Part shown: positions 1-64,000 of the stretch, in pieces | Layout: each line of letters starts with the position of its first letter | How positions within the stretch are numbered: position 1 is the first letter of the stretch | Origin: Candidatus Aenigmatarchaeota archaeon | GTDB lineage: Archaea; Aenigmatarchaeota; Aenigmatarchaeia; QMZP01; QMZT01 | NCBI GenBank assembly: GCA_043808015.1 | Contig: JAZDFI010000007.1 | Coordinates: 10,834 to 74,833 of the forward strand | Reading direction: 5' to 3' | DNA length: 64,000 nt | Made by a program: the position numbers and the translations under genes | Notes under the pieces: model-generated | The model's database searches: none | What the model was told of the DNA's origin: nothing | The model's input: only the letters and a program-made list of their open reading frames with translations

Positions 1-933
1 GAGATAGGCAAAGGCCGGCCGGGCTGGCACATCGAGTGCTCGGTGATGTCGTCGAAATATCTCGGAAGGACGTTCGACATCCACACGGGCGGCGTCGACC
101 TGATGTTCCCCCACCACGAAAACGAGATCGCGCAGTCCGAGGCGGCGTATGGAAAACAGTTCGTGAACTACTGGCTGCACAACGACCACGTCATGGTCGA
201 TGGGCAGAAGATGTCGAAATCGCTCGGCAACTACCTCACGCTCAAAGATCTGCTCGCTCGCGGCCACGACCAGCGAGCGATAAGATACGTCCTGCTCTCG
301 ACGCACTACCGCTCGAAGCTCAACGTGACCGACGAGTCGCTTTGGGCGGCGAAGCAGACGGTCGAGAGATTCGATAACTTTATTGACCTGCTAAGGGAAG
401 TGAAAGCGACTTCTCATCATGATGTCGACAAGCTCGTCCATGATGTTGAGCACAAGTTCATGGAAGCGATGGACGACGACCTTGACGTAAACACGGCGCT
501 AGCGACGCTTTTCGACTTCATGAAGGAAATAAACAAGCTTATTGACGCGGGAAAAATCGGCAAGGCAGGAGCGGAAAAATGCATCCATGTCATGCAGCGC
601 TTCGACAAAATACTGGGCGTGCTGAAGAAGGAAACCAGCGTCCCGAAAGAGCTGGTGGAGAAGGCGCTGAACCTTCTGGTGGAATTTCACGAGACGCTGA
701 AGACGAAAGACGCCGAGACGGCGAAAAGGCTCGACAAGGACGTCGCGCATCTGAAAGGGAAGGAGTACGACCCGGAGAACTTCTCGGAACTGATGGCTGT
801 CTTCGTCGACGTGCGCGAGGCGCTGCGCAAGAAGAAGGAATACGCCTTGTCGGACAAGATACGCGCGGACCTGAAAGACGCCGGCATAACGCTGGAGGAC
901 AAGGAAGGCGGCGTCAGGTGGAGAATCGCCTGA
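1..933 (+). CDS. cysS: Cysteine--tRNA ligase, 5'-truncated by window edge
   Basis: [32 protein letters not shown] and DALR-like MDDDL motifs; frame is open from the window start. Confidence 0.97.
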
Positions 934-962
934 ACCGGGAATTGCGGAAATCAAACTAAAAA

Positions 963-1700
963 CTAAACGGCTTCTTTGGGTATTTTCTTTTTGGCGACGG
1001 GCTTGGCTTTTTTGGGCGCTGGTTTTGGAATTGCAGCAGGCTTTGTTGACATGGGTTTTTCATTTTCTTTCGCCTTCACCGCTTTCCTGGCGGGCTTCTT
1101 TTTCTGCTTGGTGAACTTGAAGCCGCACTTGTAGCAGAACTTGTCGTCCATCTCGTTCTCAGCGCCGCACTTAGGGCATACGAATATCTTCCTTATTCCG
1201 GAAGGCTGTTCCGCCTGCGCCTGTTGCGCCGGCTGGACTGGCTGCTGGATTCTTGGCGTTTCGGCCGGCCTCTGCTGGACCGGCTGCGGATATGACGGAT
1301 AAGCGGGGTACGAAGGCAACGTCTGCATCGGCTGCGGCGGCGCGTCCACCGGCCTGATCTGCAGCATCTGGGCAGGGTCGACCACGTAATCCGCGACAGC
1401 TGTCTGCCCCGCCATTTTGCGCTTGCCGTATATCGAGCCTATGGCCGTGAACAAAAGACCCATGAGCATTATGATGAAGGAGTTGGTCAGCCCCATGTCG
1501 GGCCTGTATATCAGGCAGAAAAGACCCACGACCGCGAGAACGGCGCCAAGTAAGAACAGCCATATGCATTTTATTACGAAAAGTAGCCCGCCGGAATCAT
1601 GTTCATGATATGCACCCTGGTCAGCAGGTGCCTGCACGGGCTGCTGCGGCTGTGGTCCTGCTGAATTCTGCGGCTCTCCGGTAGCTTCCATATTTACCAT
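963..1700 (-). CDS. Membrane protein with 2 TM helices, Pro/Gln linker, zinc ribbon and Lys-rich tail
   Basis: Two hydrophobic segments; CPKCG...CYKCG; start codon uncertain. Confidence 0.75.
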   Translation of the reverse strand: MVNMEATGEPQNSAGPQPQQPVQAPADQGAYHEHDSGGLLFVIKCIWLFLLGAVLAVVGLFCLIYRPDMGLTNSFIIMLMGLLFTAIGSIYGKRKMAGQTAVADYVVDPAQMLQIRPVDAPPQPMQTLPSYPAYPSYPQPVQQRPAETPRIQQPVQPAQQAQAEQPSGIRKIFVCPKCGAENEMDDKFCYKCGFKFTKQKKKPARKAVKAKENEKPMSTKPAAIPKPAPKKAKPVAKKKIPKEAV

Positions 1701-1741
1701 ATAATTTACCCCAATATAAGTTTTACACATTTAACCGGACC

Positions 1742-2131
1742 TCAAAGTTCGACTGTCTCAGGCGTGCGCTCATCCTTCATCATCTGTCTGCCGAAGTTCA
1801 GGAAGAACAGCGCGCTCGTGTCAAGCGAGACGGCAATCGCCAGCTTGAAGAAGACGTTCGGCGTCACGGGCTTGCTGAAGAAGTCTATCAGCACGTTCGT
1901 CGAGAGGAAGCCGACCGAGAATATGAGCAGCAGGCCGATCGCTATCGCCGTGCGCGACGTGCTCTTCCATTTCGTGCCTATGAACAGGGCGAATGCCATG
2001 ACGGCATAAGCGAGCGCGAAGAACGTGTCGGCGAAAAGCTGCTGGCCCTGCACGGCGACGGAGAAGACGAGGATTACGAAAATGACCGCCAGCATCTTGT
2101 AGTATCCCATCGAACCGTACGCAGAACCCAT
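1742..2131 (-). CDS. Small multi-pass membrane protein
   Basis: 129 aa, about 4 hydrophobic segments. Confidence 0.7.
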   Translation of the reverse strand: MGSAYGSMGYYKMLAVIFVILVFSVAVQGQQLFADTFFALAYAVMAFALFIGTKWKSTSRTAIAIGLLLIFSVGFLSTNVLIDFFSKPVTPNVFFKLAIAVSLDTSALFFLNFGRQMMKDERTPETVEL

Positions 2132-2212
2132 TTATTAAATTTTAGGCGCGCGCCCTAAAAAATGCGAAATCTTTTAAAGCGGCTGCTCTTATATAATTTA
2201 CCCGGTGATATC

Positions 2213-3157
2213 ATGTGGCTTCAGCTTAAGATGTTCCTGCTCACGACCATACTTTTCGGCATACTTTACGCCGTGATAGCAGCTGTAGCGACGTACATGG
2301 GCATCGAGGGATTTTTCTTTTACGGAGTTATCGCGATAGGGATAATTTTCATACAGTACATGGTAGGCCCGAAGATAGTCGAATGGTCCATGAAGGTGCG
2401 CTACGTTTCCGAGAAAGACGCGCCCGAACTGCACAAAATGGTCGCCGAGCTGGCGGATAAGGCTGGCATGAAGAAGCCGCGCATAGGCATATCGGATATC
2501 GCAGTCCCGAATGCCTTCGCTTTCGGGCGGTGGAAGAGCGACGGCCGCGTCTGCGTGACGAGAGGCATACTCAACATGATGAAAGAGGACGAGCTTAAGG
2601 CGGTTCTGGGTCACGAGATTTCCCACATAAACAACCGTGACGTCGCGTTCATAACTCTTCTTAGCGTCATCCCGATGATATGCTGGTTCGTGAGCAGGGG
2701 CACGCTATATTCGTCTGGCAGGAACAAGGGCAACGCCGTGCTGATAGGCATAGTCGCTTTCGTGCTTTATTTCATCACGAACCTGCTGGTCCTTTACGCA
2801 TCGAGGATACGCGAATACGGCGCCGACAAGGGCAGCGTGAAGCTGGGCAACAAGCCTTCTTCGATGGCATCGGCTCTTTACAAGCTGGTCTACGGCAGCG
2901 CAAGGGCCAACAAGGATTCGCTGAAGCAGATGGAGGGCTTCAAGGCATTCTTCGTGAACGACCCGTCAAGGGCTGTAAGCGATTTCCAGAGTTTAAAGGA
3001 TCTGGACAGCGACATGAGCGGCACAATAGACAAGAACGAGCTCGAGCGCGTAAGGAACGCGAAAGTGCATGTCAGCGCTGGCGGCAAGCTCATGGAAATC
3101 CTCAGCACGCATCCCAACATGCTCAAGAGGGTGCAGCACCTTTCGACGCTCGAGTGA
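2213..3157 (+). CDS. htpX: Zinc metalloprotease HtpX (M48)
   Basis: PNAFA, HEISH, SRIREYGAD and STHP motifs; GGTGA SD before ATG 2213. Confidence 0.93.
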   Translation: MWLQLKMFLLTTILFGILYAVIAAVATYMGIEGFFFYGVIAIGIIFIQYMVGPKIVEWSMKVRYVSEKDAPELHKMVAELADKAGMKKPRIGISDIAVPNAFAFGRWKSDGRVCVTRGILNMMKEDELKAVLGHEISHINNRDVAFITLLSVIPMICWFVSRGTLYSSGRNKGNAVLIGIVAFVLYFITNLLVLYASRIREYGADKGSVKLGNKPSSMASALYKLVYGSARANKDSLKQMEGFKAFFVNDPSRAVSDFQSLKDLDSDMSGTIDKNELERVRNAKVHVSAGGKLMEILSTHPNMLKRVQHLSTLE

Positions 3158-3170
3158 GACGGTCGATGAA

Positions 3171-3317
3171 ATGATAAAAAACAAACTTGTCGCGCTTCTG
3201 ATACTCGCGGTGCTTATATCAGGCACCGTGCTTTTCGCTTTTTACCAGTCGCCTTTCGGGCCGGTCCTGACGCTGGTCGGGATAGCGGCCTATTTCATTT
3301 TCAACAAGAAAGACTAA
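3171..3317 (+). CDS. 48-aa two-TM small protein
   Basis: MIKNKLVALLILAVL...; directly follows htpX. Confidence 0.55.
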   Translation: MIKNKLVALLILAVLISGTVLFAFYQSPFGPVLTLVGIAAYFIFNKKD

Positions 3318-3338
3318 GTTGTTACTAATCTGTTAAAA

Positions 3339-3494
3339 TCAAGCTTTGAACTTGGGGAATTTCCTTTCCACGAACTGGGGACATTTGTCCTGCGGGTATA
3401 TGCAACACAGGCAATTGTCAAGCTTGCATCTGCTTATTTGTCCGTAAGCACCGATGTTGTTGTTGCATTTCTTAGCTATGAAATCACCTTGCAT
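3339..3494 (-). CDS. Cys-rich small protein (51 aa), not in ORF track
   Basis: Manual translation MQGDFIAKKCNNNIGAYGQISRCKLDNCLCCIYPQDKCPQFVERKFPKFKA; TTTATAAT box upstream. Confidence 0.5.
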   Translation of the reverse strand: MQGDFIAKKCNNNIGAYGQISRCKLDNCLCCIYPQDKCPQFVERKFPKFKA

Positions 3495-3532
3495 TTATTT
3501 AACACGATGCATTATAAAGGGATATGGAACTT

Positions 3533-4171
3533 TCATTTCAGTTCCAGAACTTCGCTGAGTTTTTTTATCCTGTAGTCCGGCGCTAGCGACCTGTTCCACG
3601 GCGCATCGAGCAGAGCGACGCGTATGCCGCAGTTGCGCGCGAAGTCCGCATCCGAAGCGGTGTCGCCGACCATGAGAATCGCATTCTTGTCCGCTTTGAC
3701 GCTTTCCATTATGCAGTCGAACTGGTCCGGGAACGGTTTAGGACGGCTCACGCTGTCAGCTGTGCATATCTTATCGAAATATTTCTGGATGCCTAAGTGC
3801 GGCAGGAGTATATGCGCGTGCCTTGTCATCATGTTGCTGGCGATAGCGAGCCTCACGCCTTTGCTCTTCAGCGCCTCCAGCGTCTCTTTAGCGCCCGGGT
3901 TAAGCATGACCATTGACGGCCCTAAAAGCGCGTAGTTGTCCCATGCCTTCTGCGTAATCTTTTCAGCAAGCTCTGGTGTGTACTTGCCTGCTTCCCTGAG
4001 CAGCGTCTCGGCCCATGCGCGGAAGGGTTTACCGAAGAACCTGGCGATGTCGCTTTCCCATTCGTATGGGCCCATGCCAATTCCTTCGAATGCCTTGTTG
4101 AGACTCCTGAGTATCGCATCCTCCGAACTTAGAAGAGTGCCGTCGAGGTCGAAAATCACGAGTTTGAACAT
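3533..4171 (-). CDS. HAD-superfamily phosphatase (Gph-like)
   Basis: FDLDGTL, KPFP and MVGDTASD motifs. Confidence 0.92.
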   Translation of the reverse strand: MFKLVIFDLDGTLLSSEDAILRSLNKAFEGIGMGPYEWESDIARFFGKPFRAWAETLLREAGKYTPELAEKITQKAWDNYALLGPSMVMLNPGAKETLEALKSKGVRLAIASNMMTRHAHILLPHLGIQKYFDKICTADSVSRPKPFPDQFDCIMESVKADKNAILMVGDTASDADFARNCGIRVALLDAPWNRSLAPDYRIKKLSEVLELK

Positions 4172-4216
4172 GCAATCACGTAATAATAGCTATTGCGCGC
4201 CGCCGATAAAAAGATT

Positions 4217-4762
4217 TTACTCTTTCTCAACATACCCGGCATACTGCTGCGGGGTTATGAGCCTGCCGCTCGTCGATTCTATCGGGATTTCTGCTACCAC
4301 CCACGCGTGCGGCTCGCCATTATAGTAACCGTGGGCAATGCGTGCATTGTAACCCATATTCTCCAGCTTTTCCACGAGAAGCCCGCTGAAATCGAGACAG
4401 TTGAAGCCGTCCTCGTCATAAACGCCCGATCTGGCGACTTCCCATGCGGACATCTCGAAGTCGTGTTGAGGCTTTTCGCACTTGTCCAGCACTATGCTTT
4501 TCAGCTCGTCCACGGAGTTCTCGCAGACGGTAAGCTCGCTTCTGCATTGCTCGGTGTCGAAAGTGGTGAAAATGATTTCAGGCTCCTGCGCCTGTTCGCC
4601 TCCGGAAACGTCGGCTTTCTCGCTGCCGCGAGCAGCCATCTGGCCCGTGAACTGCAATGGTACTGAGAAGAAGAGGCCTGCAGCGAAAACCAAAACCATG
4701 CATGTTAAAACTGCCTCTCGTTTCGAAAAGATTGACCCCACCCGGACAATAACCCTGTTCAT
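4217..4762 (-). CDS. Membrane-anchored transglutaminase-like/cysteine-protease-fold protein
   Basis: N-terminal TM; FNCLDFS...HAWV Cys/His motifs; start moved downstream of the overlapping 4795 ORF. Confidence 0.6.
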   Translation of the reverse strand: MNRVIVRVGSIFSKREAVLTCMVLVFAAGLFFSVPLQFTGQMAARGSEKADVSGGEQAQEPEIIFTTFDTEQCRSELTVCENSVDELKSIVLDKCEKPQHDFEMSAWEVARSGVYDEDGFNCLDFSGLLVEKLENMGYNARIAHGYYNGEPHAWVVAEIPIESTSGRLITPQQYAGYVEKE

Positions 4763-4794
4763 ATATTGCATGCGAATTTTTTTATCCTTGACTA

Positions 4795-5196
4795 TCAATG
4801 CAGGAAAACCTCTTCCATTAGGCCGATTTCGCCTATGTACCTGTAAAGGTGCGTTTTTTTGTTGGGCATGACTCTTTTGAACCTGATGAGCCGACGTCTT
4901 GCTTCGCCTATCCTCCTTGGACTGCATTTTACCTCGACGCATATGACATAGCCGCTATTAGTTATTCCCACCAGGTCGAACTCGTTCTCTTCCGTGTAAA
5001 GGTTTATGCCTATTTCTTTCATCATGAAGCCGTTGTTCATGACTTCTAAAACGGCTTCCTTGAGGTAGTCTTCATGTCTGGTCATCTGCGGGTTGGAATG
5101 GTATCTTCCCTCTAACTTTTCGTATTCGCCTGCGGGGATAAGGAGGTTCATGTCCCGCCAGTAATCGAGGAGCTTTCTGCCTTTAAGCGTGCGCAT
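4795..5196 (-). CDS. Small PD-(D/E)XK nuclease-fold protein (YraN/Hjc-like)
   Basis: EFDLV...VICVEVK motif. Confidence 0.6.
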   Translation of the reverse strand: MRTLKGRKLLDYWRDMNLLIPAGEYEKLEGRYHSNPQMTRHEDYLKEAVLEVMNNGFMMKEIGINLYTEENEFDLVGITNSGYVICVEVKCSPRRIGEARRRLIRFKRVMPNKKTHLYRYIGEIGLMEEVFLH

Positions 5197-5295
5197 TGCA
5201 AACCTCCGGGAATACGTATGCCTCAGAAAAAGCGTGACGGCAAGCGCAATCAGGCATATGATTCCTTGGTTCTAAATTTTTTAAAACAGTATTGT

Positions 5296-5874
5296 TCACA
5301 GGTTTTTGCCGCCGAATTTGCCGAAGAAGAAATTTTCGCCGGGCTCCTTTCTTGTGCGCGGTTTGGCGAGCTTGTCTTTGATGCGCTCCTCTAACTTGTC
5401 GAAAATTTTCTTTACGTCCGCTTCGTAGCCGAGCGCGAAAACGACAACCACCCGAAAGTTCTCAGGGAATCCAGCGGCTTTCCTCGCCTTCGCCTCGTCC
5501 CATCCCGCCATCTGGTGGACCCGCAGACCGAGATGCTCCGCTTCGATGGTCAGGTTCATCACGCTCAGACCGAGGTCATACGCATAGTAAGGAAGGCTGT
5601 TGGTCTTGCATCCCTTGTCGGGATCCGCGCCCACGGCGACGATATAAGTCGCTTTCTTCGCCCAGCCGTTGCCCATCGATAGCGCATCCTCCATCGATTT
5701 TCTCGTATTGTCGTTCCTGCCGAAAAAAACGTAGTTCCATTCCTGATTGTTGAAGCACGATGGCGCCCAGCGAGCCGCCTCGATAAGCGTGTCGAGCTTC
5801 ACCTTCTCGACGTCTTTCGTTTCGTCGAAAACCAGCGGGCTTTTCCTTTTGGCTATTTCCGGCAGGATGTCCAT
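5296..5874 (-). CDS. Nitroreductase family protein
   Basis: RKS, ARWAPSCFNNQEW and YDLG motifs. Confidence 0.9.
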   Translation of the reverse strand: MDILPEIAKRKSPLVFDETKDVEKVKLDTLIEAARWAPSCFNNQEWNYVFFGRNDNTRKSMEDALSMGNGWAKKATYIVAVGADPDKGCKTNSLPYYAYDLGLSVMNLTIEAEHLGLRVHQMAGWDEAKARKAAGFPENFRVVVVFALGYEADVKKIFDKLEERIKDKLAKPRTRKEPGENFFFGKFGGKNL

Positions 5875-5916
5875 GCATTAGTCTTGAATATGGATTTTAT
5901 AAAAATTAATCGCGGT

Positions 5917-6441
5917 TTATGTGCTGGGGCATTCCCCGTGGCTCCACAGGGTTATGTTATTGCTCGCGCAGGCCGAACAATCGTTTCCGTATGTTACGCC
6001 GTTGTCTCCGCACACAGGTAAGTATTCCATTGTACATGCCTCCGCGGCTTTCTCTTCATCCGTGCAGATGTGCCTGTAAGGAGGGCATTCTCCCCTGAAA
6101 TAAGTCCATTCCTCGCACGCAAAGCCGTCCTCAAAAGTGCACATGCCGCTCTGGCTGCCATCCTCGGCAGTCACGATTTCAAGCTTTCCGCCGTTGTTGA
6201 TGCAGTTCACAGAAGCGGGGTTCGCTATCTGCACGCTGTCGCCATTGCTGCAGTTCTCTTCCCATGCGCGGATGCATTTCTGCTCTGCGTCGCACCAGCT
6301 GTATCCCGCCGCGATAAGGCAGCCGTGCTCGTCCTTGTCACCGCCTATTATCTGATCATTTGCCGTCACGCAGCCGGCGACACCGACGGTTATTATTATC
6401 AGTATCATGAACAGCCCGTAAACAGGAGTTTTCCTTTCCAT
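5917..6441 (-). CDS. Secreted/lipoprotein with DUF333-like and Kazal-like Cys domains
   Basis: VAGC lipobox-like; GGDKDEHGC; ANPASVNC...CEEWTYFRGEC; CTMEYLPVCG...TYGNDC. Confidence 0.75.
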   Translation of the reverse strand: MERKTPVYGLFMILIIITVGVAGCVTANDQIIGGDKDEHGCLIAAGYSWCDAEQKCIRAWEENCSNGDSVQIANPASVNCINNGGKLEIVTAEDGSQSGMCTFEDGFACEEWTYFRGECPPYRHICTDEEKAAEACTMEYLPVCGDNGVTYGNDCSACASNNITLWSHGECPST

Positions 6442-6535
6442 AATAATAATCAGCCGAGCCGTCTTATAAACCGGCCGCTTTTTGTGCGGCAAAAACCGAA
6501 AATCTTTTTTAAATTATGAACAACAAAACTAGTCC

Positions 6536-7459
6536 ATGAAAAACCTCACTGTCGGCGTTTTCCATGACGAGACGCTAGCCGACGAGATCGCGAAGAAAGG
6601 AACCGTCAGCGACATACGCATGTTCAACCGCAAGACAGACGATGCGATATTCACCTTTTTGCAGCCCGTGGACGACAAGCTCACAGCGAAGGCGCAGATA
6701 ATGGGATGCATAGACGTCGCCGTAGTCTCGTTCGCCAGCATGACTCCTGACGTCGGCGAGACGATACTCATGCTGGACGCGATGGGAATAAAGAAAGGCA
6801 TATGCATCGTGCCCGCGGGAGCCGATATCTGCCAGGCGATAAAGCTGACCAAAGACACGTCTCTGGAATCGTTCGTGGTCAAGCAGCGCAACGCGCTCGA
6901 GATAATGGCTACTCTGGAGAAGATTGACGTCGTGAGAGACGTCGCCCTGCCGACGCTGGTCACGATAGACCATTCCTTCGCAGTAAAAGGCGTCGGCGAG
7001 GTCATACTCGGTTTCGTGAAGAGAGGCGTGCTAAAAAAGCATGACAAGCTCATGCTCATGCCCGCAGGCAAAGATGTCATCGTCCGCTCGATACAGATGC
7101 ACGACAAGGATTTCGATTCTGCGGACGCGGGTTCGCGAGTCGGCCTCGCGCTCAAGGGCGCGTCCATAGACGAGCTGAGGCGAGGCGCTGTTCTTTGTGT
7201 CCCGGGAAGCGTGAAAACCGGGACCAGGGTGAAGCTGTCGTTCGAGAAGAGCAAGTTCTACGCGGAAAAGCTAGCAGAAGGGACGCTCCACGTTTCCGTG
7301 GGCATGCAGACAGTTCCCGTGAAAGTCTCTGAGATCGCTGAGAACTCGCTGGTCATAGAGGCCGAGAAGCCGCTTGCATACACGGGGAGCGACGTGTTCC
7401 TGCTGCTCGACCTGAATGCCAAGAAACTGCACCTCATCGGGAAAGGCCACGCCATCTGA
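6536..7459 (+). CDS. SelB-like / EF-Tu-domain protein with degenerate G domain
   Basis: KKGTVSDI; IDHSFAVKGVG; VRSIQMHD; RVGLALKG; no intact P-loop. Confidence 0.85.
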   Translation: MKNLTVGVFHDETLADEIAKKGTVSDIRMFNRKTDDAIFTFLQPVDDKLTAKAQIMGCIDVAVVSFASMTPDVGETILMLDAMGIKKGICIVPAGADICQAIKLTKDTSLESFVVKQRNALEIMATLEKIDVVRDVALPTLVTIDHSFAVKGVGEVILGFVKRGVLKKHDKLMLMPAGKDVIVRSIQMHDKDFDSADAGSRVGLALKGASIDELRRGAVLCVPGSVKTGTRVKLSFEKSKFYAEKLAEGTLHVSVGMQTVPVKVSEIAENSLVIEAEKPLAYTGSDVFLLLDLNAKKLHLIGKGHAI

Positions 7460-7500
7460 GGCAACGGCTTGCTTAAAAAACTTTTTATCGAAAGCTTTTC

Positions 7501-7809
7501 ATGGCAGTGATTTACACGACCCGTGAAATAGATGATATAAGATACGCCATACATATGTCACTACCGTTTGAGTGCCTGAAAGCCTGCCTTGACATGACGA
7601 ACCCGGATGGCCAGAGGAAGGCATATGGCGTCTTTAATTATCTCGTCAGGCTCTCGAAAAGCGATCCTGAAACATGGGCAACACCGGAGGTCATGGAATA
7701 CCGCAAGCTGCTCAAGAAATACTGGTATGATCACGAGGCTGGCAATGCCTATGCGCAAATTCGATACGCAATACACAAAAAGGCAGATGGAAGATCGGCC
7801 AAAAAATGA
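7501..7809 (+). CDS. Hypothetical (orphan) protein
   Basis: 102-aa ORF filling an intergenic gap. Confidence 0.55.
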   Translation: MAVIYTTREIDDIRYAIHMSLPFECLKACLDMTNPDGQRKAYGVFNYLVRLSKSDPETWATPEVMEYRKLLKKYWYDHEAGNAYAQIRYAIHKKADGRSAKK

Positions 7810-7811
7810 TT

Positions 7812-8273
7812 TTACAATTTTTCCGAGAACTCTTTTATCTTCCGGGCGCTATCGCCTTTTTTGATATCAGCTGCTGACAAGCCGAGCGTCGCTACCGGCG
7901 GCTTGCCGCAGACCTTGCTCATGTCCGGGAATATTTTGTCGTTCTGGCTGCCTGCGGTGTAGAATAAGGCGACTTTCTTGAAATTATCCTTCTTAAGATG
8001 CAGGTATGCCCTGACGGGGACCGACATCTTGCCTGCCCACACGGGAGTGCCTATTACGACGAGGTCGTATTTGGAAGGGTCTTTTTTCGGCTCCACGAGG
8101 GTCGTTAGCGCCTCCTTCTGGGCGTCGCGGCCCGAGGAAAGATAATGCAGGATGCCTGCCCTCTTCTTGGTGTCCGCGATTTCTTCGGTCTCGCAGTTAA
8201 GCGCTTTCGCTATTTCATCAGCGACCTTCCTAGTGGTGCCCGTGCGGGAATAAAAAACGACCAGGGTTTTCAT
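7812..8273 (-). CDS. Flavodoxin
   Basis: YSRTGTT FMN loop; GTPVWAG. Confidence 0.92.
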   Translation of the reverse strand: MKTLVVFYSRTGTTRKVADEIAKALNCETEEIADTKKRAGILHYLSSGRDAQKEALTTLVEPKKDPSKYDLVVIGTPVWAGKMSVPVRAYLHLKKDNFKKVALFYTAGSQNDKIFPDMSKVCGKPPVATLGLSAADIKKGDSARKIKEFSEKL

Positions 8274-8311
8274 GAAATAATTATTGAGGTCCGAATATTT
8301 AAAATGAAGCG

Positions 8312-9037
8312 TCAGACGAAATCGAAAAGGTTGTTTTTCTTATCCGTTTTTTGCGCCTGTTTTTCTTCTTTATAATTCAGCTTCTCCGCCCACTGGCAGA
8401 AACCGCATTCGCTCGCTGGTTTCGGCTCTGCTCCGTTAATGCATGCAACCGCGGACAGGAAAAGCTTCTCGCCGCGCGCGCGGTCTACCGCGACTTTCAC
8501 CGGGTCCGCGTCAAAGATGACGTTATGTCGCTCGTCTACGCCTGTCGGGTGGAAGAATATGAGTATCGCGAAATCCGCAGGCGCTAGCGCATTCTTCTCC
8601 AGCAGGAACGAGTATATGTCCATCTGGTGCTGGTAATACGAATGAGTATCGTCCTTCCTCGGATAGCCGCGTGTCTTGAAATCAAGCGGCGCGTACTTCC
8701 CTTCGCTGGTCACAAACAGGTCGTCGAGCGCTCCCATCAGCATCGCGCCTGTAGCTACGTCCTTGTATCGCAGGCCCTTGTAGTTGTTGCGCCATATTTC
8801 CATGAGTTTGAAGTCATCGAACAGCGAGCCCTGGAACTTGCCGTGCAGTTCTTCCGGAAGCGGGCGGTCCTGCCTGTGCCTGTCGAAGTGCGTCTTTAGT
8901 ATCCGGTCCATGCCAGCGGGAAGCGAGGGGAAAATCGTGTCCGGCCTCTTTATGCCGCGGTTGAACCGCAGCCAGAAGCAGCGCGGACATTCCCTGAAAA
9001 GCGATATGGAAGACGGCGACAATGTAAGCGGCTTCAT
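8312..9037 (-). CDS. Stand-alone PD-(D/E)XK nuclease (Cas4/RecB-like)
   Basis: LSPS..CPRC, GALDDL, DFKT, QMDIY, CGFC; no cas genes nearby. Confidence 0.85.
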   Translation of the reverse strand: MKPLTLSPSSISLFRECPRCFWLRFNRGIKRPDTIFPSLPAGMDRILKTHFDRHRQDRPLPEELHGKFQGSLFDDFKLMEIWRNNYKGLRYKDVATGAMLMGALDDLFVTSEGKYAPLDFKTRGYPRKDDTHSYYQHQMDIYSFLLEKNALAPADFAILIFFHPTGVDERHNVIFDADPVKVAVDRARGEKLFLSAVACINGAEPKPASECGFCQWAEKLNYKEEKQAQKTDKKNNLFDFV

Positions 9038-9098
9038 GATGTTAATAATGAATTCCGGCTTAATATGGATTTATTTCCGCCGCCCGCAAATAATATGC

Positions 9099-9293
9099 AT
9101 GGACTACGAAAAAGAGCGCGACCTGAACTTCATGATAATACTGGTTCTGGTATCCGTCATAATGGTGCTGTGGTTCGGCTCGACGCTCGAAACGTTTCGC
9201 CAGTTTGCTCCGGCGTTTTTCGCCATAATGATGATTGCCGTCTGGATGGTCGCGATGAACGTGGGACGATTCGGAAAGAAGTGGAAAAAATAA
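9099..9293 (+). CDS. Small 2-TM membrane protein
   Basis: MDYEKERDLNFMIILVLV..., 64 aa. Confidence 0.6.
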   Translation: MDYEKERDLNFMIILVLVSVIMVLWFGSTLETFRQFAPAFFAIMMIAVWMVAMNVGRFGKKWKK

Positions 9294-9299
9294 GAAAAG

Positions 9300-9320
9300 G
9301 CCGGAAACAAAAAAACCGGC
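9300..9320. terminator. Hairpin between convergent genes
   Basis: GCCGG-N11-CCGGC inverted repeat. Confidence 0.4.
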
Positions 9321-11540
9321 TTATTTGTAAAGCATTGGCCCGTTCTCGACTGGTTTCTTTGAGAAGACCAGCTGCTTTATCTCGGACACGTCGTCCAGCG
9401 AATTCAGCTTTATCTTCATGCCGGATATGGTGTAGAGGATGTTGTCTATGTAGAGACTTCGCTTTACGGAATAGTCGTCGCCGAAGTAATAGTATCCGGC
9501 CTTCTTGAACGTGTCGTCGCTGTCGTAGTGCGTTATGCGCCCTTTAAGCTGGAAGCCATTCTCCAGCGAGATGTCGTAGACGTACGCGCCCTGGTATGTG
9601 TACTCGCCGTATGGCATGCCCCATCCTGGCTTTAGCGCCTGCTGTTTCTGCTCCTCGCTGATTTCCGCAAGCAGTACGGGAATGACCAGCAGGTTCTTCT
9701 CCCTGTCGAACAGGAAAGCCTTGTGGTCCTGAAGCGCATATGAATCCGTTCCCCTGTCGCCTATCACGACCTTGTACATTTCTACCGGATTCGCAACGTC
9801 AGTCACGTCGAAAATCGCCATTTTCACTCCCTGATACCATGCGAAATCCGAAGGCATGCCCTCCTGTGATTCCGCATCGACTGCTTCTTTTCCTATGCCT
9901 ATGATGTGGTTCTCGTCATACGGGTGGAGGTAGTCTGAATAACCCGGGATTTTCAGTTTGCCCAGTATCCGCGGATTCGAATGGTCGGAAAGGTCGAGCA
10001 CGAAGAACGGGTCGATTTTCTTGAAAGTGACCAGATACCCTCGTCCGCCCATGAATCTCGCTGAGTAAATCGTTTCGCCGGGAGCGATGTCCTCGAGCTT
10101 GCCGGTCATCTTGAGGTCGCTGCCGAATACGTAGATGTTGTTCTTACTCTTTTCGGTCTGCTGGCCCATGCGTGACCATGTCTGGCCTATGGTCGTGGCT
10201 ATGCGGAAGTGACTATCGTACTCGTCCATGGAGAACTGGTTGAGTATGTGACCGGGCGCCTCCATGTGGCCGATGTGCGTTATCTGTCCGTCGCTTAGGG
10301 CGAACTGATGAATAAGAGTCGTCTCGGTCGGCGTGACCGGGTTCGTCTCGTCGTAAGTCATCCACATCGGGTAGCTGGTCTCGGCTATGTATATGTTCGA
10401 AAGCGAGGCGTAAACGCTCTGGCCCGAGCCCATGATGACCTGCTTAGCCACGTCGGCCTGAGGATCGTCCATCGAAATCGAAGCGATGGTTATGAAGTTC
10501 TCGGGGTTGACCGGCTCGAAGTAAGCGACTTCGTTGCAGTCAACAGTGTTTACCATCCCGGTGTCTTCAGCGACTTCGCCGGCTTTTCTGTCCCTGAACT
10601 CGGGCAATATGTCTTCCGCGGTCACGGTAGCGGAAGCCTGGCCGGCGTCGGTCGCAGTCGCTCCGCTGTAGAGCACTGGCATTATGCCATAGTTCGGGTA
10701 GGAGTTAACGATGAAATAAACGTATGAGCCAATCTTCCTCGATGAAAGGTAATTGCCCTCGAAATCGACCGAGCGGACCAGCGACGGGCTGGTCCTGTCC
10801 GCGACGTCGTATATCCTCACGGTCGCTAGCTGTATATATCTGTAAGGCTGATAATAATACGGCGGCGCAACCATTTTTTCCGATGCAGTAGAGTCTGGCA
10901 CTGGAGCGCCGGATGAGCCTGAACTGCCCGAGCCGCCATATGCGGCCATTTCTTCCTCAGTGAACGGAATCTGCTTGTTCGTGCTGCCGAATATGAGAAC
11001 GTAATTGCCCTGTATGAACATTTCCTGCGGGTAGAAGTCGCCAAGGTCAAGCTCGCTCAGTATTGCGGCTTCCTCGGCAGGGTATGCTTTTGCTATAACA
11101 AGAGTGCTGTTGCTTCCACCGTAATAGTACCCGGTGGTGAGGGTGTAAATATACTGGCCGTCATTCTTGACTATGTCAGCTTCGTCGACTCCCTCGACCT
11201 GGACATTCGTCTCGGAGTAAGCGACGCCGCCGCCACCGGCGCCGTTCGCACTCGAATCTTTGGATGCGCTCTCGGCCAAGGCCATCGGAGCGCCGGCTGC
11301 GCCGAAAGTCCTCATAAGGCCGCCCTGAAGCGTGTAATAATTCTGAGTTCTGGTCTGGATGTCTTTCAGCTTGTCGGTTATCGCGTTGCACGAGCCAAAC
11401 GTTTGCAGCCGTTCGACCGGCTGCGGGTTGGAAGTGTACGCATAATACGAAACCGCGCCGCTTACCAGAAGAGCCAAAACAAAAAAAACAGCTATTCCTG
11501 CGAAGCCTTTTTTTGAGCCAAGAACCATTTTGCCATTCAT
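9321..11540 (-). CDS. Secreted beta-propeller domain protein (Beta_propel family)
   Basis: YSETNVQVEGVDEADIVKNDG, NQFSMDE, VTFKKIDP, GKLKIPGYSDYLHP; KKG|FAG class III-like signal. Confidence 0.9.
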   Translation of the reverse strand: MNGKMVLGSKKGFAGIAVFFVLALLVSGAVSYYAYTSNPQPVERLQTFGSCNAITDKLKDIQTRTQNYYTLQGGLMRTFGAAGAPMALAESASKDSSANGAGGGGVAYSETNVQVEGVDEADIVKNDGQYIYTLTTGYYYGGSNSTLVIAKAYPAEEAAILSELDLGDFYPQEMFIQGNYVLIFGSTNKQIPFTEEEMAAYGGSGSSGSSGAPVPDSTASEKMVAPPYYYQPYRYIQLATVRIYDVADRTSPSLVRSVDFEGNYLSSRKIGSYVYFIVNSYPNYGIMPVLYSGATATDAGQASATVTAEDILPEFRDRKAGEVAEDTGMVNTVDCNEVAYFEPVNPENFITIASISMDDPQADVAKQVIMGSGQSVYASLSNIYIAETSYPMWMTYDETNPVTPTETTLIHQFALSDGQITHIGHMEAPGHILNQFSMDEYDSHFRIATTIGQTWSRMGQQTEKSKNNIYVFGSDLKMTGKLEDIAPGETIYSARFMGGRGYLVTFKKIDPFFVLDLSDHSNPRILGKLKIPGYSDYLHPYDENHIIGIGKEAVDAESQEGMPSDFAWYQGVKMAIFDVTDVANPVEMYKVVIGDRGTDSYALQDHKAFLFDREKNLLVIPVLLAEISEEQKQQALKPGWGMPYGEYTYQGAYVYDISLENGFQLKGRITHYDSDDTFKKAGYYYFGDDYSVKRSLYIDNILYTISGMKIKLNSLDDVSEIKQLVFSKKPVENGPMLYK

Positions 11541-11607
11541 GCACTAATCTTGGCAGGCCTTATTAAATAGTCTTGCGTTTTTGTTCGGCTTTGACCGAAA
11601 GCCCGGT

Positions 11608-12177
11608 TCAGAACTTCACTTCCACGTCGCGCTTCTCGGCTTCCGTCGCCTTGAAAAGTTCTTCAGGCGTGTAGCCCAGCATGCCCGCGACGAATCTATC
11701 AGGGATTGACTGTATGCGGATGTTGTACGTATTGACGGAATCGTTGTAGAATTCGCGTCGGTCAGCGAGCTCGTTCTCGATGCCGCTTATCCTCGTCTGG
11801 AGCTGTGCGAAGTTCTCGTTCGCCTTGAGGTTCGGGTAGTTCTCCGCGACCGCGAATATCGTCTTTAGCGCGCCTGATATGATGCCGTCCGCCTTCGCTT
11901 TCTCGGGCAGAGTCTTCGCGTTCATGAACTCCGTGCGCGCTTTCGTCAGTTCGGTAAGCGTGCCGCGCTCGTGTTTCATGTACCCTTTGACGGATTCGAT
12001 AAGCTTCGGCAGCTCGTCGACCCTCTGCTTCAATAAGACTTCGATGTTCGAGAGCGATTTCTTTATGTTGTTCTTCAGGCGCACCAGCCCGTTGAAAACG
12101 GAAACCACATAGAAAACAATGACTAGAGCTACAAGACCGAGCACGACCATGATTATCAATTCAAGACCGAAAGCCAT
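11608..12177 (-). CDS. lemA: LemA family protein
   Basis: AVAENYPNLKANENF..LQ; RREFYNDSV..YN. Confidence 0.93.
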   Translation of the reverse strand: MAFGLELIIMVVLGLVALVIVFYVVSVFNGLVRLKNNIKKSLSNIEVLLKQRVDELPKLIESVKGYMKHERGTLTELTKARTEFMNAKTLPEKAKADGIISGALKTIFAVAENYPNLKANENFAQLQTRISGIENELADRREFYNDSVNTYNIRIQSIPDRFVAGMLGYTPEELFKATEAEKRDVEVKF

Positions 12178-12246
12178 ACGGCATCACCATCCTTGTGTTA
12201 TATTATTGCAGATATATTTTAAGCTTTTGGCCGCGTTTAAACATAT

Positions 12247-13077
12247 CTACAGAAAACCTGTCTGGAAGAAAATGACGAAAAGCCCGATGGCGACGAGCGC
12301 TATGCCGCCGAAAATGCCGCCCAGCGACTTCCATCTCAGGCTCGATACGATGTCCTTCTCCTGCTTGTCCGATATGTAATAGAACTTGTCGTTTTTGCCT
12401 TTCTGTATCATGACGTCGTCCACGCTGTTCTTCGCCGTGAGTTCGTCCACGAACGGGTTGTCGCCAGCGGTGCCCATTATGTAGAGCTTGTCTTTCGGGG
12501 CTACGTAGTATTCCCGGTATCTCATGGTCTTGTTGAGGCCGAAGAAACTCTCGTGGCTGACGCCCTGGCTTTTGAGGAAATTGGTGACCTGCAACGGCGG
12601 ATCCCTGCCGAAGCCCGAACTATATTCCGCGTCCTTGGGTATGTCCACTTTCGCGCCGTCCGGGTCGACCAGAACGAGAGCAGTCTCGTCCTTCAGGAAG
12701 AACTGCGTCCTCTCCTCGCCCTTGCGCACGACCGCCCACGAGCCGTTCGTGGCGAAGCCGGATGGATTCTCGCCCATGACTATGCCGCCGGGTATGCCCG
12801 GCATCCCGCCGCCCTTGCCTTTTCTCTGCTCCTCTATAGTGTATCTGTAATATACGCAGTCGTTTTCAGTGAACGGGCTTTTCAGAATTCGCCCTTTCGC
12901 CGCCACGACCTCGCCATAAATTTCGACGAGGCCCATCGCTAGCGAGCGAATCTTCGAAGTCGGCGTGTTGTCCATGAGCTGCTTCTGCCTGAACCACTTC
13001 AGGCCAAGGATAAAAAGCACGAGCCCTCCTACAAGCCCTGCCAGTGCATAAAAGAAAACGTCCCCTTCGAGCGCCAT
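12247..13077 (-). CDS. GIDE-domain (MUL1-like N-terminal) membrane protein
   Basis: TPTSKIRSLAMGLVEI.G; CVYYRY; TM at both ends; adjacent to lemA. Confidence 0.8.
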   Translation of the reverse strand: MALEGDVFFYALAGLVGGLVLFILGLKWFRQKQLMDNTPTSKIRSLAMGLVEIYGEVVAAKGRILKSPFTENDCVYYRYTIEEQRKGKGGGMPGIPGGIVMGENPSGFATNGSWAVVRKGEERTQFFLKDETALVLVDPDGAKVDIPKDAEYSSGFGRDPPLQVTNFLKSQGVSHESFFGLNKTMRYREYYVAPKDKLYIMGTAGDNPFVDELTAKNSVDDVMIQKGKNDKFYYISDKQEKDIVSSLRWKSLGGIFGGIALVAIGLFVIFFQTGFL

Positions 13078-13124
13078 GATTATCTTATTGGGCCTTTATT
13101 TAAAAAACGAGACAATTAGAGAAT

Positions 13125-13235
13125 ATGGTGGACGCGGACGATGGCAGGATTGAATTCTTCGAGAGCAAAAAGCGCAAGAAATACAAGGCCGTTTACATGA
13201 AAAAAGTTAAATACAGAAAAACTCCAATAGGTTAA
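13125..13235 (+). CDS. 36-aa basic micro-protein, not in ORF track
   Basis: MVDADDGRIEFFESKKRKKYKAVYMKKVKYRKTPIG; TTTAAAAA about 26 nt upstream (leaderless spacing). Confidence 0.45.
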   Translation: MVDADDGRIEFFESKKRKKYKAVYMKKVKYRKTPIG

Positions 13236-13257
13236 ATGCCGGTTTCATGGTGTCGCA

Positions 13258-13854
13258 ATGAATAACATGCTGAGTCCGTTCGATTTCACGAGGCAGGAGA
13301 TAAAGGAGATACTGATATCGCTGGTCGTGCTGGCCTTCGTTTTCGCCTATCCGGAAATCCTGACTAACCCGATATTCATCCTCACGTCGCTTCTCGGAGT
13401 CGGCATAGCCTTCTTCGGCCACGAGATGGCACATCGCTACGTGGCGAGGAAGAGGGGCTTCTATTCGGCATACAAGATGTGGCCACAGGGCCTGCTGCTG
13501 GCGCTGGTCATGGCATTCGCGACCAACGGCAACATGGTCTTCGCCGCGCCGGGTGCTGTCATCTTCGCGGGCTACTGGATGTTCAGGAACCCGACCATCG
13601 AGGACATAGGCATAATAGGCATCGCTGGCGTCGTGTTCAACCTCACCGTCATGTATTTTTCGCTGTCGCTTTACTTCTGGACCGGCTTCCCGCTGTTCTC
13701 GTTCATCGGGACCATCAATGGATGGCTGGCGATATTCAACCTCATCCCTTTCGGGCCGCTTGACGGCAAAAAAGTGATGGACTGGAACTTGAAAATCTGG
13801 CTCGCGGCGCTGGCTCTGGCTATCACGGGCTTTGCGGCACTGCTTTTCTTCTAG
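13258..13854 (+). CDS. Site-2 protease (M50)
   Basis: HEMAH and FNLIPFGPLDG motifs. Confidence 0.92.
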   Translation: MNNMLSPFDFTRQEIKEILISLVVLAFVFAYPEILTNPIFILTSLLGVGIAFFGHEMAHRYVARKRGFYSAYKMWPQGLLLALVMAFATNGNMVFAAPGAVIFAGYWMFRNPTIEDIGIIGIAGVVFNLTVMYFSLSLYFWTGFPLFSFIGTINGWLAIFNLIPFGPLDGKKVMDWNLKIWLAALALAITGFAALLFF

Positions 13855-14251
13855 AAACGGCTGGCTTGTAAGGCGAGTCTCTCAACAATATCTCCACGCC
13901 GCCTTCTTCGTGCATGGCTATGGGAAGTATGGTTTTCCCTCGGCGGTTGGCCTTCATTTCAATGGCGAAAAGTTCCACGCTTGTCAGGTCGTCCAGAACA
14001 AAAACTTCCTCCATGCACAGGCCGGCTTTCTTCAGGCCTTCCAGCATATAACCCGGCATCTGTGAAATCCCGTCTTCTCCGCCGGGAACCGTTATTGTCA
14101 TCGTGTTTCCTTTGACGGAAACGCCATAGCCGTGGTTCTTGCGCAGGTCGCCTGCCATTAAGTTTATCATATAGACGTTAAGCTCCTCCGGCTTAAGCGC
14201 GGAATAATCCATGGGCAGGCTTGCCCTGTAGAAGGTTTTGAGCGCCTTCAT
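13823..14251 (-). CDS. Hypothetical (orphan) protein overlapping the M50 3' end
   Basis: 142-aa ORF filling the gap. Confidence 0.55.
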   Translation of the reverse strand: MKALKTFYRASLPMDYSALKPEELNVYMINLMAGDLRKNHGYGVSVKGNTMTITVPGGEDGISQMPGYMLEGLKKAGLCMEEVFVLDDLTSVELFAIEMKANRRGKTILPIAMHEEGGVEILLRDSPYKPAVSRRKAVPQSP

Positions 14252-14306
14252 GCTAAAATCTTCGCTGCAAGCTTTTAATCATTTATTAGGGTTCAACTAA
14301 TTAGGA

Positions 14307-14912
14307 ATGATGAGACATATTTTTTTCGCGGCCGCTGTTATAGTGGTTGTTGTATTTGCCAGCGGCTGCGTCGGCAGAGGCGTCAAGGATTTCAACGAGA
14401 CGACTGAATACGAATACTATAACAGGACGCTCGACGGTTTGGGCAATTCCACCAACGGCTCGCAGATATCCGTATCGAAAGACTTCACCTTCAAAATAAA
14501 CGGCGACGGCGTGTTCTGGCTCAAAGCGAATGATACTATCGGGTTCGACGTCGTCTTCAACAACGTCGCGGACAATCAAGAGGCGCACATGTTCGTCGCC
14601 AGAGTCTTCCCGTCCGCCGCGGATTTCGACGTGATGGCGGCTTACCAGTGCCTGCACTTCACGACGTGCGACTCGCTCCTCACCCGCATGCGGGTGATGA
14701 TTGACCAACCGGAGAACTCGACGCTCGTTAGTTACGGCTACATAGACCTTTACTCCATAAACATACGCGTCCCCGACGGCACGCCTGCCGGGACGTACAT
14801 GTACAACGTCGTCGCCTGCAAGGACATGCGCTTCGGCGAATGCCTGGAAAACACGACTAATTTCGGCCCCAACGTGCCGATAACGTTACATATTCTTAAG
14901 CCCGATGCATAA
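14307..14912 (+). CDS. Putative lipoprotein / secreted protein
   Basis: FASGC lipobox-like signal; beta-rich body. Confidence 0.7.
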   Translation: MMRHIFFAAAVIVVVVFASGCVGRGVKDFNETTEYEYYNRTLDGLGNSTNGSQISVSKDFTFKINGDGVFWLKANDTIGFDVVFNNVADNQEAHMFVARVFPSAADFDVMAAYQCLHFTTCDSLLTRMRVMIDQPENSTLVSYGYIDLYSINIRVPDGTPAGTYMYNVVACKDMRFGECLENTTNFGPNVPITLHILKPDA

Positions 14913-14914
14913 TC

Positions 14915-14980
14915 TTTATATACCAGTTAATGTATAAGATTATACATTATAGTATCAAACATTATCATCAAAATATGATA
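14915..14980 (+). promoter_or_regulatory. TATA box plus palindromic operator(s) upstream of the HTH-cdc48 operon
   Basis: TTTATATA 14915-14922; TAATGTATAA-GA-TTATACATTA 14928-14949; TATCAT-N6-ATGATA 14963-14980. Confidence 0.65.
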
Positions 14981-15040
14981 GTCATTCACTGAGAGCGCTT
15001 AACATTCAAAGCAGATAACTGGAAATTAACGTGACCGGAT

Positions 15041-15268
15041 ATGAAACGAGACCCGCTGGAAATAATGAGGGAGATACTGACGCTCCTTGAAAAGCAAGGG
15101 AACGCGGCGATGAGCCTCAACGCCATATCGGAGAAAACCGGGATTCACAACGTGACCGTGCGGCGCTACGTCGAGATAATCCAGCTGGTCAGGGACGAGC
15201 CGGAAATCGAGGTCATCAGGACGGGCCATTCGATCATAGTCAGGATAAGAAAGGAGAAGAGAGAATGA
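15041..15268 (+). CDS. Small winged-HTH transcriptional regulator
   Basis: MSLNAISEKTGIHNVTVRRYVE helix-turn-helix. Confidence 0.8.
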   Translation: MKRDPLEIMREILTLLEKQGNAAMSLNAISEKTGIHNVTVRRYVEIIQLVRDEPEIEVIRTGHSIIVRIRKEKRE

Positions 15269-15494
15269 TGCAATTGTTCGGAGGTAGTGTTATGAGAACG
15301 TTTGAGATTTTTGGTTTAGAGGCCGTGACTGGAGACAGACCGGAGAGGCCGTTCCCGCTCAGGCCCGGAACCGGGTTCGACAAGTTCCCGGTGCAGGACG
15401 CTGACCAGCTGTTATATACTATTGCAGCTAGCGCGTCCACTGCGTTTAATGATGTTTCAGGCATTCAGGGAATGCCTTATGGAGGGTGATTTTC

Positions 15495-17918
15495 ATGGCA
15501 GAGAAAGACATATCGTTGAGAGTGGGAGAGCTGACTGACAGGAGCGAATCCGGCATGAGTATGGTAAGGCTGGAATCCAAGATGATGACCGAGCTCGGCA
15601 TACGCGAGGGCGACGTCATCGAGCTCCAGGGCAAGAAGAAGACCGGAGCTATCGCCGTGCGCGCGTATCCGGCAGACATCGGACTGGGACTCGTGCGCAT
15701 GGACGGCATAACCAGAACGAACATCGGCGTCGGCGTGGGAGAAACGGTCAAAATCGCGAAAGCGGACGTCAAAGAGGCGAAGAAAGTCGTCATCGCGCCA
15801 GCGCAGAAAGACGAAGTGCTGGAAATATCACAGGGCGTCGCCGACCTGCTCAGGCAGAACCTTATGGGCAGGCCGCTGATGAAAGGCGACGTGATATCGC
15901 CGTCTCCCGCATCGAGAGGCAGGCCGAGGCAGCAGCAATCATTCGGCAACGACGACATGGATCCTTTTTTCGACATTTTCAGGAGCATGGGCATAAACAT
16001 CCAGGGAGGCGACTTCACGCCTTTCATCCCCATGCAGAGCGAGACGCGTTTGGCGATAGTTGCGACGCAGCCGGAGGGCAGCATAGTCAAGATAGCTCCG
16101 ACGACGCAGATAGAGCTGCGCAAGGAAGCGGTTGATATCGACGCAGCTGGCAGGGTACCTACGATCACGTACGAGGACATAGGCGGCCTGCACGACATGC
16201 TGGTCAAGATAAGGGAAATGGTCGAGCTGCCGCTGCGCCATCCGGAGCTTTTCGTACGCCTGGGCATCGACCCGCCGAAAGGCGTTTTGCTCTACGGCCC
16301 GCCGGGAACCGGTAAAACATTGCTGGCGAAAGCCGTCGCTAACGAAAGCGGCGCGAACTTCTACTCCATCGCCGGTCCGGAAATAATGAGCAAGTGGTAC
16401 GGCCAGACGGAAGAGAACCTGCGCAAGCTTTTCGAGGAAGCGCAGAAAAACGCGCCGTCGATAGTTTTCATAGACGAGATTGACGCCATAGCTCCTAAGA
16501 GGGAAGATGTGACAGGCGAGGTGGAGAAGCGTACGGTATCGCAACTGCTTGCGCTCATGGACGGCCTGAAGGCGCGCGGAAAAGTCATAGTCATCGCCGC
16601 GACCAACATGCCCAATTCGCTCGACCCCGCCCTCAGGAGGCCCGGGCGTTTCGACCGTGAAATCGAGATCGGAGTTCCGGACACAAGAGGACGCAAGGAA
16701 ATTCTGCAAATACACACGAGAAACATGCCGCTCGAGCCCGACGTAGACCTGGACTTCCTTGCAGGCAGGACATACGGCTTTGTCGGCGCCGATTTGGAAG
16801 CGCTCGCCAAGGAAGCGGCTATGTCCGCGCTGAAGCGCCTTCTCCCCCAGATAACCTGGAGGAAAGAGGAGGAAATCCCGCAGGACGTGCTCAAGAAGCT
16901 GAAGGTCGGCAAGAAGGATTTCGATAACGGCCTTAAGATGGTCGAGCCGTCCGGCATGCGCGAAGTGATGATAGAGATTCCCAACGTTAAATGGAACGAC
17001 ATCGGAGGCCTCGAAGGAGTGAAGCAGTCGCTGAAAGAGATAATCGAGTGGCCGCTCAAAAATCCAGAGGTCTTCACGAACATCGGCGTTTCGCCGCCGA
17101 AGGGAATCCTTCTTTACGGCCCGCCGGGAACCGGTAAAACATTGCTGGCGAAAGCCGTCGCCAGCGAGAGCGGCGCGAACTTCATATCGGTGCGCGGACC
17201 CGAGGTCCTTAGCAAATGGGTCGGCGAGAGCGAGAAGCACATACGCGAGATATTCAAGAGGGCGAAACAGGTCGCGCCGAGCATCATCTTCTTCGACGAG
17301 ATGGACGCGCTCGTGCCGCGAAGGGGGACGGACATGGGCACGCGCGTGGCAGAGAACGTGGTGTCGCAGATCCTCACCCACATGTCCGGCGTGGAAGAGA
17401 TGCACAACGTCGTAGTCATCGGTGCGACGAACAGGCCGGACATACTCGACCCCGCGCTGCTGCGGCCAGGCCGCTTCGACAGGCAGGTGCTCGTGCCGGC
17501 TCCGGACGAGAAATCGAGGCTCGAGGTGCTCAAGATACACACCAAAAAAATGAAGATGAAGGACGTCGACCTGAAGAAGTTCGCGAAACTGACGGACGGT
17601 TATTCAGGCGCTGACCTTGAGGCGCTCGTCAGAGAGGCCGGCATAAACGCCATAAGGGAGATAATGGCGAAGGAGAAGCCAGTCGAAACTGCTGTCAAAA
17701 CGGCCAAGACCAAGAAAGCGAAAACCGAGAAGCCCGCCGATAATAAGGAAGAATACTTCGTGACCAAAAAGCATTTCGACGAGGCGCTGAAGAATTCGCG
17801 GCCTTCGATAACGCCCGACATGCTACGCTACTACGAGAAGATAATCGAGAGCTTCAGGAGCAGGGGCATGGAGATGAAGAAAGGCAGCAAAAAAGAGGAC
17901 ACCGACTATCTCGAGTAG
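15495..17918 (+). CDS. cdc48: Cdc48/VAT AAA+ ATPase
   Basis: N-domain plus two AAA modules with [16 protein letters not shown] and RPGRFDR. Confidence 0.97.
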
Positions 17919-17948
17919 CCGCTGTCAGCGAAAACTCTGGTTACAGAA

Positions 17949-17974
17949 GGGGAAATTGGTTTTTAAAATTCCCC
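17949..17974 (+). terminator. Hairpin downstream of cdc48
   Basis: GGGGAA...TTCCCC inverted repeat. Confidence 0.4.
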
Positions 17975-17989
17975 GCTTAATTATTTAAC

Positions 17990-18382
17990 ATGAGGATGGT
18001 CTACAACCCGCACGGCATAGGCGACAAAAAGCAGGCGTGGAAATGTTTCCTTACGGGCAGCCTTGTAACGTCCTCGTTCATTTATCTCGCGCTGACCGAA
18101 AGCGTGATTGCGTTTTTCTGCTGTCTCGCGCTGATAGCCGCCGGCATCATACTTTTCATAGACACTAACATCAGCTACCGCAAAGAAGTGTTCCTTTTCC
18201 AGAATTTCGTTTTCGCTGGTCTGGGCCTGGTCTTGTCGCTGGTCCTCCATGTATGGGGCTTTTTGCTTTTATGGCTGGGCGTAACGGCCATTCTTGTCCT
18301 GGTCACGTGGCTGCAGAAGTTCATGGCCGGAGGCAAAAGCAAAAAGGAAAAGCGCGAGGAAAAAGAGCAGCACAAGCAGTGA
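17990..18382 (+). CDS. 4-TM membrane protein
   Basis: Hydrophobic 130-aa ORF. Confidence 0.65.
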   Translation: MRMVYNPHGIGDKKQAWKCFLTGSLVTSSFIYLALTESVIAFFCCLALIAAGIILFIDTNISYRKEVFLFQNFVFAGLGLVLSLVLHVWGFLLLWLGVTAILVLVTWLQKFMAGGKSKKEKREEKEQHKQ

Positions 18383-18428
18383 GACTGACGCCTGACGCGC
18401 TTAAAACGGAAAAATAAAGTAAGGGATT

Positions 18429-18599
18429 CTACGTCTTGGATTTCTCCGGGCTGGCCCACTTTATGTTTTTCTCCGCCCTGCCCATTTTCCAGTTCTTATG
18501 GCACTTGGAGCCACAGAAGTAAAATATGCGTCCGTCGTTGCGAACGTACATCTTTCCCGTCCCTCTCGCCATGTTTGTCTTGCACATCGAGCATTTCAT
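18429..18599 (-). CDS. rpl24e: 50S ribosomal protein L24e (not in ORF track)
   Basis: MKCSMC...GTGKMYVRNDGRIFYFCGSKC; follows rps28e. Confidence 0.95.
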   Translation of the reverse strand: MKCSMCKTNMARGTGKMYVRNDGRIFYFCGSKCHKNWKMGRAEKNIKWASPEKSKT

Positions 18600-18616
18600 G
18601 TTTTCACTTTCCCGGC

Positions 18617-18814
18617 TTAACCGGACATCCTGCCTGAGGCGTCCATCTCGGTGTCTTTGAGCAATATGATGTCGCCTTTCCTTATCGGGCCGGAGACGTT
18701 GCGCATCAGAACCTTGCCTTTATCCCTGCCTTCAAGGACTTTGCAGCGGACTTTGGTTACGCCTTTTACTCCAAGCTTCTCCAATACCTGAATGATTTCA
18801 GCAGTAACTACCAT
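18617..18814 (-). CDS. rps28e: 30S ribosomal protein S28e
   Basis: [13 protein letters not shown] motif; operon context. Confidence 0.95.
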
Positions 18815-18825
18815 GGTTCATCCTC

Positions 18826-19197
18826 TTAAGCCTGAACGGCGTGTCCTTCAAGCTTCCTTTTTATGTCGTCGACGAGCTTCTTCGAGTCTCCCACCTCTTC
18901 GATGGCGATGCTCGAGGTGCCGACTTCAAGGCCCGCGGCCTTGCCAAGTTCGAGTTTAGAAGGCACTTCAACGCAAAGAACTTTCTTCTCGTTGCAAATC
19001 ACGGGAAGGTGCATTACGACTTCTTCTGGCGTCACATCCGTCGCGAGTATGACCATCTTGGCCATGCCGCGCTCTATGCACTTTGTCGTCTCATTGACGC
19101 CTTTTCTCAGTTTGCCCGTGCTGCTTGCAGCTTCTATCGCTTCGTAAATCTTGTCCGTAAGATCCTTGGATATCTCGATTTTCACGAATTTTGCCAT
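18826..19197 (-). CDS. rpl7ae: 50S ribosomal protein L7Ae
   Basis: RKGVNETTK.IERG.AK, ELGKAAG; GGAGG SD. Confidence 0.96.
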   Translation of the reverse strand: MAKFVKIEISKDLTDKIYEAIEAASSTGKLRKGVNETTKCIERGMAKMVILATDVTPEEVVMHLPVICNEKKVLCVEVPSKLELGKAAGLEVGTSSIAIEEVGDSKKLVDDIKRKLEGHAVQA

Positions 19198-19383
19198 ATT
19201 CATCCCTCCTCGCTGCCCGCTTTCTTCGACAGACGGCTTGGATTTAAGTCCCAGGCCGTCATACGCCAGCGAACAACTCAGTCATATATTAATACACTAA
19301 TTAATGCTGTATTGTATTTAAATATATCGCCCTACAATTATTGTAAATCACCGGTTAGCGTTACCGGACCAGAGAGGATAAAT

Positions 19384-19569
19384 ATGAAAAGCGAAACCAG
19401 CGCGGATTCAATGAAATGCTCAAGCTGCGGCGTCAGGATAGAGAACCAGAAGAACTGGGTCCAGTTCGAGTGCCCCGGCTGCGGCAAGGCGAAGATAATA
19501 AGGTGCGAGAAGTGCAGGAGCCTCATGAACGTTTACGAGTGCTCGAACTGCAGTTTCAGGGGCCCTTAA
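19384..19569 (+). CDS. Small double zinc-ribbon protein (DUF1610/HVO_2753-like)
   Basis: CSSCG, CPGCG, RCEKCR, CSNC.FRGP; typical position upstream of aEF-1beta. Confidence 0.88.
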   Translation: MKSETSADSMKCSSCGVRIENQKNWVQFECPGCGKAKIIRCEKCRSLMNVYECSNCSFRGP

Positions 19570-19617
19570 GCGCTCGCGCCTGAATTCGGATTTTATAATA
19601 CTTGTGAGGTGTTTCAG

Positions 19618-19869
19618 ATGGGAGACGTAATAGTTGTTTTCAGGATAACGCCGGATGACATGATTCATTTCGATAAAATTAAGCACGAGCTGGAGAAGTT
19701 CAAGCCGCAGCGCCTCGAAGAGGAGCCGCTTGCCTTCGGCATCAAGGCGTGGAAGTTCACAATAATAATACCCGACGCAGAGGGGACGCTTCCGGCCATG
19801 GAAGAAAAGCTCGCGAAAATCAGCGGCGTGCAGAACGCCGAAACCGTCGAGATTTCAAGAAGCCTTTGA
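19618..19869 (+). CDS. ef1b: Elongation factor 1-beta
   Basis: MGDV..; EEPLAFGIKA motif. Confidence 0.92.
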   Translation: MGDVIVVFRITPDDMIHFDKIKHELEKFKPQRLEEEPLAFGIKAWKFTIIIPDAEGTLPAMEEKLAKISGVQNAETVEISRSL

Positions 19870-19936
19870 GCCACGCTTAGACTTTATCGCGGCATTTTTC
19901 TGCTTTTTTAAACCCACTTGAACCAATATATTCTAT

Positions 19937-20881
19937 ATGAAATTCAGTAAAATCTCAGGCATGATATTGTTCATCCTTGCTCTTAATTGTTTCATCTTGC
20001 CTGTAAATGCTTTAAACCTAGATTACTATGGCATAGAGAGCCGCGTTCAGGAAGATACGACCGTTTCGAACGTCGTTACGCTTACGATGGACCAGAATGT
20101 CACCAATTTCGAATACAAAATGAAATACATGGCGTTAAACCTAAATTTCGAGTCCGACCAGTCTCCAATCGACTGCCAGACCAAGGTGACGGACACGACG
20201 CTCATCTCGTGCAGTTTCGTAAACCCCAGGCCGGGTGTGAAGGCGAACGTCAGGATAACTTTCGAGGCGACAGGCCTCGTGGAAAAGAAAAACGATGATT
20301 ACCAGTTCTCCAATTTCGTCTCGATGGATGCGAACGCGAAAAGGTTCTTCAACGTTATCTACCTGCCGACGTCGTCGTCGCTCGCTACAGACATCTCGAA
20401 CGAATCGTTCTCGCCGCGCAACGGCAAAACGCTTAGCGACGGCAAGCACATAATGGTCTACTGGGACAAGGAGAACGTCGAAGCGGGCGATGACCTGTAT
20501 TTCTCCGCGACCTACAGGACAGCGGCCGCCAACATGATGGGCGTTTACGGCGTGGGCATAATGGTCGTGATAGCGGTCGTGATAATCGCTTCGCTGGGCA
20601 TGTATTACGTGCGCTCGATCCGCAGGCAGGATTCCGTAAAGGTGGTCATGCCTCTGCTCAAGAGGGACGAGAAGATGATCGTCGACATCATGAGAAAGCA
20701 CGGCGACACCGTCAACCAGAAGATCATCGTGCGCGAAAGCGATTTCTCGAAGGCCAAGGTTTCGAGAATAATCGCCGACCTGAAGGAGCGCGAAGTCGTC
20801 GAAGTGGAAAGCATGGGCAGGACCAACAAGATAACGCTGAAAATAAAGAAGTGGACAAAAGAAGACAATAAGCCGCAATAA
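19937..20881 (+). CDS. Membrane protein with extracellular domain and C-terminal wHTH
   Basis: Signal peptide, TM, then QKIIVRESDFSKAKVSRII..L...GRTNKI. Confidence 0.8.
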   Translation: MKFSKISGMILFILALNCFILPVNALNLDYYGIESRVQEDTTVSNVVTLTMDQNVTNFEYKMKYMALNLNFESDQSPIDCQTKVTDTTLISCSFVNPRPGVKANVRITFEATGLVEKKNDDYQFSNFVSMDANAKRFFNVIYLPTSSSLATDISNESFSPRNGKTLSDGKHIMVYWDKENVEAGDDLYFSATYRTAAANMMGVYGVGIMVVIAVVIIASLGMYYVRSIRRQDSVKVVMPLLKRDEKMIVDIMRKHGDTVNQKIIVRESDFSKAKVSRIIADLKEREVVEVESMGRTNKITLKIKKWTKEDNKPQ

Positions 20882-20883
20882 AA

Positions 20884-21753
20884 CTATTTGCTTTTTTCCT
20901 TCATGCTCTTGACGAGATCCGCCAGCGAGCGCATCGATTCGAGCATCGGTGACAAAGAGTCTTTAAGTGCCTTCTCCATCGATTCCATCCGGCCGTTTAT
21001 CTCGTCCATGTTCCTGGAGTAGCCGTCTATCTTGCCCTCGATGCCCTTTACCTCATTGCTCTTTTCCATGCGCACCCTGTTCATCTCATCCGAAATCGAG
21101 TCGACTTTTCTGGTCACCTGCTGGAACTGCATGTCTATCGCCTTGAAGTGTTCCTTGAGCTCGCGCAGCTTCTCCTCGACTATGACTTCGGCGAGCTCCT
21201 CGATTTCGCGCCTGTCAACACCCTTCGTCTGGCCTCTCATGCCCATTGCCGGCGCGGGCCTTCTCGGGGCGGGCTCGTTGAAGTAATCGCCTTCCGGCAT
21301 GTCAGGGTATTGCGGCTCTCTCTGTTCCGCCGGCGAATCGTAAGGCGGCGGCGTTATGTCATCATCGTCCATGTCGGCTCCCGGATAGGCAAGTCCCTTG
21401 GGTATTTCCTCCCTTTCCGGCGCCTCTTCCGGCGGAGGCCCTAATGACGCCTCGCCGTATTCGTTGACCATGGGTTTGTTGTTGTAGAAGTTGCCGGAGA
21501 CCCTGCTGCGCAGCGCCTCCTTCATGGCCTGGTCTATCTCGCCCGTGGCATACCCTTCTCTTCGAAGATTCCTTATTATGTCGGGCTCCGACATCCCCCT
21601 CGACGACCATGCCCTCACCTCATCGGTGGGTACGATGCGCCTTTCGGGGGGACCTCTCGCAGGGGCCGGCGGACCGAAAGCTTCGCCACCCATGCCCGGT
21701 GGGCCTTTACTCTTTTTTTTGCCGCCAAAAGGATTAAGATTCACTGCGAACAC
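20884..21753 (-). CDS. Pro-rich / coiled-coil hypothetical protein
   Basis: 289 aa; C-terminal heptad pattern. Confidence 0.7.
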   Translation of the reverse strand: MFAVNLNPFGGKKKSKGPPGMGGEAFGPPAPARGPPERRIVPTDEVRAWSSRGMSEPDIIRNLRREGYATGEIDQAMKEALRSRVSGNFYNNKPMVNEYGEASLGPPPEEAPEREEIPKGLAYPGADMDDDDITPPPYDSPAEQREPQYPDMPEGDYFNEPAPRRPAPAMGMRGQTKGVDRREIEELAEVIVEEKLRELKEHFKAIDMQFQQVTRKVDSISDEMNRVRMEKSNEVKGIEGKIDGYSRNMDEINGRMESMEKALKDSLSPMLESMRSLADLVKSMKEKSK

Positions 21754-21791
21754 CCCGTCTATTATATTCTTTGTAGCATCCTCTTAAAATA

Positions 21792-22190
21792 CTATTTTGA
21801 AAGCTTTTCCTCGACAAACCTTTCCATCTCTTCCCTGGTGACGAAACTCGATTTCATCGGGTCGTATATCGAGACGAGCTGCTTAAGCTCATCGAGATTC
21901 GCCCTGGTGGCGACGAGCTTCAGCTGCTTGAGTATCTCCTTGTACGCGGTCTCTATCTTCTCTATCCTATCGTCTATCTGGGATATGGTCGTGTTCTTGT
22001 CCGAGAGCTCCTTCTGCATGTTCTTGGTGTAAGAAACGACGTTCTGCTCGGCGGAATTTATCCTGAGGTCGGCCGCCTGCATCTTTTGCTCTATGACCCT
22101 CAGCCGCTGCACGTTCTCGTTGACCCTGTTTATCAGGTCCACCATTATCCTTTCCTGTTTCTCGTCTGGCGATTTGCCGAAAACAGCCAT
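21792..22190 (-). CDS. Coiled-coil hypothetical protein
   Basis: Start at MAVFGKS; heptad pattern. Confidence 0.7.
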   Translation of the reverse strand: MAVFGKSPDEKQERIMVDLINRVNENVQRLRVIEQKMQAADLRINSAEQNVVSYTKNMQKELSDKNTTISQIDDRIEKIETAYKEILKQLKLVATRANLDELKQLVSIYDPMKSSFVTREEMERFVEEKLSK

Positions 22191-22280
22191 ATTTAGATTA
22201 TATCCCGGTTTATTAATAAATCCGGAAAAAGGCGGGTTATGACAATACGCAAATAAAAAATTACATGCGAGTAGTTGTAA

Positions 22281-22544
22281 ATGGACGTTTTCATCCATTC
22301 CAATAGCGACTTGAAATGCCTGGGAAAATACACAGGCTACAACGCCGCCTTCAACTACAAGCCGCCGTTCGCGAAAGAAATTAATGTCGAGGGAAGGCTG
22401 CTTGGAGCGGGCAGGTCTTACAATCCATTCAGAAAATACCCGGCGCTCAGTGTCGAGATGAAGGATGGCGGCACCAGAAGGTTTTACGCCGGCCGGATAA
22501 AGGACAGCGGCTTATATTACATGAGCCTCTGGAGCGGCTTCTGA
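22281..22544 (+). CDS. Hypothetical (orphan) protein
   Basis: 87-aa ORF filling the gap. Confidence 0.45.
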   Translation: MDVFIHSNSDLKCLGKYTGYNAAFNYKPPFAKEINVEGRLLGAGRSYNPFRKYPALSVEMKDGGTRRFYAGRIKDSGLYYMSLWSGF

Positions 22545-22557
22545 CACAACTAGCGAT

Positions 22558-23505
22558 TCACTGGAAATAAACTATCTTGTGTATTTTGGAATAGATGAAA
22601 TAGTTGACTTCTCTTATCTCGTCACCGAAAAGCGACCTCATCTCCTTGAGTATGTTCTGGAAATCTATGTGGTTCGCCACCAGAATCTCGACTTCAAAAT
22701 CCGCAAAGACGACAGTTTCATCCATGTAAACAATGTTCGGATGGGCGTTGGCGTACTGGACCATCTCCTCGTATTTTTCGCGGTCCTTGAGTTTCAGGTT
22801 CAGCTTATAGAGGCAGTAGCCTATTTTCTCTGAGTTTATTTTGGCCCTGAATCCCTTTATGACGCCGTCCCTCACCAGCTTCTGTATCTGGTATCTCACT
22901 ATGCCCGGAGTGTATCCCGTCGCCCTCGCAATCTCCGTCTCGGAAAGCCTGGCCTTCGCGCCCAGTATCCTGAGTATATTTTCCGCCTTCGCGTTTATGT
23001 GGACTTTGCCCTGGTTGCTGCCTATCTGACTGATTATCTTTCTTTCACCGTTGAGGAAGCCGTAGCTGTGGTCGTAAGCCCTGGTATACGGCGTGAGTAT
23101 GTAACGGTTGACATGTCTCTGGTAAATGGACATGAAGCTTATCCAGAAGTCCCTCAGCTCGTAAATGTTTTTTGTCCACAGGACGAAGCCCAGGTCCCAT
23201 TCCCCGTCAATGCTGCCGGCCCACCAGACGCAGTGGTTTCTGACCAGAAAATTTATCATTTTCTTCTCGAGCTCGGGGTTCACAAGATGCCACTTGAAAT
23301 AACCCTTGTATCCCTGATATCCGAGCCTCGTTGTATCTATGACCGTGAAGAAGCCTTCTATTATCCCGTTTTTCAGCATATTCTTGATTCTGTAGTTGAC
23401 TATCGACTTGTTTATTCTGAGTCGTCGGGCTATGTCCGTGTTGGTCCGCCTGCAATTGCGGTCCAGTTCGAACAGTATCTTTTTGTCCGTGGCGTCGAGC
23501 TGCAT
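22558..23505 (-). CDS. Tandem (double) Lrp/AsnC-family regulator
   Basis: Two HTH+RAM repeats: LDATDKKIL..RIKNM..GII and ILRIL..ARLS..QIQKL..GVI. Confidence 0.88.
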   Translation of the reverse strand: MQLDATDKKILFELDRNCRRTNTDIARRLRINKSIVNYRIKNMLKNGIIEGFFTVIDTTRLGYQGYKGYFKWHLVNPELEKKMINFLVRNHCVWWAGSIDGEWDLGFVLWTKNIYELRDFWISFMSIYQRHVNRYILTPYTRAYDHSYGFLNGERKIISQIGSNQGKVHINAKAENILRILGAKARLSETEIARATGYTPGIVRYQIQKLVRDGVIKGFRAKINSEKIGYCLYKLNLKLKDREKYEEMVQYANAHPNIVYMDETVVFADFEVEILVANHIDFQNILKEMRSLFGDEIREVNYFIYSKIHKIVYFQ

Positions 23506-23596
23506 ATTAAATAATTGAAAATGGTATTTAAATGTTTTTAGTTTTGATGCAAAAAATGGCTTAAAAACTTATTAATTTTTAAAAAATAGCCTAACA

Positions 23597-24982
23597 ATGA
23601 AAGTGCTCGCCGTCAACGCGCCGAACGTTCCCAACACCGACCGCGACATCCTGATGCCGCAGATAGACCTGATGCAGGGAGCGGGCCTGCTCGAAAGGCT
23701 GGGCCACGAGGTCGCTTTCTACGACATGGATGCCAAGAGGCACGACGAGGCGGACCTGCAGAATAAGCTCGTGGATTACAAGCCGGATTTCATGTACATG
23801 CTTTTCGACGAGGTGGTGCAGATACATTCCCACGAAGGCCTCGACGAGGCGATGAAGATGTCAAAGGCCGCCAGAAAGACCGGGACAAAGGTGCTGATGG
23901 GCGGCACGATACCGAGCTTTTTTCACGAGCGCATACTCGGGCGCGGCGAAGCCGACGCGGTCCTCATAGGGCCGCCGGGGCCGGCGCTGCTCGAGCTTTT
24001 TTCAGATTCGAAGGCTGGATTCGAAGGCAAGCGCAGGCTGGCCCGCCTACAGAACGGAAAAGTTGCGGGACCGGGCATAATGGAAAAATGGCTCACCGAA
24101 GGGTTCACGCTGGACGAAAGCTACGGCCTCGCCGCGAGGCATCTCGTCGACGAGTCGGACTATCCCATCGACGTGAGATCCATCGCGACCAGCAGGGGAT
24201 GCAGGCCGAGGGGCAAAGGCTGCAGCTTCTGCCCTTATTCGACTTTCTGGGGAGCGAGAAAGGAGTTCTCTACAGAGCACGTCCTCCGCGACATAGGCCA
24301 GGTCCTGGAGCGCGGCCATGGAAAAATAATTTTGCTCGATTCCACATTCACGTACAATCCGGAGAGCATGAAAAGGATGGCGGAAGGCATAGTTGAAAGG
24401 GGCTACAAGGTAAAATTCGGCGACCTCAGCAGGGCGGACATGGACCTCAGATACCTTGACGCGCTGCAGAAAGCCGGCCTGTCGTTCATACACTACGGTG
24501 TGGAATCAGGAGACGACGCCACTCTTTACGAGCTGAGAAAGGGCATCACGACGGACCAGATAAGGCACGCGTTCGACGAGGCGAAGCAGAGGGGCCTCCG
24601 GACAAGAGCCTCCATAATAATAGACGCCGGCAAAACCAGAACGTCCGTGGACAGAACCGTCGACCTGATGCTGGAAGTGAAACCCGATGAAATAAAGGCG
24701 CACTTCCTTTCGCCGCGCATCTATTCAGAGCACGGCAAGGAAATAACGTGGGACAGGCAGAGCATATTCGGCGACAAAACAACTGTGGAAAACCCGATAA
24801 AGGAATACGCCCGCGAAAGGCTTGACGGCATGTGCAGCGAGCTTGGGAAGGAAGGCTATGTCCAATTGCTTGATTCTTATGCTGCCCCGGGGTTCTGGAA
24901 AGGCCTCTGGGAGAAGGGGGAGATGGGCGAAAATGTCAGGTTCATATCCGTTGCGCCGGCAAGATACGGCATCTGCTGGTAG
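23597..24982 (+). CDS. B12-binding-domain radical SAM protein
   Basis: N-terminal Rossmann-like domain (MGG..PS); TSRGC-x6-CSFC; GVESG. Confidence 0.85.
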   Translation: MKVLAVNAPNVPNTDRDILMPQIDLMQGAGLLERLGHEVAFYDMDAKRHDEADLQNKLVDYKPDFMYMLFDEVVQIHSHEGLDEAMKMSKAARKTGTKVLMGGTIPSFFHERILGRGEADAVLIGPPGPALLELFSDSKAGFEGKRRLARLQNGKVAGPGIMEKWLTEGFTLDESYGLAARHLVDESDYPIDVRSIATSRGCRPRGKGCSFCPYSTFWGARKEFSTEHVLRDIGQVLERGHGKIILLDSTFTYNPESMKRMAEGIVERGYKVKFGDLSRADMDLRYLDALQKAGLSFIHYGVESGDDATLYELRKGITTDQIRHAFDEAKQRGLRTRASIIIDAGKTRTSVDRTVDLMLEVKPDEIKAHFLSPRIYSEHGKEITWDRQSIFGDKTTVENPIKEYARERLDGMCSELGKEGYVQLLDSYAAPGFWKGLWEKGEMGENVRFISVAPARYGICW

Positions 24983-25075
24983 GCGAATCGCCAAAAAGAA
25001 GGAAGACAAGTGGGAAACGTGCTATTTTTTCATGTGAGCTGCTTTTTGGCGTGACCGTGAAAATATAAAAAGTCA

Positions 25076-25232
25076 TGCGGGAGCAGGGATTCGAACCCTG
25101 GAAGCTACTAAAGCACTAGGCTTTTCCATGGCTTTTTCAGCCACACCTGAACTTAGCCATACCTAAACTTGGCCATACCAGTCGAAGCGAACTTAGGTAT
25201 TCTAGCCCCTTTGACCGCTTGGGTACCCCCGC
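25076..25232 (-). tRNA. tRNA-Leu with introns at 30/31 and 37/38 and two alternative anticodon micro-exons (UAG 25162-25168; CAG 25146-25152)
   Basis: Mature GCGGGGG-TA-CCC..GGG-G-CTAGG-TT(T/C)AGGG-CCTAG-long variable arm-CAGGG-TTCGAAT-CCCTG-CTCCCGC-A; BHB-like motifs at each junction. Confidence 0.9.
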
Positions 25233-25274
25233 GATTGTTTCGAGTGATTTTTCACATGGCACATTCGATGCGTC

Positions 25275-25436
25275 TTACTTGAGCCACATTTTTCTGAGTT
25301 TCGCTTTCCTCGTGAGCTCCTCGTCCTCTTCGAAATGCACGCCGCGGCACTTGGCGCATATCATCCTGCCGTTGACGTTCTTGAGGCTCGTGGAAGGCTC
25401 TCCGCACTTGTCGCAGTATTTTTCAAACACGGGCAT
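25275..25436 (-). CDS. 53-aa zinc-finger protein (not in ORF track)
   Basis: MPVFEKYCDKCGEPSTSLKNVNGRMICAKCRGVHFEEDEELTRKAKLRKMWLK. Confidence 0.7.
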   Translation of the reverse strand: MPVFEKYCDKCGEPSTSLKNVNGRMICAKCRGVHFEEDEELTRKAKLRKMWLK

Positions 25437-25502
25437 TTGCTATCACTGTAGAATACATAGTATTTCACAGTTTAAAAACTTGAGCGCCCGTGACCAGCGA
25501 CG

Positions 25503-26270
25503 CTAGAATCTCTTGGCGTTCCACTCGAAAAAATGTTTCGCAAGCGACTTCGCGTCGCGCGGCTCCGCGTCCTTTATCGCGTAGAAATACGCCAGCAACA
25601 TCTCGGGCAGATTGTGGTTGCGGCCCTCGCCCTTCAGAAGCATTGAGCGCAGCTCGCCGATGAAAGCGGCCGAGTCAAAGTTTTTTCTTTTCTGCACCGC
25701 GGAGAATTCCGCGATGTCGTCGCTCCTGACTTTCGCCCTGGCCAGTTTTATCGCACTTCTCCTCGCGAATGCTTTGCGCAATTCAGAATGATGCTTGTTG
25801 TCATTGTAATTGAACGTGTCTATGTAGGACGCTTTTTGTTTTCTCAGCTTCTCAAGGCGGAAGAGAAGCGACTTGAAAAGCTCGCTTTCATGGACGTTTT
25901 TCATCGACGCCAGGATATTGGCCAGCACGTCGCGCGAAAGCGTCTTGCCGCCGTATTTGAAGAATCTGTAATCCCTTTGCCCGAGGGTTTCGGATGTTAT
26001 CTTCGGGTAATGCCTGCACGTGTGGGGCTTCGCCGCGTGGCCGTGGCGGCTGTGTATGACGCATAGGTTTTTGCGGTCGAGAAAAATGCATCTCCTCTTG
26101 CCCGGGCTCGTCTTAAGGATTGGCACGTGCCTTGTCTCCAGAAAATCGTCGAGCTTGTAGCCCAGTGAAACGAGCGAGCGGATGTCCTCTTTGGAGAGCT
26201 CGATGTCCAGGCCCGTGCAGCATGCGCCGCAGTTGGTGCACCTGTCGCGACTGCCGCAGCCGTAGTTCAT
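25503..26270 (-). CDS. YkgJ-family cysteine-cluster protein
   Basis: CTNCGACC...CIFL...CVIH...KPHTCRHYP. Confidence 0.85.
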   Translation of the reverse strand: MNYGCGSRDRCTNCGACCTGLDIELSKEDIRSLVSLGYKLDDFLETRHVPILKTSPGKRRCIFLDRKNLCVIHSRHGHAAKPHTCRHYPKITSETLGQRDYRFFKYGGKTLSRDVLANILASMKNVHESELFKSLLFRLEKLRKQKASYIDTFNYNDNKHHSELRKAFARRSAIKLARAKVRSDDIAEFSAVQKRKNFDSAAFIGELRSMLLKGEGRNHNLPEMLLAYFYAIKDAEPRDAKSLAKHFFEWNAKRF

Positions 26271-26309
26271 GTAATATTATTGTCGTCAAATTTTAAAAAG
26301 AATAAAACA

Positions 26310-26454
26310 TGCCCCGGCCGGGATTTGAACCCGGGTCACCGGCTTTCTTCGTGAAGTCATTGTCTCGCATGGGTCATCCAGCGAAACTCTTACCTTTCGA
26401 GACTTCGAAAAGCACCCGAAAGGCCGGTATCCTTGGCCACTAGACTACCGGGGC
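26310..26454 (-). tRNA. tRNA-Glu(UUC) with 72-nt canonical intron (26345-26416)
   Basis: GCCCCGG acceptor; CCGGC-CT-TTC-G|intron|A-GCCGG; BHB central helix CTTT/GAAG, GTG/CAC. Confidence 0.92.
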
Positions 26455-26541
26455 GTGCCTGATAACAATAATCACTGTGTCTTTTATTTATATATTGATA
26501 AGAGGCGCTGGAAAAAAGCACGTCAAAGCTTTGGAAAAAGA

Positions 26542-26614
26542 TGGGTCCAGCCGGACTCGAACCAGCGATCTTCTGCACGTCAAGCAGACGTCATAGCCAC
26601 TAGACCATGGACCC
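26542..26614 (-). tRNA. tRNA-Val(GAC)
   Basis: GGGTCCA/TGGACCC acceptor; TCTGC-TT-GAC-GT-GCAGA; TTCGAGT T-loop. Confidence 0.95.
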
Positions 26615-26704
26615 GTGACCAGCGAAGGACGCAGGCAAGCCCGCGTCGAAATGCCGCCGGTTTACAACATATTATTCCAATGCGTTTTTATAAATTCGGC
26701 GTGA

Positions 26705-26776
26705 TGGGCCGGAAGGGAATTGAACCCTTGATCTTCGCCGTGTGAAGGCGACGTCATGCCACTAGACCACCAGCCC
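26705..26776 (-). tRNA. tRNA-Val(CAC)
   Basis: GGGCTGG/CCGGCCC acceptor; TCGCC-TT-CAC-AC-GGCGA. Confidence 0.95.
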
Positions 26777-26790
26777 GCCGGCACTATCAA

Positions 26791-27471
26791 TTATTGCAAT
26801 TTATCTTTTAAAAGTAATTCTCCGTTGGCTTCTGTCCTGATCCTGACCAGATCCTTGAGCTGATCCCTGGTGACAATGCTTATCATGGCTCCGCTGCTGC
26901 CAGGCAAGAGAAGTTCCATGTCAGAGAAATCGAGGCCTTCGGCTATTTTCCTGAATTTTTCCACGTATGCATTTTTTTCCTCGGGTTTTTTGTCGGAGAA
27001 CCCCCAGAACGGGTCAAAAACGAACCAGCTGCCGTCGTCCATGGAAACTTCATTTAACGCATGAAACCTGAATCTATTCTTTGTGATAAGCCTTTCAAAG
27101 TCCACGTTTTCGGTATATTTTACCGGAATATCAAAGGCCCTGATAAGCGTGGCGGCAAGCAGCGCGTAATCCAGGCAGTTATGGGCAAAGCCTCTCGGCG
27201 TTCCCGGCTCGCCGTATTTGCCGGCAGACTCTATCACCTGCGAGATTGTCCTTTCCCTGCCGAGTCGACCGCCTATGTTGTTTTTGGTCTCGAAATTCCG
27301 GCCCATAAAACTTCTAACGCCCGCCATAACGGCGCGCTTGTGCGACAGGCCTGAATCGCTTTTGCTCCTGTAAGAAGTGTTATATATGTAGTCTGCCGCA
27401 CGCTTCACTACCTCGTCTCTCTGCGAAAATCTTCCCTCGCCGAGATAGTAAGATGCGTTGTATGGACTCAT
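26791..27471 (-). CDS. Transglutaminase-like protein
   Basis: NCLDYA...FHALNEV...WFVFDP Cys-His-Asp triad. Confidence 0.75.
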   Translation of the reverse strand: MSPYNASYYLGEGRFSQRDEVVKRAADYIYNTSYRSKSDSGLSHKRAVMAGVRSFMGRNFETKNNIGGRLGRERTISQVIESAGKYGEPGTPRGFAHNCLDYALLAATLIRAFDIPVKYTENVDFERLITKNRFRFHALNEVSMDDGSWFVFDPFWGFSDKKPEEKNAYVEKFRKIAEGLDFSDMELLLPGSSGAMISIVTRDQLKDLVRIRTEANGELLLKDKLQ

Positions 27472-27509
27472 ATTACTACTTATAAGTTAATAATTTATAA
27501 ACACTGTTT

Positions 27510-27537
27510 TGGCTGAAATCCGGCTAAAATTCAGCCA
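27510..27537 (-). terminator. Hairpin downstream of tRNA-Ser
   Basis: TGGCTGAA...TTCAGCCA inverted repeat. Confidence 0.4.
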
Positions 27538-27551
27538 TGAAAAAGAAAATA

Positions 27552-27673
27552 CGCTGGGAGCAGGATTTGAACCTGCGCGGGCAGAAGCCCAATGGATTTC
27601 ACGCAATCACAGGCTTTCGCCTCTTCTTATCCATTCGAGTCCATCGCCTTGAACCTAGCTCGGCCATCCCAGC
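27552..27673 (-). tRNA. tRNA-Ser(CGA) with 36-nt canonical intron (27598-27633)
   Basis: GCTGGGA/TCCCAGC-G; ATGGA-CT-CGA-A|intron|A-TCCAT; long variable arm GGGC-TTCT-GCCC. Confidence 0.9.
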
Positions 27674-27740
27674 ATTGTTTAGTGTTATGCTCCAGTTTGC
27701 AGTTTTACAGTATTTATTATAAATCTCTTTTATATTAGTT

Positions 27741-27941
27741 ATGAAAATCATCGCCGAGTTCCAGGGCAGGAAACACACGCTCGTCCTGCCGGATAAAGCG
27801 AAAGCGATAGACGCCGTGCAAAAGCTCGGCGTGAACCCGGAAACAGTCCTCGTCAAGCGCGGCAGGGAGATAATAACTGACGACGAGCCGCTGGCGAACA
27901 ACGATAAAATAGAGCTGATAAAAGTCGTTTCAGGCGGATGA
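27741..27941 (+). CDS. Ubiquitin-like sulfur carrier (ThiS/MoaD/SAMP)
   Basis: 66 aa ending in VVSGG; near NcsA. Confidence 0.9.
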   Translation: MKIIAEFQGRKHTLVLPDKAKAIDAVQKLGVNPETVLVKRGREIITDDEPLANNDKIELIKVVSGG

Positions 27942-28892
27942 TTGCCCGGCCATGAAGCCGAGCGCCTTTTCAGCGAGCGTGTTGTAAATCCTGATCTCGT
28001 CTTTTGTAAGCTCGTAAATCCGCCCTCCGGGCAGATACATTTTGTTGGCGAATCTTTGCTCGTATATGGGGTGGCACGTCTCGCCGAAAAGATCGTCGAG
28101 GAAGCTGTATATGCCAAGCACCTGGAACGAAACCGGATCCTGCGGTGAATACTCCAGTAGCGTGTTTCTGATGTCAACTTTGTGGTGCGGGTATGGCTTT
28201 TCCTTGTATTCGAGATGTGGTTGGTCAAGTTGTCTCATCACTATGTTTGCTCTGCCCATCTGTCGTTCTCGTCTGCTTTCGTCTCCCATGAGCACGAGCC
28301 TTATCTTGGCCCAGTCGTTTATCGAGGCCACGTTTCTCACGTAGTCCCTGATTGCCTTCGGGTCCTCGAGGCCTTCTGCCGGCGCGCTTTTGTAATGGGC
28401 TACTCTTTTGGCCACCTTGCGCACGCCCCTGTCCGTCATCTTAAGGCCTGTGAAAATCATCATGTTCTCCTTTGCAGGCACGCACAATTTCAGGTTGAGG
28501 TTTTCCCCGGAAAGGTAAGGTGTTTTTTCATTTTTCATTCTTGCCTGTTCGTCATCGAGAAGCCTCTTGTAGTGTGAAAGGTCCGCGTCGAGGTTGTACG
28601 CAGTTTTGCCTATCCTGTCAATCATTCTCTTTCTGAAAGCGTGATAATTGGCGAATTTTTCTTCTTCCTTGGATGCACAGTGGTTGCCCATGAGCATGCC
28701 GCCGATGCGCTGCACGTTTTCCAGGTTCTCGTGCCTCCTTTCTTCGAGCTGCTTTCTTATGATATCACCGTGGGACGAAGCGATGCCTATGCCCCAAGGG
28801 TCCATTACCTCCATCATGAGCTGGGACGTGTTGAGCGTTTCGAGGTATTTCTTCACGTCTTCCTCATGCCTAGGTAGTTCTATTTCTGACAT
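27930..28892 (-). CDS. Hypothetical protein, possibly with a degenerate RelA/SpoT-like nucleotidyltransferase domain
   Basis: Motif order K..R, INDWAKIRLV, PVSFQV, G...HPIYE. Confidence 0.55.
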   Translation of the reverse strand: MSEIELPRHEEDVKKYLETLNTSQLMMEVMDPWGIGIASSHGDIIRKQLEERRHENLENVQRIGGMLMGNHCASKEEEKFANYHAFRKRMIDRIGKTAYNLDADLSHYKRLLDDEQARMKNEKTPYLSGENLNLKLCVPAKENMMIFTGLKMTDRGVRKVAKRVAHYKSAPAEGLEDPKAIRDYVRNVASINDWAKIRLVLMGDESRRERQMGRANIVMRQLDQPHLEYKEKPYPHHKVDIRNTLLEYSPQDPVSFQVLGIYSFLDDLFGETCHPIYEQRFANKMYLPGGRIYELTKDEIRIYNTLAEKALGFMAGQSSA

Positions 28893-28975
28893 AATTTTAG
28901 TATGTTTTAGTAGTTAATAAAGCTTCATTTTAGCTTCGGGGCGGCATTTTTATATAATCCGCGCCTTCTCTAATT

Positions 28976-29926
28976 ATGGCCAAAATAAAGAGCGGATTCG
29001 CATCCGCAACATGCACAAAATGCGGGAAAAAAGCGGTATACCACAGGCGATACGAGGGGACGTATCTCTGCCGCGGCCACTTCATCCAGAGCGTGGAAGA
29101 CAAGGTGCGCAAGACCATGCGCAAGGGCAGGATGATAGGGCACGGAGAGACTGTCGCCTTCGCCGTTTCAGGAGGCAAGGATTCGACGGCCGCGTTGTAC
29201 ATGCTGCACAAAATCCTGCGCAAGCGGCGAGACGTAGCGATGTTTGCCATAACCATAGACGAGGGCATCCCCGGTTACCGCGACGAGAGCCTGAAAATCG
29301 CGGGCAAGCTGTGCAAAAAACTCGGCATAAAGCATCATGTTTTTTCATTCGAAAGCGAGTTCGCCAGGCCGCTGAGCGACGTCGTCAAGGGTCTTAAAAA
29401 ATCCGGCAAGTGGGAGGGGACGGCATGCACCTATTGCGGGCTCGCCCGCCGCTGGCTGCTGAACAGGAAAGCGAGGGAGCTTGGGGCGAACAAGATCGTG
29501 TTCGGCATGAACCTCGACGACGAGGTGCAGGGCATAATGATGGACTACATACGCGGCGACCTGATGCGCCTGGCGCGCATGGGAGGCGAGCCGCTGGTCC
29601 AGAGCAGGCTTTTCGTGCCGCGCATAAAGCCTTTCCGCGAAATCCCGGAGCGCGAGATCGGGCTTTACGCCATACTAAACGGACTCGAAATACAGGAGAA
29701 CGAGTGCCCTTATATCGAAGGGCCGCGGTTCAAGGTGCGCGACTTCCTGAACACGCTCGAATCAGAGAGCCCGGGCACGAAATTCTCGGTGCTCAACACG
29801 TTCCTGCGCTTGGCTCCTGGCATACGAGACGTCATAAAGCGCGACGGCTTCGAGCTGCTGCGCTGCGAGAAGTGCGGCGAGCCCAGCTCGCAGAAGGTAT
29901 GCAAGACGTGCGAGCTGTGGAGATAG
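28976..29926 (+). CDS. ncsA: tRNA 2-thiolation protein (NcsA/TtuA/Ncs6, TIGR00269-type)
   Basis: CTKC..C..HF; SGGKDS PP-loop; CTYCG..RR; ECPY; C-terminal CEKCG..CKTC. Confidence 0.9.
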   Translation: MAKIKSGFASATCTKCGKKAVYHRRYEGTYLCRGHFIQSVEDKVRKTMRKGRMIGHGETVAFAVSGGKDSTAALYMLHKILRKRRDVAMFAITIDEGIPGYRDESLKIAGKLCKKLGIKHHVFSFESEFARPLSDVVKGLKKSGKWEGTACTYCGLARRWLLNRKARELGANKIVFGMNLDDEVQGIMMDYIRGDLMRLARMGGEPLVQSRLFVPRIKPFREIPEREIGLYAILNGLEIQENECPYIEGPRFKVRDFLNTLESESPGTKFSVLNTFLRLAPGIRDVIKRDGFELLRCEKCGEPSSQKVCKTCELWR

Positions 29927-29996
29927 CCGCCTGAACGGTCAAAAACGGCTAAATAACCTTTTTAAATATATTTTCACTATTTAATGATGATAACAT

Positions 29997-30275
29997 ATGG
30001 ACACGATGAAAAAATACAGAATGCCCAATAATTTAACACAAATAACAATCAATGGCATCACGATACCGCTGAACCAAGAAGCGAATATGCTGATTTTGCA
30101 GTATGATGATGTTTCAATCGGAATATATCAGCAGAGAGTTGTAGACCATCCGGAAACAGGAAAGATAGATGGCGTTGCCCAGAATTTCGGCCACAACGTA
30201 AGGAAAATCGGCATTGAATACAAAGAAAATCTTATGCAATTTCTCAGAGAGAATGAATTCGTAGAAATAATATAA
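29997..30275 (+). CDS. Hypothetical (orphan, AT-rich) protein
   Basis: 92-aa ORF with upstream TTTTAAATA box. Confidence 0.55.
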   Translation: MDTMKKYRMPNNLTQITINGITIPLNQEANMLILQYDDVSIGIYQQRVVDHPETGKIDGVAQNFGHNVRKIGIEYKENLMQFLRENEFVEII

Positions 30276-30309
30276 GCAACTTATTAAATCATCGTTTAAT
30301 CTTATTCTC

Positions 30310-30945
30310 ATGCAATACGAAGATGCGAATGCGTCCAGTAAAAAAATAATCCAGCGGGGCGCTGAGGCGATTCTCTACATGAGAGACGGCGAGCTGGTGA
30401 AGGAGCGCGTCGCCAAAGGCTATCGAATAGCACAGCTCGACGTGAAGATACGCAGACAGCGGACGCGCGCCGAAGCGAAGCTCATGGAGCGGGCGAGGAC
30501 GAGCGAGGTGAAGGTCCCGCACGTGCGCATCGAGGGCGACTACTCGCTCGTCATGGATTACATAAACGGCAGGAAACTTAAGGACGTTCTCAACGCGATG
30601 GACACGGAGACGCGCAGTAAGACGTGCGAGGAAGTCGGCGCGCTTATCGCTGGCCTCCACATCGCGGGCATCATACACGGCGACCTGACGACCTCGAACA
30701 TGATTCTGAGCGGAAGCGATAACCGCGTTTACCTTATAGACTTCGGCCTCGGGAAATTCTCGCAATCGGCCGAGGACCGCGCGGTAGACCTTTTCCTGCT
30801 TTATGAAGCGCTGAAATCCACGCATTTCGTCATTCTCGACGAATGCTGGGAAAGCGTGCTGGCCGCTTATGTGGATTGTTTTACTGCTTCGAAAGACGTC
30901 CTGGCGAGGATGGAAACTATTAAAAAAAGGCGAAGATATAAATAA
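30310..30945 (+). CDS. bud32: KEOPS kinase Bud32 (stand-alone)
   Basis: GAEA, KGYR...D, HGDLTTSN, IDFGL, DRAVDL, RRRY. Confidence 0.94.
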   Translation: MQYEDANASSKKIIQRGAEAILYMRDGELVKERVAKGYRIAQLDVKIRRQRTRAEAKLMERARTSEVKVPHVRIEGDYSLVMDYINGRKLKDVLNAMDTETRSKTCEEVGALIAGLHIAGIIHGDLTTSNMILSGSDNRVYLIDFGLGKFSQSAEDRAVDLFLLYEALKSTHFVILDECWESVLAAYVDCFTASKDVLARMETIKKRRRYK

Positions 30946-31022
30946 GTATCCTTTTATATAATGTGTATATCTATAATAACCAATAAAATTATCATTTAGG
31001 ATTCAGGATTGCAGGTGGAAAA

Positions 31023-31907
31023 GTGACTAAAAAGAAACTCAAGCATGAAGAAACCGGAGCGGAAATGGAGAAGAAGGAAGAAAACCTGGAAGACGCAGCC
31101 CAGGAAACTGCCCAGACCGAACTCGAAGTTGCAGAGGAGAAAGTCCAGGAAGCTGTCGAGGGAACGGCCGAGAAAAAGGAAGCCGTGACCGAAGAGGTTG
31201 AGGAGCAGATAAAGAAAGGCCCCGAATACGATTCGCCGCAGAGGCGAAGGGCTGTGGAAAGGGTTTCCTCATGGATGCCGAGGACTGAACTGGGAAAAGA
31301 AGTGGTCAGCGGCAAGTTCAAGGACATCAAAGACCTGCTTTCAAAAGGCAAAATAATTCTCGAGTCACAGATTGTCGATTATCTTGTTCCGGACCTGCAG
31401 GAAGAGCTTATTCACATAGGCGGCACGCCCGGCAAGGGAGGCGGTATTCGCAGGACGCCTACCAGAATGACAGCCAGGATGCACAAATCGGGCAGGAGAT
31501 TCAAGCTCACAGCGGTCGTCGCAGTAGGGAATGGCGACGGTGTTATAGGCATAGGCAAGGCCTCGTCAAACGAACACAGGACTGCTATCGAAAAAGCGTT
31601 GCAACAGGCGAAACTGAGCGTCATAAGCGTCCGCAGGGGCTGCGGCTCGTGGGAGTGCAACTGCGGCGGGGCGCATTCTATTCCTTTCAAGACGAGGGGC
31701 AAGACAGGCTCCGTCGTGATAGTGCTCACGCCCACGCCGATGGGTGTAGGCATAGTGGCCGACAAGGAAAGCAAGAAGATGCTCAAGCTCGCCGGCGTAA
31801 AAGACATCCGCTCAAAGATTTCAGGCCAGTCGTGCACGAGGATAAACCTCGCACTGGCTATGTTCGAGGCCCTGAAGAACCTGAGCAGGACGAAGGGTGA
31901 TATCTGA
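31023..31907 (+). CDS. rps5: 30S ribosomal protein S5 with acidic N-terminal extension
   Basis: WMPRTELG, SGRR, RRGCGSWEC.C..HSIPF. Confidence 0.96.
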   Translation: MTKKKLKHEETGAEMEKKEENLEDAAQETAQTELEVAEEKVQEAVEGTAEKKEAVTEEVEEQIKKGPEYDSPQRRRAVERVSSWMPRTELGKEVVSGKFKDIKDLLSKGKIILESQIVDYLVPDLQEELIHIGGTPGKGGGIRRTPTRMTARMHKSGRRFKLTAVVAVGNGDGVIGIGKASSNEHRTAIEKALQQAKLSVISVRRGCGSWECNCGGAHSIPFKTRGKTGSVVIVLTPTPMGVGIVADKESKKMLKLAGVKDIRSKISGQSCTRINLALAMFEALKNLSRTKGDI

Positions 31908-32338
31908 TGATGATAGCTGTCATAAGGGTCCGCGGCACAGTCGACAAGAAAAAGGAAATCAACGACACGATGAAGATGATGCGCCTCACGCGCGTGAACC
32001 ACTGCGTCATCGTCAGGAAAGAGCCGCAGATCGAGGGTATGATAAAAAAGGTCAAGGACTTCGTCACGTGGGGCGAGATCAGCGAGGCGACGCTCGAGAA
32101 GCTGGTCGCTGCCCGCGGCCGCATGGAAGGCGACAGGAAGCTTGACGAAACAACTGCGAAAGAAATCGCCGGCACTATAAAGAAAAATAAAAACATGAAT
32201 GGTATCAAGGGTTTCAAGCCTCTTTTCAGGCTCAGCCCGCCGAAGAAGGGATACGAAGGCATTAAGCGCGCGTTCCCGAAGGGCGCGCTGGGCTACAGGG
32301 GCGACAAGATAAACAAGCTTATTGAAAGGATGATGTAA
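31907..32338 (+). CDS. rpl30: 50S ribosomal protein L30
   Basis: AVIRVRG, VTWGE, FRLSPPKKG. Confidence 0.96.
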   Translation: MMIAVIRVRGTVDKKKEINDTMKMMRLTRVNHCVIVRKEPQIEGMIKKVKDFVTWGEISEATLEKLVAARGRMEGDRKLDETTAKEIAGTIKKNKNMNGIKGFKPLFRLSPPKKGYEGIKRAFPKGALGYRGDKINKLIERMM

Positions 32339-32764
32339 ATGGCGAACAGGAAAAAGAAGATAGAAAAGAAGCGCGGCACGCGCACATGCGGCTACGGCGG
32401 CATGCGCAAGCGAAGGGGTAAAGGCGTGCGCGGCGGCAAGGGTTACTCCGGCGGTTTCAAGCACATGAAGTCATGGCTTCAAAAGCATGAGCCGAACCAT
32501 CTCGGCAAGCGCGGCTTCACGCCCAAGAGCGACAAATGCGTCAAGGAAGTGAGGTTCATCAACCTCAGCAGCCTCGAAGATCTGGCGCTGAAAAACGGCA
32601 AGACCGAGATAAACCTGGCTGAATTCGGCTTCGACAAGGTCCTCGGCTCCGGCTTGATAACAAAGGCTTTGTCAGTGACGGCGAAGGCGTTCTCGGTGCA
32701 CGCGAAGGAAAAGATAGAGGAAGCCGGCGGCAAGGCCATCGCAGAAGGCGAAGGCAGCGAGTGA
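32339..32764 (+). CDS. rpl15: 50S ribosomal protein L15
   Basis: RGTRTCGYG..RG.G.RGGKG; KVLGSG; KIEEAGG. Confidence 0.96.
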   Translation: MANRKKKIEKKRGTRTCGYGGMRKRRGKGVRGGKGYSGGFKHMKSWLQKHEPNHLGKRGFTPKSDKCVKEVRFINLSSLEDLALKNGKTEINLAEFGFDKVLGSGLITKALSVTAKAFSVHAKEKIEEAGGKAIAEGEGSE

Positions 32765-32774
32765 TTTTTTCATA

Positions 32775-32915
32775 ATGCACGCCAAGAAATGCCCGGTATG
32801 CGGGTCGGATGACATAACTTTCTGGATGGGCGCGAAGCTGGGCGTCCAGTACGCGTGCAAGAAATGCGGTTACCACGGACCGCTGATAGTTGAAGAAGAC
32901 CTCCGCGAAAAATGA
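32775..32915 (+). CDS. 46-aa CPxCG zinc-finger protein (not in ORF track)
   Basis: MHAKKCPVCGSDDITFWMGAKLGVQYACKKCGYHGPLIVEEDLREK. Confidence 0.75.
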   Translation: MHAKKCPVCGSDDITFWMGAKLGVQYACKKCGYHGPLIVEEDLREK

Positions 32916-33012
32916 ACAAAACCTATTTTAGCAAACCTTATAAATATATTTATCAATTTAACAGAATAATTGAATTTAACTTAATCAGTAAATACTTGAT
33001 TTAGGTTTTTGC

Positions 33013-34560
33013 ATGGGACTTGAAGATGGATATATCGGCGTGCTGAAGAGGCTGCCAGGCGTATCAGAGCCTCTGAAGCGACAGAGTTTCAAGGAAAAGC
33101 TGAAGTGGACGGGCATCGCGCTGCTGATTTACTTCGCGATGACGCAGGTCACCATCTTCGGCATATCGAAGACGAACTACGAATATTTCAAATACCTTGA
33201 AATCCTGCTCGGCTCGACCTTCGGCTCGCTGGTCACCTTGGGTATCGGCCCCATAGTCACGGCGTCCATTATTCTTCAGCTGCTTGTCGGCTCCAAGATA
33301 ATACCATGGAACCTCGCGGAGCAGAAGGGCAAGACTCTTTTCCAGGGCACGCAGAAGCTTCTCGCCATAGCGCTCTGCCTCATAGAAGGTTATGTTTACG
33401 TAGCCTTCGGCGCGATAAGCGCTGCGTCCGGAATGGCTCCTCTGGTTGTGTTACAACTAGCGATGGGCGGATGGATAGTCCTGTTCATGGACGAGGTCGT
33501 CTCGAAATGGGGCTTCGGCTCGGGCATAAGCCTTTTCATAGTCGCCGGCGTAGCGAAGACGATGGTCATCCGCGCCTTCAATCCCCTCACGTCGGACGGC
33601 TCGATTTCGACGGGCATCCAGAACCCGCCGTCTGGAGCGATACCCAACGCAGCCGTCCTCATGGGCGCGGGCGAACCGCTCAGCGCGTTCTTAGTCCTTC
33701 TTCCCGTCATAGCGACGGTGATCGTTTTCCTGTTAGTCGTTTACGTTCAGGCTATTCGCGTCGAGATTCCGCTCGCTTTTTCGACGGTGCGCGGCTTCGG
33801 CAGGCGCTGGCCTCTCAAGTTCCTTTACACTTCAAACATCCCGGTCATACTCATAGGCGCGCTGCTGGCGAACGTGCAGGTGTTTGCTAAGATGCTCGCG
33901 CAGCAGGGCGGCAACGAATGGCTCGGCACCTTCGATACGAGCGGCCAGATAACCGGAGGCCTGATATTTTTCCTTTCACATCCGCGAACGACCGCGATTG
34001 CGGGCACGATGATATCAATAGGCCTTTTCGCTTTGCTCGGGGCGCTGCTCGTTTATTACACCAAGAAGAAGATGAGCGCCGGCATTAAGATAGTGTTCGG
34101 CTTCGGCGTGCTGGGTGCGCTTGTGTGGTATTTCTCCATGCTTTCCATGGGTCTGACGTCGCTGGTCAACATAGCCCCCATAGACATAGTCAGGCTCATA
34201 ACGTACGCGCTGTTCATGATAGTCGGCTCGGTCATATTCTCGTATTTCTGGGTCAGCACTGCGGGCATGGACTCCAAGACAGTCGCGTCGCAGATAGAAT
34301 CGACGGGCATGCAAATCCCGGGCTTCAGGCGCGACATCAGGATTATAGAAAAGGTGCTGGACCGTTACATACCTGCGCTTTCCGTGCTTGGTGGTGCGAC
34401 TGTCGGGTTCCTTGCTTCGTTCGCCGACTTCACAGACGCGCTCGGAACTGGAACCGGCATACTTTTGGCAGTCATGATAATATACCAGCTTTACGAGCAG
34501 ATATCGATGCAGCACATGGAAGACATGCACCCGGCCCTCAAGAGATTCTTCTCGAAGTAA
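33013..34560 (+). CDS. secY: Preprotein translocase subunit SecY
   Basis: LGIGPIVTASIILQLL, GSGISLFI, YTSNIP, QIPGFRRD, GTGTGILL. Confidence 0.97.
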   Translation: MGLEDGYIGVLKRLPGVSEPLKRQSFKEKLKWTGIALLIYFAMTQVTIFGISKTNYEYFKYLEILLGSTFGSLVTLGIGPIVTASIILQLLVGSKIIPWNLAEQKGKTLFQGTQKLLAIALCLIEGYVYVAFGAISAASGMAPLVVLQLAMGGWIVLFMDEVVSKWGFGSGISLFIVAGVAKTMVIRAFNPLTSDGSISTGIQNPPSGAIPNAAVLMGAGEPLSAFLVLLPVIATVIVFLLVVYVQAIRVEIPLAFSTVRGFGRRWPLKFLYTSNIPVILIGALLANVQVFAKMLAQQGGNEWLGTFDTSGQITGGLIFFLSHPRTTAIAGTMISIGLFALLGALLVYYTKKKMSAGIKIVFGFGVLGALVWYFSMLSMGLTSLVNIAPIDIVRLITYALFMIVGSVIFSYFWVSTAGMDSKTVASQIESTGMQIPGFRRDIRIIEKVLDRYIPALSVLGGATVGFLASFADFTDALGTGTGILLAVMIIYQLYEQISMQHMEDMHPALKRFFSK

Positions 34561-34605
34561 AAGCAACCGGAACGCCGTGTTTTTAGCGGTTGCGGATTTG
34601 ATAGA

Positions 34606-35070
34606 ATGAAAAAACCAAAAATAGCCATCAAGAATCCCCGCGATGGAAAAATCGCCGAACTAGCAAAGAAGACCGGCCACAAGGTGCTGGCAACGTGGGC
34701 CCTTGACTGCGCCGAGCGCGTATTGCCTTATTTTGAGAGCAAGTATCCGGAAGACGAACGTCCGCGGACCGCGATTGAAGCGGGCCGGGCCTGGGTCAGG
34801 ACGGGTGTGTTCAGTATGGCGGTAATACGCAAGGCAGCGCTTGATTCGCATGCCGCGGCACGCGAGGCGAAGGATGATGCAGCCCACTCAGCCGCCCGCG
34901 CCGCAGGACAAGCCGTCGCGGCAGCGCACGTCCCTGCTCACGCTCTCGCCGCCGCAGCATATGCGGCCACTGTTATTCGTGACGCCGAACCAGCGGGTGA
35001 CGCTGCTGTGGCCAAAGAACGGGAATGGCAGTATCAGCATTTGGTAAAACTTGGAAAAATAAAAAAATAA
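34606..35070 (+). CDS. Imm5-like putative immunity protein
   Basis: WALDCAERVL..FE...DERPR.AIE..RAW; AARAAGQAVA.AHV..H. Confidence 0.75.
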   Translation: MKKPKIAIKNPRDGKIAELAKKTGHKVLATWALDCAERVLPYFESKYPEDERPRTAIEAGRAWVRTGVFSMAVIRKAALDSHAAAREAKDDAAHSAARAAGQAVAAAHVPAHALAAAAYAATVIRDAEPAGDAAVAKEREWQYQHLVKLGKIKK

Positions 35071-35073
35071 TTA

Positions 35074-36984
35074 TCACGCGAACTTATCGAGGTCGTCGAC
35101 GTCTTCGGAAACGACCGTCGTCTTCCTGAACTTGAAGTACCAGAGGAAGACGCCTGCGACCACCACGATCACGGTTATGATGATTATCCACGTGAGGTCA
35201 ATCGCTGGAGCGGCTCCGCCAGCTTCGAGCATGTCCATTTTAGCCTGCGCCTTCTGGTAGTATTCGTTCGCCTGGGCGTAGTTGCCCAGCACCAGGGCGC
35301 TTTCAGCCTTGGAAATGTCCGAGCCGATATCGCTTCTCACGGTTTCGGAAATGCTCTTGCCCGCAAGCGCGTAGGAAAGGTCTGTTATGTCCCCGGAAAT
35401 GTTGTCGTAGCAGTTGAGAACCACCAGTACGCTAGCAGTCTCGCCTCCTGCCTTTATGTTTATCAGGCCCTCGTATTTTCCGGCGCCGGACGGGGTGATG
35501 GATATCTCGACTGTCTCGTAATCGCCTGCCGCGACGGAAAGATCGGAAACAGGGACGTCAATGTAGCCGCTCATATCGAGCGTCTCGAGGTACTGGTCGC
35601 CGCCTCCGGTGTCCTCCACGTCGTAGCTGAAGCCCGTGAGGCCGGCAGCGCCGCTGTTGCTGACGCGGATTTCGTGATAAACAGGATCGCCGTCTATGCA
35701 ATCCCTGGAGAGAATCATCGTCTCTTTGCTGATAGACAAACTCTTGCTGCCCGTGCATGCCTGCCCGGGTTTCATCACCGTTATTGAAACGGGTATCGCG
35801 AGTTCGAGGCCGTCACCGGATTTGACCGTCACCTTGCCATCGACATCCGCTTTGATGTTAGGCACGTCTATGCTTATCGTCGTGGCTTCGAGCGGGCCTA
35901 AAGACGATTTACCCAGGTCGACGTAGCTGTCCTTCAGGTCGCCTGACACGGAAACTGATATGTTCGTCGAGTTCTGCCTGAGATTCCTTATTTGTATGGT
36001 TTGCGAGAAATCTTTAGACTCGTTGACGACGGCATAAATGGAATCCGGTATGAGCTCGAAGAATTCCACTATCGAAAATTTCGCCGTCTTGGCAAGCGGG
36101 CTGAGCGTGCGGATCTCGTATTCGCCCTCGGGCCAGTTGCCCTCGGACACGAAATCGTAAGAGAACGTGTGGTCGGAAGCGACTGAAACAGAAAAATCTT
36201 TCGCCTTTTTCCCGTCCGGGTAACGTATTTCTCCCGTTACGCTGGCGGCGCTTGACGTGCCTGTCACAACGACCTTCTCCCCGGTCCAGTATTCAGCCTT
36301 GCCGGCTTGCATGGTGAGATAGTCGCCTGAAGGGATCTCGATTCTTTTTAACGTGCTGCCATACGTTCCGGACTCGTTGACCATGAACGTGAAGTAGTAT
36401 ACACCCGGGTTGAGCGTGATGTTGCCGGCATAGCGGGCCTGGATGACATCGTATTCTAGCGGGCGCTCGGTCTGGTATATGCTCAGGTCCTCCTTGTATA
36501 TGCTGTATTTCATCCAGGCTTTCTGGGCCATGTAGAAGAACATGTATACGGTGTTGTCCACCTTGTTCACGCCCGTGAGCGGGACTGAGACTGTCGATAT
36601 GTTAAGCGGGATGGTCTTGTTAGTCGCGCCGCTGGGTGTTATGACGTTGATATACATCTCGGTCGGGCCCGCATTGAAGAAGGGCGACGGTCCGCAGGTC
36701 GCGTTGCCGTCGCTGTTGGAGAAATAACAGAGTCCCTTGCCGTCCGTTGTTGTCGGGAAAGAGCCGAGGCCTATGCTGCCCGTATTATATACTGACCACG
36801 TGATGCGCATCGGCTTTTCAGTCGTCTTCGGATCGACTTTTATCAGGACCGCCGAGTTGACGGAAAGCACCTTCTCGTCAGGCAGTATGATGACATCGGG
36901 GCTGTCGGCGCGGGCAAAACCCGGCACCAGCAAAAAAGCAACGGCTAAAAGTAAAACTAACCCAAAAATCCAACCCCTTTTCAT
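35074..36984 (-). CDS. Cell-surface protein with Ig-like repeats and C-terminal TM anchor
   Basis: Signal peptide; beta-rich; C-terminal hydrophobic helix followed by KFRK. Confidence 0.8.
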   Translation of the reverse strand: MKRGWIFGLVLLLAVAFLLVPGFARADSPDVIILPDEKVLSVNSAVLIKVDPKTTEKPMRITWSVYNTGSIGLGSFPTTTDGKGLCYFSNSDGNATCGPSPFFNAGPTEMYINVITPSGATNKTIPLNISTVSVPLTGVNKVDNTVYMFFYMAQKAWMKYSIYKEDLSIYQTERPLEYDVIQARYAGNITLNPGVYYFTFMVNESGTYGSTLKRIEIPSGDYLTMQAGKAEYWTGEKVVVTGTSSAASVTGEIRYPDGKKAKDFSVSVASDHTFSYDFVSEGNWPEGEYEIRTLSPLAKTAKFSIVEFFELIPDSIYAVVNESKDFSQTIQIRNLRQNSTNISVSVSGDLKDSYVDLGKSSLGPLEATTISIDVPNIKADVDGKVTVKSGDGLELAIPVSITVMKPGQACTGSKSLSISKETMILSRDCIDGDPVYHEIRVSNSGAAGLTGFSYDVEDTGGGDQYLETLDMSGYIDVPVSDLSVAAGDYETVEISITPSGAGKYEGLINIKAGGETASVLVVLNCYDNISGDITDLSYALAGKSISETVRSDIGSDISKAESALVLGNYAQANEYYQKAQAKMDMLEAGGAAPAIDLTWIIIITVIVVVAGVFLWYFKFRKTTVVSEDVDDLDKFA

Positions 36985-37102
36985 AATAATAATTGTCTTA
37001 CAGAGGTTAATAAATGGCGCGAGGAATGACGCGAGCCGGTGGATGCCCGGACCCCGCTCAGCAATTTAAATCGGGCCGCCACCCTATTATTGAGGGGATT
37101 TT

Positions 37103-37426
37103 ATGGAAATTGAAATGAAAGATTTCGAGAAAATCGAACTGAAAGTTGGGGAGATAATAAGGGCCGACGAGATAGCGGGTTCGGACAAGCTTTACAAGCT
37201 CGAAGTCGACGTTGGCGGCAAGCAGATAACCTTGGTGGCCGGCGTGAAGAATCATTACGAAAAAGAGAAGCTGGCCGGCAAGAAGATAGTCGTGCTCACC
37301 AACCTCAGGCCGACGCTCATAAAAGGCGTGACGTCCGAGGGCATGCTGCTCGCGGCTGTCAAGAACGACACGGTCCATCTCGTCACCGTCGACAAAGGCG
37401 CCGAGGTCGGAGCAGACGTCGCATAA
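37103..37426 (+). CDS. tRNA-binding OB protein (Trbp111 / MetRS C-terminal-like)
   Basis: DFEKIELKVG, DKLYKL.VD.G, NL.P..IKGV.SEGMLLA. Confidence 0.9.
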   Translation: MEIEMKDFEKIELKVGEIIRADEIAGSDKLYKLEVDVGGKQITLVAGVKNHYEKEKLAGKKIVVLTNLRPTLIKGVTSEGMLLAAVKNDTVHLVTVDKGAEVGADVA

Positions 37427-37483
37427 AGGCGCGCGAAAACCTGGCTAACCATCCGTTTTTAAAATTTATTCTTATCGTATTCT

Positions 37484-38173
37484 TTGGTGCACATGCATAC
37501 AGCACAAGATGCGTTGAAAGTCGCGAAGGATGTTTTTCTGGCGACTTACGATTTTGGGGACAGAAACCTGGATTTCGGCCTCAACGCGAACCTGATGAGA
37601 GAACTGGGCTATAAAGGAACGCTTAGCCTGAGGCAGATGTCTTACACGCCAGAAAACCGGCTGAGAATGGGCCTGATTTTTTCCGAAGGCGAGCCGCTCG
37701 GCCTCACCCTTCTCGACAGCTATAATGACTGCGATGGCAGGACTGTACTGCGCACAGACGAAAGGGAAGCTGTTCAGGGCAGGTGCCATGAGGGAAACTG
37801 CGACCTGGGTATTTATGCGATTACATGGATTCCCGGCGGGCAAGACTGTGGGAGTGTTTACATGGCTTCTCGCTTCCAGAAAAGCACTGTCGAATTCATC
37901 AACGGAATGTTGTTATGTCCGGATGGGAGCCTGAAAAAAATCAGCAGCTACCGCAGGACCAGCGAAACCCCGGAATGCATGGTCGATTCCGGCATGGCGC
38001 TGGACTGGACAGGCCGGGACATGAGCGCTAAAAGATTCATTGAACTCATGGACACGCAAGATCTTAGCGTGGTGGGCGATTCCAGCAAAAGGCAGCAGGA
38101 AATGTGCTTTGCCATGTCATCCATTCTAAAAGGATATTTTAACGGCAGGCCGGGCAAACCGCTGCACGAGTAA
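37484..38173 (+). CDS. Hypothetical (orphan) protein
   Basis: 229-aa ORF; no recognisable motif. Confidence 0.6.
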   Translation: MVHMHTAQDALKVAKDVFLATYDFGDRNLDFGLNANLMRELGYKGTLSLRQMSYTPENRLRMGLIFSEGEPLGLTLLDSYNDCDGRTVLRTDEREAVQGRCHEGNCDLGIYAITWIPGGQDCGSVYMASRFQKSTVEFINGMLLCPDGSLKKISSYRRTSETPECMVDSGMALDWTGRDMSAKRFIELMDTQDLSVVGDSSKRQQEMCFAMSSILKGYFNGRPGKPLHE

Positions 38174-38214
38174 GCCCGGTAAAATTACTTATAACAGAAG
38201 AGCAAAATAATTAT

Positions 38215-39426
38215 ATGCATGATTTTGTTCTGCCGTTCGGGCCGCAGCATCCCGCGCTGGTCGAGCCGGCGCACATAAAGCTGCGCGTCGAGGGCGAAAC
38301 GATAAAAGGGGCGGAGCTCGTCCTTGGATACAATCACAAGGGCATCGAGAAGTCGTTCGAGAACAGGCCGTGGGCGAAAGGCGTCTTTCTGAGCGAGCGC
38401 GTGTGCGGCATATGCGGCCACTACCACACGGCGTGCTACTGCCAGGGCATCGAGCAGATGCTCGGCATCGAGATTCCGGACCGCGCTAAGCACATACGCA
38501 CGCTCGTCAGCGAGCTGGAGCGCATGCATTCGCACATGCTCGCGCTGGGCCTGGTTGCATGGGAAGTGGGCCTCGATACACTGTTTCATTATCTGTTCCG
38601 CGACCGCGAGCTCGTCATGGATATGCAGGAGGCGCTTACCGGCGGACGCGTGCACTTCGCGATGAACGTGATAGGCGGCGTACGAAGGGACGTGGGTCAG
38701 GAAAACTACGGCAGGATGGCCAAAAACCTCGACGCGCTTGAAGAGCGCATGAAACATTATCTGAGCGTTTTCAGGAATGATTCTTTGATGAAAATCAGGA
38801 CCAGAAACGTGGGGCATCTGTCTCGAATGAAAGCGAAGGAGCTGAACCCGGTCGGCCCGAACCTGCGCGCTTCCGGAATCGATTACGACGTGCGCGAAAC
38901 CGGCTACATGGCATACAAGGACCTCAAGTTCAGGGCCGTGACCGGCGAGGGCGGCGACGCGCAGGAGCGCTGCATAGTCCGCGTGAAGGAATGCCTCGAA
39001 TCGATACGCATGATCCGGCTGTCGCTGACTACTCTGACTGAAATAAAGGGCGACATATCGCTCAAGCTCCCGGCAGCCGTAAGCGTAAAAGAAGGCCTCG
39101 AAACCGTGTCGCGGGTTGAGGCACCGCGCGGCGAGCTGTTCTATTATCTGCAGTCCGCAGGCGCGAAGCCGTCGAGGGTGCGCATACGCACGCCTACATA
39201 CCAGACCTTCCACGTCCTGGAGGAAATACTGAAAGGCCACACGATATCCGACGTGCCCGTAATAGTCGCATCGCTGGATCCATGCTTCTCGTGCACGGAC
39301 AGGATGACCATAATCGACACTAAATCGCGCAAGGAGAAAATAATAACCAAGCACGAAATCCTGCACATGCGAGACGACGCACACGGAGCGCATGAACACA
39401 GCCACGGAGGCCACAAGCATGTTTGA
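38215..39426 (+). CDS. Group 4 [NiFe]-hydrogenase large subunit (EchE/MbhL-like)
   Basis: GPQHP, ERVCGIC (L1), EAPRGE, DPCFSCTDR (L2). Confidence 0.93.
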   Translation: MHDFVLPFGPQHPALVEPAHIKLRVEGETIKGAELVLGYNHKGIEKSFENRPWAKGVFLSERVCGICGHYHTACYCQGIEQMLGIEIPDRAKHIRTLVSELERMHSHMLALGLVAWEVGLDTLFHYLFRDRELVMDMQEALTGGRVHFAMNVIGGVRRDVGQENYGRMAKNLDALEERMKHYLSVFRNDSLMKIRTRNVGHLSRMKAKELNPVGPNLRASGIDYDVRETGYMAYKDLKFRAVTGEGGDAQERCIVRVKECLESIRMIRLSLTTLTEIKGDISLKLPAAVSVKEGLETVSRVEAPRGELFYYLQSAGAKPSRVRIRTPTYQTFHVLEEILKGHTISDVPVIVASLDPCFSCTDRMTIIDTKSRKEKIITKHEILHMRDDAHGAHEHSHGGHKHV

Positions 39427-40345
39427 ATCGCTTTTGACGCCTCAGCTGGCGCAGAATGTTTTCAATATGCTCGTCTTTCCGGGATTCCTCGCCGCCTTCA
39501 TAATCGGCTTCCTTTACATGGGCATAGTGCGCAAGGTCAGCGCCCGCATGCAGCATCGGGTCGGACCGCCGTTGTGGCAGCCGTTCTTCGACTTCTTCAA
39601 ACTGCTTTCCAAGGAGAACATAACCACGCGCGACGCGACGGGCGCGCTAGCTACGCTCTGCCCGGTGGTCTCGTTCGCGTCGCTGATGACGGTCGCGCTT
39701 TTCATACCCATCGCCGGTATTCCCGGTTTGTTCAGCGTCGAACCCATATCGTTCCAGGGCAGCCTTTTTGTCGTGCTTTACTTCCTGATAATGTCTTCCG
39801 TATTTTTCGCTGTCGCCGGTTTCGCTGCCGGCAATCCTTTCGCTTCGCTCGGCAGCATACGCGAGCTGACGCAGCTGTTCGCTTACGAATTCCCCTTCGT
39901 CATTTCCCTGGTCACGCTGGGCATATTCACGGGCTTTCGTATCGTGCCGCTTTTCGCCCTGCAGCTGCCGTTCGCGTTCTTCGCATTTCTCATGGGCGTG
40001 CTGGGAAAACTCTCGCTTCCTCCGTTCCACATACCGGACGCGGAGCAGGAGATAGTCGCAGGCCCCACGACGGAATACAGCGGTCCCAGACTAGCGATGT
40101 TCGAGCTGGCCAAAGCGGCGGGATTCTGGGTGCTGATATCGCTGGGCGCGGTCCTTTACCTCGGAGCGGACAGCCTTCTCGCCTTCGCAGTTTATTCGCT
40201 CGCGTTACTGGCGGTACTGATCGTATTCCGCGTCGTGTTCGCCAGGCTGCAGATAGCCCAGGCTTTCAGGTTTTACTGGTTCGTCGTAGGGCCGCTTGCG
40301 CTCATCGACCTCGCCAGGGTCCTGCTCGGATATTATGTTATGTAG
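39419..40345 (+). CDS. Complex I subunit 1-like membrane subunit (NuoH/EchB/MbhM)
   Basis: RK..ARMQHRVGPP..QP..D..KL..KE; AEQEIVAG..TEYSG. Confidence 0.92.
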   Translation: MFESLLTPQLAQNVFNMLVFPGFLAAFIIGFLYMGIVRKVSARMQHRVGPPLWQPFFDFFKLLSKENITTRDATGALATLCPVVSFASLMTVALFIPIAGIPGLFSVEPISFQGSLFVVLYFLIMSSVFFAVAGFAAGNPFASLGSIRELTQLFAYEFPFVISLVTLGIFTGFRIVPLFALQLPFAFFAFLMGVLGKLSLPPFHIPDAEQEIVAGPTTEYSGPRLAMFELAKAAGFWVLISLGAVLYLGADSLLAFAVYSLALLAVLIVFRVVFARLQIAQAFRFYWFVVGPLALIDLARVLLGYYVM

Positions 40346-40356
40346 GTGTATGTGAA

Positions 40357-40695
40357 ATGAATCTGCTACCAGAGGCGTTGCAAAGGCTTTTTTCCAGGCC
40401 TGCGACCAGGCGCTATCCGAAACAGCATGCGTCGCTAGCTCCTGGCTTCAGGGGCAAGGTGGAATGGAAAAAGGAAACGTGCATCTTCTGCATGCTCTGC
40501 GCCATAAACTGTCCCACAAACGCGATAGTCGTCGACAGGGAGCATAAGACTTGGACGATAGACGTCGGCAAGTGCATCTTCTGCGGCAAATGCCACGACG
40601 TCTGTCCGACGAAACCGAAGTCCGTCGATAATTCGAACAAGTTCGAACTCGCCGGCCCTGACAAGGACAGGTTCAAAGAAACGCACAAGAAATAA
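40357..40695 (+). CDS. 2x[4Fe-4S] ferredoxin subunit (NuoI/EchF-like)
   Basis: FRG; CIFCMLCAINCP and CIFCGKCHDVCP; true start at MNLLPE. Confidence 0.92.
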   Translation: MNLLPEALQRLFSRPATRRYPKQHASLAPGFRGKVEWKKETCIFCMLCAINCPTNAIVVDREHKTWTIDVGKCIFCGKCHDVCPTKPKSVDNSNKFELAGPDKDRFKETHKK

Positions 40696-41403
40696 TTATC
40701 CATCTTTATGTTTGCCGTTTTTCCCACCAGAGAAAGCGCTCCCTATTCTACTGATGGCGCTTGACTGGCGCTCGAATTCCTTCTCCAGCATGGTGCCGAG
40801 CATCTTCTTTTTGTAAAGGCTGCTTATGATTTCCGCTACCTTGTCGCCAGCGGCTCTGGCCTCGCTGCCGAGGGGCTGGCCGAACTCGTTGCTTTTCTTC
40901 TGTATGCCGATTATGGTGACCGGGCTTTTCACCGGCTGGTCGGCATTGTAAAGGCGCAGGAAAATGCTGAGCGGCGTGATGTGCGTCGACATGGCCGTGT
41001 CGCTTAACTCGTAGTCCCTTATCACTTTAAGGCTTCCGGGCCTCCTGCCGAAATCCGCGGCGTCGACGATTATGAGAAGCGTGGGGGTGAACGCCTTCAG
41101 CTCGCGTACGTGATCTTCGGGCATCGCCGTCTTTATGAAAAGGAAATATTCGTCTTTGCCTATCAGTTTCTTTAGTTTTTCAGCTACGTACGGGCCGACG
41201 CCATCGTCGCCTTTCAGGTCGTTGCCAACGCCGAGAATGGCGAAGCGCTCCTTGCGCAGCTTATCCTCCTTGAAATTCCTGTATATATCGTTTATGGACT
41301 CGATGAATTTCTTGTCTTCGGCTGGCTTGCCGTCCTTCGCAGGCGCCTTAGCGTCCTTAGAACCCCTGTGAAAAATGTTCCTGCCTGGCTTCGGGAACTT
41401 CAT
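40696..41403 (-). CDS. hycI: Hydrogenase maturation endopeptidase HycI
   Basis: GVGNDLKGDDGVG, PE, VDAAD, STH.TP. Confidence 0.9.
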   Translation of the reverse strand: MKFPKPGRNIFHRGSKDAKAPAKDGKPAEDKKFIESINDIYRNFKEDKLRKERFAILGVGNDLKGDDGVGPYVAEKLKKLIGKDEYFLFIKTAMPEDHVRELKAFTPTLLIIVDAADFGRRPGSLKVIRDYELSDTAMSTHITPLSIFLRLYNADQPVKSPVTIIGIQKKSNEFGQPLGSEARAAGDKVAEIISSLYKKKMLGTMLEKEFERQSSAISRIGSAFSGGKNGKHKDG

Positions 41404-41489
41404 GATTATATTCTGCCTGCCCGGCCTTAAATCGCTTCAGACGACGCTAGCGAACAACAGATTAAAATGCATGCGGCCATAATAATATT

Positions 41490-42308
41490 ATGCTCGAGTC
41501 AATCCTCAGCTTCAGGGAAGTCGATAAGTCCCCTTACCTGACGTTCATCTGGGCGCTGCTCATAACGACGGTGGGCGTGCTTCTCTCGACGCAGCTTTTC
41601 TACAAGGTTACGATTTCAGGCGTGTCTTTCAACCTGACGGGCATGTTCGCGGTCATATTCACCATCATGCCGTCGGTCTACTTCCTGACCAGGGTAATAA
41701 TGAAGGAAGAAAAAATGGAGGAAGATGCATGCATAAACCATTACAAAAAGGACTTCTTCAAGCGCCACGAAAAGGACATACTGATGTTTCTTTTCTATTT
41801 TCTCGGCGTGACCGTCGCTTTCGCCGCGTGGTCCTTCATCCTGCCGCAGGATTTCTTCCAGGTGCAGCTCGTAAAGATAACCGAGATACGCGCTGCGGTC
41901 TCGGGCCAGTTCACGGGCAGGATAATAAAAGGCAACTTCGACTCGTTCCTGGCGGTGTTCGCGAACAACATGGAAGTGATGATATTCTCCTTCATATTCT
42001 CGCTGCTCTACGGAGCGGGCGCAGTGTTCATAATCGTGTGGAACGCTTCCATCCTGGGCACGTGCATAGGCGAGCTGTCGAAGTCGATAACAGACATTCC
42101 CATGGTCACGCTATCGTTTCTCCCGCACGGCATACCCGAGGTCGTCGGCTACCTTTGCGCCAGCATCGCGGGCGGACTGCTGTCGGCAGCGATACTCAGG
42201 TGCAGGAGCACGAAAGTCATGGAAATCATATTTCTCGACTCGTTAAAGATAATAGCCATAGGCGCGTTGTTCATTCTCGTCGCCGCAGGCATAGAAGTCT
42301 ATTTATAA
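41490..42308 (+). CDS. SpoIIM-family membrane protein
   Basis: FANN..V; WNASILG; LPHGIPE; AAGIE. Confidence 0.8.
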   Translation: MLESILSFREVDKSPYLTFIWALLITTVGVLLSTQLFYKVTISGVSFNLTGMFAVIFTIMPSVYFLTRVIMKEEKMEEDACINHYKKDFFKRHEKDILMFLFYFLGVTVAFAAWSFILPQDFFQVQLVKITEIRAAVSGQFTGRIIKGNFDSFLAVFANNMEVMIFSFIFSLLYGAGAVFIIVWNASILGTCIGELSKSITDIPMVTLSFLPHGIPEVVGYLCASIAGGLLSAAILRCRSTKVMEIIFLDSLKIIAIGALFILVAAGIEVYL

Positions 42309-42381
42309 ACATGCGAGCCGCCAGACTCAGGCGAGGATTTATATTGGGGTCGGGACCAATTATTTAACAAGGGGTGTTCAA

Positions 42382-42648
42382 ATGATAGACATATGGCTTG
42401 CCATTGCAACGCTGCTAACACCAGTTTTTGCAGAGTACGCGAAAATCAGAAGTAAAGCAGAGCGACAGTTCAACTTCATAGCGGCCGCGGGGGTTTTCTT
42501 CCTCGTATCGATAGCATTTACAGCGAGTTTGTTCACTAACATGCTTGGAAGCTCTTACATATTCGGAGTATACATATTCGAGTTTCTTGGCTGGCTTTTC
42601 TTGGTGGTTGGTGCAGTGTGGGCAGTGTTCAGTGGCCTAATAAAATAA
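42382..42648 (+). CDS. Small membrane protein
   Basis: 88 aa, hydrophobic; GGGGTG SD. Confidence 0.65.
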   Translation: MIDIWLAIATLLTPVFAEYAKIRSKAERQFNFIAAAGVFFLVSIAFTASLFTNMLGSSYIFGVYIFEFLGWLFLVVGAVWAVFSGLIK

Positions 42649-42661
42649 AGTAACCAAGAAT

Positions 42662-42696
42662 TGGGAAGCATTTTAACACTTCCCATTTTTCTTTTT
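42662..42696 (+). terminator. Stem-loop plus T-tract terminator
   Basis: TGGGAAG...CTTCCCA followed by TTTTTCTTTTT. Confidence 0.6.
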
Positions 42697-42725
42697 ATTC
42701 CCTTCCGAGAAACCTGCATTCTACT

Positions 42726-43247
42726 TTACAGTCTTATGGTCTCGATGTAGCAGGAGCTCGGGACTTTCGAAGAAGCGATTTTCAGGGCGTGCCTGCACGC
42801 AGCCTCGTGTATGGGGGCGACTTTCGCCTCCAGAATGCGCTGGTTCTTCTTGGTGCGCGCGGCCGTGCCTATGGGCCTGCCAAACGCCTTGCGCATGCCC
42901 GTCTGGAATCTGTCGGCGCCTGCGCCCGTCGCTAGAGGGTTCTCCCTTAGAACATGATGGGGGAATATGAGAATCTTGGCAAAGAATCCGTCAACTCCGG
43001 CCTTCTTTTCAAGCTCCTTCGTCGCCGACAGCCTCATCGCCTCGAGCGCGTTGTTCCTCATCTGGACCGCGTTCTTGATGACGAGATACATCTTTATCGT
43101 GAATTCCGGCTTGTCGACGCCTGAGTTGAACCTGTGTATCTTCGAAGGGGGGACGCCTTTCACGTAGCTTTTCCTGGGCTTGCTTATCGAGATGCGCGTG
43201 TTCGGCCTCTCAAGCTTTCTGTAGCATTTTGCTGGTCTCAATCCCAT
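42726..43247 (-). CDS. rpl10e: 50S ribosomal protein L10e (uL16)
   Basis: RPAKCYR; PHHVLREN..ATGAGADR.QTGMR.AFG. Confidence 0.96.
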   Translation of the reverse strand: MGLRPAKCYRKLERPNTRISISKPRKSYVKGVPPSKIHRFNSGVDKPEFTIKMYLVIKNAVQMRNNALEAMRLSATKELEKKAGVDGFFAKILIFPHHVLRENPLATGAGADRFQTGMRKAFGRPIGTAARTKKNQRILEAKVAPIHEAACRHALKIASSKVPSSCYIETIRL

Positions 43248-43339
43248 GATATCACTCTGTCAATCGGATATTATATTCCTTATATATAATCATAATGGTT
43301 TAAATACGTGCTATATGGGCTTACCTGCTTTTAAATTTT

Positions 43340-43921
43340 TCACGTACCGATTACCATGTAATCGCCCTCGCACGCTGAAGCGTAGCCGGCCTCTTTCATG
43401 CTATCTTCGAGCGGGATTTTTGCCAGAACGGCCTGCGAATCGCCGTCCAAGTATGCCACAGGACACAGACTTTTACCGGCCTGCGTGAACGCGGCGTTGC
43501 CGGAAAACCCCCAGTGCATGCTTCTGGCATAACCTATAATTTCGCCTTTCTTCACAACCTGACCTTCAATCACAAGCGACTTGTGCAGGTAATAATACAT
43601 CGTGGTATAGGCGCCGTGGTCGATTTCTATCTTAAAATTGGTTTCCTCGGAAAACTTCATGTACGCAACCTTTCCGTCCGCCGAAGCCATTATTTTATTG
43701 CTGGTGTTGTTGCCCCACGCGAAGTCGATGCCATTATGCCCACCTTTCACCATTTCAGCCGGATGATTGAGCGTTTCTCCCATAGGCACCAGAAATAAAG
43801 GTGTGTTATCTGTGTCGAACGGCAGTCTCAACGTGACTGCTGAAGAAACGCAGCCGCTCGTGAAAATGACTGATGCTAAAACCAGAAATAACAGCGCATT
43901 GCCAATGAAATGCGTCCTCAT
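43340..43921 (-). CDS. M23 peptidase-like lipoprotein (degenerate active site)
   Basis: TSGC lipobox; HNGIDF; ASADGKV; VKKGEIIG; MHWG. Confidence 0.75.
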   Translation of the reverse strand: MRTHFIGNALLFLVLASVIFTSGCVSSAVTLRLPFDTDNTPLFLVPMGETLNHPAEMVKGGHNGIDFAWGNNTSNKIMASADGKVAYMKFSEETNFKIEIDHGAYTTMYYYLHKSLVIEGQVVKKGEIIGYARSMHWGFSGNAAFTQAGKSLCPVAYLDGDSQAVLAKIPLEDSMKEAGYASACEGDYMVIGT

Positions 43922-43967
43922 GATTCTAAGTTATTATTTTATTTAAAAAGACTTTTAACTTGGAGCT

Positions 43968-44024
43968 TACTCCGTCCTGACACCCTTCCAGTATGTTGTA
44001 TGCTCATTCTGGATATTTAAAACT
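43968..44024 (+). repeat. 57-bp direct repeat, copy 1 (duplicated 3' end of nucleotidyltransferase gene plus TATA box)
   Basis: 55/57 identical to 44371-44427; first 23 bp match 44874-44896 at 22/23. Confidence 0.95.
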
Positions 44025-44042
44025 AGCATTTTGATAACAATC

Positions 44043-44360
44043 ATGGAGAAGTATTTGAAGGTTGATGTTGATAAAATAAAGGCTTATTTCGAGGCGAAAT
44101 TCGAAGGCCTCAGGGATTATATAAAACAAAATCCGCCCACGAATATGAACGCCAATAAACTTGACGATGAAATTGAACAGACTAAACTCTGGTGCGGAGG
44201 TAACGTGGAAAAATTCAGGCACGGAATTCTCGCGCTGCAGCAATTCGAGCTCGAGCCATCAAAGGAAATGGAAATGATTTTTGGACTGAAAAGGCACATC
44301 ACATACGCCAAAAATAACTACGCGATCATGGAAAGGCTGGTTCACGACGAATGCGGGTAG
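44043..44360 (+). CDS. Orphan cassette ORF 1
   Basis: ATG 18 nt after repeat copy 1. Confidence 0.65.
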   Translation: MEKYLKVDVDKIKAYFEAKFEGLRDYIKQNPPTNMNANKLDDEIEQTKLWCGGNVEKFRHGILALQQFELEPSKEMEMIFGLKRHITYAKNNYAIMERLVHDECG

Positions 44361-44370
44361 AAATTGTTTC

Positions 44371-44427
44371 TACTCCGTCCTGACACCCTTCCAGTATGTT
44401 GTCTGCTCATTCTGGATTTTTAAAACT
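44371..44427 (+). repeat. 57-bp direct repeat, copy 2
   Basis: 55/57 identical to copy 1. Confidence 0.95.
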
Positions 44428-44445
44428 TCTTTTCGGACGTCTAAT

Positions 44446-44886
44446 ATGGAAAGCCAAATGCTCGGGAAAATACCTGAAGAATGTGAGATGCGATGCTTGG
44501 GGCTTTCGAAAGCCAATTACATCAGAGAGACAATAAAGGTCATAGGCATAGACATATCTGATGCCAAAAAAATATACAAGAGTGTCCGAAAAAATTTCAA
44601 TGACGAAGAATGGCGTCTTACAGGAGAAAATTTTATTCACATCGGAGATTATTTAAGAGGTTTGAAGGTTTATGCAGAAGCCAGAGAAGTCATAGACCGC
44701 GGCTTCATTACACCCGAGACGGAGGATAAAGTCGGTGTATTATTTCTTGGTTGTATAAATGGAAGGGAAAAACTGGCACGCTTGAATTATGGAATCAGGC
44801 GCCATATTTTAGGCATACGGGAATTGTACAACGGAATTAAACCCATTCTGGAAAAATACGACCCTGCAATTTCTACTCCGTCCTGA
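44446..44886 (+). CDS. Orphan cassette ORF 2 (AT-rich)
   Basis: ATG 18 nt after repeat copy 2; stop codon lies inside the core gene's 3' end. Confidence 0.65.
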   Translation: MESQMLGKIPEECEMRCLGLSKANYIRETIKVIGIDISDAKKIYKSVRKNFNDEEWRLTGENFIHIGDYLRGLKVYAEAREVIDRGFITPETEDKVGVLFLGCINGREKLARLNYGIRRHILGIRELYNGIKPILEKYDPAISTPS

Positions 44887-45715
44887 CGCCCTTCCACGCC
44901 TTGAGCGCGTGCTCGTAGCGCTCCATCGTGCCCGTGTCGAACCACTGGCCGCTGAAAGGGAAACCGAAAAGCCTGCCCATCTTCGCGAGCTTTGGGAATA
45001 TCTCCTTCTCGAGCGAGCACTGGCCCTTGGGAATCATCTCGACGACTTCGGGCTCCATTATGTAGAAGCCGGCGTTTATCAGGTTCGTCGGGGCCTTGCC
45101 CTTCTTTGGCTTCTCCACGAACTCGAGTATGCGTTCTCCCTCGAGCTTGGCCACGCCGTACTGGCTGGGGTCATCGACAGTCGTGAGAGCGATGGTGACC
45201 AGCGCGCGGTTCTTCTTGTGCGCCTCGTACATGTCGACTATGTTTATGTCCTTCAGCTCGTCGCCGTTGGAAACTATGAAAGTCTTGGTAAGCCTGTCTT
45301 TCGCGAACCGTAGCGGTCCGCCGGTCCCCAGCGGCGTGTTCTCTTCGACATACGAGATGTTGAGTCCCAGCTTGGACCAGCCGTTCTTCTCCGCTATTAT
45401 CTTCTCCTTCAGGTAGCCTACCGAGATTATGACGTCGTTTATGTTGTATTTCTTGAGCAGGTCGAACATGTGCTCTATGAGCGGCTTGCCCTGGACGGGG
45501 ACCAGCGCCTTAGGCGTCTCGTATGTTATCGGCCTCAGCCGCGTGCCCTCGCCTCCGCAGAGGATGAGCGCCGTCTTCAGTTCCCGCATGCTCAGGAACT
45601 TGGAAAGCACGAGCTCTATCGCATGCGAGCGGTTGCGCACGTCGAGCCCGTCGACCATCGTGTCTATCTTCTCGAGAATGTGCCTGTCTATCGTGAGCGT
45701 TATGCGTTCCTTCAT
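44873..45715 (-). CDS. Sugar-phosphate nucleotidyltransferase with N-terminal ribbon-helix-helix domain
   Basis: KERITLTID..NRSHAIE (RHH); ILCGGEGTRLRP.T..PK; NGD; EKP; WFDTG. Confidence 0.9.
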   Translation of the reverse strand: MKERITLTIDRHILEKIDTMVDGLDVRNRSHAIELVLSKFLSMRELKTALILCGGEGTRLRPITYETPKALVPVQGKPLIEHMFDLLKKYNINDVIISVGYLKEKIIAEKNGWSKLGLNISYVEENTPLGTGGPLRFAKDRLTKTFIVSNGDELKDINIVDMYEAHKKNRALVTIALTTVDDPSQYGVAKLEGERILEFVEKPKKGKAPTNLINAGFYIMEPEVVEMIPKGQCSLEKEIFPKLAKMGRLFGFPFSGQWFDTGTMERYEHALKAWKGVRTE

Positions 45716-45777
45716 AACATCATACCGGGTATTATTTGCTCATACGATATAAAAAGATTTCCTACGCCTTCGCTGGC

Positions 45778-46233
45778 CTACTTCCTCGCCTGAAAAATGT
45801 TCTCTATTTCCGCGAGCTTCTTTAGCCGCTTGATGTGGCGCTCTTCGTTGCTGAACTTCGTCTCCAAAAACGCCTTCACTATCTTCTTCGCTTCGATGTC
45901 CGTGGTGAACCTCGCGGCGAGCGTGAGGATGTTCGCGTTGTTGTGCTCGCGGCTCGCCACAGCGAGCGCGTGGTTCATGCAGAAGGCCGCGCGGATCCCG
46001 GGAAACTTGTTAGCCGCGATGGACATGCCAATCCCGGAACCGCAAATAAGGATGCCGAACTCGAAGCCGCTGATCACGGCCTCGGAGACTTTCTTGGCGT
46101 ACTCCGGGTAGTCGGCCGATTCTTCAGAGTTCGTGCCGAAGTCCTCGAAGTGGTAGCCGTTCGCCTGTAAAAACTCCTTGAGCTTCTCCTTCAGCTCGAA
46201 GCCCGCATGGTCAGAACCTATCGCAACTTTCAT
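45778..46233 (-). CDS. rpiB: Ribose-5-phosphate isomerase B
   Basis: GSDHAG, DYP, CGSGIG.SIAANK, HNNAN. Confidence 0.96.
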   Translation of the reverse strand: MKVAIGSDHAGFELKEKLKEFLQANGYHFEDFGTNSEESADYPEYAKKVSEAVISGFEFGILICGSGIGMSIAANKFPGIRAAFCMNHALAVASREHNNANILTLAARFTTDIEAKKIVKAFLETKFSNEERHIKRLKKLAEIENIFQARK

Positions 46234-46290
46234 AATTATGATTATCGCTGGCCGGTATAAAAATATAAAGCGTGAAGCTAAATCTTCAAA

Positions 46291-46947
46291 ATGGTTAAGA
46301 TTTCGCCTTCCATCCTTTCAGCCAATTTCGCCTGCCTGCAGAGCGAGCTGGAAAAGGTCAGCGAGGCAGAATGGATTCACGTCGACGTGATGGACGGCCG
46401 CTTCGTGCCTAGCATAACCATAGGCCCGCTCGTAGTGAAGGCTCTGCGCAAGATAACGCAACAGGTTCTCGACGTCCACCTCATGATAGAGCACCCGGAA
46501 AAGCACGTGGCGGCGTTCGCGGAAGCGGGCGCGGACATAATCGTCGTGCACGCTGAAGCGTGCAAGGATATTGGCGCTGTCATGGAGCAGATAAAGGGTC
46601 TCGGGTGCAAAGCGGGCGTTTCGATAAAACCGGGAACCAGCGTTTCTGAAATAGAGCATGTTTTACATCTGGCGGACGTCGTGCTGGTCATGACGGTCGA
46701 GCCGGGCTTCGGCGGCCAGAAGTTCATGCCGCATTCGCTAGCTAAGGTGACGCAGCTCAAGGAAATCGCCCTGGAGAAAAATCTCCACTTCGAGATAGAA
46801 GTCGACGGCGGCATAAACAAGGACAACTGCTTCGACGTCGCTAGCGCCGGAGCGGACGTGCTCGTGGCGGGCTCTGCGATATTCTACAGCGATGACCCGG
46901 CAGCCATGCTGAGAACGATAAGGGAAAAGGCCGACGCATCGGCTTGA
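46291..46947 (+). CDS. rpe: Ribulose-phosphate 3-epimerase
   Basis: SPSILS, HVDVMDG.FVP, MTVEPGFGGQ, VDGG. Confidence 0.96.
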   Translation: MVKISPSILSANFACLQSELEKVSEAEWIHVDVMDGRFVPSITIGPLVVKALRKITQQVLDVHLMIEHPEKHVAAFAEAGADIIVVHAEACKDIGAVMEQIKGLGCKAGVSIKPGTSVSEIEHVLHLADVVLVMTVEPGFGGQKFMPHSLAKVTQLKEIALEKNLHFEIEVDGGINKDNCFDVASAGADVLVAGSAIFYSDDPAAMLRTIREKADASA

Positions 46948-46971
46948 GAGTCTAAACGGAATGGTGATTTT

Positions 46972-47796
46972 ATGAAAATTTTTGTGGATTCAGCGGAAAT
47001 CGACGAGATAAACAAGGCGAAGGAATACGGCATGTGCGACGGCGTGACTACGAACCCCTCGCTCATAAAGAAAGCGGTAGACAAGCTGAAAATCGCTGGT
47101 AAAAAAGTCGACATGGTGAATTACATTTCAGACATATGCAAGATCGCCGGCAGGGACAGCCCTGTAAGTCTCGAGGTTGTCAGTCTCAAGGCGGAGGACA
47201 TGGCCAAGGAAGGCGTGATGCTTTACGGCAAGTTCAACGGCCTCATGGGCAACGTCGTGATAAAGGTCCCGATTAGCACTTCCCGCGACGATACAGGAGA
47301 GCATTACGAGGGGCTGAAAGCGATAAAGGATCTCAGCCGCAGGAAAATCCCGGTCAACGCCACGCTTGTAATGACGCCGGAGCAGGCGCTGCTCGCGGCG
47401 AAAGCGGGAGCGGCGTACGTAAGCCCTTTCGCCGGCAGGATTGACGATTATATAAGAACGGGAATGAACGAGAGCTTCGGCAAGGCGGACTATTTCCCGG
47501 CGGAGGGGAAGCACAAGGACAATTCGCTGGTTCACGACAAGGGCATAGCGAGCGGCGTCGAGCTGGTCAAAAGGACGATGGAAATACTGGAGAAATACGA
47601 CCTCAAAACCGAAGTCATCGCGGCTTCGCTGCGCAACGCCAGGCAGGTGCGAGAGGTCGCGCTCGCCGGGGCTCACATAGCTACCATACCTTTCGACGTG
47701 CTCGAGGAAATGATAAAGCACCCGAAGACGTTCGAGGGCATAGTCAAGTTCTCGGAAGACGTCGTGCCCGAATACAGGCGGATTTTCGAGCAGTAA
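46972..47796 (+). CDS. tal: Transaldolase
   Basis: FVDSA, GVTTNPSL, VIKVP, NATL, YVSPFAGRIDD, AASLR. Confidence 0.92.
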   Translation: MKIFVDSAEIDEINKAKEYGMCDGVTTNPSLIKKAVDKLKIAGKKVDMVNYISDICKIAGRDSPVSLEVVSLKAEDMAKEGVMLYGKFNGLMGNVVIKVPISTSRDDTGEHYEGLKAIKDLSRRKIPVNATLVMTPEQALLAAKAGAAYVSPFAGRIDDYIRTGMNESFGKADYFPAEGKHKDNSLVHDKGIASGVELVKRTMEILEKYDLKTEVIAASLRNARQVREVALAGAHIATIPFDVLEEMIKHPKTFEGIVKFSEDVVPEYRRIFEQ

Positions 47797-47845
47797 GCCG
47801 TTTCCGGGGCAAAAGCATAAATTTAAGCAAAACAATCTGTTTTCT

Positions 47846-49138
47846 ATGAAAATCTCCATAATGGGCACGGGTTACGTCGGTCTCTCGACCGGCGTGGGCT
47901 TCGCTGTCAAAGGCAACGACGTCATCTGCGTCGACATAGACCATAAGAAAGTCGAGACCATAAACAGCGGCGTCTCGCCGATATTCGAGCCTCACCTCGA
48001 CGGCCACCTCAGGGAAGCGCTTAAGAAAGGGAATCTCAAGGCAACGACGGACGTGAAAGGCGCGGTAGAAGCGACGGAAGTCAGCTTCATTTCTGTCGGC
48101 ACGCCATCCAGCGAGGACGGCTCCATAGACCTGAGCTTCATCGAAACGGTAGCGAGGCAGATAGGAGAAGTCCTGAAGACGAAGGATGAGTATCATGTCG
48201 TCGTCGTAAAGTCGACAGTCGTTCCAGGCACGACCGAAGGCATTGTCAAGCACAACATAGAAAAGGCGTCGGGCAAGAAGGCCGGAAATGATTTCGGCCT
48301 GTGCATGAACCCCGAGTTCCTGCGCGAGGGCCGCGCTATCGAAGACTTCCTCAAGCCAGACAGGGTAGTCATAGGCGAGTCCGACAAGAGAGCGGGCAAC
48401 GTCATAGAGAAATTATATTCCAATTTCATGGCGCCGGTCCTCAGGACGGACCTGAAGACGGCGGAAATGATAAAGTACGCGAGCAACGCGTTCCTCGCGA
48501 CGAAGATTTCCTACACGAACGAGATGGGCAACATATGCAAGCGCCTTGGCATCGACGTGAACGAAGTGATGAAAGGCGTCGGCATGGACCACCGCATCTC
48601 ACCGCACTTCCTCAACGCGGGCGTCGGCTACGGTGGCTCGTGCTTCCCCAAGGACGTGGAAGCGCTGATATGGAAGGCGAGGGACGCTGGTTACGAACCG
48701 AAGCTGCTCGAAGAGGTCCATCGTTTGAACGACAGGCAGAAAGTCATGATAGTCGAACATCTCGAAAGGCGGATCCCGAACCTTAAAGGTAAGACGATCT
48801 GCCTGCTCGGGCTCGCGTTCAAGCCCGACTCCGACGACATCCGGGAGGCGTCGTCGATATACATAATAGAGCGACTCTTGCAGAAGGGCGCGAAAGTCAA
48901 AGCATACGACCCTCAGGCGATGGAGCACATGAGGAAGATACACCCGTCCGTCGACTACATGAAGAGCGCGCAGGACGCGCTCGATAACAGCGACGCTTGC
49001 ATAGTCGTGACCGAGTGGAACGAGTTCAAACGCCTTACGGATGCGGATTTCTCGAAGATGAAAAGCAGGGTCATTCTCGAGGGCAGGCGCATCCTCGACC
49101 GGGATAAAGTCTCGAAGTTCGAGGGCATCTGCTGGTAA
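47846..49138 (+). CDS. ugd: UDP-glucose/GDP-mannose 6-dehydrogenase
   Basis: GTGYVG, NPEFLREG, GYGGSCFPKD, GLAFKP. Confidence 0.92.
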   Translation: MKISIMGTGYVGLSTGVGFAVKGNDVICVDIDHKKVETINSGVSPIFEPHLDGHLREALKKGNLKATTDVKGAVEATEVSFISVGTPSSEDGSIDLSFIETVARQIGEVLKTKDEYHVVVVKSTVVPGTTEGIVKHNIEKASGKKAGNDFGLCMNPEFLREGRAIEDFLKPDRVVIGESDKRAGNVIEKLYSNFMAPVLRTDLKTAEMIKYASNAFLATKISYTNEMGNICKRLGIDVNEVMKGVGMDHRISPHFLNAGVGYGGSCFPKDVEALIWKARDAGYEPKLLEEVHRLNDRQKVMIVEHLERRIPNLKGKTICLLGLAFKPDSDDIREASSIYIIERLLQKGAKVKAYDPQAMEHMRKIHPSVDYMKSAQDALDNSDACIVVTEWNEFKRLTDADFSKMKSRVILEGRRILDRDKVSKFEGICW

Positions 49139-49186
49139 AAGGAAAATTGCAGAAATTTTTTCTGGAAAATTTAAAAGAAAAATGAA

Positions 49187-49204
49187 GGCCTGAAAAACCA
49201 GGCC
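49187..49204. terminator. Hairpin between convergent ugd and MC1 genes
   Basis: GGCCTG-N6-CAGGCC. Confidence 0.45.
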
Positions 49205-49214
49205 CGAAACGAAC

Positions 49215-49502
49215 TTAAATCTTGTTGACTTTCTCTATGCCAACCTTCTTGACGAATGCCTTCTTAATCCTTGCAGGCAACCACTCCGGCCTCTTCTCGG
49301 GGGCGTCCACAACCTTCACGCTTCCCTTGAAGACGTGGATTGTGTAAGTTCTGTCCTTGTTTCTCCTGCCTCTTTCGCGGAGCTTTATGTCAGCTATGCC
49401 CCTCGCCGCGGCCTTAAGAGCGGCCTGTCTCGGAGACCTGCCTGTGAATACAGACACGTTGTTGCCTTTCTTAAGAAGGTAATACTTTTTTCTCGAAGCC
49501 AT
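49215..49502 (-). CDS. Non-histone chromosomal protein MC1 family
   Basis: VFTGRSPRQAALKAA.RG..IKLRERG..IHVFKG..PEWLP. Confidence 0.9.
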   Translation of the reverse strand: MASRKKYYLLKKGNNVSVFTGRSPRQAALKAAARGIADIKLRERGRRNKDRTYTIHVFKGSVKVVDAPEKRPEWLPARIKKAFVKKVGIEKVNKI

Positions 49503-49695
49503 CCGGACACCTCCACTTAGCTAACCCATTTTTTTGAAAACCTGTTCGCGTTTGTGTGTTTTCTGTTTAAATTAGTGAAGGAGTATTTAAATCTTTTTCC
49601 CGAAAACCGCTCGATATTGCTCGAATTGCGCAATTTTATCGCGGGTTTTATGCTGCACAGAACCAACTTTTAAAACTTATTCTCTTCGTTTAAAC

Positions 49696-50079
49696 ATGAA
49701 TGAAGCGACGCGCGAGGCAATGAGGAACGGCAATTACATTTTCGTGAACGAGAAGAAAGATGATAATTTTTACCGCTTTCTCAACGCAATCACGAATAAC
49801 CCGGCGGCAATACTGAGGGCCCTTGACAAGTACTGGAACGACGCGCATGAAATCGATGGAAAAATAAATCAAATACAGCAGGAAGTGGGAATAAAAGTGG
49901 AAGACTTGTACGTGCCTTCGGTGGCATTCACGTGCATCGTGCCAAACCTCAAGGAAATCGGAAAGGTGGCGGAAAGGATTAAAATGGACGACTTCGGCTA
50001 TGACGCAGCGCTCACGGCCGCGCGCCTCAGGACAGTGAAAGACTGCGTGACAAGCATGAAAAAAAAGTTCGGGCTGTGA
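49696..50079 (+). CDS. Hypothetical (orphan) protein
   Basis: 127-aa ORF with TTTTAAAA box about 27 nt upstream. Confidence 0.6.
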   Translation: MNEATREAMRNGNYIFVNEKKDDNFYRFLNAITNNPAAILRALDKYWNDAHEIDGKINQIQQEVGIKVEDLYVPSVAFTCIVPNLKEIGKVAERIKMDDFGYDAALTAARLRTVKDCVTSMKKKFGL

Positions 50080-50121
50080 AAAATCAGATGGTTTTTATTC
50101 GGGCTCCAACATTAATTAACT

Positions 50122-50796
50122 ATGGACTTCGACTGGATAATAGGCGTTTTCGTGTTCATGGTTTTCATCGGCTGGTCTTTCTCGTATTATTTCGCCATGT
50201 TTCAGGTACAGGGCTCCAGCTTCGAGCTCGCCGCGGACAGCGGCCAGCAGAAGGTCATGGACTTCCTGGCAGTCGATGTATACGAAGCGCCGGTTAAGTA
50301 TTATTCATCCGGCACCGTCGCCGATGGTGTGCTTAAAGCGAAGTCGCTGTGGTATGCGGGCGAGCGCAACTCGACGATAGTTTTCGGCGGCGGCTCGCTG
50401 CCGTGCAGACTCGATGGGAATGACGTCTACTGGCAGGCTAACGTCGGAGCCGGATACAACTATTACACCATAATGTTCGCCGATGTCAACACGACGCTGA
50501 ACTGCACCGGCACATTCGCCACGACCGGAGCGAACCTCACGTCGCCCTGGGCGCTTGAGAAGAGAGAGATGATTTCAACGGCGAAGATAAGCGAGATGGA
50601 AGGCATGAGCTACAGCAGCTTCCGCAATGGCATCTCGCTGAGGCACAATTTCATGATAACGATAGAGAAGACGTCTGGTAACGTGGAATACGGGAAGGCG
50701 ATTCCTTCCGGACCAGTTAATGTAAACAGCAGGAAGACGGAGCGCAAGGTCTTCGAGACGGGCGAGCTGGCGAATATTACGATAGCTGTGTGGTAA
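50122..50796 (+). CDS. Pilin-cluster membrane-anchored protein
   Basis: N-terminal hydrophobic helix; first gene of the pilin operon. Confidence 0.7.
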   Translation: MDFDWIIGVFVFMVFIGWSFSYYFAMFQVQGSSFELAADSGQQKVMDFLAVDVYEAPVKYYSSGTVADGVLKAKSLWYAGERNSTIVFGGGSLPCRLDGNDVYWQANVGAGYNYYTIMFADVNTTLNCTGTFATTGANLTSPWALEKREMISTAKISEMEGMSYSSFRNGISLRHNFMITIEKTSGNVEYGKAIPSGPVNVNSRKTERKVFETGELANITIAVW

Positions 50797-50797
50797 C

Positions 50798-51166
50798 ATG
50801 AAGGGCTTCTGGAGGATAGTGGAAAGCGTGATGGCGGTCATCATAGTCATGGGTTTCCTCTTGTCGGCCGGGTCCGTTTATCTCAGCAGGACTGATCCGC
50901 AGGAGCTGGTCCCGGCCGGTTACGAGCGATTGAAGGACCTGGATGCGCGCGGCCTGCTGCGGTCTCTAGCGTCAGCGAACGACTACGAAGGGATAAGCGC
51001 GCTGGTCGAGATGCCTGGCTACAGCCACGCTGTCCAGTTATGCGGCTTCGACGGCGCATGCACCGGCAATTACACGGAGGGCAGCAACGTTGCGGTCTCG
51101 ACTTACATCATTGCCGGACACGGGTCATACAGCCCGCAAGAGATAAGGCTTTACATGTGGAGATGA
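50798..51166 (+). CDS. Class III signal peptide (minor pilin-like) protein
   Basis: MKG|FWRIVESVMAVII. Confidence 0.75.
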   Translation: MKGFWRIVESVMAVIIVMGFLLSAGSVYLSRTDPQELVPAGYERLKDLDARGLLRSLASANDYEGISALVEMPGYSHAVQLCGFDGACTGNYTEGSNVAVSTYIIAGHGSYSPQEIRLYMWR

Positions 51167-51738
51167 ATATGAGAACGACGAAAAGAATGAAAGGACAGTT
51201 CTTCTTAATCGGAGCTTTCCTCATACTCCTGCTTTTCTACATGGGCATATCGACTTTTTTCGCGCCCGCCTACACGCAGAAGGGCATAAAGGGCGAGATG
51301 GCTAACTTTTTTTCTAACGTGAGAGACGAATACCCGGCGGCGCTGAACCTTGGGCTTAATTCGACTGGAGGCGCGCAGGCGCTCGTAAATTTCACGGGCA
51401 TAGTCGTCAATGCCTCCAAGAGCAGAGGAGCGTCGCTAGCGGCGCTGTGGATACTCACCCAGAACTCCAGCGACAATCTTAACGTAACCATCGGCAACTA
51501 CATGGGCGCGGCGCTGAACGTCACGCTGAACGTCTCTGACGAGATGAGCACGCTGGAAATTGGCGACGGCGAAACTGCGTCGGTGGTATTCGCTTCGCCG
51601 CTGTCGGAACTGGATTTCCGGGCAAGCTTTAATACGACCGAAAAGAATCTATTATTAGAGAAATACAAGACAAACCTCTATGTTTTTCTAGACATGAGGA
51701 AGGGCAGCGACAAGATAACGGGGGAGACTGTTGCATGA
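51163..51738 (+). CDS. Class III signal peptide (minor pilin-like) protein
   Basis: MKG|QFFLIGAFLILL. Confidence 0.75.
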   Translation: MNMRTTKRMKGQFFLIGAFLILLLFYMGISTFFAPAYTQKGIKGEMANFFSNVRDEYPAALNLGLNSTGGAQALVNFTGIVVNASKSRGASLAALWILTQNSSDNLNVTIGNYMGAALNVTLNVSDEMSTLEIGDGETASVVFASPLSELDFRASFNTTEKNLLLEKYKTNLYVFLDMRKGSDKITGETVA

Positions 51739-52445
51739 AGGGCATCAGCCTGATCTCAGGCGTATTGTTCATGGGCTTCCTGATAGCCGCTACTAGCATA
51801 GTCTACTGGACTGCGCTGCCTACGATTCAGAAAATGCAGTGTTCGATAACTATGGACAAGATGAAATCGACGTTCACGAGCCTCGACGGCGTCATACAGA
51901 CCGTCGCTTCCGAAGGCGAAGGGTCGAAGCGCACGGTCTCGCTCAACGTGGAGGACGGCGAACTGCACGTCGACGGCGACAACGACACGATTTACTGGGA
52001 ATACGAGTGCAGCGCCCCCATCATTTCGCCGAGGACGTTCCAGACTTTCGGCAACGTCATATTCGGAGCGAACCTCGACACCAGCGCACAAGAAGCGACG
52101 TGCGGCGGACAAGCTGGATTCCTGCTCGAGAACGAGCACCTCACAGTCTGCCTGAGGAAAATCGGCTCCGCGGGCAACAACACGGCCTACAACATATCCA
52201 GCGTTCTGGTCTCGGTCTACCAGAAGGACCTTGAACAGGCGATGCCCATAGAGTATCTTGAGATAACGCTCGACAACAACGCGACGTCGTCGACCGGCGA
52301 GGGTTACACGCAGCTCGAGCGGAGCGGCATGCACCTGCCTTACGGAGAAGTCACGGCGCACATGGAATCGGACTACGGTATAACATACGACATAAAATTC
52401 ATACTCGAGTCGGGAGAGGACTTCCTCATCATAAAAGGTGAGTGA
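51735..52445 (+). CDS. Class III signal peptide (pilin-like) protein
   Basis: MKG|ISLISGVLF. Confidence 0.78.
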   Translation: MKGISLISGVLFMGFLIAATSIVYWTALPTIQKMQCSITMDKMKSTFTSLDGVIQTVASEGEGSKRTVSLNVEDGELHVDGDNDTIYWEYECSAPIISPRTFQTFGNVIFGANLDTSAQEATCGGQAGFLLENEHLTVCLRKIGSAGNNTAYNISSVLVSVYQKDLEQAMPIEYLEITLDNNATSSTGEGYTQLERSGMHLPYGEVTAHMESDYGITYDIKFILESGEDFLIIKGE

Positions 52446-52455
52446 CACAGGTGAT

Positions 52456-52983
52456 ATGATGAAATACCGCACGAAATTCCACACGAGAAAGGGCATTTCA
52501 CCGCTGATAGCGACGGTGATGCTCATAGGCATAACCATTCTAATGGCCGTCGCTGTCGGACCGTGGGCCATGAAACTCGCGACCGACGCGACCCAGGGAG
52601 CGACGAACAGCGCGAACCAGGACATGCTATGCAGGTCGACGGCGTATGGCTTCGATTCAGATTACGGCAACTCCGGTGTTTCGTGGAACTTCAACGGCAC
52701 CAACGGCACGGTCACCGTGAAAATAATCAACACTGGCTCGCAGAACCTCTACAACTTCTCGCTCGAGCTGACCATGCAGACGCCCACAGGGACGAAACTT
52801 ATAGTCTATCCCGAGATAAACATAACGTCCGAGACGCAGCGCACGCTCACGAACCCGCTCAAACCCGGCTACGACTGGATAATCGAGGCGGAAGTGGAAA
52901 GCATAAACGACACGTGGTCGCTGACCAAGGTGAAGGTGATAAACGAGGTATGCCCGCGCATATCGCCTTCGGCGGACGTGTGA
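52456..52983 (+). CDS. Archaeal type IV pilin / archaellin-like N-terminal domain protein
   Basis: RKG|ISPLIATVMLIGITI. Confidence 0.85.
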   Translation: MMKYRTKFHTRKGISPLIATVMLIGITILMAVAVGPWAMKLATDATQGATNSANQDMLCRSTAYGFDSDYGNSGVSWNFNGTNGTVTVKIINTGSQNLYNFSLELTMQTPTGTKLIVYPEINITSETQRTLTNPLKPGYDWIIEAEVESINDTWSLTKVKVINEVCPRISPSADV

Positions 52984-53033
52984 AATTTAAGACTTATATG
53001 ACCAGTGACAATATTTAATTAGACGTGGTGTTA

Positions 53034-54488
53034 ATGGACGAAGATTCAAATTTGACAAAGGACCTCACGGATAAGCTATCGACTCTCGAGGACCTGCAGA
53101 ACCTCACGCAGCTCGACATACTCAACATGAAGAACGAGGTCGAGAAGCTCAAGCTCACTTCGTCGTCTCCGCTTCCCAAGGAAACCGAGGAAAGGATAAT
53201 GATGCTCCAGTCCATCGCTAAAGACGTAGAGATGTTCAAGCGGTGGAAGCAGACGGTCGAGGAAGTCAAGTTCCTGCGCGACAGGCTGATGGGCATTTCG
53301 CCTGTCAATGTCACGCCAGAGGACGCCGGAGACTTCGAACAGATGAAAAGGAGCATAGAGGAAATGCGCGCCGAGATCGCCTCGAAGAAGAGCGCGCCAA
53401 TCGACCTGGACGACATAAAGCTGGCCATACAGGAGAACAGGAAGGCCGTGGAGAATCTCAAGTTAATGATAACCGACAAGCCGAAGGGCGCGATGCCCGA
53501 CGCCGAGCCGCTGAGGAAGATGGTGACCGAGAACAGGAGAATCGTCGACGACCTCAAGATGAAGATGGACGTTTCCAATTTCGAAGTCCCGGCAGGCATG
53601 CGGCGGGATATCGAAAGCCTTCACGCTGAAATAAACAACCTCGAGGGCGAGGTCAGGAAAATCAAAACCGACAAAATCGTTCCTCGCTCGAATGACGACA
53701 TGGACCACCTGAGAAACGAGCTGTTCAGCAAGCTGGACGATCTCAACGTCAAATTCGGGCCGAAGAGCTCAGAAGAAGTGAAAAAGGCGATGGAAGCCAA
53801 CAAGGCGAGCATCGACAAGCTGAAGGCGCTCATATCCGGGGAGGAGATGAGCATCGAGAGCCTGAAGCAGGAGATGGGCGAGAACAGGAAGTTCATGACG
53901 GAGATAAAGAGCGTCCTGCTTTCCAAAAGCGCGACTACAGGCAAGAAAATCACTCTTACGCAGGACCCTGACATAAAGACCAAGCTTTCGAAGATGGAGC
54001 AGAGAATCGAGATGCTGGCCGCCAGGATGGAGAAGCTTAACGACCTTAAGCCGATAAAGCTGCCCGACTTCGAGCCGTCTCCAGCGGCGGCGAAGGGCGC
54101 GAAAGCGATGGGGCAGGTAAAGACCAGCGAATTAGACGTCTTGCGCAGGGAAATCGACACCATAGTCTCGCGCATGGACGGGTTCATGACGAAGGACGAC
54201 GTGGAAAAGGGATTCCTCGACAAGCGGATGAAAGCGGACGAGAAGCTCATGACCGGCGACATCTACAAGGACCTCAACGAGGTGAAAAAAGCGATTCTGC
54301 GCAACGAGGATCACGTCAACAGCGTTGCTTCCGATGTCGAGCGCATCAAGAAGGAAGTCGGGACCGTCGAGAAGCGCGAGTGGGGCAAGGTCAGTGAAAT
54401 CCCGAGCATCGACGAGCTCAAGCGCAGGATAGAAGAGCTCGAAAAAAGAATCGAAGAAGTCCACGAGGGGCCGATCTTCATAGAGTGA
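53034..54488 (+). CDS. Long coiled-coil protein
   Basis: Heptad-rich; recurring ENRK/ENRR/ANKA units. Confidence 0.75.
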   Translation: MDEDSNLTKDLTDKLSTLEDLQNLTQLDILNMKNEVEKLKLTSSSPLPKETEERIMMLQSIAKDVEMFKRWKQTVEEVKFLRDRLMGISPVNVTPEDAGDFEQMKRSIEEMRAEIASKKSAPIDLDDIKLAIQENRKAVENLKLMITDKPKGAMPDAEPLRKMVTENRRIVDDLKMKMDVSNFEVPAGMRRDIESLHAEINNLEGEVRKIKTDKIVPRSNDDMDHLRNELFSKLDDLNVKFGPKSSEEVKKAMEANKASIDKLKALISGEEMSIESLKQEMGENRKFMTEIKSVLLSKSATTGKKITLTQDPDIKTKLSKMEQRIEMLAARMEKLNDLKPIKLPDFEPSPAAAKGAKAMGQVKTSELDVLRREIDTIVSRMDGFMTKDDVEKGFLDKRMKADEKLMTGDIYKDLNEVKKAILRNEDHVNSVASDVERIKKEVGTVEKREWGKVSEIPSIDELKRRIEELEKRIEEVHEGPIFIE

Positions 54489-54728
54489 TTACTGGTCCAG
54501 GACTTCGTGCGATGAGTTATTTCTTTCCAGATCGAGAAAATCAGTTCCTATATCGCCTATTGTTTTGTCGAGAAATTTCGCCATCTCGTTTTTGTAGGCA
54601 ATGGGATTGGTGTAGAATAATCCGCTTAATTCATTGAGTTTTTCGAGAATTTTATCAGTATAATCTTTTCTTATTTTGAATTCAGGCGATGTTGCATTTT
54701 GACAGTCTGATCTGAATCCCATAGACAA
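54489..54728 (-). CDS. Hypothetical (orphan, AT-rich) protein
   Basis: 79-aa ORF abutting the convergent stop codon. Confidence 0.45.
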   Translation of the reverse strand: MSMGFRSDCQNATSPEFKIRKDYTDKILEKLNELSGLFYTNPIAYKNEMAKFLDKTIGDIGTDFLDLERNNSSHEVLDQ

Positions 54729-54770
54729 TAATCGGGAAAAAGTTATTTAAGATGTGATTGTTCCACGCGG

Positions 54771-55400
54771 CTAAGAAGCCTTTCGCCTGAATTTCATGAG
54801 GAGGGAGCGCTTTCTCGCCGAGAAGTCCGGGGGGAGGTGCACCTCGTGCATGTCCCTGACGTTCTCGACCGCATAGAACACGTTCGGGTCAACCTCCCTG
54901 ATGGTGCTGATAACGTTCCTGAGCTTGTCCCTCTTTATTATGGCAAATATCATCTTCCTGTCCTTGTTGCCGCCCTGCGTGTCTATCACGGTTATCTTGT
55001 AACCGGCAAGGTCCAGCTTCCCCACCATTTCCGCCGGATCCTTGTTCGTCGTTATTATGACGCTGAGGTACCCCATGGCAAGCATCTCCTCTATCAGTAT
55101 CCCGACGAAAGTCCCTACCGCGAATCCTCCCGCATACGCTATGTAATTGAAAACATTGGTCACGTTGAGCAGTATGTGGCTTATGGCGAAAAGCCATATG
55201 AGCATCTCGAAAAAGCCTATGGAAGAGGCGAGGTATTTCATCCCCCTTGAAATGAATATTATCCTGGCGGTTCCCATGGAAACGTCAATGACCCTTGCAA
55301 TGAAAATGAAAAACGGCACGAGCAGCACGCCTATAATATCGTAATTGAGCATCGAAGCCAGCTCGACCATGACGTCCATGACTAAATATTGCATGAACAT
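54771..55400 (-). CDS. UPF0316 / DUF2179-family membrane protein
   Basis: ARVIDVSMGT.RII; GFFE..IW; YAGGFA.G. Confidence 0.85.
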   Translation of the reverse strand: MFMQYLVMDVMVELASMLNYDIIGVLLVPFFIFIARVIDVSMGTARIIFISRGMKYLASSIGFFEMLIWLFAISHILLNVTNVFNYIAYAGGFAVGTFVGILIEEMLAMGYLSVIITTNKDPAEMVGKLDLAGYKITVIDTQGGNKDRKMIFAIIKRDKLRNVISTIREVDPNVFYAVENVRDMHEVHLPPDFSARKRSLLMKFRRKAS

Positions 55401-55488
55401 GTGTATAAATTTTCAGTGGTAAGAGCGGCGCGGCAAACATATTTAATTACGTGAACCAATAGTCAGAATAGCCGCTGGTGTTGGTTTT

Positions 55489-56211
55489 ATGTCTGAGATA
55501 AAAATGAACATATCCGGAGTTAAGCCGAAAGGCAAGCCCGGCGTTGTCGTATGCGGCGTCGACGAGGCGGGCCGCGGCGCGGTGGTCGGTCCGCTGGTCA
55601 TCGCAGGCGTTTCCGTTTTCGAAAAGGATATCGCTAAGCTGAAGAAAATAGGCGTGCGCGATTCCAAAGAGCTCTCGCCCTCGCAGCGCGAGAGGCTGTC
55701 GCAGGAAATAGAGAAAATCGCGAAGGACATCGTCGTCCTCAAGGTCGGGCCGTGCAAAATCGACGACTACAACAAGCAGGGCGTAAATCTAAACCGCATG
55801 GAAGCGATGAAGATGTGCACGATAATCGACTGTCTGAATGCGAACAAGTCGTTCGTCGACGGCCCCGAGGTCAATACCGAGAAGTTCAAAAGGGTCATGC
55901 AGAAGATGCTGAAACTCGAGACGACTCTCGTGGTCGAGAACCACGCTGACAGCACGTACGCCGTCGTCTCAGCCGCCTCGATAATGGCGAAGGTCGAGAG
56001 AGACAAGGAAATGGCCGAGCTCGGGAAGAAATACGGCATTGATGGAACGGGCTACCCCAGCGACGAGCGCACCATAGCCTCGATGAAAGCCTATCTGGCC
56101 AAGAACAAGAAGTTCCCGGAGAAGGGCCTGGTCCGCTATTCGTGGGACACGACGAAGCAGATGCTCGGCGAGCACAAGCAGAAGAAACTGTTCGGCTTTC
56201 TGAACAGATGA
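55489..56211 (+). CDS. rnhB: Ribonuclease HII with C-terminal PIP box
   Basis: GVDEAGRG, DSKEL, AASIMAKV.RD, GYPSD; QKKLFGF. Confidence 0.96.
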   Translation: MSEIKMNISGVKPKGKPGVVVCGVDEAGRGAVVGPLVIAGVSVFEKDIAKLKKIGVRDSKELSPSQRERLSQEIEKIAKDIVVLKVGPCKIDDYNKQGVNLNRMEAMKMCTIIDCLNANKSFVDGPEVNTEKFKRVMQKMLKLETTLVVENHADSTYAVVSAASIMAKVERDKEMAELGKKYGIDGTGYPSDERTIASMKAYLAKNKKFPEKGLVRYSWDTTKQMLGEHKQKKLFGFLNR

Positions 56212-56212
56212 A

Positions 56213-57211
56213 TCATTTGAAAAAAGAATTGGCTATGTATTCTTTCTGGTCCGGGAAAAGGAAATCCGGCGAGACTGCGAGCGTCCTGGAGGAAGGCCTG
56301 TCTCTCGGAAGCGAATCAGCGACGGCCTTTATGGCTGCCATCTCCGCGTCTATCTCCTGGGTGGAGGCCCTGTAAATTTTTTGGACGGGATTCCTCATCG
56401 TGCCGCCGTTTATTTCCAGGACTTCGCCATATTTCTTTTCAAACCACTCGGTCTCCTTAATGCCGAATTCGTTTACATCAACCCTTTCAGGCCTTCCCTG
56501 GCCATAACACGAGAAGTAATCGAGGTCCACGTCGAATAAGATGGATTCAGCTTCACCGGCATGCCGCAAAACTTCGCCTGCGGATATCTCGCGCACGGTG
56601 AGGAGCGATTTGGCCCCGTCAATGTCAGACTTTTTCCTCGATTGCAGAACCTTGTACACGTGAGGCGAGCCGGGCCACTGCTTTAAGGCGTAATAGGTCA
56701 CTGGTGGTTCGTTCCTGTCCCTGAAGTCCCATGCGGGCCTGACCCAGAAAACCTCGTCTGTCAGGCCGGACGCGAACAGCTTTATTATCCAGTTGCCGAC
56801 GTTCGTGTTTCTGGCCTCCACGTCGATTATGGCTAGCGCCCTGTCATACGACTCAGGCCTTCGCAAAAGGTCCGGAACGTCGTTTGACATTTCGATTGCG
56901 TCGAATGTATAGCAAACGTCGTGATGCGTGTCTATGTGGAACATGCGGTTTTTATTCAAAGATATTTTTCCGTCCAGCGCGTCTTTCACCAGCGCCTTCA
57001 GGGCCCAGTTATGCTTTAGCATGCAGTTGTAGCCGCCGTGCTCGACGTATCCGTCACGCTGGTTTGGGGAGGCGCCGTATAACGCCTCTTTTTGCTGGTA
57101 GTCAATACCTAAAAGCTGGCGCGGATCCAAAACGAGCCCTGCGCCTAACACGGCGCACTTCTTAAAAAATTCCCGCCTGCTTTGAGCCGGCTGCATCTGC
57201 CATCGCACCAA
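56213..57211 (-). CDS. UPF0489-like (arginase/deacetylase-fold) protein with Tat-like signal
   Basis: SRREFFK; HIDTHHD; NWI; DVDLDYF. Confidence 0.65.
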   Translation of the reverse strand: MVRWQMQPAQSRREFFKKCAVLGAGLVLDPRQLLGIDYQQKEALYGASPNQRDGYVEHGGYNCMLKHNWALKALVKDALDGKISLNKNRMFHIDTHHDVCYTFDAIEMSNDVPDLLRRPESYDRALAIIDVEARNTNVGNWIIKLFASGLTDEVFWVRPAWDFRDRNEPPVTYYALKQWPGSPHVYKVLQSRKKSDIDGAKSLLTVREISAGEVLRHAGEAESILFDVDLDYFSCYGQGRPERVDVNEFGIKETEWFEKKYGEVLEINGGTMRNPVQKIYRASTQEIDAEMAAIKAVADSLPRDRPSSRTLAVSPDFLFPDQKEYIANSFFK

Positions 57212-57265
57212 TTACACGATAGCAAGAGGGTTTAAATACCATTAAAAAGTGGTAAATTTACAGGT

Positions 57266-58543
57266 CTATGGCTTGAAACGCCTCTGGGTGCGCGGGAACG
57301 CTATCGCGTCCTTTATGTTCTCCAGCTTGCAGAGCCATGCGACGACTCGCTCGACGCCGAGTCCGTAGCCCGAATGCGGCACGCTGCCGTAGCGGCGAAG
57401 ATCGAGATACCAGCTGTAGTTCTCGGGTTTCTCACCCATCTTCTTGAGCGACTCTGAGAGCGCTTTGATATCGGTATCCCTCTGCGAGCCGCCGATTATT
57501 TCGCCGTACCCTTCGGGCGCGAGCATGTCGAAGCACAACGCAGTTTTCGAATCTTTCGGGTCGCGCGGCTTGTAGAAGGCCATTATATCCTTCGGGTAGT
57601 TGGTGACGACGACCGGCGTGTCGAAATGCTTCATGAGCAGGTCTTCTTCGACGGTTCTCAGATCCTTGCCCCACTGCATCTTCTGGTTCTCCTTCTTGTT
57701 GAGGATTTCCAGCGCCTGCGTGTAGGTGATGGTGGGGAACGGTTTCTTTGACATTTCCTCCAGCTTCTTCACGTCCTGGCCGAGAATTTCGAGTTCCTTT
57801 TTGTTGTGCTTCAGGACTTCCTGTATTATGAATCGCACTTCGTCTTTCGCGACTTCAGTCACTTCGTCGAGTTCCATCCAGGCGGCTTCCATCTCCGCCA
57901 TCCAGAACTCCGCGAGATGACGCGACGTTTTCGAGCGTTCGGCGCGGAACGTGGGCGACATGTCGTAAACCTTTTCGAGCGCGAATACCGCCGCCTCTGC
58001 GTAGAGCTGCCATGACTGCGAAAGGTATGTGACGTCGTCGAAATATTTGACCTGGAACAGCGTCGCTCCGCCCTCGCACTGGCTGGGCTGGAATATGGGC
58101 GGGTCGAATTCGTAATAACCGCGGTCGCGGAAGAACTTGTGTATAGCGCCTACGACGGTGTGGCGGACTTTCATCGCGGCCGTGAGCTGGCGCGAGCGCA
58201 GCCAGAGGTGGCGGACGTCCATTAAAAATTCGGGGGACTGGTCCTTCGTTATCGGGTAGCGCTCGGCTATGTGCACCGGCTCCAGCGACGAAATCTTCAG
58301 CTCGAAGCCGGTCGGCGCGCGCTTGTCTTCGGCGACGGTGCCTTTGATTATGACTGACGACTCCATTGTGAGCGATTTCGCTTTTTCGAAATCCTTATTG
58401 TCGGACTTTATCGTGCACTGGACCACGTCATTCGAATCGCGCACGACTATGAATATGATGTCCTTGCTCTCGCGCATGCGGTAGACCCATCCCTTTATCT
58501 CGATGGCCTTGCCGATGCTTTGAGGAACCTTGTCGATGTTCAT
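57266..58543 (-). CDS. asnS: Asparagine--tRNA ligase
   Basis: GWVYRMR; RHLWLRS; LSQS.QLY; FRAE.SKTSRHL.EFW; GEIIGGSQR; YGSVPHSGYGLG.ER. Confidence 0.93.
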   Translation of the reverse strand: MNIDKVPQSIGKAIEIKGWVYRMRESKDIIFIVVRDSNDVVQCTIKSDNKDFEKAKSLTMESSVIIKGTVAEDKRAPTGFELKISSLEPVHIAERYPITKDQSPEFLMDVRHLWLRSRQLTAAMKVRHTVVGAIHKFFRDRGYYEFDPPIFQPSQCEGGATLFQVKYFDDVTYLSQSWQLYAEAAVFALEKVYDMSPTFRAERSKTSRHLAEFWMAEMEAAWMELDEVTEVAKDEVRFIIQEVLKHNKKELEILGQDVKKLEEMSKKPFPTITYTQALEILNKKENQKMQWGKDLRTVEEDLLMKHFDTPVVVTNYPKDIMAFYKPRDPKDSKTALCFDMLAPEGYGEIIGGSQRDTDIKALSESLKKMGEKPENYSWYLDLRRYGSVPHSGYGLGVERVVAWLCKLENIKDAIAFPRTQRRFKP

Positions 58544-58611
58544 GCAACCACCCTTATTTGATGAATAACTTATTTTTGAAAGCTGTGCTTAAAAAATTTG
58601 ACAGGCGAAGG

Positions 58612-59637
58612 CTAAAGCAGCCTCACGCCTCTTTTGGAACAATCTTCAATCATCCTCTCCGGCCAGATGCTCGCCTGCACCTCGCCAATGTGCAGTTTTT
58701 GCAGGAACAACATGCACAAGCGCGACTGGCCGATACCACCGCCGATTGTCTGAGGCAGCCCGCCAGCGAGCAGCCGCGAATGCCAGTGCAGGCGCATGCG
58801 ACTCTCGGCTTTCCTTATTGCAAGCTGTTTCGAGAGCGAAGCGCTGTCGACGCGTATGCCCATCGACGAAAGCTCCATCGATCGCGCTAGCAACGGGTAC
58901 CAGACTATTATGTCGCCGTTCAGGCCGCGTTTGCCAGCTCCGGTCTCGGTGCTCCAGTCGTCGTAGTCCGGCGCGCGCCCGTCATGCGGCTTCCCGTCCG
59001 CCAGTTCGCCTCCGATGCCTATTACGAATACGGCACCCTTCTCCTGCGCGACCGCGTCCTCGCGCTGTTTCGGCGGGAGATGCGGATACATGGACTGCAG
59101 TTCCTCTGCGTGGACGAAAGCGATTTCGTCAGGCAGGAAAGGCTTTATCCGTGGATGGCGGGAGCAAACCATGGCTTCAGTCGCCTTTATCGCACCGTAT
59201 ATTTGCCGGACAGTCGCTTTCAGCGCCGCCAGCGAGCGTTCGCCGGGCAGGATGATTTTCTCCCAGTCCCACTGGTCGACATAGAGCGAGTGAAATTCAT
59301 CGAGTATCTCGTCCGGGCGTATGGCGTTCATGTCAGTATACAGTCCTTCTCCGGCTGCGAATTCGTATTCGGCCAGCGCGAGCCGCTTCCACTTCGCCAG
59401 CGAGAACACGATCTCCGCCTTTGCGTGCGCGTCGTCGGGGATGGTAAAAGCGACTTTATGCTCAACGCCGTTAAGGTCATCGTTGACTCCTGTTCCGCTT
59501 CTCACGATTATGGGCGCCGAAACGCGCTGCAGCGCCAGCGAGCGCGCCAGCGCATCCTGGAAAAAGTCCTTTATGATTTTTATCTCTTTTTCCGTTTCCC
59601 TGATGCCAAGCAGCGGCACGTATTTATCGCTTTCCAT
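58612..59637 (-). CDS. asnA: Aspartate--ammonia ligase (bacterial-type AsnA)
   Basis: NDDLNGVE; SLAKWKR; YTDMNAIRPDE; HSLYVDQWDWE; HDGRAPDYDDW; TIGGGIGQSRL. Confidence 0.96.
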   Translation of the reverse strand: MESDKYVPLLGIRETEKEIKIIKDFFQDALARSLALQRVSAPIIVRSGTGVNDDLNGVEHKVAFTIPDDAHAKAEIVFSLAKWKRLALAEYEFAAGEGLYTDMNAIRPDEILDEFHSLYVDQWDWEKIILPGERSLAALKATVRQIYGAIKATEAMVCSRHPRIKPFLPDEIAFVHAEELQSMYPHLPPKQREDAVAQEKGAVFVIGIGGELADGKPHDGRAPDYDDWSTETGAGKRGLNGDIIVWYPLLARSMELSSMGIRVDSASLSKQLAIRKAESRMRLHWHSRLLAGGLPQTIGGGIGQSRLCMLFLQKLHIGEVQASIWPERMIEDCSKRGVRLL

Positions 59638-59743
59638 GCAAACCCCTCCCTTTCAGATAACGTTTGCTTGGAGGAGACGGTATATATGTTTATTCCCTTT
59701 TTTGTTGAAAAATATGCAAAAAATGCCAAATTTTATATACTAA

Positions 59744-60259
59744 ATGGAACAAATGTTCAATATGGATTACGCTACGGAGGCGCGTTCAGACGCGAAAGGC
59801 GGGAAAACCGGAACCGAGGTCGACAACAAGGATCTGCGCATCCTTGAGATTCTTCGGGAAAATGGCGACCTGACCGTGCGGCAGGTCGCCTCCCGCACCC
59901 AATTGCCCATAACGACCGTGCATAATCGCATACGCCGCATGAAGAAGCTGGGCATCATAAAGCGATTCACCATCGACATCGACTACAGGAAAGTTGGCAA
60001 GGGCATTTCCGCGTACGTGCTTGTCAAAATCGACTCAAAATACCTGAAAGGCTTCCGCCACACGCAGCACGACCTTGTGAAGGACCTGAGACGTCTCGAT
60101 TTCGTGCACAAGGCGGACATCGTGACAGGAACGATAGACATAATTCTTCTCATCCGCGTGAAGGACATAGACGATCTCGACAGGATAATAATAGAGAAGC
60201 TGCGAGACGTGCAGGGCATCGATTCGACAGAGACGCTGGTCATTCTGAGGGAGAACTAG
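59744..60259 (+). CDS. Lrp/AsnC-family regulator, divergent from asnA
   Basis: VDNKDLRIL..TTVHNRIRRM..GII; VTGTID. Confidence 0.92.
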   Translation: MEQMFNMDYATEARSDAKGGKTGTEVDNKDLRILEILRENGDLTVRQVASRTQLPITTVHNRIRRMKKLGIIKRFTIDIDYRKVGKGISAYVLVKIDSKYLKGFRHTQHDLVKDLRRLDFVHKADIVTGTIDIILLIRVKDIDDLDRIIIEKLRDVQGIDSTETLVILREN

Positions 60260-60767
60260 GCTTTCTGGTCCCGTTGCTGGGGAATATCTTGCCGTTGGGT
60301 TCCCTCCTGCTCCAGTAAGTGATATAGTGCTTCCCGGATTTTGGGAGATATAGCCTCATTTCAAAAACATCGTTTTTGTCAAATTCGCACACGTGCTTAT
60401 GCGTGGTTATCTTTCTGAGATACCTGAAGTCCATCTTTGGCCTGGAACTGTTTCTGCGCACCGGCCTGCTGTAACTCAGCATATGATTTCTCGTGAAAGA
60501 CGGGTCGAAAAGAATTCTCTTGACGGTCTCCCTTATCTCGTAGAATTCGGGGCCGACTTCACTCTTGGATTCCGGGCCGTAAGGCGTCGGGAAAATGAAC
60601 TCGCCCGCGGCGCCGAAAATGTTCTTGTCATGATACCTTTCGATCATGCCGCCCAGCTTCGCGTTCAGGCTTATCTGGTCGTGTATAGTGACGTCTGGGT
60701 TTTCCAGGTACGCCATTTTTTTCCTTTTGACGTAATTCTCCGCAAGCCTGCCCGCGTATGTGGTCAT
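60240..60767 (-). CDS. Hypothetical (orphan) protein overlapping the Lrp 3' end
   Basis: 175-aa ORF. Confidence 0.55.
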   Translation of the reverse strand: MTTYAGRLAENYVKRKKMAYLENPDVTIHDQISLNAKLGGMIERYHDKNIFGAAGEFIFPTPYGPESKSEVGPEFYEIRETVKRILFDPSFTRNHMLSYSRPVRRNSSRPKMDFRYLRKITTHKHVCEFDKNDVFEMRLYLPKSGKHYITYWSRREPNGKIFPSNGTRKPSSPSE

Positions 60768-60916
60768 GACATCGCCTACTATCGTCTGCGCGGAAACCCC
60801 CGTGCAGAAGTAAATGTTATTCGTGCCAAAGTTTTATATTGCCATAATTAGCGTTTCCGGGCGCCTTCGAAACCGGTCCGGCAAAACGGCAAATATTAAT
60901 ATCCTGAACGACAAAA

Positions 60917-62191
60917 ATGATGATTATGGAGCGCACTTATTCGCATGAGCTGAAGGCCGGGGCGAAAGTCCGCCTGAAAGGCTGGGTTGACGACGTCAGG
61001 AACATGGGCAAGATCATCTTCCTCACGCTGCGCGACCGCGAAGGCAAGGTGCAGATAATCGCCAAGAAGGAAGACGTGTCCGAAGGCGTTTTCGAGACGA
61101 TCTCGAAGCTCGGCAAGGAAGACTGCGTCGAGATCGATGGAACAGCGATGGAATCGAAGATAGCGAAGCTCGGATACGAAGTCATCCCGTCGAGCGTAAA
61201 GGTCCTGGCAGGCGCTGAAAAGCCGCTGCCCATGGACAGGAACGTTGAATCATGGAAGGACACGCGCTTCGACTACCGCTACCTCGACCTGCGCCGTCCC
61301 GAGGTCCAGAAAATATTCCTCGTGCGCGACAGAACGATCGCCCTTATAGACGAATACTTCCGCAAGAACGGCTTCATCGAGATACACACGCCTGTGATTC
61401 AGGCGGCCGGCGCTGAGGGAGGATCGACTCTTTTCAAGTTCAACTATTACGGCAAAGATGCGTATCTCCGCCAGTCGCCGCAGCTGTACAAGCAGATGAT
61501 GATGGCATCCGGCCTGGACAAGATATACGAGATGGGCCAGGCGTTCAGGGCCGAGAAGTTCCACACCCGCAGGCATATTTCCGAGTTCCTTTCGCTAGAC
61601 TTCGAGATGGCGTGGATCGATAGCGAAGAAGACGTGCTTCGCGTCCTGGAGAACATGGTCGTCCACGTGATGAAGGGACTCAAGCACGAAATGCTCCACG
61701 ACCTTGTGGTTCCGGACCTGCCTTTCAAACGCATCACTTACCAGGAGGTCATAGACACGCTGAACAAGAACGGCATGCACAAGAAGTTCGGCGACGATCT
61801 CGAAGATGCGGAAGAATCGAAGTTCGCCGAGATAATGAAGAAGCAGGGCCACGAGATATATTTCATAATCAAATACCCGTCCGTGCTCAAGCCGTTCTAC
61901 GTAATGCTCGACGGCGACGTGTCGCGAGGGATTGATCTCGACTACAAGGGCCTTGAGCTCGCTTCGGGCGGCCAGCGCGAGCACCGCTACGAAGTGCTGT
62001 CACAGGTGATGAAAGACAAAGGCCTGAACCCGGCCGACTTCAAGTTCTATCTCGACGCTTTCAGATATGGGATGCCGCCGATGGGTGGGATTGGTTTTGG
62101 CGTAGAAAGATTTGTTAAACAGCTTCTTAACTTGCCGGATGTTCAAGAAACAATACTGTTCCCGAGAACTCCTGATAGACTAGTTCCTTGA
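60917..62191 (+). CDS. aspS: Aspartate--tRNA ligase (archaeal type, probably discriminating)
   Basis: LRDREG; RYLDLR; LRQSPQLYKQ; FRAE..HT.RH; SGGQREH; FPR. Confidence 0.93.
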   Translation: MMIMERTYSHELKAGAKVRLKGWVDDVRNMGKIIFLTLRDREGKVQIIAKKEDVSEGVFETISKLGKEDCVEIDGTAMESKIAKLGYEVIPSSVKVLAGAEKPLPMDRNVESWKDTRFDYRYLDLRRPEVQKIFLVRDRTIALIDEYFRKNGFIEIHTPVIQAAGAEGGSTLFKFNYYGKDAYLRQSPQLYKQMMMASGLDKIYEMGQAFRAEKFHTRRHISEFLSLDFEMAWIDSEEDVLRVLENMVVHVMKGLKHEMLHDLVVPDLPFKRITYQEVIDTLNKNGMHKKFGDDLEDAEESKFAEIMKKQGHEIYFIIKYPSVLKPFYVMLDGDVSRGIDLDYKGLELASGGQREHRYEVLSQVMKDKGLNPADFKFYLDAFRYGMPPMGGIGFGVERFVKQLLNLPDVQETILFPRTPDRLVP

Positions 62192-63172
62192 TTTGTGTTT
62201 TTTCTTCAAGTACTTCCACACTGTAGCAGCTCCTAATCCCAATTTATTTGCTATTTTTTCGTATGACAATCCTTCGTTCCTGAGTTTCGTCATTTCAGGT
62301 AAAAGTTTCTTTGCTTCTTCGTGTGTTTTCATGAAAAGCTTGTAACTTTCTGTCAATTCTTGCAATTTTGCTTGCTTCCTTTCAATAGAGAATCCTATTC
62401 TATCGCAGTATCTTACGACGTTTTGCCAACCTGTTATTCTTACGCTATAACACGCGTTTCTATTACCATGCTTGATTGAATTTTTACGAATTCTTGATTT
62501 TATGTCTAAATCCTTCAGCAGATTTGATACATCATTTATGCCATGCGTGTTGGTTGAAACAGCGGTTATTCTTTTGGAATTGACATCCACACTTCCTTCA
62601 GAATCGAAGAAACCTCTCAAAAACCTGCATTTTATTTCATTCGATGATTCAAAAACACATTCGGGTATTCTCCACGAATTCGTCTTGAATTCGCCGTGAT
62701 TTAAGATATCATTAAAAATTTCCTTGCAGCAGATTCTCGCTTGCCATTTTTCATTCCAATTTGTTTGCCTGGCTTTAATTTTTGAAATAGATGGTTGAAT
62801 TCCATAAATTTTATTCAAGCAATCTGCAAATTCTATAACGAAATCCATATCAACTGCCTGCAAGGCAATCTGATAAGATTTATTTTTTGTGCAATGCGTG
62901 TATCCATCACCGCACATCACGCCAAAAATATATGATTTTTCAGGAGACATTGCATGATATGGCGAAGTTATGATATGTTTGGCTATCCTTCCTTTAGCAA
63001 CGGCGAGAATACCAGCTTCTTTTGTTGAACGTATTCTTATTTTATTTCTTTTCAGGCAATCATAAACGGTAGAATAATGTATCCTGAATTTTTTGGCTAG
63101 AGTGTGGCCAGATTCGCCTTTTTCGTATAATGCTTTTATACTTTTTTCAATATTGGGAGAAATATGTTTCAT
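62180..63172 (-). mobile_element. Free-standing LAGLIDADG homing endonuclease with N- and C-terminal HTH segments
   Basis: YIFGVMCGDG and FLRGFFDSEG motifs; AT-rich; no intein splicing motifs. Confidence 0.88.
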
Positions 63173-63231
63173 GATAAATTATTATAAGAATTTAGTTAAA
63201 AATAATGTTTAAACATTACAAAAATATTTAA

Positions 63232-63270
63232 ACTATATTCACGCGCACGCCTGAAAAACTAGTCCCTTAA
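63232..63270 (+). pseudogene. Displaced remnant of the aspS 3' end
   Basis: ACT ATA TTC ACG CGC ACG CCT GAA AAA CTA GTC CCT TAA = TIFTRTPEKLVP* versus aspS TILFPRTPDRLVP*. Confidence 0.8.
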
Positions 63271-63552
63271 AGTTTCACATCTGTTGTTAACGCATTTGCA
63301 TGTTACAGGTGCACACATAAGATTAACGTTTTCTCCCATAAACAGATTGTACTGTCTTGTCGTGGAAACAATTTGATTTTTGTTGACACACTGACAGGTT
63401 GATTTTTTGCAGTCAGAATCCGATGAGCAAGAAAAGTTGCAAGCACCCCAATTCCAGATGGAACATTTCAAAGAATCAATGAAAACTACAAGCAGATTGA
63501 CCCCAACAAAAACGATAATTGCCAAAATCAAGACAACCAAAATTTTCCTCAT
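63259..63552 (-). CDS. Small secreted Cys-rich protein
   Basis: Signal/TM followed by CSSDSDC..CQC..CKCVNNRC. Confidence 0.7.
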   Translation of the reverse strand: MRKILVVLILAIIVFVGVNLLVVFIDSLKCSIWNWGACNFSCSSDSDCKKSTCQCVNKNQIVSTTRQYNLFMGENVNLMCAPVTCKCVNNRCETLRD

Positions 63553-63581
63553 GAAAATAATTTATTTTTATTATATAAAAA

Positions 63582-64000
63582 TCATTCAAAGTGGTCGTAT
63601 CCCTTGCCCAGCGATTTCTTCTTCCCGTTTTCCAAAAGGCAGATGCCGCTTTTCTGCGGCAGTATTTTTCCCACGACCGCGAAAGCCTTGAATTTCGCTT
63701 TCAGCATCGCAAGGTTTTTCTGGGAAACCGTGAAGACCAGTTCGTAATCCTCTCCGCCGTGCAGGGCGAAGTCATACGCATCCGCTTTGAGCAGCTCAGC
63801 AGCAGCCAGCGTTTGCTTCGACACGGGGATTTTTTCCTTTTCAACAATCGCTCCAACACGCGACGACTCGCATATGTGCCCGACCTCGGGCGCGAGCCCG
63901 TCCGAGACGTCTATCATGGCGCTCGCGAATTTTGAAATTATCATTGACTCCTTCAGCCTGCATTTCGGCTCGAGATGCGCTTTCACAGCGCCGAAGCGCT
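63582..64000 (-). CDS. thiL: Thiamine-monophosphate kinase, 5'-truncated by window edge
   Basis: AMIDVSDGL; ALHGGEDYELVFT; GYDHF. Confidence 0.93.
   Translation of the reverse strand, partial: RFGAVKAHLEPKCRLKESMIISKFASAMIDVSDGLAPEVGHICESSRVGAIVEKEKIPVSKQTLAAAELLKADAYDFALHGGEDYELVFTVSQKNLAMLKAKFKAFAVVGKILPQKSGICLLENGKKKSLGKGYDHFE

Follow-up and report, generated by a model that had tools for sequence, protein, structure and literature searches.

The window analysed here, a stretch of 64,000 nucleotides from a draft metagenome-assembled genome (MAG; 39 contigs) of the Aenigmatarchaeota (DPANN), carries on its minus strand a tRNA-Leu gene of 157 nt (25076..25232) with two alternative anticodon micro-exons, referred to below as the twin gene. 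It was recognized from the sequence and from its orthologs, which match it over the full length at 72-96% identity, and it does not encode CCA. Exon 1 (25202..25232, minus strand, as are all features below) contains the acceptor 5' strand, the D arm, and the anticodon stem through position 30, where it ends in ...GGGGCTAG. Exon 3 (25076..25121) contains position 38, the anticodon stem 3' strand, the long variable arm, the T arm, and the acceptor 3' strand with A73. Between them lie micro-exon A (GTTTAGG, 25162..25168; anticodon UAG) and micro-exon B (GTTCAGG, 25146..25152; anticodon CAG), separated by the 9-nt linker UAUGGCUAA (25153..25161). The two micro-exons share tRNA positions 31-37 and each has a splice context in the sequence, so that they may be mutually exclusive exons. 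This is not a split or tri-split tRNA, since its pieces lie side by side on one strand within 157 nt and the genome has only four Leu 5' ends; nor is it a set of tandem complete tRNA genes, since there is a single acceptor stem, D arm, and T arm and the duplicated unit is 16 nt. Tandem Repeats Finder reported a repeat with a period of 16 nt at 25139-25179 (2.6 copies, 88% matches).

Both introns have two potential forms. Intron 1, at position 30/31, has a short form of 33 nt (25169..25201), which has a helix with compensatory changes and would be excised for the UAG isoform, and a long form of 49 nt (25153-25201), which would be excised for the CAG isoform. Intron 2, at the canonical position 37/38, has a predicted short form of 24 nt (25122..25145) for the CAG isoform and a predicted long form of 40 nt (25122-25161) for the UAG isoform. 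In both states, the GGCU at tRNA positions 25-28 (25204..25207) contributes the exon side of the 4-bp central helix in the bulge-helix-bulge motif of intron 1. The switch strand, AUACCUAAGU (25191..25200), can partner either with a proximal strand (state A) or with micro-exon A and the linker (state B). The proximal partner, GGUAU, lies with GGCC, the central-helix strand at the splice site before micro-exon A, in a segment (25171..25179) that is a degenerate third copy of the 16-nt repeat. Within the linker, UAU extends the state-B helix and GGCU is the state-B central-helix strand; in state A, linker AUGGCU pairs with AGCCAU to form the inner helix of intron 2 in its long form. AGCCAU is the shared 3' strand of the intron-2 inner helix and lies together with the central-helix strand GGAA at 25124..25133, where GGAA can pair, apart from one A-G mismatch, with positions 32-35 of micro-exon A or B. 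The coordinates given in the original prediction for the exons, micro-exons, linker, and introns were all reproduced on the minus strand. The helices it had proposed are likewise present (GGCU with GGCC or GGCU, AUACC with GGUAU, AUACCUAAG with UUUAGGUAU, and AUGGCU or GUGGCU with AGCCAU), as is the single A-G mismatch it had placed in the intron-2 central helix.

With either pair of introns removed in silico, the product was a standard 84-nt class II tRNA-Leu, which ARAGORN called as tRNA-Leu(tag) with micro-exon A and as tRNA-Leu(cag) with micro-exon B; both spliced forms are thus canonical tRNAs, as for an archaeal intron-containing tRNA gene. The anticodon arm of the micro-exon B isoform is the same as that of the standalone Leu(CAG) genes of a sister family. 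The gene itself was missed by default ARAGORN and at the Rfam gathering threshold. Rfam at an E-value threshold found its 3' part only (19.3 bits), and the intron mode of ARAGORN miscalled it as Thr(agt) with an 81-nt intron. Two other intron-mode calls in the source genome were reassigned by eye, a 'Leu(cag)' on contig C8 that is a Gln(CUG) gene with a D-loop intron and a 'Leu(taa)' on contig C15 that is Ala(GGC). Because tRNA finders miss or miscall genes of the twin type, annotations of such DPANN genomes may record Leu(UAG) and Leu(CAG) as missing by mistake. Internal repeats were sought in 28 tRNA loci of the source genome and were found in the twin gene only. The same search gave one doubtful 11-mer match in the Leu(UAA) gene.

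The gene content of the source genome includes an endonuclease for non-canonical motifs and an RNA ligase. The splicing endonuclease (395 aa, contig C9) is a full-length match to PDB 4FZ2, the ARMAN-2 epsilon2 enzyme (E 2.3e-105), and RtcB was found at 514.6 bits. The ARMAN-2 epsilon2 enzyme (PDB 4FZ2, 9W2K) cleaves non-canonical motifs (PMC3488258, PMC12397907), and an epsilon2 endonuclease is reported from Micrarchaeota (PMC5829648). The two enzymes share the full-length alignment and differ in that the source genome belongs to the Aenigmatarchaeota, where cleavage of the substrate is a prediction from sequence. By this alignment the endonuclease is of the epsilon2 type with broad specificity, and it is predicted to act on the twin gene.

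The twin layout occurs in 21 of the 23 genomes of the source family (MAGs 77-95% complete), and both micro-exons are invariant in all 21 distinct genome orthologs, from nine genera. The same holds for 23 of 23 metagenome contigs, which were retrieved with a pattern that fixed only the first G of each micro-exon. A Parvularculaceae contig matched in another pattern search was rejected as an unrelated tandem repeat. In all, both 7-mers are unchanged in 39 distinct sequences (21 genome and 18 further metagenome) from independent assemblies and projects, so that the second micro-exon, whose loss in relatives had been named as a possible objection, is kept. Among the genome orthologs, the length of intron 2 varies between 16 and 67 nt and its sequence is unrelated, the linker varies, and the alignment column directly after micro-exon B is variable.

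Searches with 5'-end and 3'-end patterns found four Leu genes in the source genome: AAG, UAA, CAA, and the twin gene. The Leu 5'-end pattern had 79 matches in the 23 family genomes, including 21 twin genes and one dual gene in G007; of the 55 other matches that were fetched, two are not tRNAs and the rest are AAG, UAA, or CAA genes. A search of the family genomes for uninterrupted UAG or CAG anticodon arms gave two matches in the G007 dual gene and otherwise just two by chance. Several pattern matches were rejected: an arm-pattern match in G022 lay at the end of an antisense tRNA, those in G015, G029, and G346 fell in protein-coding-looking sequence, and one in G147 had no tRNA context. Separate Leu(UAG) and Leu(CAG) genes, which were anticipated to be absent, were not found in the 23 family genomes by the 5'-end and arm-pattern searches. 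Many tRNA genes of the source genome are too disrupted for a full inventory by tool, and the absence of further Leu genes therefore rests on these end-pattern and arm-pattern searches.

CUG is the commonest Leu codon of the source genome (34.6%) and CUA is rare (4.0%). By wobble rules, Leu(UAG) can read both CUA and CUG. The family also uses Leu(AAG), and the source genome has a TadA-like deaminase ORF. If A34 of Leu(AAG) is converted to inosine, either isoform alone could complete CUN decoding; the argument from decoding necessity is weakened accordingly, and both products are not required.

One intron strand can form two mutually exclusive helices, and both are conserved. The GGCU exon strand pairs with GGCC (state A) in 20/21 orthologs and with GGCY (state B) in 20/21. 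In the state-A helix, 87.8% of 442 cells are paired, with double-sided changes in 4 pairs (11 cells), and its covariation score (0.157, against 0.114 in shuffles) was reached by none of 500 shuffles. The state-B helix is paired in 98.8% of 507 cells, as compared to 11-42% with the partner slid; its shuffle control gave only 19/500, and its double-sided changes come from one sequence only (G006, UAU to CAC with AUA to GUG). Where the switch strand changes, compensating changes occur in the free partners (the proximal strand and the linker). Changes opposite micro-exon A are never compensated and give G-U wobble only, which points to an extra constraint on micro-exon A.

All four intron forms have their central 4-bp helix and bulges in register, and the inner helices are conserved; in many orthologs, that of intron 2 is weak for one of the two isoforms. 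In 13 of the 21 orthologs, the central strand of intron 2 reads UGAA or UGAG and can pair with UUUA as well as UUCA. Five have UAAG or UAAA, which is perfect with micro-exon A only and has a C-A mismatch with micro-exon B, and three have GGAA. The splice sites thus have two 3-nt bulges and a 4-bp helix, and we class the motifs as relaxed because the intron-1 outer helix is weak and one intron-2 helix has a mismatch. Both intron-1 motifs are of this type, with an outer exon-exon helix of at most 2-3 weak pairs (read by eye). In the Leu(CAA) gene, which has one anticodon, the strand of the 30/31 intron is likewise complementary to a downstream exon (read by eye), so such pairing alone is no proof of a switch.

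Fold energies were calculated with a nearest-neighbour model at 37 C on a sub-fragment of the gene. Constrained to the full states, the source-genome sequence gave -20.5 kcal/mol for A and -21.1 kcal/mol for B; the unconstrained minimum-energy fold of the fragment is state A (-27.7 kcal/mol). Over the 21 orthologs, the energy difference averaged +0.20 (sd 2.5), with B lower in nine, A lower in ten, and two tied. The two near-isoenergetic folds that had been foreseen are therefore borne out, in that both helices are conserved and the complete folds are close in energy.

We propose that one pre-tRNA-Leu would follow two splicing routes, with the archaeal tRNA splicing endonuclease and RtcB ligase yielding tRNA-Leu(UAG) and tRNA-Leu(CAG) with exons 1 and 3 common to both. 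In state A, the intron-1 5' strand would pair with the nearby GGUAU, and a GGCU/GGCC central helix with the 3-nt bulges AG/A and AA/G would allow the 33-nt intron to be removed and exon 1 to be joined to micro-exon A. AUGGCU and AGCCAU would pair, as would positions 32-35 of micro-exon A with GGAA, and the 40-nt intron holding micro-exon B would then be excised. In state B, the intron-1 5' strand would instead pair with micro-exon A and the linker UAU in a helix of 9-10 bp, the linker GGCU would serve as the central-helix strand, and the 49-nt intron holding micro-exon A would be excised; GUGGCU would then pair with AGCCAU, and the 24-nt intron at 37/38 would be removed. Because the linker has a different role in each state, the two intron choices would be coupled and mixed products disfavoured. 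All checks put forward with the original reading of two isoacceptors made in cis that can be run in silico agree with it, and we consider it probable that this one gene makes both Leu tRNAs by alternative splicing of one pre-tRNA. That both pairs of sites are cut in cells, how much of each tRNA results, and how the gene evolved are matters we infer from the sequences.

It is unlikely that the gene makes the CAG tRNA only, with introns of 49 nt (30/31) and 24 nt (37/38) and with GTTTAGG as the 3' strand of the inner helix of the longer one, a leftover of a duplication kept for structure. In favour of this reading, pairing is more complete in the state-B helix (98.8%) than in the state-A helix, CUG dominates among the Leu codons, exon 3 starts with G38 and U32 is present in both micro-exons, features shared with standalone CAG genes, and an inosine form of Leu(AAG) could read CUA if the TadA-like ORF acts on it. 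However, a strand kept purely for structure should covary with its partner, and micro-exon A is the same in all 39 sequences despite changes in that partner, whereas the linker next to it does covary. The hairpin of the short intron and the GGCC AA/G splice context before micro-exon A are conserved with compensatory changes, five of the 21 orthologs have an intron-2 central strand that is perfect to micro-exon A and mismatched to B, and sister lineages keep a real UAG gene.

The opposite case, where only the UAG tRNA is made and GTTCAGG is a non-functional duplicate inside a 40-nt canonical intron, seems quite unlikely to us: GTTCAGG is invariant (39/39) inside an otherwise hypervariable intron, with no conserved pairing partner to explain it, and the TTCAG/CTGAA hairpin of the source genome is not kept in other orthologs. 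Moreover, GTTCAGG always follows GGCN plus 2 nt, in bulge-helix-bulge register with exon 1, CUG is the most used Leu codon, and genomes without the dual gene keep a CAG gene with an anticodon arm identical to isoform B. This stands against an unconstrained minimum-energy fold that is state A, an intron-2 central strand whose fit to micro-exon A is no worse than its fit to B in 21/21 orthologs, and the capacity of UAG alone to read both codons. An artefact of misassembled paralogous Leu genes, or a decaying, unprocessed pseudogene, would account for the lack of calls by standard tRNA finders in a draft MAG of 39 contigs, yet is highly improbable. Misassembly, which the original prediction had raised against itself, is excluded because the twin layout recurs in independent assemblies, namely those of 21 genomes and of 18 further metagenome sequences from separate projects, and against a dead gene, the exons are intact with a normal tRNA-Leu fold and this is, by the pattern searches, the only candidate CUA/CUG decoder gene in every family genome.

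We thus favour the production of both tRNAs, and related lineages suggest how such a gene may have arisen. The sister family has UAG and CAG as two separate genes, often in tandem. A dual gene is present in 38 of the 91 genomes of the order, and the anticodon-arm 15-mer occurs outside a dual gene in 19 of the 91, of which seven read as real tRNA genes; no genome among the 91 has both a dual gene and a separate arm 15-mer. At least three further dual UAG/CAG layouts exist in the phylum, bringing dual layouts to 42 of 371 genomes. In the type-3 layout, the second piece, GCTCAGA, gives A37 rather than G37 and can form a small hairpin with the preceding GCC, and its status as an exon is therefore less secure than in the layout of 25076-25232. 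The twin gene of the source family likely originated when a 16-nt unit of a CAG-type gene was duplicated in tandem, and the dual genes of other lineages probably came from fusion of tandem UAG and CAG genes. The series in related families from tandem genes to fused genes to micro-exons offers a testable path for tRNA gene fragmentation.

A broader and more doubtful possibility is that alternative splicing by the endonuclease is lineage-wide in the Aenigmatarchaeota and arose more than once (by micro-exon duplication and by tandem gene fusion). The competing helices might then act as a tunable switch, either kinetic (co-transcriptional) or responsive to temperature or ions, that sets the Leu(UAG):Leu(CAG) ratio to the skewed CUG/CUA demand. 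If true, regulated alternative splicing would here have its first natural example among tRNAs and among archaeal RNAs of any kind.

Provided that both tRNAs are produced, the gene has mutually exclusive anticodon exons, with RNA folding choosing between them and the tRNA splicing endonuclease making the cuts. It would then be a case of alternative splicing for archaea and would add a cis alternative form to the known disrupted tRNA genes (with introns, split, tri-split, and permuted). We found no report of cis alternative tRNA exons in the literature searched, which lay mostly outside the subscription journals, and within that literature such a gene-compaction device would be without description. 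The 95-nt core would also provide a natural and very small bistable substrate for site choice by a broad-specificity endonuclease.

In marsupial mitochondria, the tRNA-Asp/Gly gene gives two anticodons from one gene by RNA editing; the outcome of two decoders per gene is the same as that proposed here, and the chemistry there is base deamination. In eukaryotic pre-mRNAs of the Dscam type, mutually exclusive exons are chosen by competing RNA helices. The logic, in which competing pairing picks one tandem exon, is shared with the twin gene, whereas the spliceosome acts there in place of a protein-only endonuclease and RtcB. Closer to the twin gene are the multi-intron tRNA genes of Thermoproteales, Korarchaeum, and ARMAN, which likewise have several short introns at the canonical position 37/38 and the non-canonical position 30/31, relaxed motifs, and a broad-specificity endonuclease (PMC5829648, PMC4033280); each of those genes gives one product, and in the literature searched none is described with two alternative exons for the same tRNA positions. 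Isoacceptors with different anticodons made from shared pieces, as proposed for the twin gene, are known from the split tRNA-Glu of Nanoarchaeum equitans, in which one 3' half is common to two 5' halves, and from the tri-split tRNA-Gly of Caldivirga maquilingensis (PMC4033280). As described there, the pieces of split and tri-split tRNAs are joined after endonuclease cleavage at relaxed bulge-helix-bulge motifs (PMC4033280). Those pieces come from separate genes and are joined in trans by complementary leaders, whereas the twin gene is one 157-nt unit in which competing folds of one RNA would make the choice.

The putative tRNA-Leu gene on the minus strand of the window (25076-25232), hereafter the twin gene, carries two tandem micro-exons, each of which supplies tRNA positions 31-37. 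Exon 1 (25202-25232; 31 nt, last bases GGGGCTAG) ends at tRNA position 30 and is followed on the minus strand by a 33-nt intervening stretch (intron 1, 25169-25201), micro-exon A (GTTTAGG, anticodon UAG, 25162-25168), the 9-nt linker TATGGCTAA (25153-25161), micro-exon B (GTTCAGG, anticodon CAG, 25146-25152), a 24-nt stretch (intron 2, 25122-25145), and exon 3 (25076-25121). The gene sequence and all segment coordinates exactly matched the original prediction. Tandem Repeats Finder placed 2.6 copies of a unit with a 16-nt period at 25139-25179. Neither default ARAGORN nor an Rfam search at gathering threshold called the gene, and Rfam at a loose threshold recovered only its 3' part (19.3 bits); a Thr(agt) call from the ARAGORN intron mode was rejected as a miscall of this gene. 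Either micro-exon had been expected to complete a Leu tRNA. When one was retained and the remainder cut out by coordinates, ARAGORN called the 84-nt product tRNA-Leu(tag) or tRNA-Leu(cag), in each case with a normal cloverleaf and a long variable arm. At the sequence level, the gene has all the features of endonuclease-spliced, multi-intron archaeal tRNA genes and lacks those of trans-spliced split tRNAs.

The host genome assembly, to whose contig C7 the window belongs, is 90.7% complete and has 934 kb in 39 contigs; its tRNA genes are heavily interrupted, and it encodes an RtcB ligase. Its 395-aa splicing endonuclease (contig C9, locus L114:862-2046) aligned over its full length with PDB 4FZ2 (E 2.3e-105), which published accounts describe as the three-unit epsilon2 enzyme of ARMAN-2, with broad substrate specificity (PMC3488258; PMC5829648). 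In the portion of the literature examined, Micrarchaeota were the sole described source of epsilon2-type endonucleases; the enzyme here is in an Aenigmatarchaeota genome.

A twin-motif scan of one genome per prokaryotic species matched 21 contigs, 20 of which were archaeal MAGs with a full gene (titled Candidatus Aenigmatarchaeota or Aenigmarchaeota in 11 cases, Micrarchaeota in one, and 'uncultured archaeon' in eight); the single bacterial match was dismissed as an unrelated tandem repeat. On this basis the host was placed among the DPANN archaea, in the Aenigmatarchaeota. Within the host's own family, the twin layout was found in 21 of 23 genomes and nine of 10 genera. Of the other two genomes, G007 has a different dual layout and none was seen in G018 (77% complete). 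Both 7-mers were invariant in all 21 distinct genome sequences. Among these orthologs the intron-1 loops differed, the linker varied in each part (TAT, CAC, or TGT; GGCC, GGCT, or GGCA; AA, AG, or GA), intron 2 was 16-67 nt long and unrelated in sequence, and extra D- and T-loop introns were gained or lost, the long ones varying between genera. As a non-circular check, metagenome contigs were scanned with a pattern that took its anchors from exon 1, the intron, and the strands of the central helices and, in each micro-exon, imposed nothing on the six positions that follow G31. GTTTAGG and GTTCAGG were present in all 23 matches, 18 of which are new sequences. Neither micro-exon had a substitution over 39 distinct sequences, which bears out the predicted conservation of the second micro-exon in relatives, and the edges of conservation were sharp and coincided with the predicted splice sites.

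The pre-tRNA would fold in two ways, each fold leading to its own spliced isoform. The 5' strand of intron 1 (the switch strand) would pair either with a proximal GGUAU, giving Leu(UAG) (state A), or with micro-exon A and three linker bases, giving Leu(CAG) (state B). These pairings were counted first on a 21-sequence alignment and then on one of 39 sequences (37 distinct rows), and both helices proved to be kept in relatives, as predicted. The state A helix was paired in 87.8% of 442 cells (13-41% in slid controls), with four pairs changed on both sides (11 cells) and a covariation score of 0.157, vs. 0.114 in shuffles, that was reached by none of 500 shuffles. The state B helix was paired in 98.8% of 507 cells (11-42% in slid controls); two-sided changes were limited to two pairs at linker positions and came from a single genome (G006), and its covariation score was reached by 19 of 500 shuffles. 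At one switch-strand column that is C or U, the state A partner covaries (CG 23, UG 10, UA 4) while the state B partner, a micro-exon base, is constant (CG 23, UG 14), so micro-exon A appears to be held by something besides pairing.

The central helix of each state (GGCU with GGCC or GGCY) was intact in 20 of the 21 orthologs. The intron-2 strand opposite positions 32-35 was UGAA or UGAG in 13 of 21, its G pairing with U34 or C34; UAAG or UAAA in five, perfect with micro-exon A and with one C-A mismatch with B; and GGAA in three, including the host, where it forms one A-G mismatch with either micro-exon, as predicted for the intron-2 central helix of both host folds. In the host, the linker AUGGCU and the GUGGCU after micro-exon B are rivals for one AGCCAU strand and the linker GGCU also serves as the state B central strand, so the intron-1 and intron-2 choices would be coupled. 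Model energies (37 C) were computed for the core fragment of 81-135 nt under hard constraints. With the intron-1 motif alone enforced, the host gave -27.7 kcal/mol for state A, equal to the unconstrained minimum, and -24.8 for state B; E(B)-E(A) over the 21 orthologs averaged +0.19 (range -5.6 to +7.1). With both motifs of each state enforced, the host gave -20.5 for A vs. -21.1 kcal/mol for B, in line with the predicted near-isoenergetic states, and the orthologs had a mean difference of +0.20 (sd 2.48; B lower in nine, A lower in 10, two tied). In this model neither state is thermodynamically excluded, and the energies show no more than that.

Searches of the host genome with the 5' and 3' ends of the twin gene (up to four mismatches), and again with a 5'-end pattern, found four Leu genes: the twin gene and, with anticodons read by eye, Leu(AAG) (C6:2677-2816), Leu(UAA) (C10), and Leu(CAA) (C30:52703-52861). 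The 5'-end pattern gave 79 matches over all 23 family genomes, comprising 21 twin-gene orthologs, the different dual gene of G007, two non-twin matches in the host, and 55 fetched loci; apart from two non-tRNAs, these last two groups were AAG, UAA, or CAA genes (one partly masked locus in G001 was left out of this reading). An uninterrupted UAG/CAG anticodon-arm pattern matched four times in the family, at two G007 copies and two chance sites. Consistent with the original prediction, these patterns found no separate Leu(UAG) or Leu(CAG) gene in the searched family genomes (77-95% complete).

CUG makes up 34.6% and CUA 4.0% of host Leu codons in a crude set of 512 open frames, each 250 codons or longer, in which spurious frames are possible. 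The third CUN tRNA of the family is Leu(AAG) (orthologs at loci L053, L061, L074, L077, L085, L090, L095, L096, L100, and L105). An A34 in such a tRNA is unusual for archaea, in which GAG is the usual anticodon. A 163-aa deaminase frame in the host (C5, L116:1471-1959) had TadA as its top NCBIfam match at 73 bits, below the 150-bit cutoff, and inosine-34 decoding is possible in this archaeon. If A34 became inosine, IAG and CAG would cover all four CUN codons; without inosine, UAG alone could cover CUA and CUG.

With inosine, either isoform could suffice for decoding, and the argument that both products are made is therefore based on conservation and structure rather than on necessity. A CAG tRNA as the sole product would fit decoding with inosine, but it leaves unexplained both the invariance of an unused UAG 7-mer with exon-sharp edges and the complete splice context around it, and we regard it as unlikely. 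The converse, in which only the UAG tRNA is made, faces the same two difficulties with the CAG 7-mer and is slightly less likely still. An artefact or a pseudogene, for a gene found in 21 genomes of one family, is highly improbable. Judging from sequence, a single precursor probably divides between the two folds, each of which yields its own spliced product, Leu(UAG) or Leu(CAG).

Other tRNA genes of the host had features of their own. A cluster at 26310-27673 of the window shares the minus strand with the twin gene and holds Glu(UUC) with a 75-nt insert (26310-26454), Val(GAC) (26542-26614), Val(CAC) (26705-26776), and Ser(CGA) with a 38-nt insert (27552-27673); no Val(UAC) gene was found in the host with the tools used. 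The 30/31 intron of Leu(CAA) has a strand complementary to the gene's own downstream anticodon loop, a near-copy of that loop being the hairpin partner; the building plan is that of the twin gene, yet with a single anticodon (orthologs at L052, L079, L098, L101, and L103). A 130-nt intron-containing tRNA at C29:79977-80106 reads by eye as UAU (Ile, AUA codon); ARAGORN calls it Ser(tga). Two 67-nt tRNA-Thr genes (CGU, C28:46202-46268; GGU, C30:34444-34510) have a shortened D arm. A hairpin element of about 30 nt (AAGCYTTTT, 3-4 nt, AAAARGCTT, A-rich tail) occurs in nine copies (C6:2818, C8:33732, C8:61490, C12:1672, C14:40520, C18:24118, C30:52865, C30:57330, and C39:17032), none inside the window; by position, at least seven lie within tRNA introns or near tRNA genes, several directly 3'. 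Related genomes have similar sequences in the D-loop and T-loop introns of their Leu genes. One possibility for the element is a mobile intron module, another a signal for processing or termination. Separately, some twin genes (L005, L007, L009, L013, L017), the host's excluded, carry a very short, 13-nt D-loop insert (TGGCTTCGGCCAA-type hairpin).

Sister family f6 has one complete gene for Leu(UAG) and another for Leu(CAG), which often lie next to each other (starts 163 nt apart at one locus), and the CAG-gene anticodon arm is identical to that of the predicted CAG product of the twin gene; sister family f5 has a tandem UAG/CAG case too. These families show the genes that the dual gene would have replaced. 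In a type 2 layout (seven of 371 phylum genomes, four families), a 19-nt block from the D-stem 3' strand to position 37 is duplicated, UAG first and CAG second, an arrangement resembling what a deletion between tandem UAG and CAG genes would leave. In type 3 (13 genomes; 14 matches, one non-tRNA; no matches to a reversed control pattern), the UAG loop (GCTTAGG) lies within exon 1. Farther downstream is GCTCAGA, in front of which come a complement of the UAG loop, one strand of the central helix, and 2 nt. One genome, G023, has a hybrid layout. Dual genes of all layouts were present in 42 of the 371 genomes sampled from the phylum and in 38 of the order's 91. An uninterrupted CAG-arm 15-mer outside a dual gene occurred in 19 of the 91 order genomes, the seven that were read all being real tRNA genes, and in none of the 38 dual-gene genomes; we attach no statistic to this because relatives are not independent. 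Both micro-exons of the twin layout have U32 and exon 3 begins with G38, like CAG genes, which suggests that a 16-nt unit was tandemly duplicated, followed by a change of C34 to U.

The twin gene is of note as conserved, compact, and directly testable. The original prediction held that it may be undescribed, and the literature searched, mostly outside subscription journals, contained no description of alternative exons inside one tRNA gene. Among known systems, the nearest are two in which anticodon pieces are swapped in trans (PMC4033280): the split tRNA-Glu of Nanoarchaeum, with its shared half, and the tri-split tRNA-Gly of Caldivirga. In the twin gene they would be swapped in cis. The enzymes, the motifs, and the idea of exon sharing are known; the new element would be the cis, fold-selected form.

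Follow-up and report, generated by a model that had tools for sequence, protein, structure and literature searches.

The segment at about 62081-63234 of the window (the whole 64,000-nt stretch of archaeal DNA analyzed here) is very probably a mobile homing-endonuclease cassette that spreads by cutting empty alleles of aspS at the codons of the PPHGG motif. The cassette joins a LAGLIDADG gene, on the opposite strand, to a substitute for the final 36 codons of aspS. An earlier note on this DNA had proposed that a free-standing LAGLIDADG endonuclease replaced the 3' end of aspS, and that proposal is borne out by composition, by tree conflict, by empty alleles, and by a retained native gene end. 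Homing endonucleases other than those of phages are, to our knowledge, held to depend on an intron or intein if an essential gene is to tolerate them. The archaeal gene invaded here is also essential, yet neither is present, and the invasion is apparently tolerated through the spare gene end that the element carries. The features of the locus are as follows.

60917-62191, plus strand: aspS, archaeal-type aspartyl-tRNA synthetase, 424 aa, a hybrid gene (PF00152, E 2.4e-86; PF01336)
60917-62080, plus strand: native part of aspS, codons 1-388, through P-P of the motif (GC3 0.77)
62075-62083, plus strand: P-P-M codons, putative insertion and cleavage site and left cassette junction (break in identity and GC3)
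62081-62191, plus strand: imported aspS 3' end, 36 codons from M389 (PPMGG) to P424 plus stop (GC3 0.26-0.28)
62180-62191, both strands: 12-nt antisense overlap, aspS L-V-P-stop against endonuclease S-R-N-stop (from sequence and ORFs)
62180-63172, minus strand: free-standing single-chain LAGLIDADG homing endonuclease gene, 330 aa, HTH domain at each end (PF14528, LAGLIDADG_3, E 1.5e-21)
62594-62623, minus strand: LAGLIDADG motif 2, FLRGFFDSEG, acidic E192 at 62597-62599
62903-62932, minus strand: LAGLIDADG motif 1, YIFGVMCGDG, acidic D89 at 62906-62908
63173-63234, minus strand: AT-rich spacer 5' of the endonuclease start, putative own promoter (GC 0.23-0.25)
about 63235-63270, plus strand: displaced native aspS 3' end, a non-functional remnant of 11 codons plus stop (match to G003)
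63259-63552, minus strand: native neighbor gene, 97-aa cysteine-rich membrane-anchored protein (listed ORF)

The aspS gene changes composition abruptly near its 3' end. GC3 is 0.77 over codons 1 to 388 and about 0.26 to 0.28 over the last 36 codons, and the minimum among the 353 other 36-codon windows, none of which overlaps the last 36, is 0.67. The endonuclease gene has a GC3 of 0.33. A sliding GC3 profile, suggested by the earlier note, gave a best change point after codon 389, which is the M of GMPPMGG (residues 385 to 391, M codon at 62081-62083), with the next codon starting at 62084. The likelihood ratio of the change point was reached by 0 of 2,000 shuffles, and a Fisher test gave p 3e-9. 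The AT-rich tract that the note had put at the last 40 codons or so is real and covers the last 36, and the reading of GMPPMGG for the usual GxPPHGG at the switch point was accurate. Of 26 endonuclease-free relatives, 19 have P-P-H at that motif position. The window's aspS has an uninterrupted frame that aligns colinearly with its homologues, and the stretch after the H/M position is 36 residues long in every one of the 38 aspS sequences compared. Moreover, the gene is present in a single copy, being the sole aspS-grade match in the genome; the asnS paralogue at 57269-58513 is 36% identical to it.

Similarity to the closest relative breaks at the same point. That relative, G003, carries no endonuclease and reads PPHGG, and its AspRS is 95% identical in amino acid sequence to that of the window. 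The native part of the gene is about 89% identical to G003 in nucleotides overall and 91% identical over its last 300 nt, and at the GC3 change point identity falls from 91% to 69%. The imported end differs from G003 at 33 of 108 positions where about 11% would be expected (binomial 1.6e-8). By contrast with its 69% identity to G003, the imported end is 86% identical to that of L036, 84% to that of L008, and 80% to that of L010, all three of them PPMGG alleles. A search for endonuclease-free alleles, another step that the earlier note had called for, found G003 and G004 in the same genus, both with PPHGG and a GC-rich end.

The native end that was displaced is still recognizable beyond the endonuclease. 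The earlier note had read a second, degenerate aspS terminus there, and its translation was correct: 63232-63270 encodes TIFTRTPEKLVP followed by a stop, and 63238-63270 is identical at 29 of 33 nt to the last 33 nt of G003 aspS. The blastn match to G003 runs on from the remnant into the downstream gene. As protein, the remnant scores 43, and the best chance match in 26 endonuclease-free loci scores 22 to 34. Its identity to G003 (88%) is as high as that of the rest of aspS (89%), which counts against a displacement older than the genus. The last codons of the neighbor gene overlap the remnant, and the 104-aa counterpart in G003 overlaps the aspS end there by the same 12 nt. The two neighbor genes are 71% identical in nucleotides, and the 97-aa protein had no Pfam match.

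The same arrangement might have been produced by a chimeric join that set a foreign AT-rich piece behind aspS in a metagenome-assembled genome, a thought encouraged by the 39 contigs of the assembly and by the strongly different composition of the island. The same junctions, however, recur in independent assemblies, namely G001, G019 (= L037, L116), L036, and L038. Moreover, the aspS frame crosses the left junction to give a full-length protein with exactly 36 residues after the H/M position, and the right junction continues into the syntenic neighbor gene and then thiL, as in G003. We consider an assembly artifact extremely improbable.

The protein has the features of a single-chain homing endonuclease. 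The earlier note had called both LAGLIDADG acidic residues intact; D89 and E192 are indeed present, and no substitution is seen at G88, at D89, or from F188 to E192 in any of the 12 aligned family members, which range down to 40% identity. An AF2 model (pLDDT 88) contains two alpha-beta-beta-alpha-beta-beta-alpha halves at residues 77 to 159 and 178 to 258, and HTH_23, HTH_7, and HTH_38 matches lie outside them at residues 12 to 43 and 293 to 324. The best Foldseek matches of the model were PI-PfuI (1.5e-10) and I-DmoI (TMt 0.73-0.76), and PI-PfuI, I-DmoI, and I-Tsp061I were all matched at probability 1.00. A phmmer comparison of the endonuclease with 1dq3 gave 1.3e-5. The WhiA structures 3hyi and 8dy9 occur lower in the same Foldseek list. 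The gene lies tail to tail with aspS, with a 12-nt overlap. An endonuclease borne by an intein or intron was considered and rejected, as the gene is on the opposite strand past the aspS stop and AspRS contains no insertion.

The arrangement recurs widely among archaea. A search of genome contigs with the single endonuclease protein returned no relative and was repeated with an alignment. We found 67 loci with an endonuclease relative of at least 100 bits, and aspS was directly adjacent in 28 of them. Together with the window, G001, and G019, these make 31 locus rows (29 distinct sequences), so that the cassette build is seen in 30 further rows from relatives, metagenomes, and other archaeal genomes. 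Thirteen rows are convergent and 18 are co-directional. Because the synthetases of distant co-directional cassettes are only 37 to 40% identical to the aspS of the window, asnS was entertained as their target, but it was rejected when all 28 adjacent synthetases scored best as aspS, not asnS, in NCBIfam. The genome's own asnS reads GSVPHSG in the motif region and differs from the aspS site at many positions, and it is thus no obvious second target. Within the phylum, the endonuclease is found beside aspS in 4 of 371 genomes, with a further copy in G012 that is ended by the contig end, and within the genus it is present in 2 of 5. Its distribution in the phylum is sporadic and its location is always the aspS end. 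The sequencing runs listed as containing parts of this DNA included none of RNA. Two soil-metagenome DNA runs from one study (shares 0.07 and 0.06) contained just two exact pieces, of 147 to 151 nt, inside the endonuclease; the rest was short conserved stretches of aspS and thiL that come from other organisms, and neither a cassette joint nor an empty allele was among the pieces.

Recurrence also bears on whether the parts of the locus belong together. The endonuclease might have landed beside aspS by chance, while the AT-rich end and the look-alike terminus arose by mutation bias or a small tandem duplication. The neighborhood at 63220-63580 is AT-rich too, and a remnant of about 12 codons is by itself a modest match at a score of 43. 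An aspS C-terminal remnant (score 43 to 162) is, however, part of the build in 16 of the 31 rows, or 14 of the 29 distinct sequences, and reaches up to 38 aa. The antisense overlap of the aspS and endonuclease stops has the same offset in 7 of the 13 convergent rows, and the imported end has its closest matches among the 3' ends of other occupied alleles rather than in its own remnant or in G003. The comparisons run count strongly against unlinked events, which we regard as very improbable. The longest remnants, those of L118 and L050, are 38 aa long, follow the endonuclease ORF directly, and start at the P-P-H position as PP(Y) or PS(Y), which locates the insertion site at the P-P-H codons.

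The two parts of aspS have different phylogenetic affinities. The earlier note had asked for separate trees of the 5' part and the 3' end, and the two disagree. In the 5' tree the window is sister to G003. In the tree of the last 108 nt it joins the PPMGG alleles of five other loci, which belong to three different host clades (support 97/90). Monophyly of the six is rejected by the 5' data (p-AU 6.7e-112), for a group defined by a motif already seen beforehand. An AU test on the 108 nt of the 3' end did not reject the species-tree grouping (p 0.17 for the genus clade and 0.066 for the window with G003). All aspS-linked endonucleases fall together in a single clade (32 rows, SH-aLRT 92), within which the convergent ones are a subclade (support 96).

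Whether the element still moves is a separate matter. It could have arrived once, long ago and by the same route, and since been inherited only vertically, as a protein that serves the host, for example as an HTH regulator, or has no function. Several observations agree with such a history. The spacer and its junction with the remnant are the same in the window and in G001, so these two copies descend from one insertion; L010 has a homologous spacer and the identical junction. The endonuclease and host trees agree roughly within the genus, and endonuclease identity declines in step with aspS identity (74% and 90%, 66% and 74%, and 60% and 68% in paired comparisons). The HTH-LAGLIDADG-HTH build is WhiA-like, in keeping with the WhiA-like Foldseek matches, and individual copies may therefore have a domesticated DNA-binding role. 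The invariance of the catalytic acidic residues and of both motifs, however, counts against a relic. Moreover, the 3' ends cluster across hosts of three 5' clades, the remnant is no more diverged from G003 than the gene is, and the presence of the endonuclease requires 9 changes on the 36-row host tree. We judge a purely vertical relic to be unlikely, while part of the pattern could reflect old polymorphism and vertical descent instead of repeated homing.

Loss of the endonuclease appears to be represented as well. G002 carries no endonuclease and yet has PPMGG and a low-GC3 end (0.39). The earlier note had held that endonuclease-free relatives with an AT-rich end and PPMGG would refute replacement. 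G002 fits that description in part, but it keeps the imported end at 9 of 10 diagnostic sites and, aligned with L036, is missing exactly the endonuclease, the spacer, and the remnant (1,137 bp), with a 7-nt overlap at the joint. This alignment marks the G002 allele as one that arose from an occupied allele by deletion. Its downstream flank is 89% identical to that of L036, compared with 79% in aspS, and its sister G004 does not have that flank. Both the 3' end that crosses host clades and the G002 flank are as expected if flanks are co-converted with the free-standing endonuclease gene. Local DNA alignment 3' of G002 aspS gave scores of 21 to 25 for traces of the endonuclease, and the shuffled maximum was 29. 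About 14 nt directly after the G002 aspS stop weakly resemble the end of the endonuclease gene.

How the cassette spreads may be pictured as follows. The enzyme would recognize a site of about 20 bp across the M-P-P-H-G-G-I-G codons of empty aspS alleles, the most conserved stretch of aspS and just 5' of class II motif 3. It would cut there, and homologous recombination would repair the break from an occupied allele. Repair would copy the cassette, the imported end would complete the aspS of the recipient, and the recipient's own aspS end would be displaced downstream, there to decay. We infer that the cut site is the insertion site at the P-P-H codons itself and not merely nearby. The occupied allele would no longer be a target because it is recoded rightward of the junction and, in this lineage, has the central codon changed from CAT (H) to ATG (M).

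The P-P-H codons often change in company with the endonuclease. In the tree set, P-P-H carries an amino acid change in 10 of 10 occupied alleles of the convergent type and in 7 of 26 empty ones. Among 8 independent pairs, an average of 5.6 have the change on the side with the endonuclease, and none has it on the opposite side (median p 0.031). The variants in occupied alleles are PPM, APH, PSH, PMH, ATH, and PKH, and similar changes are found in nearby empty, presumably resistant, alleles. Many co-directional cassettes nevertheless keep PPH, so immunity does not generally depend on replacing H by M. We suggest only tentatively, and at somewhat less than even confidence, that aspS-specific LAGLIDADG cassettes cross archaeal genera and phyla, that an arms race over the near-invariant PPHGG motif accounts for its amino acid changes, and that with sister elements at thrS, tes, and radA they form a major route for homologous gene flow among DPANN archaea. 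If the arms-race reading is true, a translation enzyme has its catalytic core remodeled by a selfish element.

Stages of a homing cycle can be laid out at this one site: empty alleles (G003 and G004), occupied alleles (the window, G001, and L036), decay of the remnant, and loss of the endonuclease from an allele that stays altered (G002). A site of the G003 type, set against the window's own site, is a testable target for the enzyme. In DPANN genomes, phylogenetic signal at the 3' end of aspS, and likewise of thrS, tes, and radA, can be of foreign origin, and movement of the cassette would imply DNA exchange and homologous recombination between these episymbiotic archaea. The family is also a natural source of single-chain LAGLIDADG enzymes that carry additional HTH domains and apparently target a universally conserved coding sequence.

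The proposed cycle resembles intronless homing in phages. Free-standing endonucleases of T4-type phages such as SegF and MobE reportedly home without introns, and that process shares with the aspS cassette a free-standing gene beside its target, a break in the empty allele, and co-conversion of flanks. The phage Seg and Mob enzymes, which belong to the GIY-YIG or HNH type and are active when phages co-infect a cell, cleave some way off from their own gene and leave no displaced duplicate gene end, whereas the insertion site in aspS is apparently the cut site, as for enzymes of introns and inteins. The best sequence and fold matches are archaeal intein and rRNA-intron enzymes (PI-PfuI, 1dq3; the TliVMA intein endonuclease, 7qsu; I-DmoI; I-Tsp061I), which likewise are single chains with two motifs, and the Glu in the second motif is common to the aspS-linked enzyme and I-DmoI (E117, from the structure entry title). 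Unlike those enzymes, the aspS-linked one would be neutral to its host through a spare gene end rather than splicing, and it is encoded by a separate gene on the other strand.

Another archaeal parallel is in the glycosylation islands of Haloferax, where a free-standing LAGLIDADG gene, also in the chromosome, has been proposed to drive gene conversion of neighboring DNA (PMC5867893). That gene belongs to pfam03161, its flanks have no similarity to any coding gene, and the accessible portion of the report describes no gene-end replacement or remnant (PMC5867893). Full-text searches, in a corpus that leaves out most subscription journals, turned up no account of such a cassette at a synthetase gene of an archaeon.

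Spread by replacement of a gene end has so far been described mainly in fungal mitochondria. As far as the accessible parts of the two reports go, gene-hybrid mORFs occur at atp6 of Allomyces macrogynus and at atp6, atp9, cox2, and nad3 of Glomus sp. (PMC3630166), and Endoconidiophora has partial C-terminal duplications of cob and atp6 beside LAGLIDADG or GIY-YIG ORFs (PMC6279837). Set against the mORFs as outlined there, the aspS cassette lies in an archaeal chromosome and targets an aminoacyl-tRNA synthetase, its enzyme has an HTH domain at each end, and its imported gene end alters a residue of a near-invariant motif. Moreover, it is on the opposite strand with a 12-nt stop overlap, whereas 2 of the 4 Glomus hybrids (atp6 and nad3) are described as in frame with the host gene (PMC3630166). 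The order of parts is nonetheless that of the fungal mORFs in those accounts: a gene core, a foreign C terminus, a LAGLIDADG ORF, and then the displaced native C terminus. As in the fungal cases so described, the remnant matches a close relative, the inserted end is divergent and placed elsewhere in the tree, and spread by endonuclease cutting and repair is the likely explanation.

The aspS gene of the window is a hybrid, and its native 3' end lies displaced beyond a LAGLIDADG endonuclease gene. The genome assembly that carries it amounts to 0.93 Mb in 39 contigs, and the source names of endonuclease homologs point to Aenigmatarchaeota (DPANN). The region is laid out as follows.

57269-58513, minus strand: asnS, upstream of aspS
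58612-59637, minus strand: asnA, aspartate-ammonia ligase, upstream of aspS
59744-60259, plus strand: Lrp/AsnC regulator, upstream of aspS
60240-60767, minus strand: unassigned 175-aa ORF between the asnS/asnA/regulator group and aspS
60917-62191, plus strand: aspS, 424 aa (tRNA-synt_2, E 2.4e-86, and an OB anticodon-binding domain)
62180-63172, minus strand: LAGLIDADG endonuclease ORF, 330 aa (LAGLIDADG_3, E 1.5e-21; helix-turn-helix family matches at residues 12-43 and 293-324)
63173-63234: AT-rich spacer, GC about 0.24
ending at 63270, directly past the spacer: aspS remnant, translating as (T)IFTRTPEKLVP-stop
63259-63552, minus strand: convergent 97-aa cysteine-rich ORF, 3' of the remnant and followed by thiL

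The aspS and endonuclease genes are convergent and overlap by 12 nt, such that CTA GTT CCT TGA closes aspS as L-V-P-stop and the opposite strand closes the endonuclease as S-R-N-stop. We note that asnS, asnA and the Lrp/AsnC regulator form an Asp/Asn cluster just upstream of aspS.

The GC3 of aspS is 0.77 over codons 1-388 and 0.28 over the last 36, and it stays at 0.67 or above in all 353 of the other 36-codon windows that do not overlap that end. The maximum-likelihood change point falls after codon 389, the M of G-M-P-P-M-G-G, with a likelihood ratio reached by none of 2,000 shuffles. The closest relative, G003 (95% amino acid identity), lacks the endonuclease, reads PPHGG, ends in RTPEKLVP, and keeps a high GC3 on both sides of the same boundary (0.79 and 0.72). 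The two genes share about 89% DNA identity over their length; identity is 91% in the 300 nt preceding the motif and 69% in the last 108 nt, where there are 33 mismatches (binomial, 1.6e-8). Past the endonuclease, positions 63238-63270 are identical to the last 33 nt of G003 aspS at 29 positions, a divergence equal to that of the gene body, and the alignment extends into the neighbor gene. Moreover, the remnant has a protein-match score of 43, whereas chance matches past aspS in 26 relatives lacking the endonuclease reach 22-34 at best. The earlier note had claimed that aspS turns to AT-rich codons at its end, that the switch lies at about GMPPMGG, and that a second, degenerate aspS terminus follows the endonuclease, and all three claims hold. 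We conclude that the composition switch and the displaced end are real and beyond chance.

Survival of the last 33 to 36 nt of native aspS is probably explained by their overlap with the last codons of the 97-aa ORF. The small convergent gene of G003 likewise runs 12 nt into the end of aspS, as in the window, and thus that stretch of the remnant still encodes part of the neighbor. The 97-aa ORF has a hydrophobic N-terminal segment, many cysteines and no Pfam match, and its counterpart in G003 is a 104-aa ORF at the same position.

The arrangement recurs. Among 30 aspS loci (the window genome and 29 relatives), an endonuclease homolog follows aspS in four: the window, G001 of the same genus (66% identity), G019 of a different genus (60% identity), and G012, where 39 residues are found at a contig end. 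Metagenome and genome collections scanned with the family alignment yielded 160 loci. Of these, 67 reached a tblastn score of at least 100 bits; in 28 of the 67 a class IIb synthetase gene directly adjoins the endonuclease, and for all 28 the best NCBIfam score is aspS. The window's convergent geometry is found in 13 rows, itself included, and a co-directional one, with aspS and then the endonuclease on one strand, in 18, including a Hadesarchaea genome. An aspS C-terminal remnant that closes in a stop codon lies past the endonuclease in 16 of these 31 rows (14 of 29 distinct sequences; scores, 43-162), and the other rows have no remnant or flanks too short to tell. That the window's layout is an assembly error is unlikely, given the same layout in other genomes. 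One metagenome contig, L062, carries a bacterial-type aspS (1307-2713; NF001750, 686 bits) followed by an aspS-clade endonuclease (2950-3807); past this endonuclease lies a short remnant (NIREVVLFPRDRDRL, score 37) that is similar to the archaeal-type end of aspS in sister loci. Either the remnant moved along with the cassette of aspS end and endonuclease, or the host gene was swapped.

The longest remnants, of 38 residues in loci L118 and L050, start at PP(Y)AG and PS(Y) and directly adjoin the last conserved endonuclease residues, with the endonuclease frame reading into them. Because they start there, and because exactly 36 residues follow the H/M position in 38 of 38 aspS sequences compared, we place the insertion point at the P-P-H codons. 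This point coincides with the GC3 and identity break of the window. A history of unlinked events is unlikely.

In empty alleles of the family the motif codons are ATG CCN CCN CAY GGN GGN ATH GGN. Within the tree set, an amino acid change in P-P-H is found in 10 of 10 alleles that are occupied and of the convergent type (PPM in five; APH, PSH, PMH, ATH and PKH in one each) versus 7 of 26 that are empty (Fisher, 7.7e-5, kinship ignored). Over eight phylogenetically independent pairs, an average of 5.6 have the change on the side of the endonuclease, 2.4 are tied, and none has it on the opposite side (sign test, median p 0.031, range 0.016-0.125). Several of the variant empty alleles are closely related to occupied ones (G021 and G022 to G012, G034 to L042, and G030 and G036 to L066) and would fit resistant or formerly occupied alleles. 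Many co-directional cassettes keep P-P-H, and thus recoding to the right of the junction may suffice for immunity.

The two parts of aspS have discordant histories, as separate trees disagree. The maximum-likelihood tree of the 5' part (36 rows, two G019 duplicates dropped) tracks host relationships, placing the window sister to G003 within its genus clade, L038 with G014, and G012 with its own genus. The last 108 nt give a different topology, in which the PPMGG alleles, six in all (window, G002, G001, L036, G012 and L038), group together with support of 97/90, and G003 and G004 are paired elsewhere (99/90). The PPMGG clade, a group named after the motif had been seen, is rejected by the 5' data (p-AU 6.7e-112), and the short 108-nt alignment rejects neither the genus clade (p 0.17) nor the window with G003 (p 0.066). 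A tree of 64 endonucleases holds all aspS-linked proteins, and three with flanks too short for a neighbor, in one 32-row clade (SH-aLRT 92), within which 11 convergent rows and one co-directional row form a subclade with support of 96. Presence is patchy: matches at E 1e-30 or better occur in 16 of 371 genomes of the phylum, beside aspS in four of the 16 and otherwise as relatives at other sites, and the host tree requires 9 changes for 10 occupied rows. The spacers of the window and G001 are homologous and meet the remnant at the same junction, and thus a single insertion event gave rise to both copies, with the remnant brought along. In L036 the spacer is different and the remnant longer.

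The aspS of G002 is by its sequence a deletion derivative of an occupied allele. Although it has neither endonuclease nor remnant, 9 of 10 diagnostic positions in its last 108 nt are of the cassette type, and GC3 there is 0.39. The 1137 bp missing relative to the occupied allele L036 comprise exactly the endonuclease, the spacer and the remnant, and the joint has a 7-nt overlap. Identity to L036 is 89% in the downstream flank, over the 380 nt that align, versus 79% within aspS. The shared flank spans about 1.1 kb (L008 2776-3900 in aspS orientation, on G002 contig C12) with two ORFs of 129 and 227 aa, and it has no blastn match in the sister genome G004. We read this as a flank that was likely co-converted before the endonuclease was deleted.

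The main alternative to a mobile cassette, that the copy in the window has become a relic or been domesticated, is improbable. Both LAGLIDADG motifs (VMCGDG and FFDSEG) are kept in 12 aligned family members down to 40% identity, and the acidic residues D89 and E192 are invariant among them, as expected from the earlier reading of both as intact. An AlphaFold model built on that alignment (mean pLDDT 88) predicts two alpha-beta-beta-alpha-beta-beta-alpha halves with a three-helix bundle at each terminus. The top Foldseek match was PI-PfuI (1.5e-10), ahead of the intein endonuclease TliVMA and I-DmoI (TMt 0.73-0.76), with WhiA lower in the list, and PI-PfuI was the sole match in a PDB sequence search (1.3e-5).

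Other genes bear the same signature. Two more LAGLIDADG genes of the window genome lie tail-to-tail with conserved genes.

L003 (G000:C8:20761-24057): endonuclease 1306-2055, plus strand; thrS 2023-3297, minus strand (TIGR00418, 525 bits)
L002 (G000:C34:39509-42886): tes 2-1507, plus strand (NF045702, 676 bits); endonuclease 1489-2427, minus strand

At thrS, the endonuclease ORF extends into the gene end, the last 40 codons drop in GC3 from 0.70 to 0.40, and a ThrRS C-terminus remnant of 42 aa (score 68) lies past the endonuclease. The gene for tetraether lipid synthase, tes, shows a GC3 drop from 0.73 to 0.33, and past its endonuclease lies a remnant closing in a stop (score 77); tes is invaded by inteins elsewhere, as NCBIfam has an intein-containing Tes model. 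A sister clade of endonucleases (SH-aLRT 99) directly follows radA in Woesearchaeota and metagenome contigs. Of five such loci checked, two (L079 and L131; scores 42 and 47) have a radA C-terminal remnant ending in a stop past the endonuclease, and L074, L122 and L126 have none. At six loci (L067, L068, L070, L119, L120 and L121), further relatives (27-38% identity) adjoin uppS on its upstream side, in the same orientation; these loci have no clear duplicate of the uppS start (scores 29-48, the best match full of stops).

The sequences thus show aspS to be a hybrid gene with its native end displaced. The cassette has a fixed junction, recurs, and is patchily distributed; the two parts of the gene differ in history, one allele is a loss derivative, and the catalytic residues are intact. 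We propose that the enzyme would cut empty aspS alleles at the P-P-H codons and that repair from an occupied allele would copy the cassette, often with flank. The endonuclease promoter may lie in the spacer, and some form of cell-to-cell DNA transfer would bring the alleles together.

The mechanism class is that of known systems, and the logic is common to phage intronless homing. A full-text search, with most subscription journals outside its coverage, returned no account of an archaeal synthetase gene with such a cassette. The described mobile endonuclease ORFs of fungal mitochondria have the same build, in that the native gene end is supplanted by a foreign C-terminus with a LAGLIDADG or GIY-YIG ORF and is left downstream (PMC3630166; PMC6279837), as in Allomyces atp6 and Glomus atp6, atp9, cox2 and nad3 (PMC3630166). 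Haloferax chromosomes are reported to carry free-standing LAGLIDADG genes, with no replacement of a gene end described (PMC5867893). What is new in the aspS cassette is the domain of life, the target class, the convergent overlapping layout, the added helix-turn-helix domains, and a replacement end that changes the motif.
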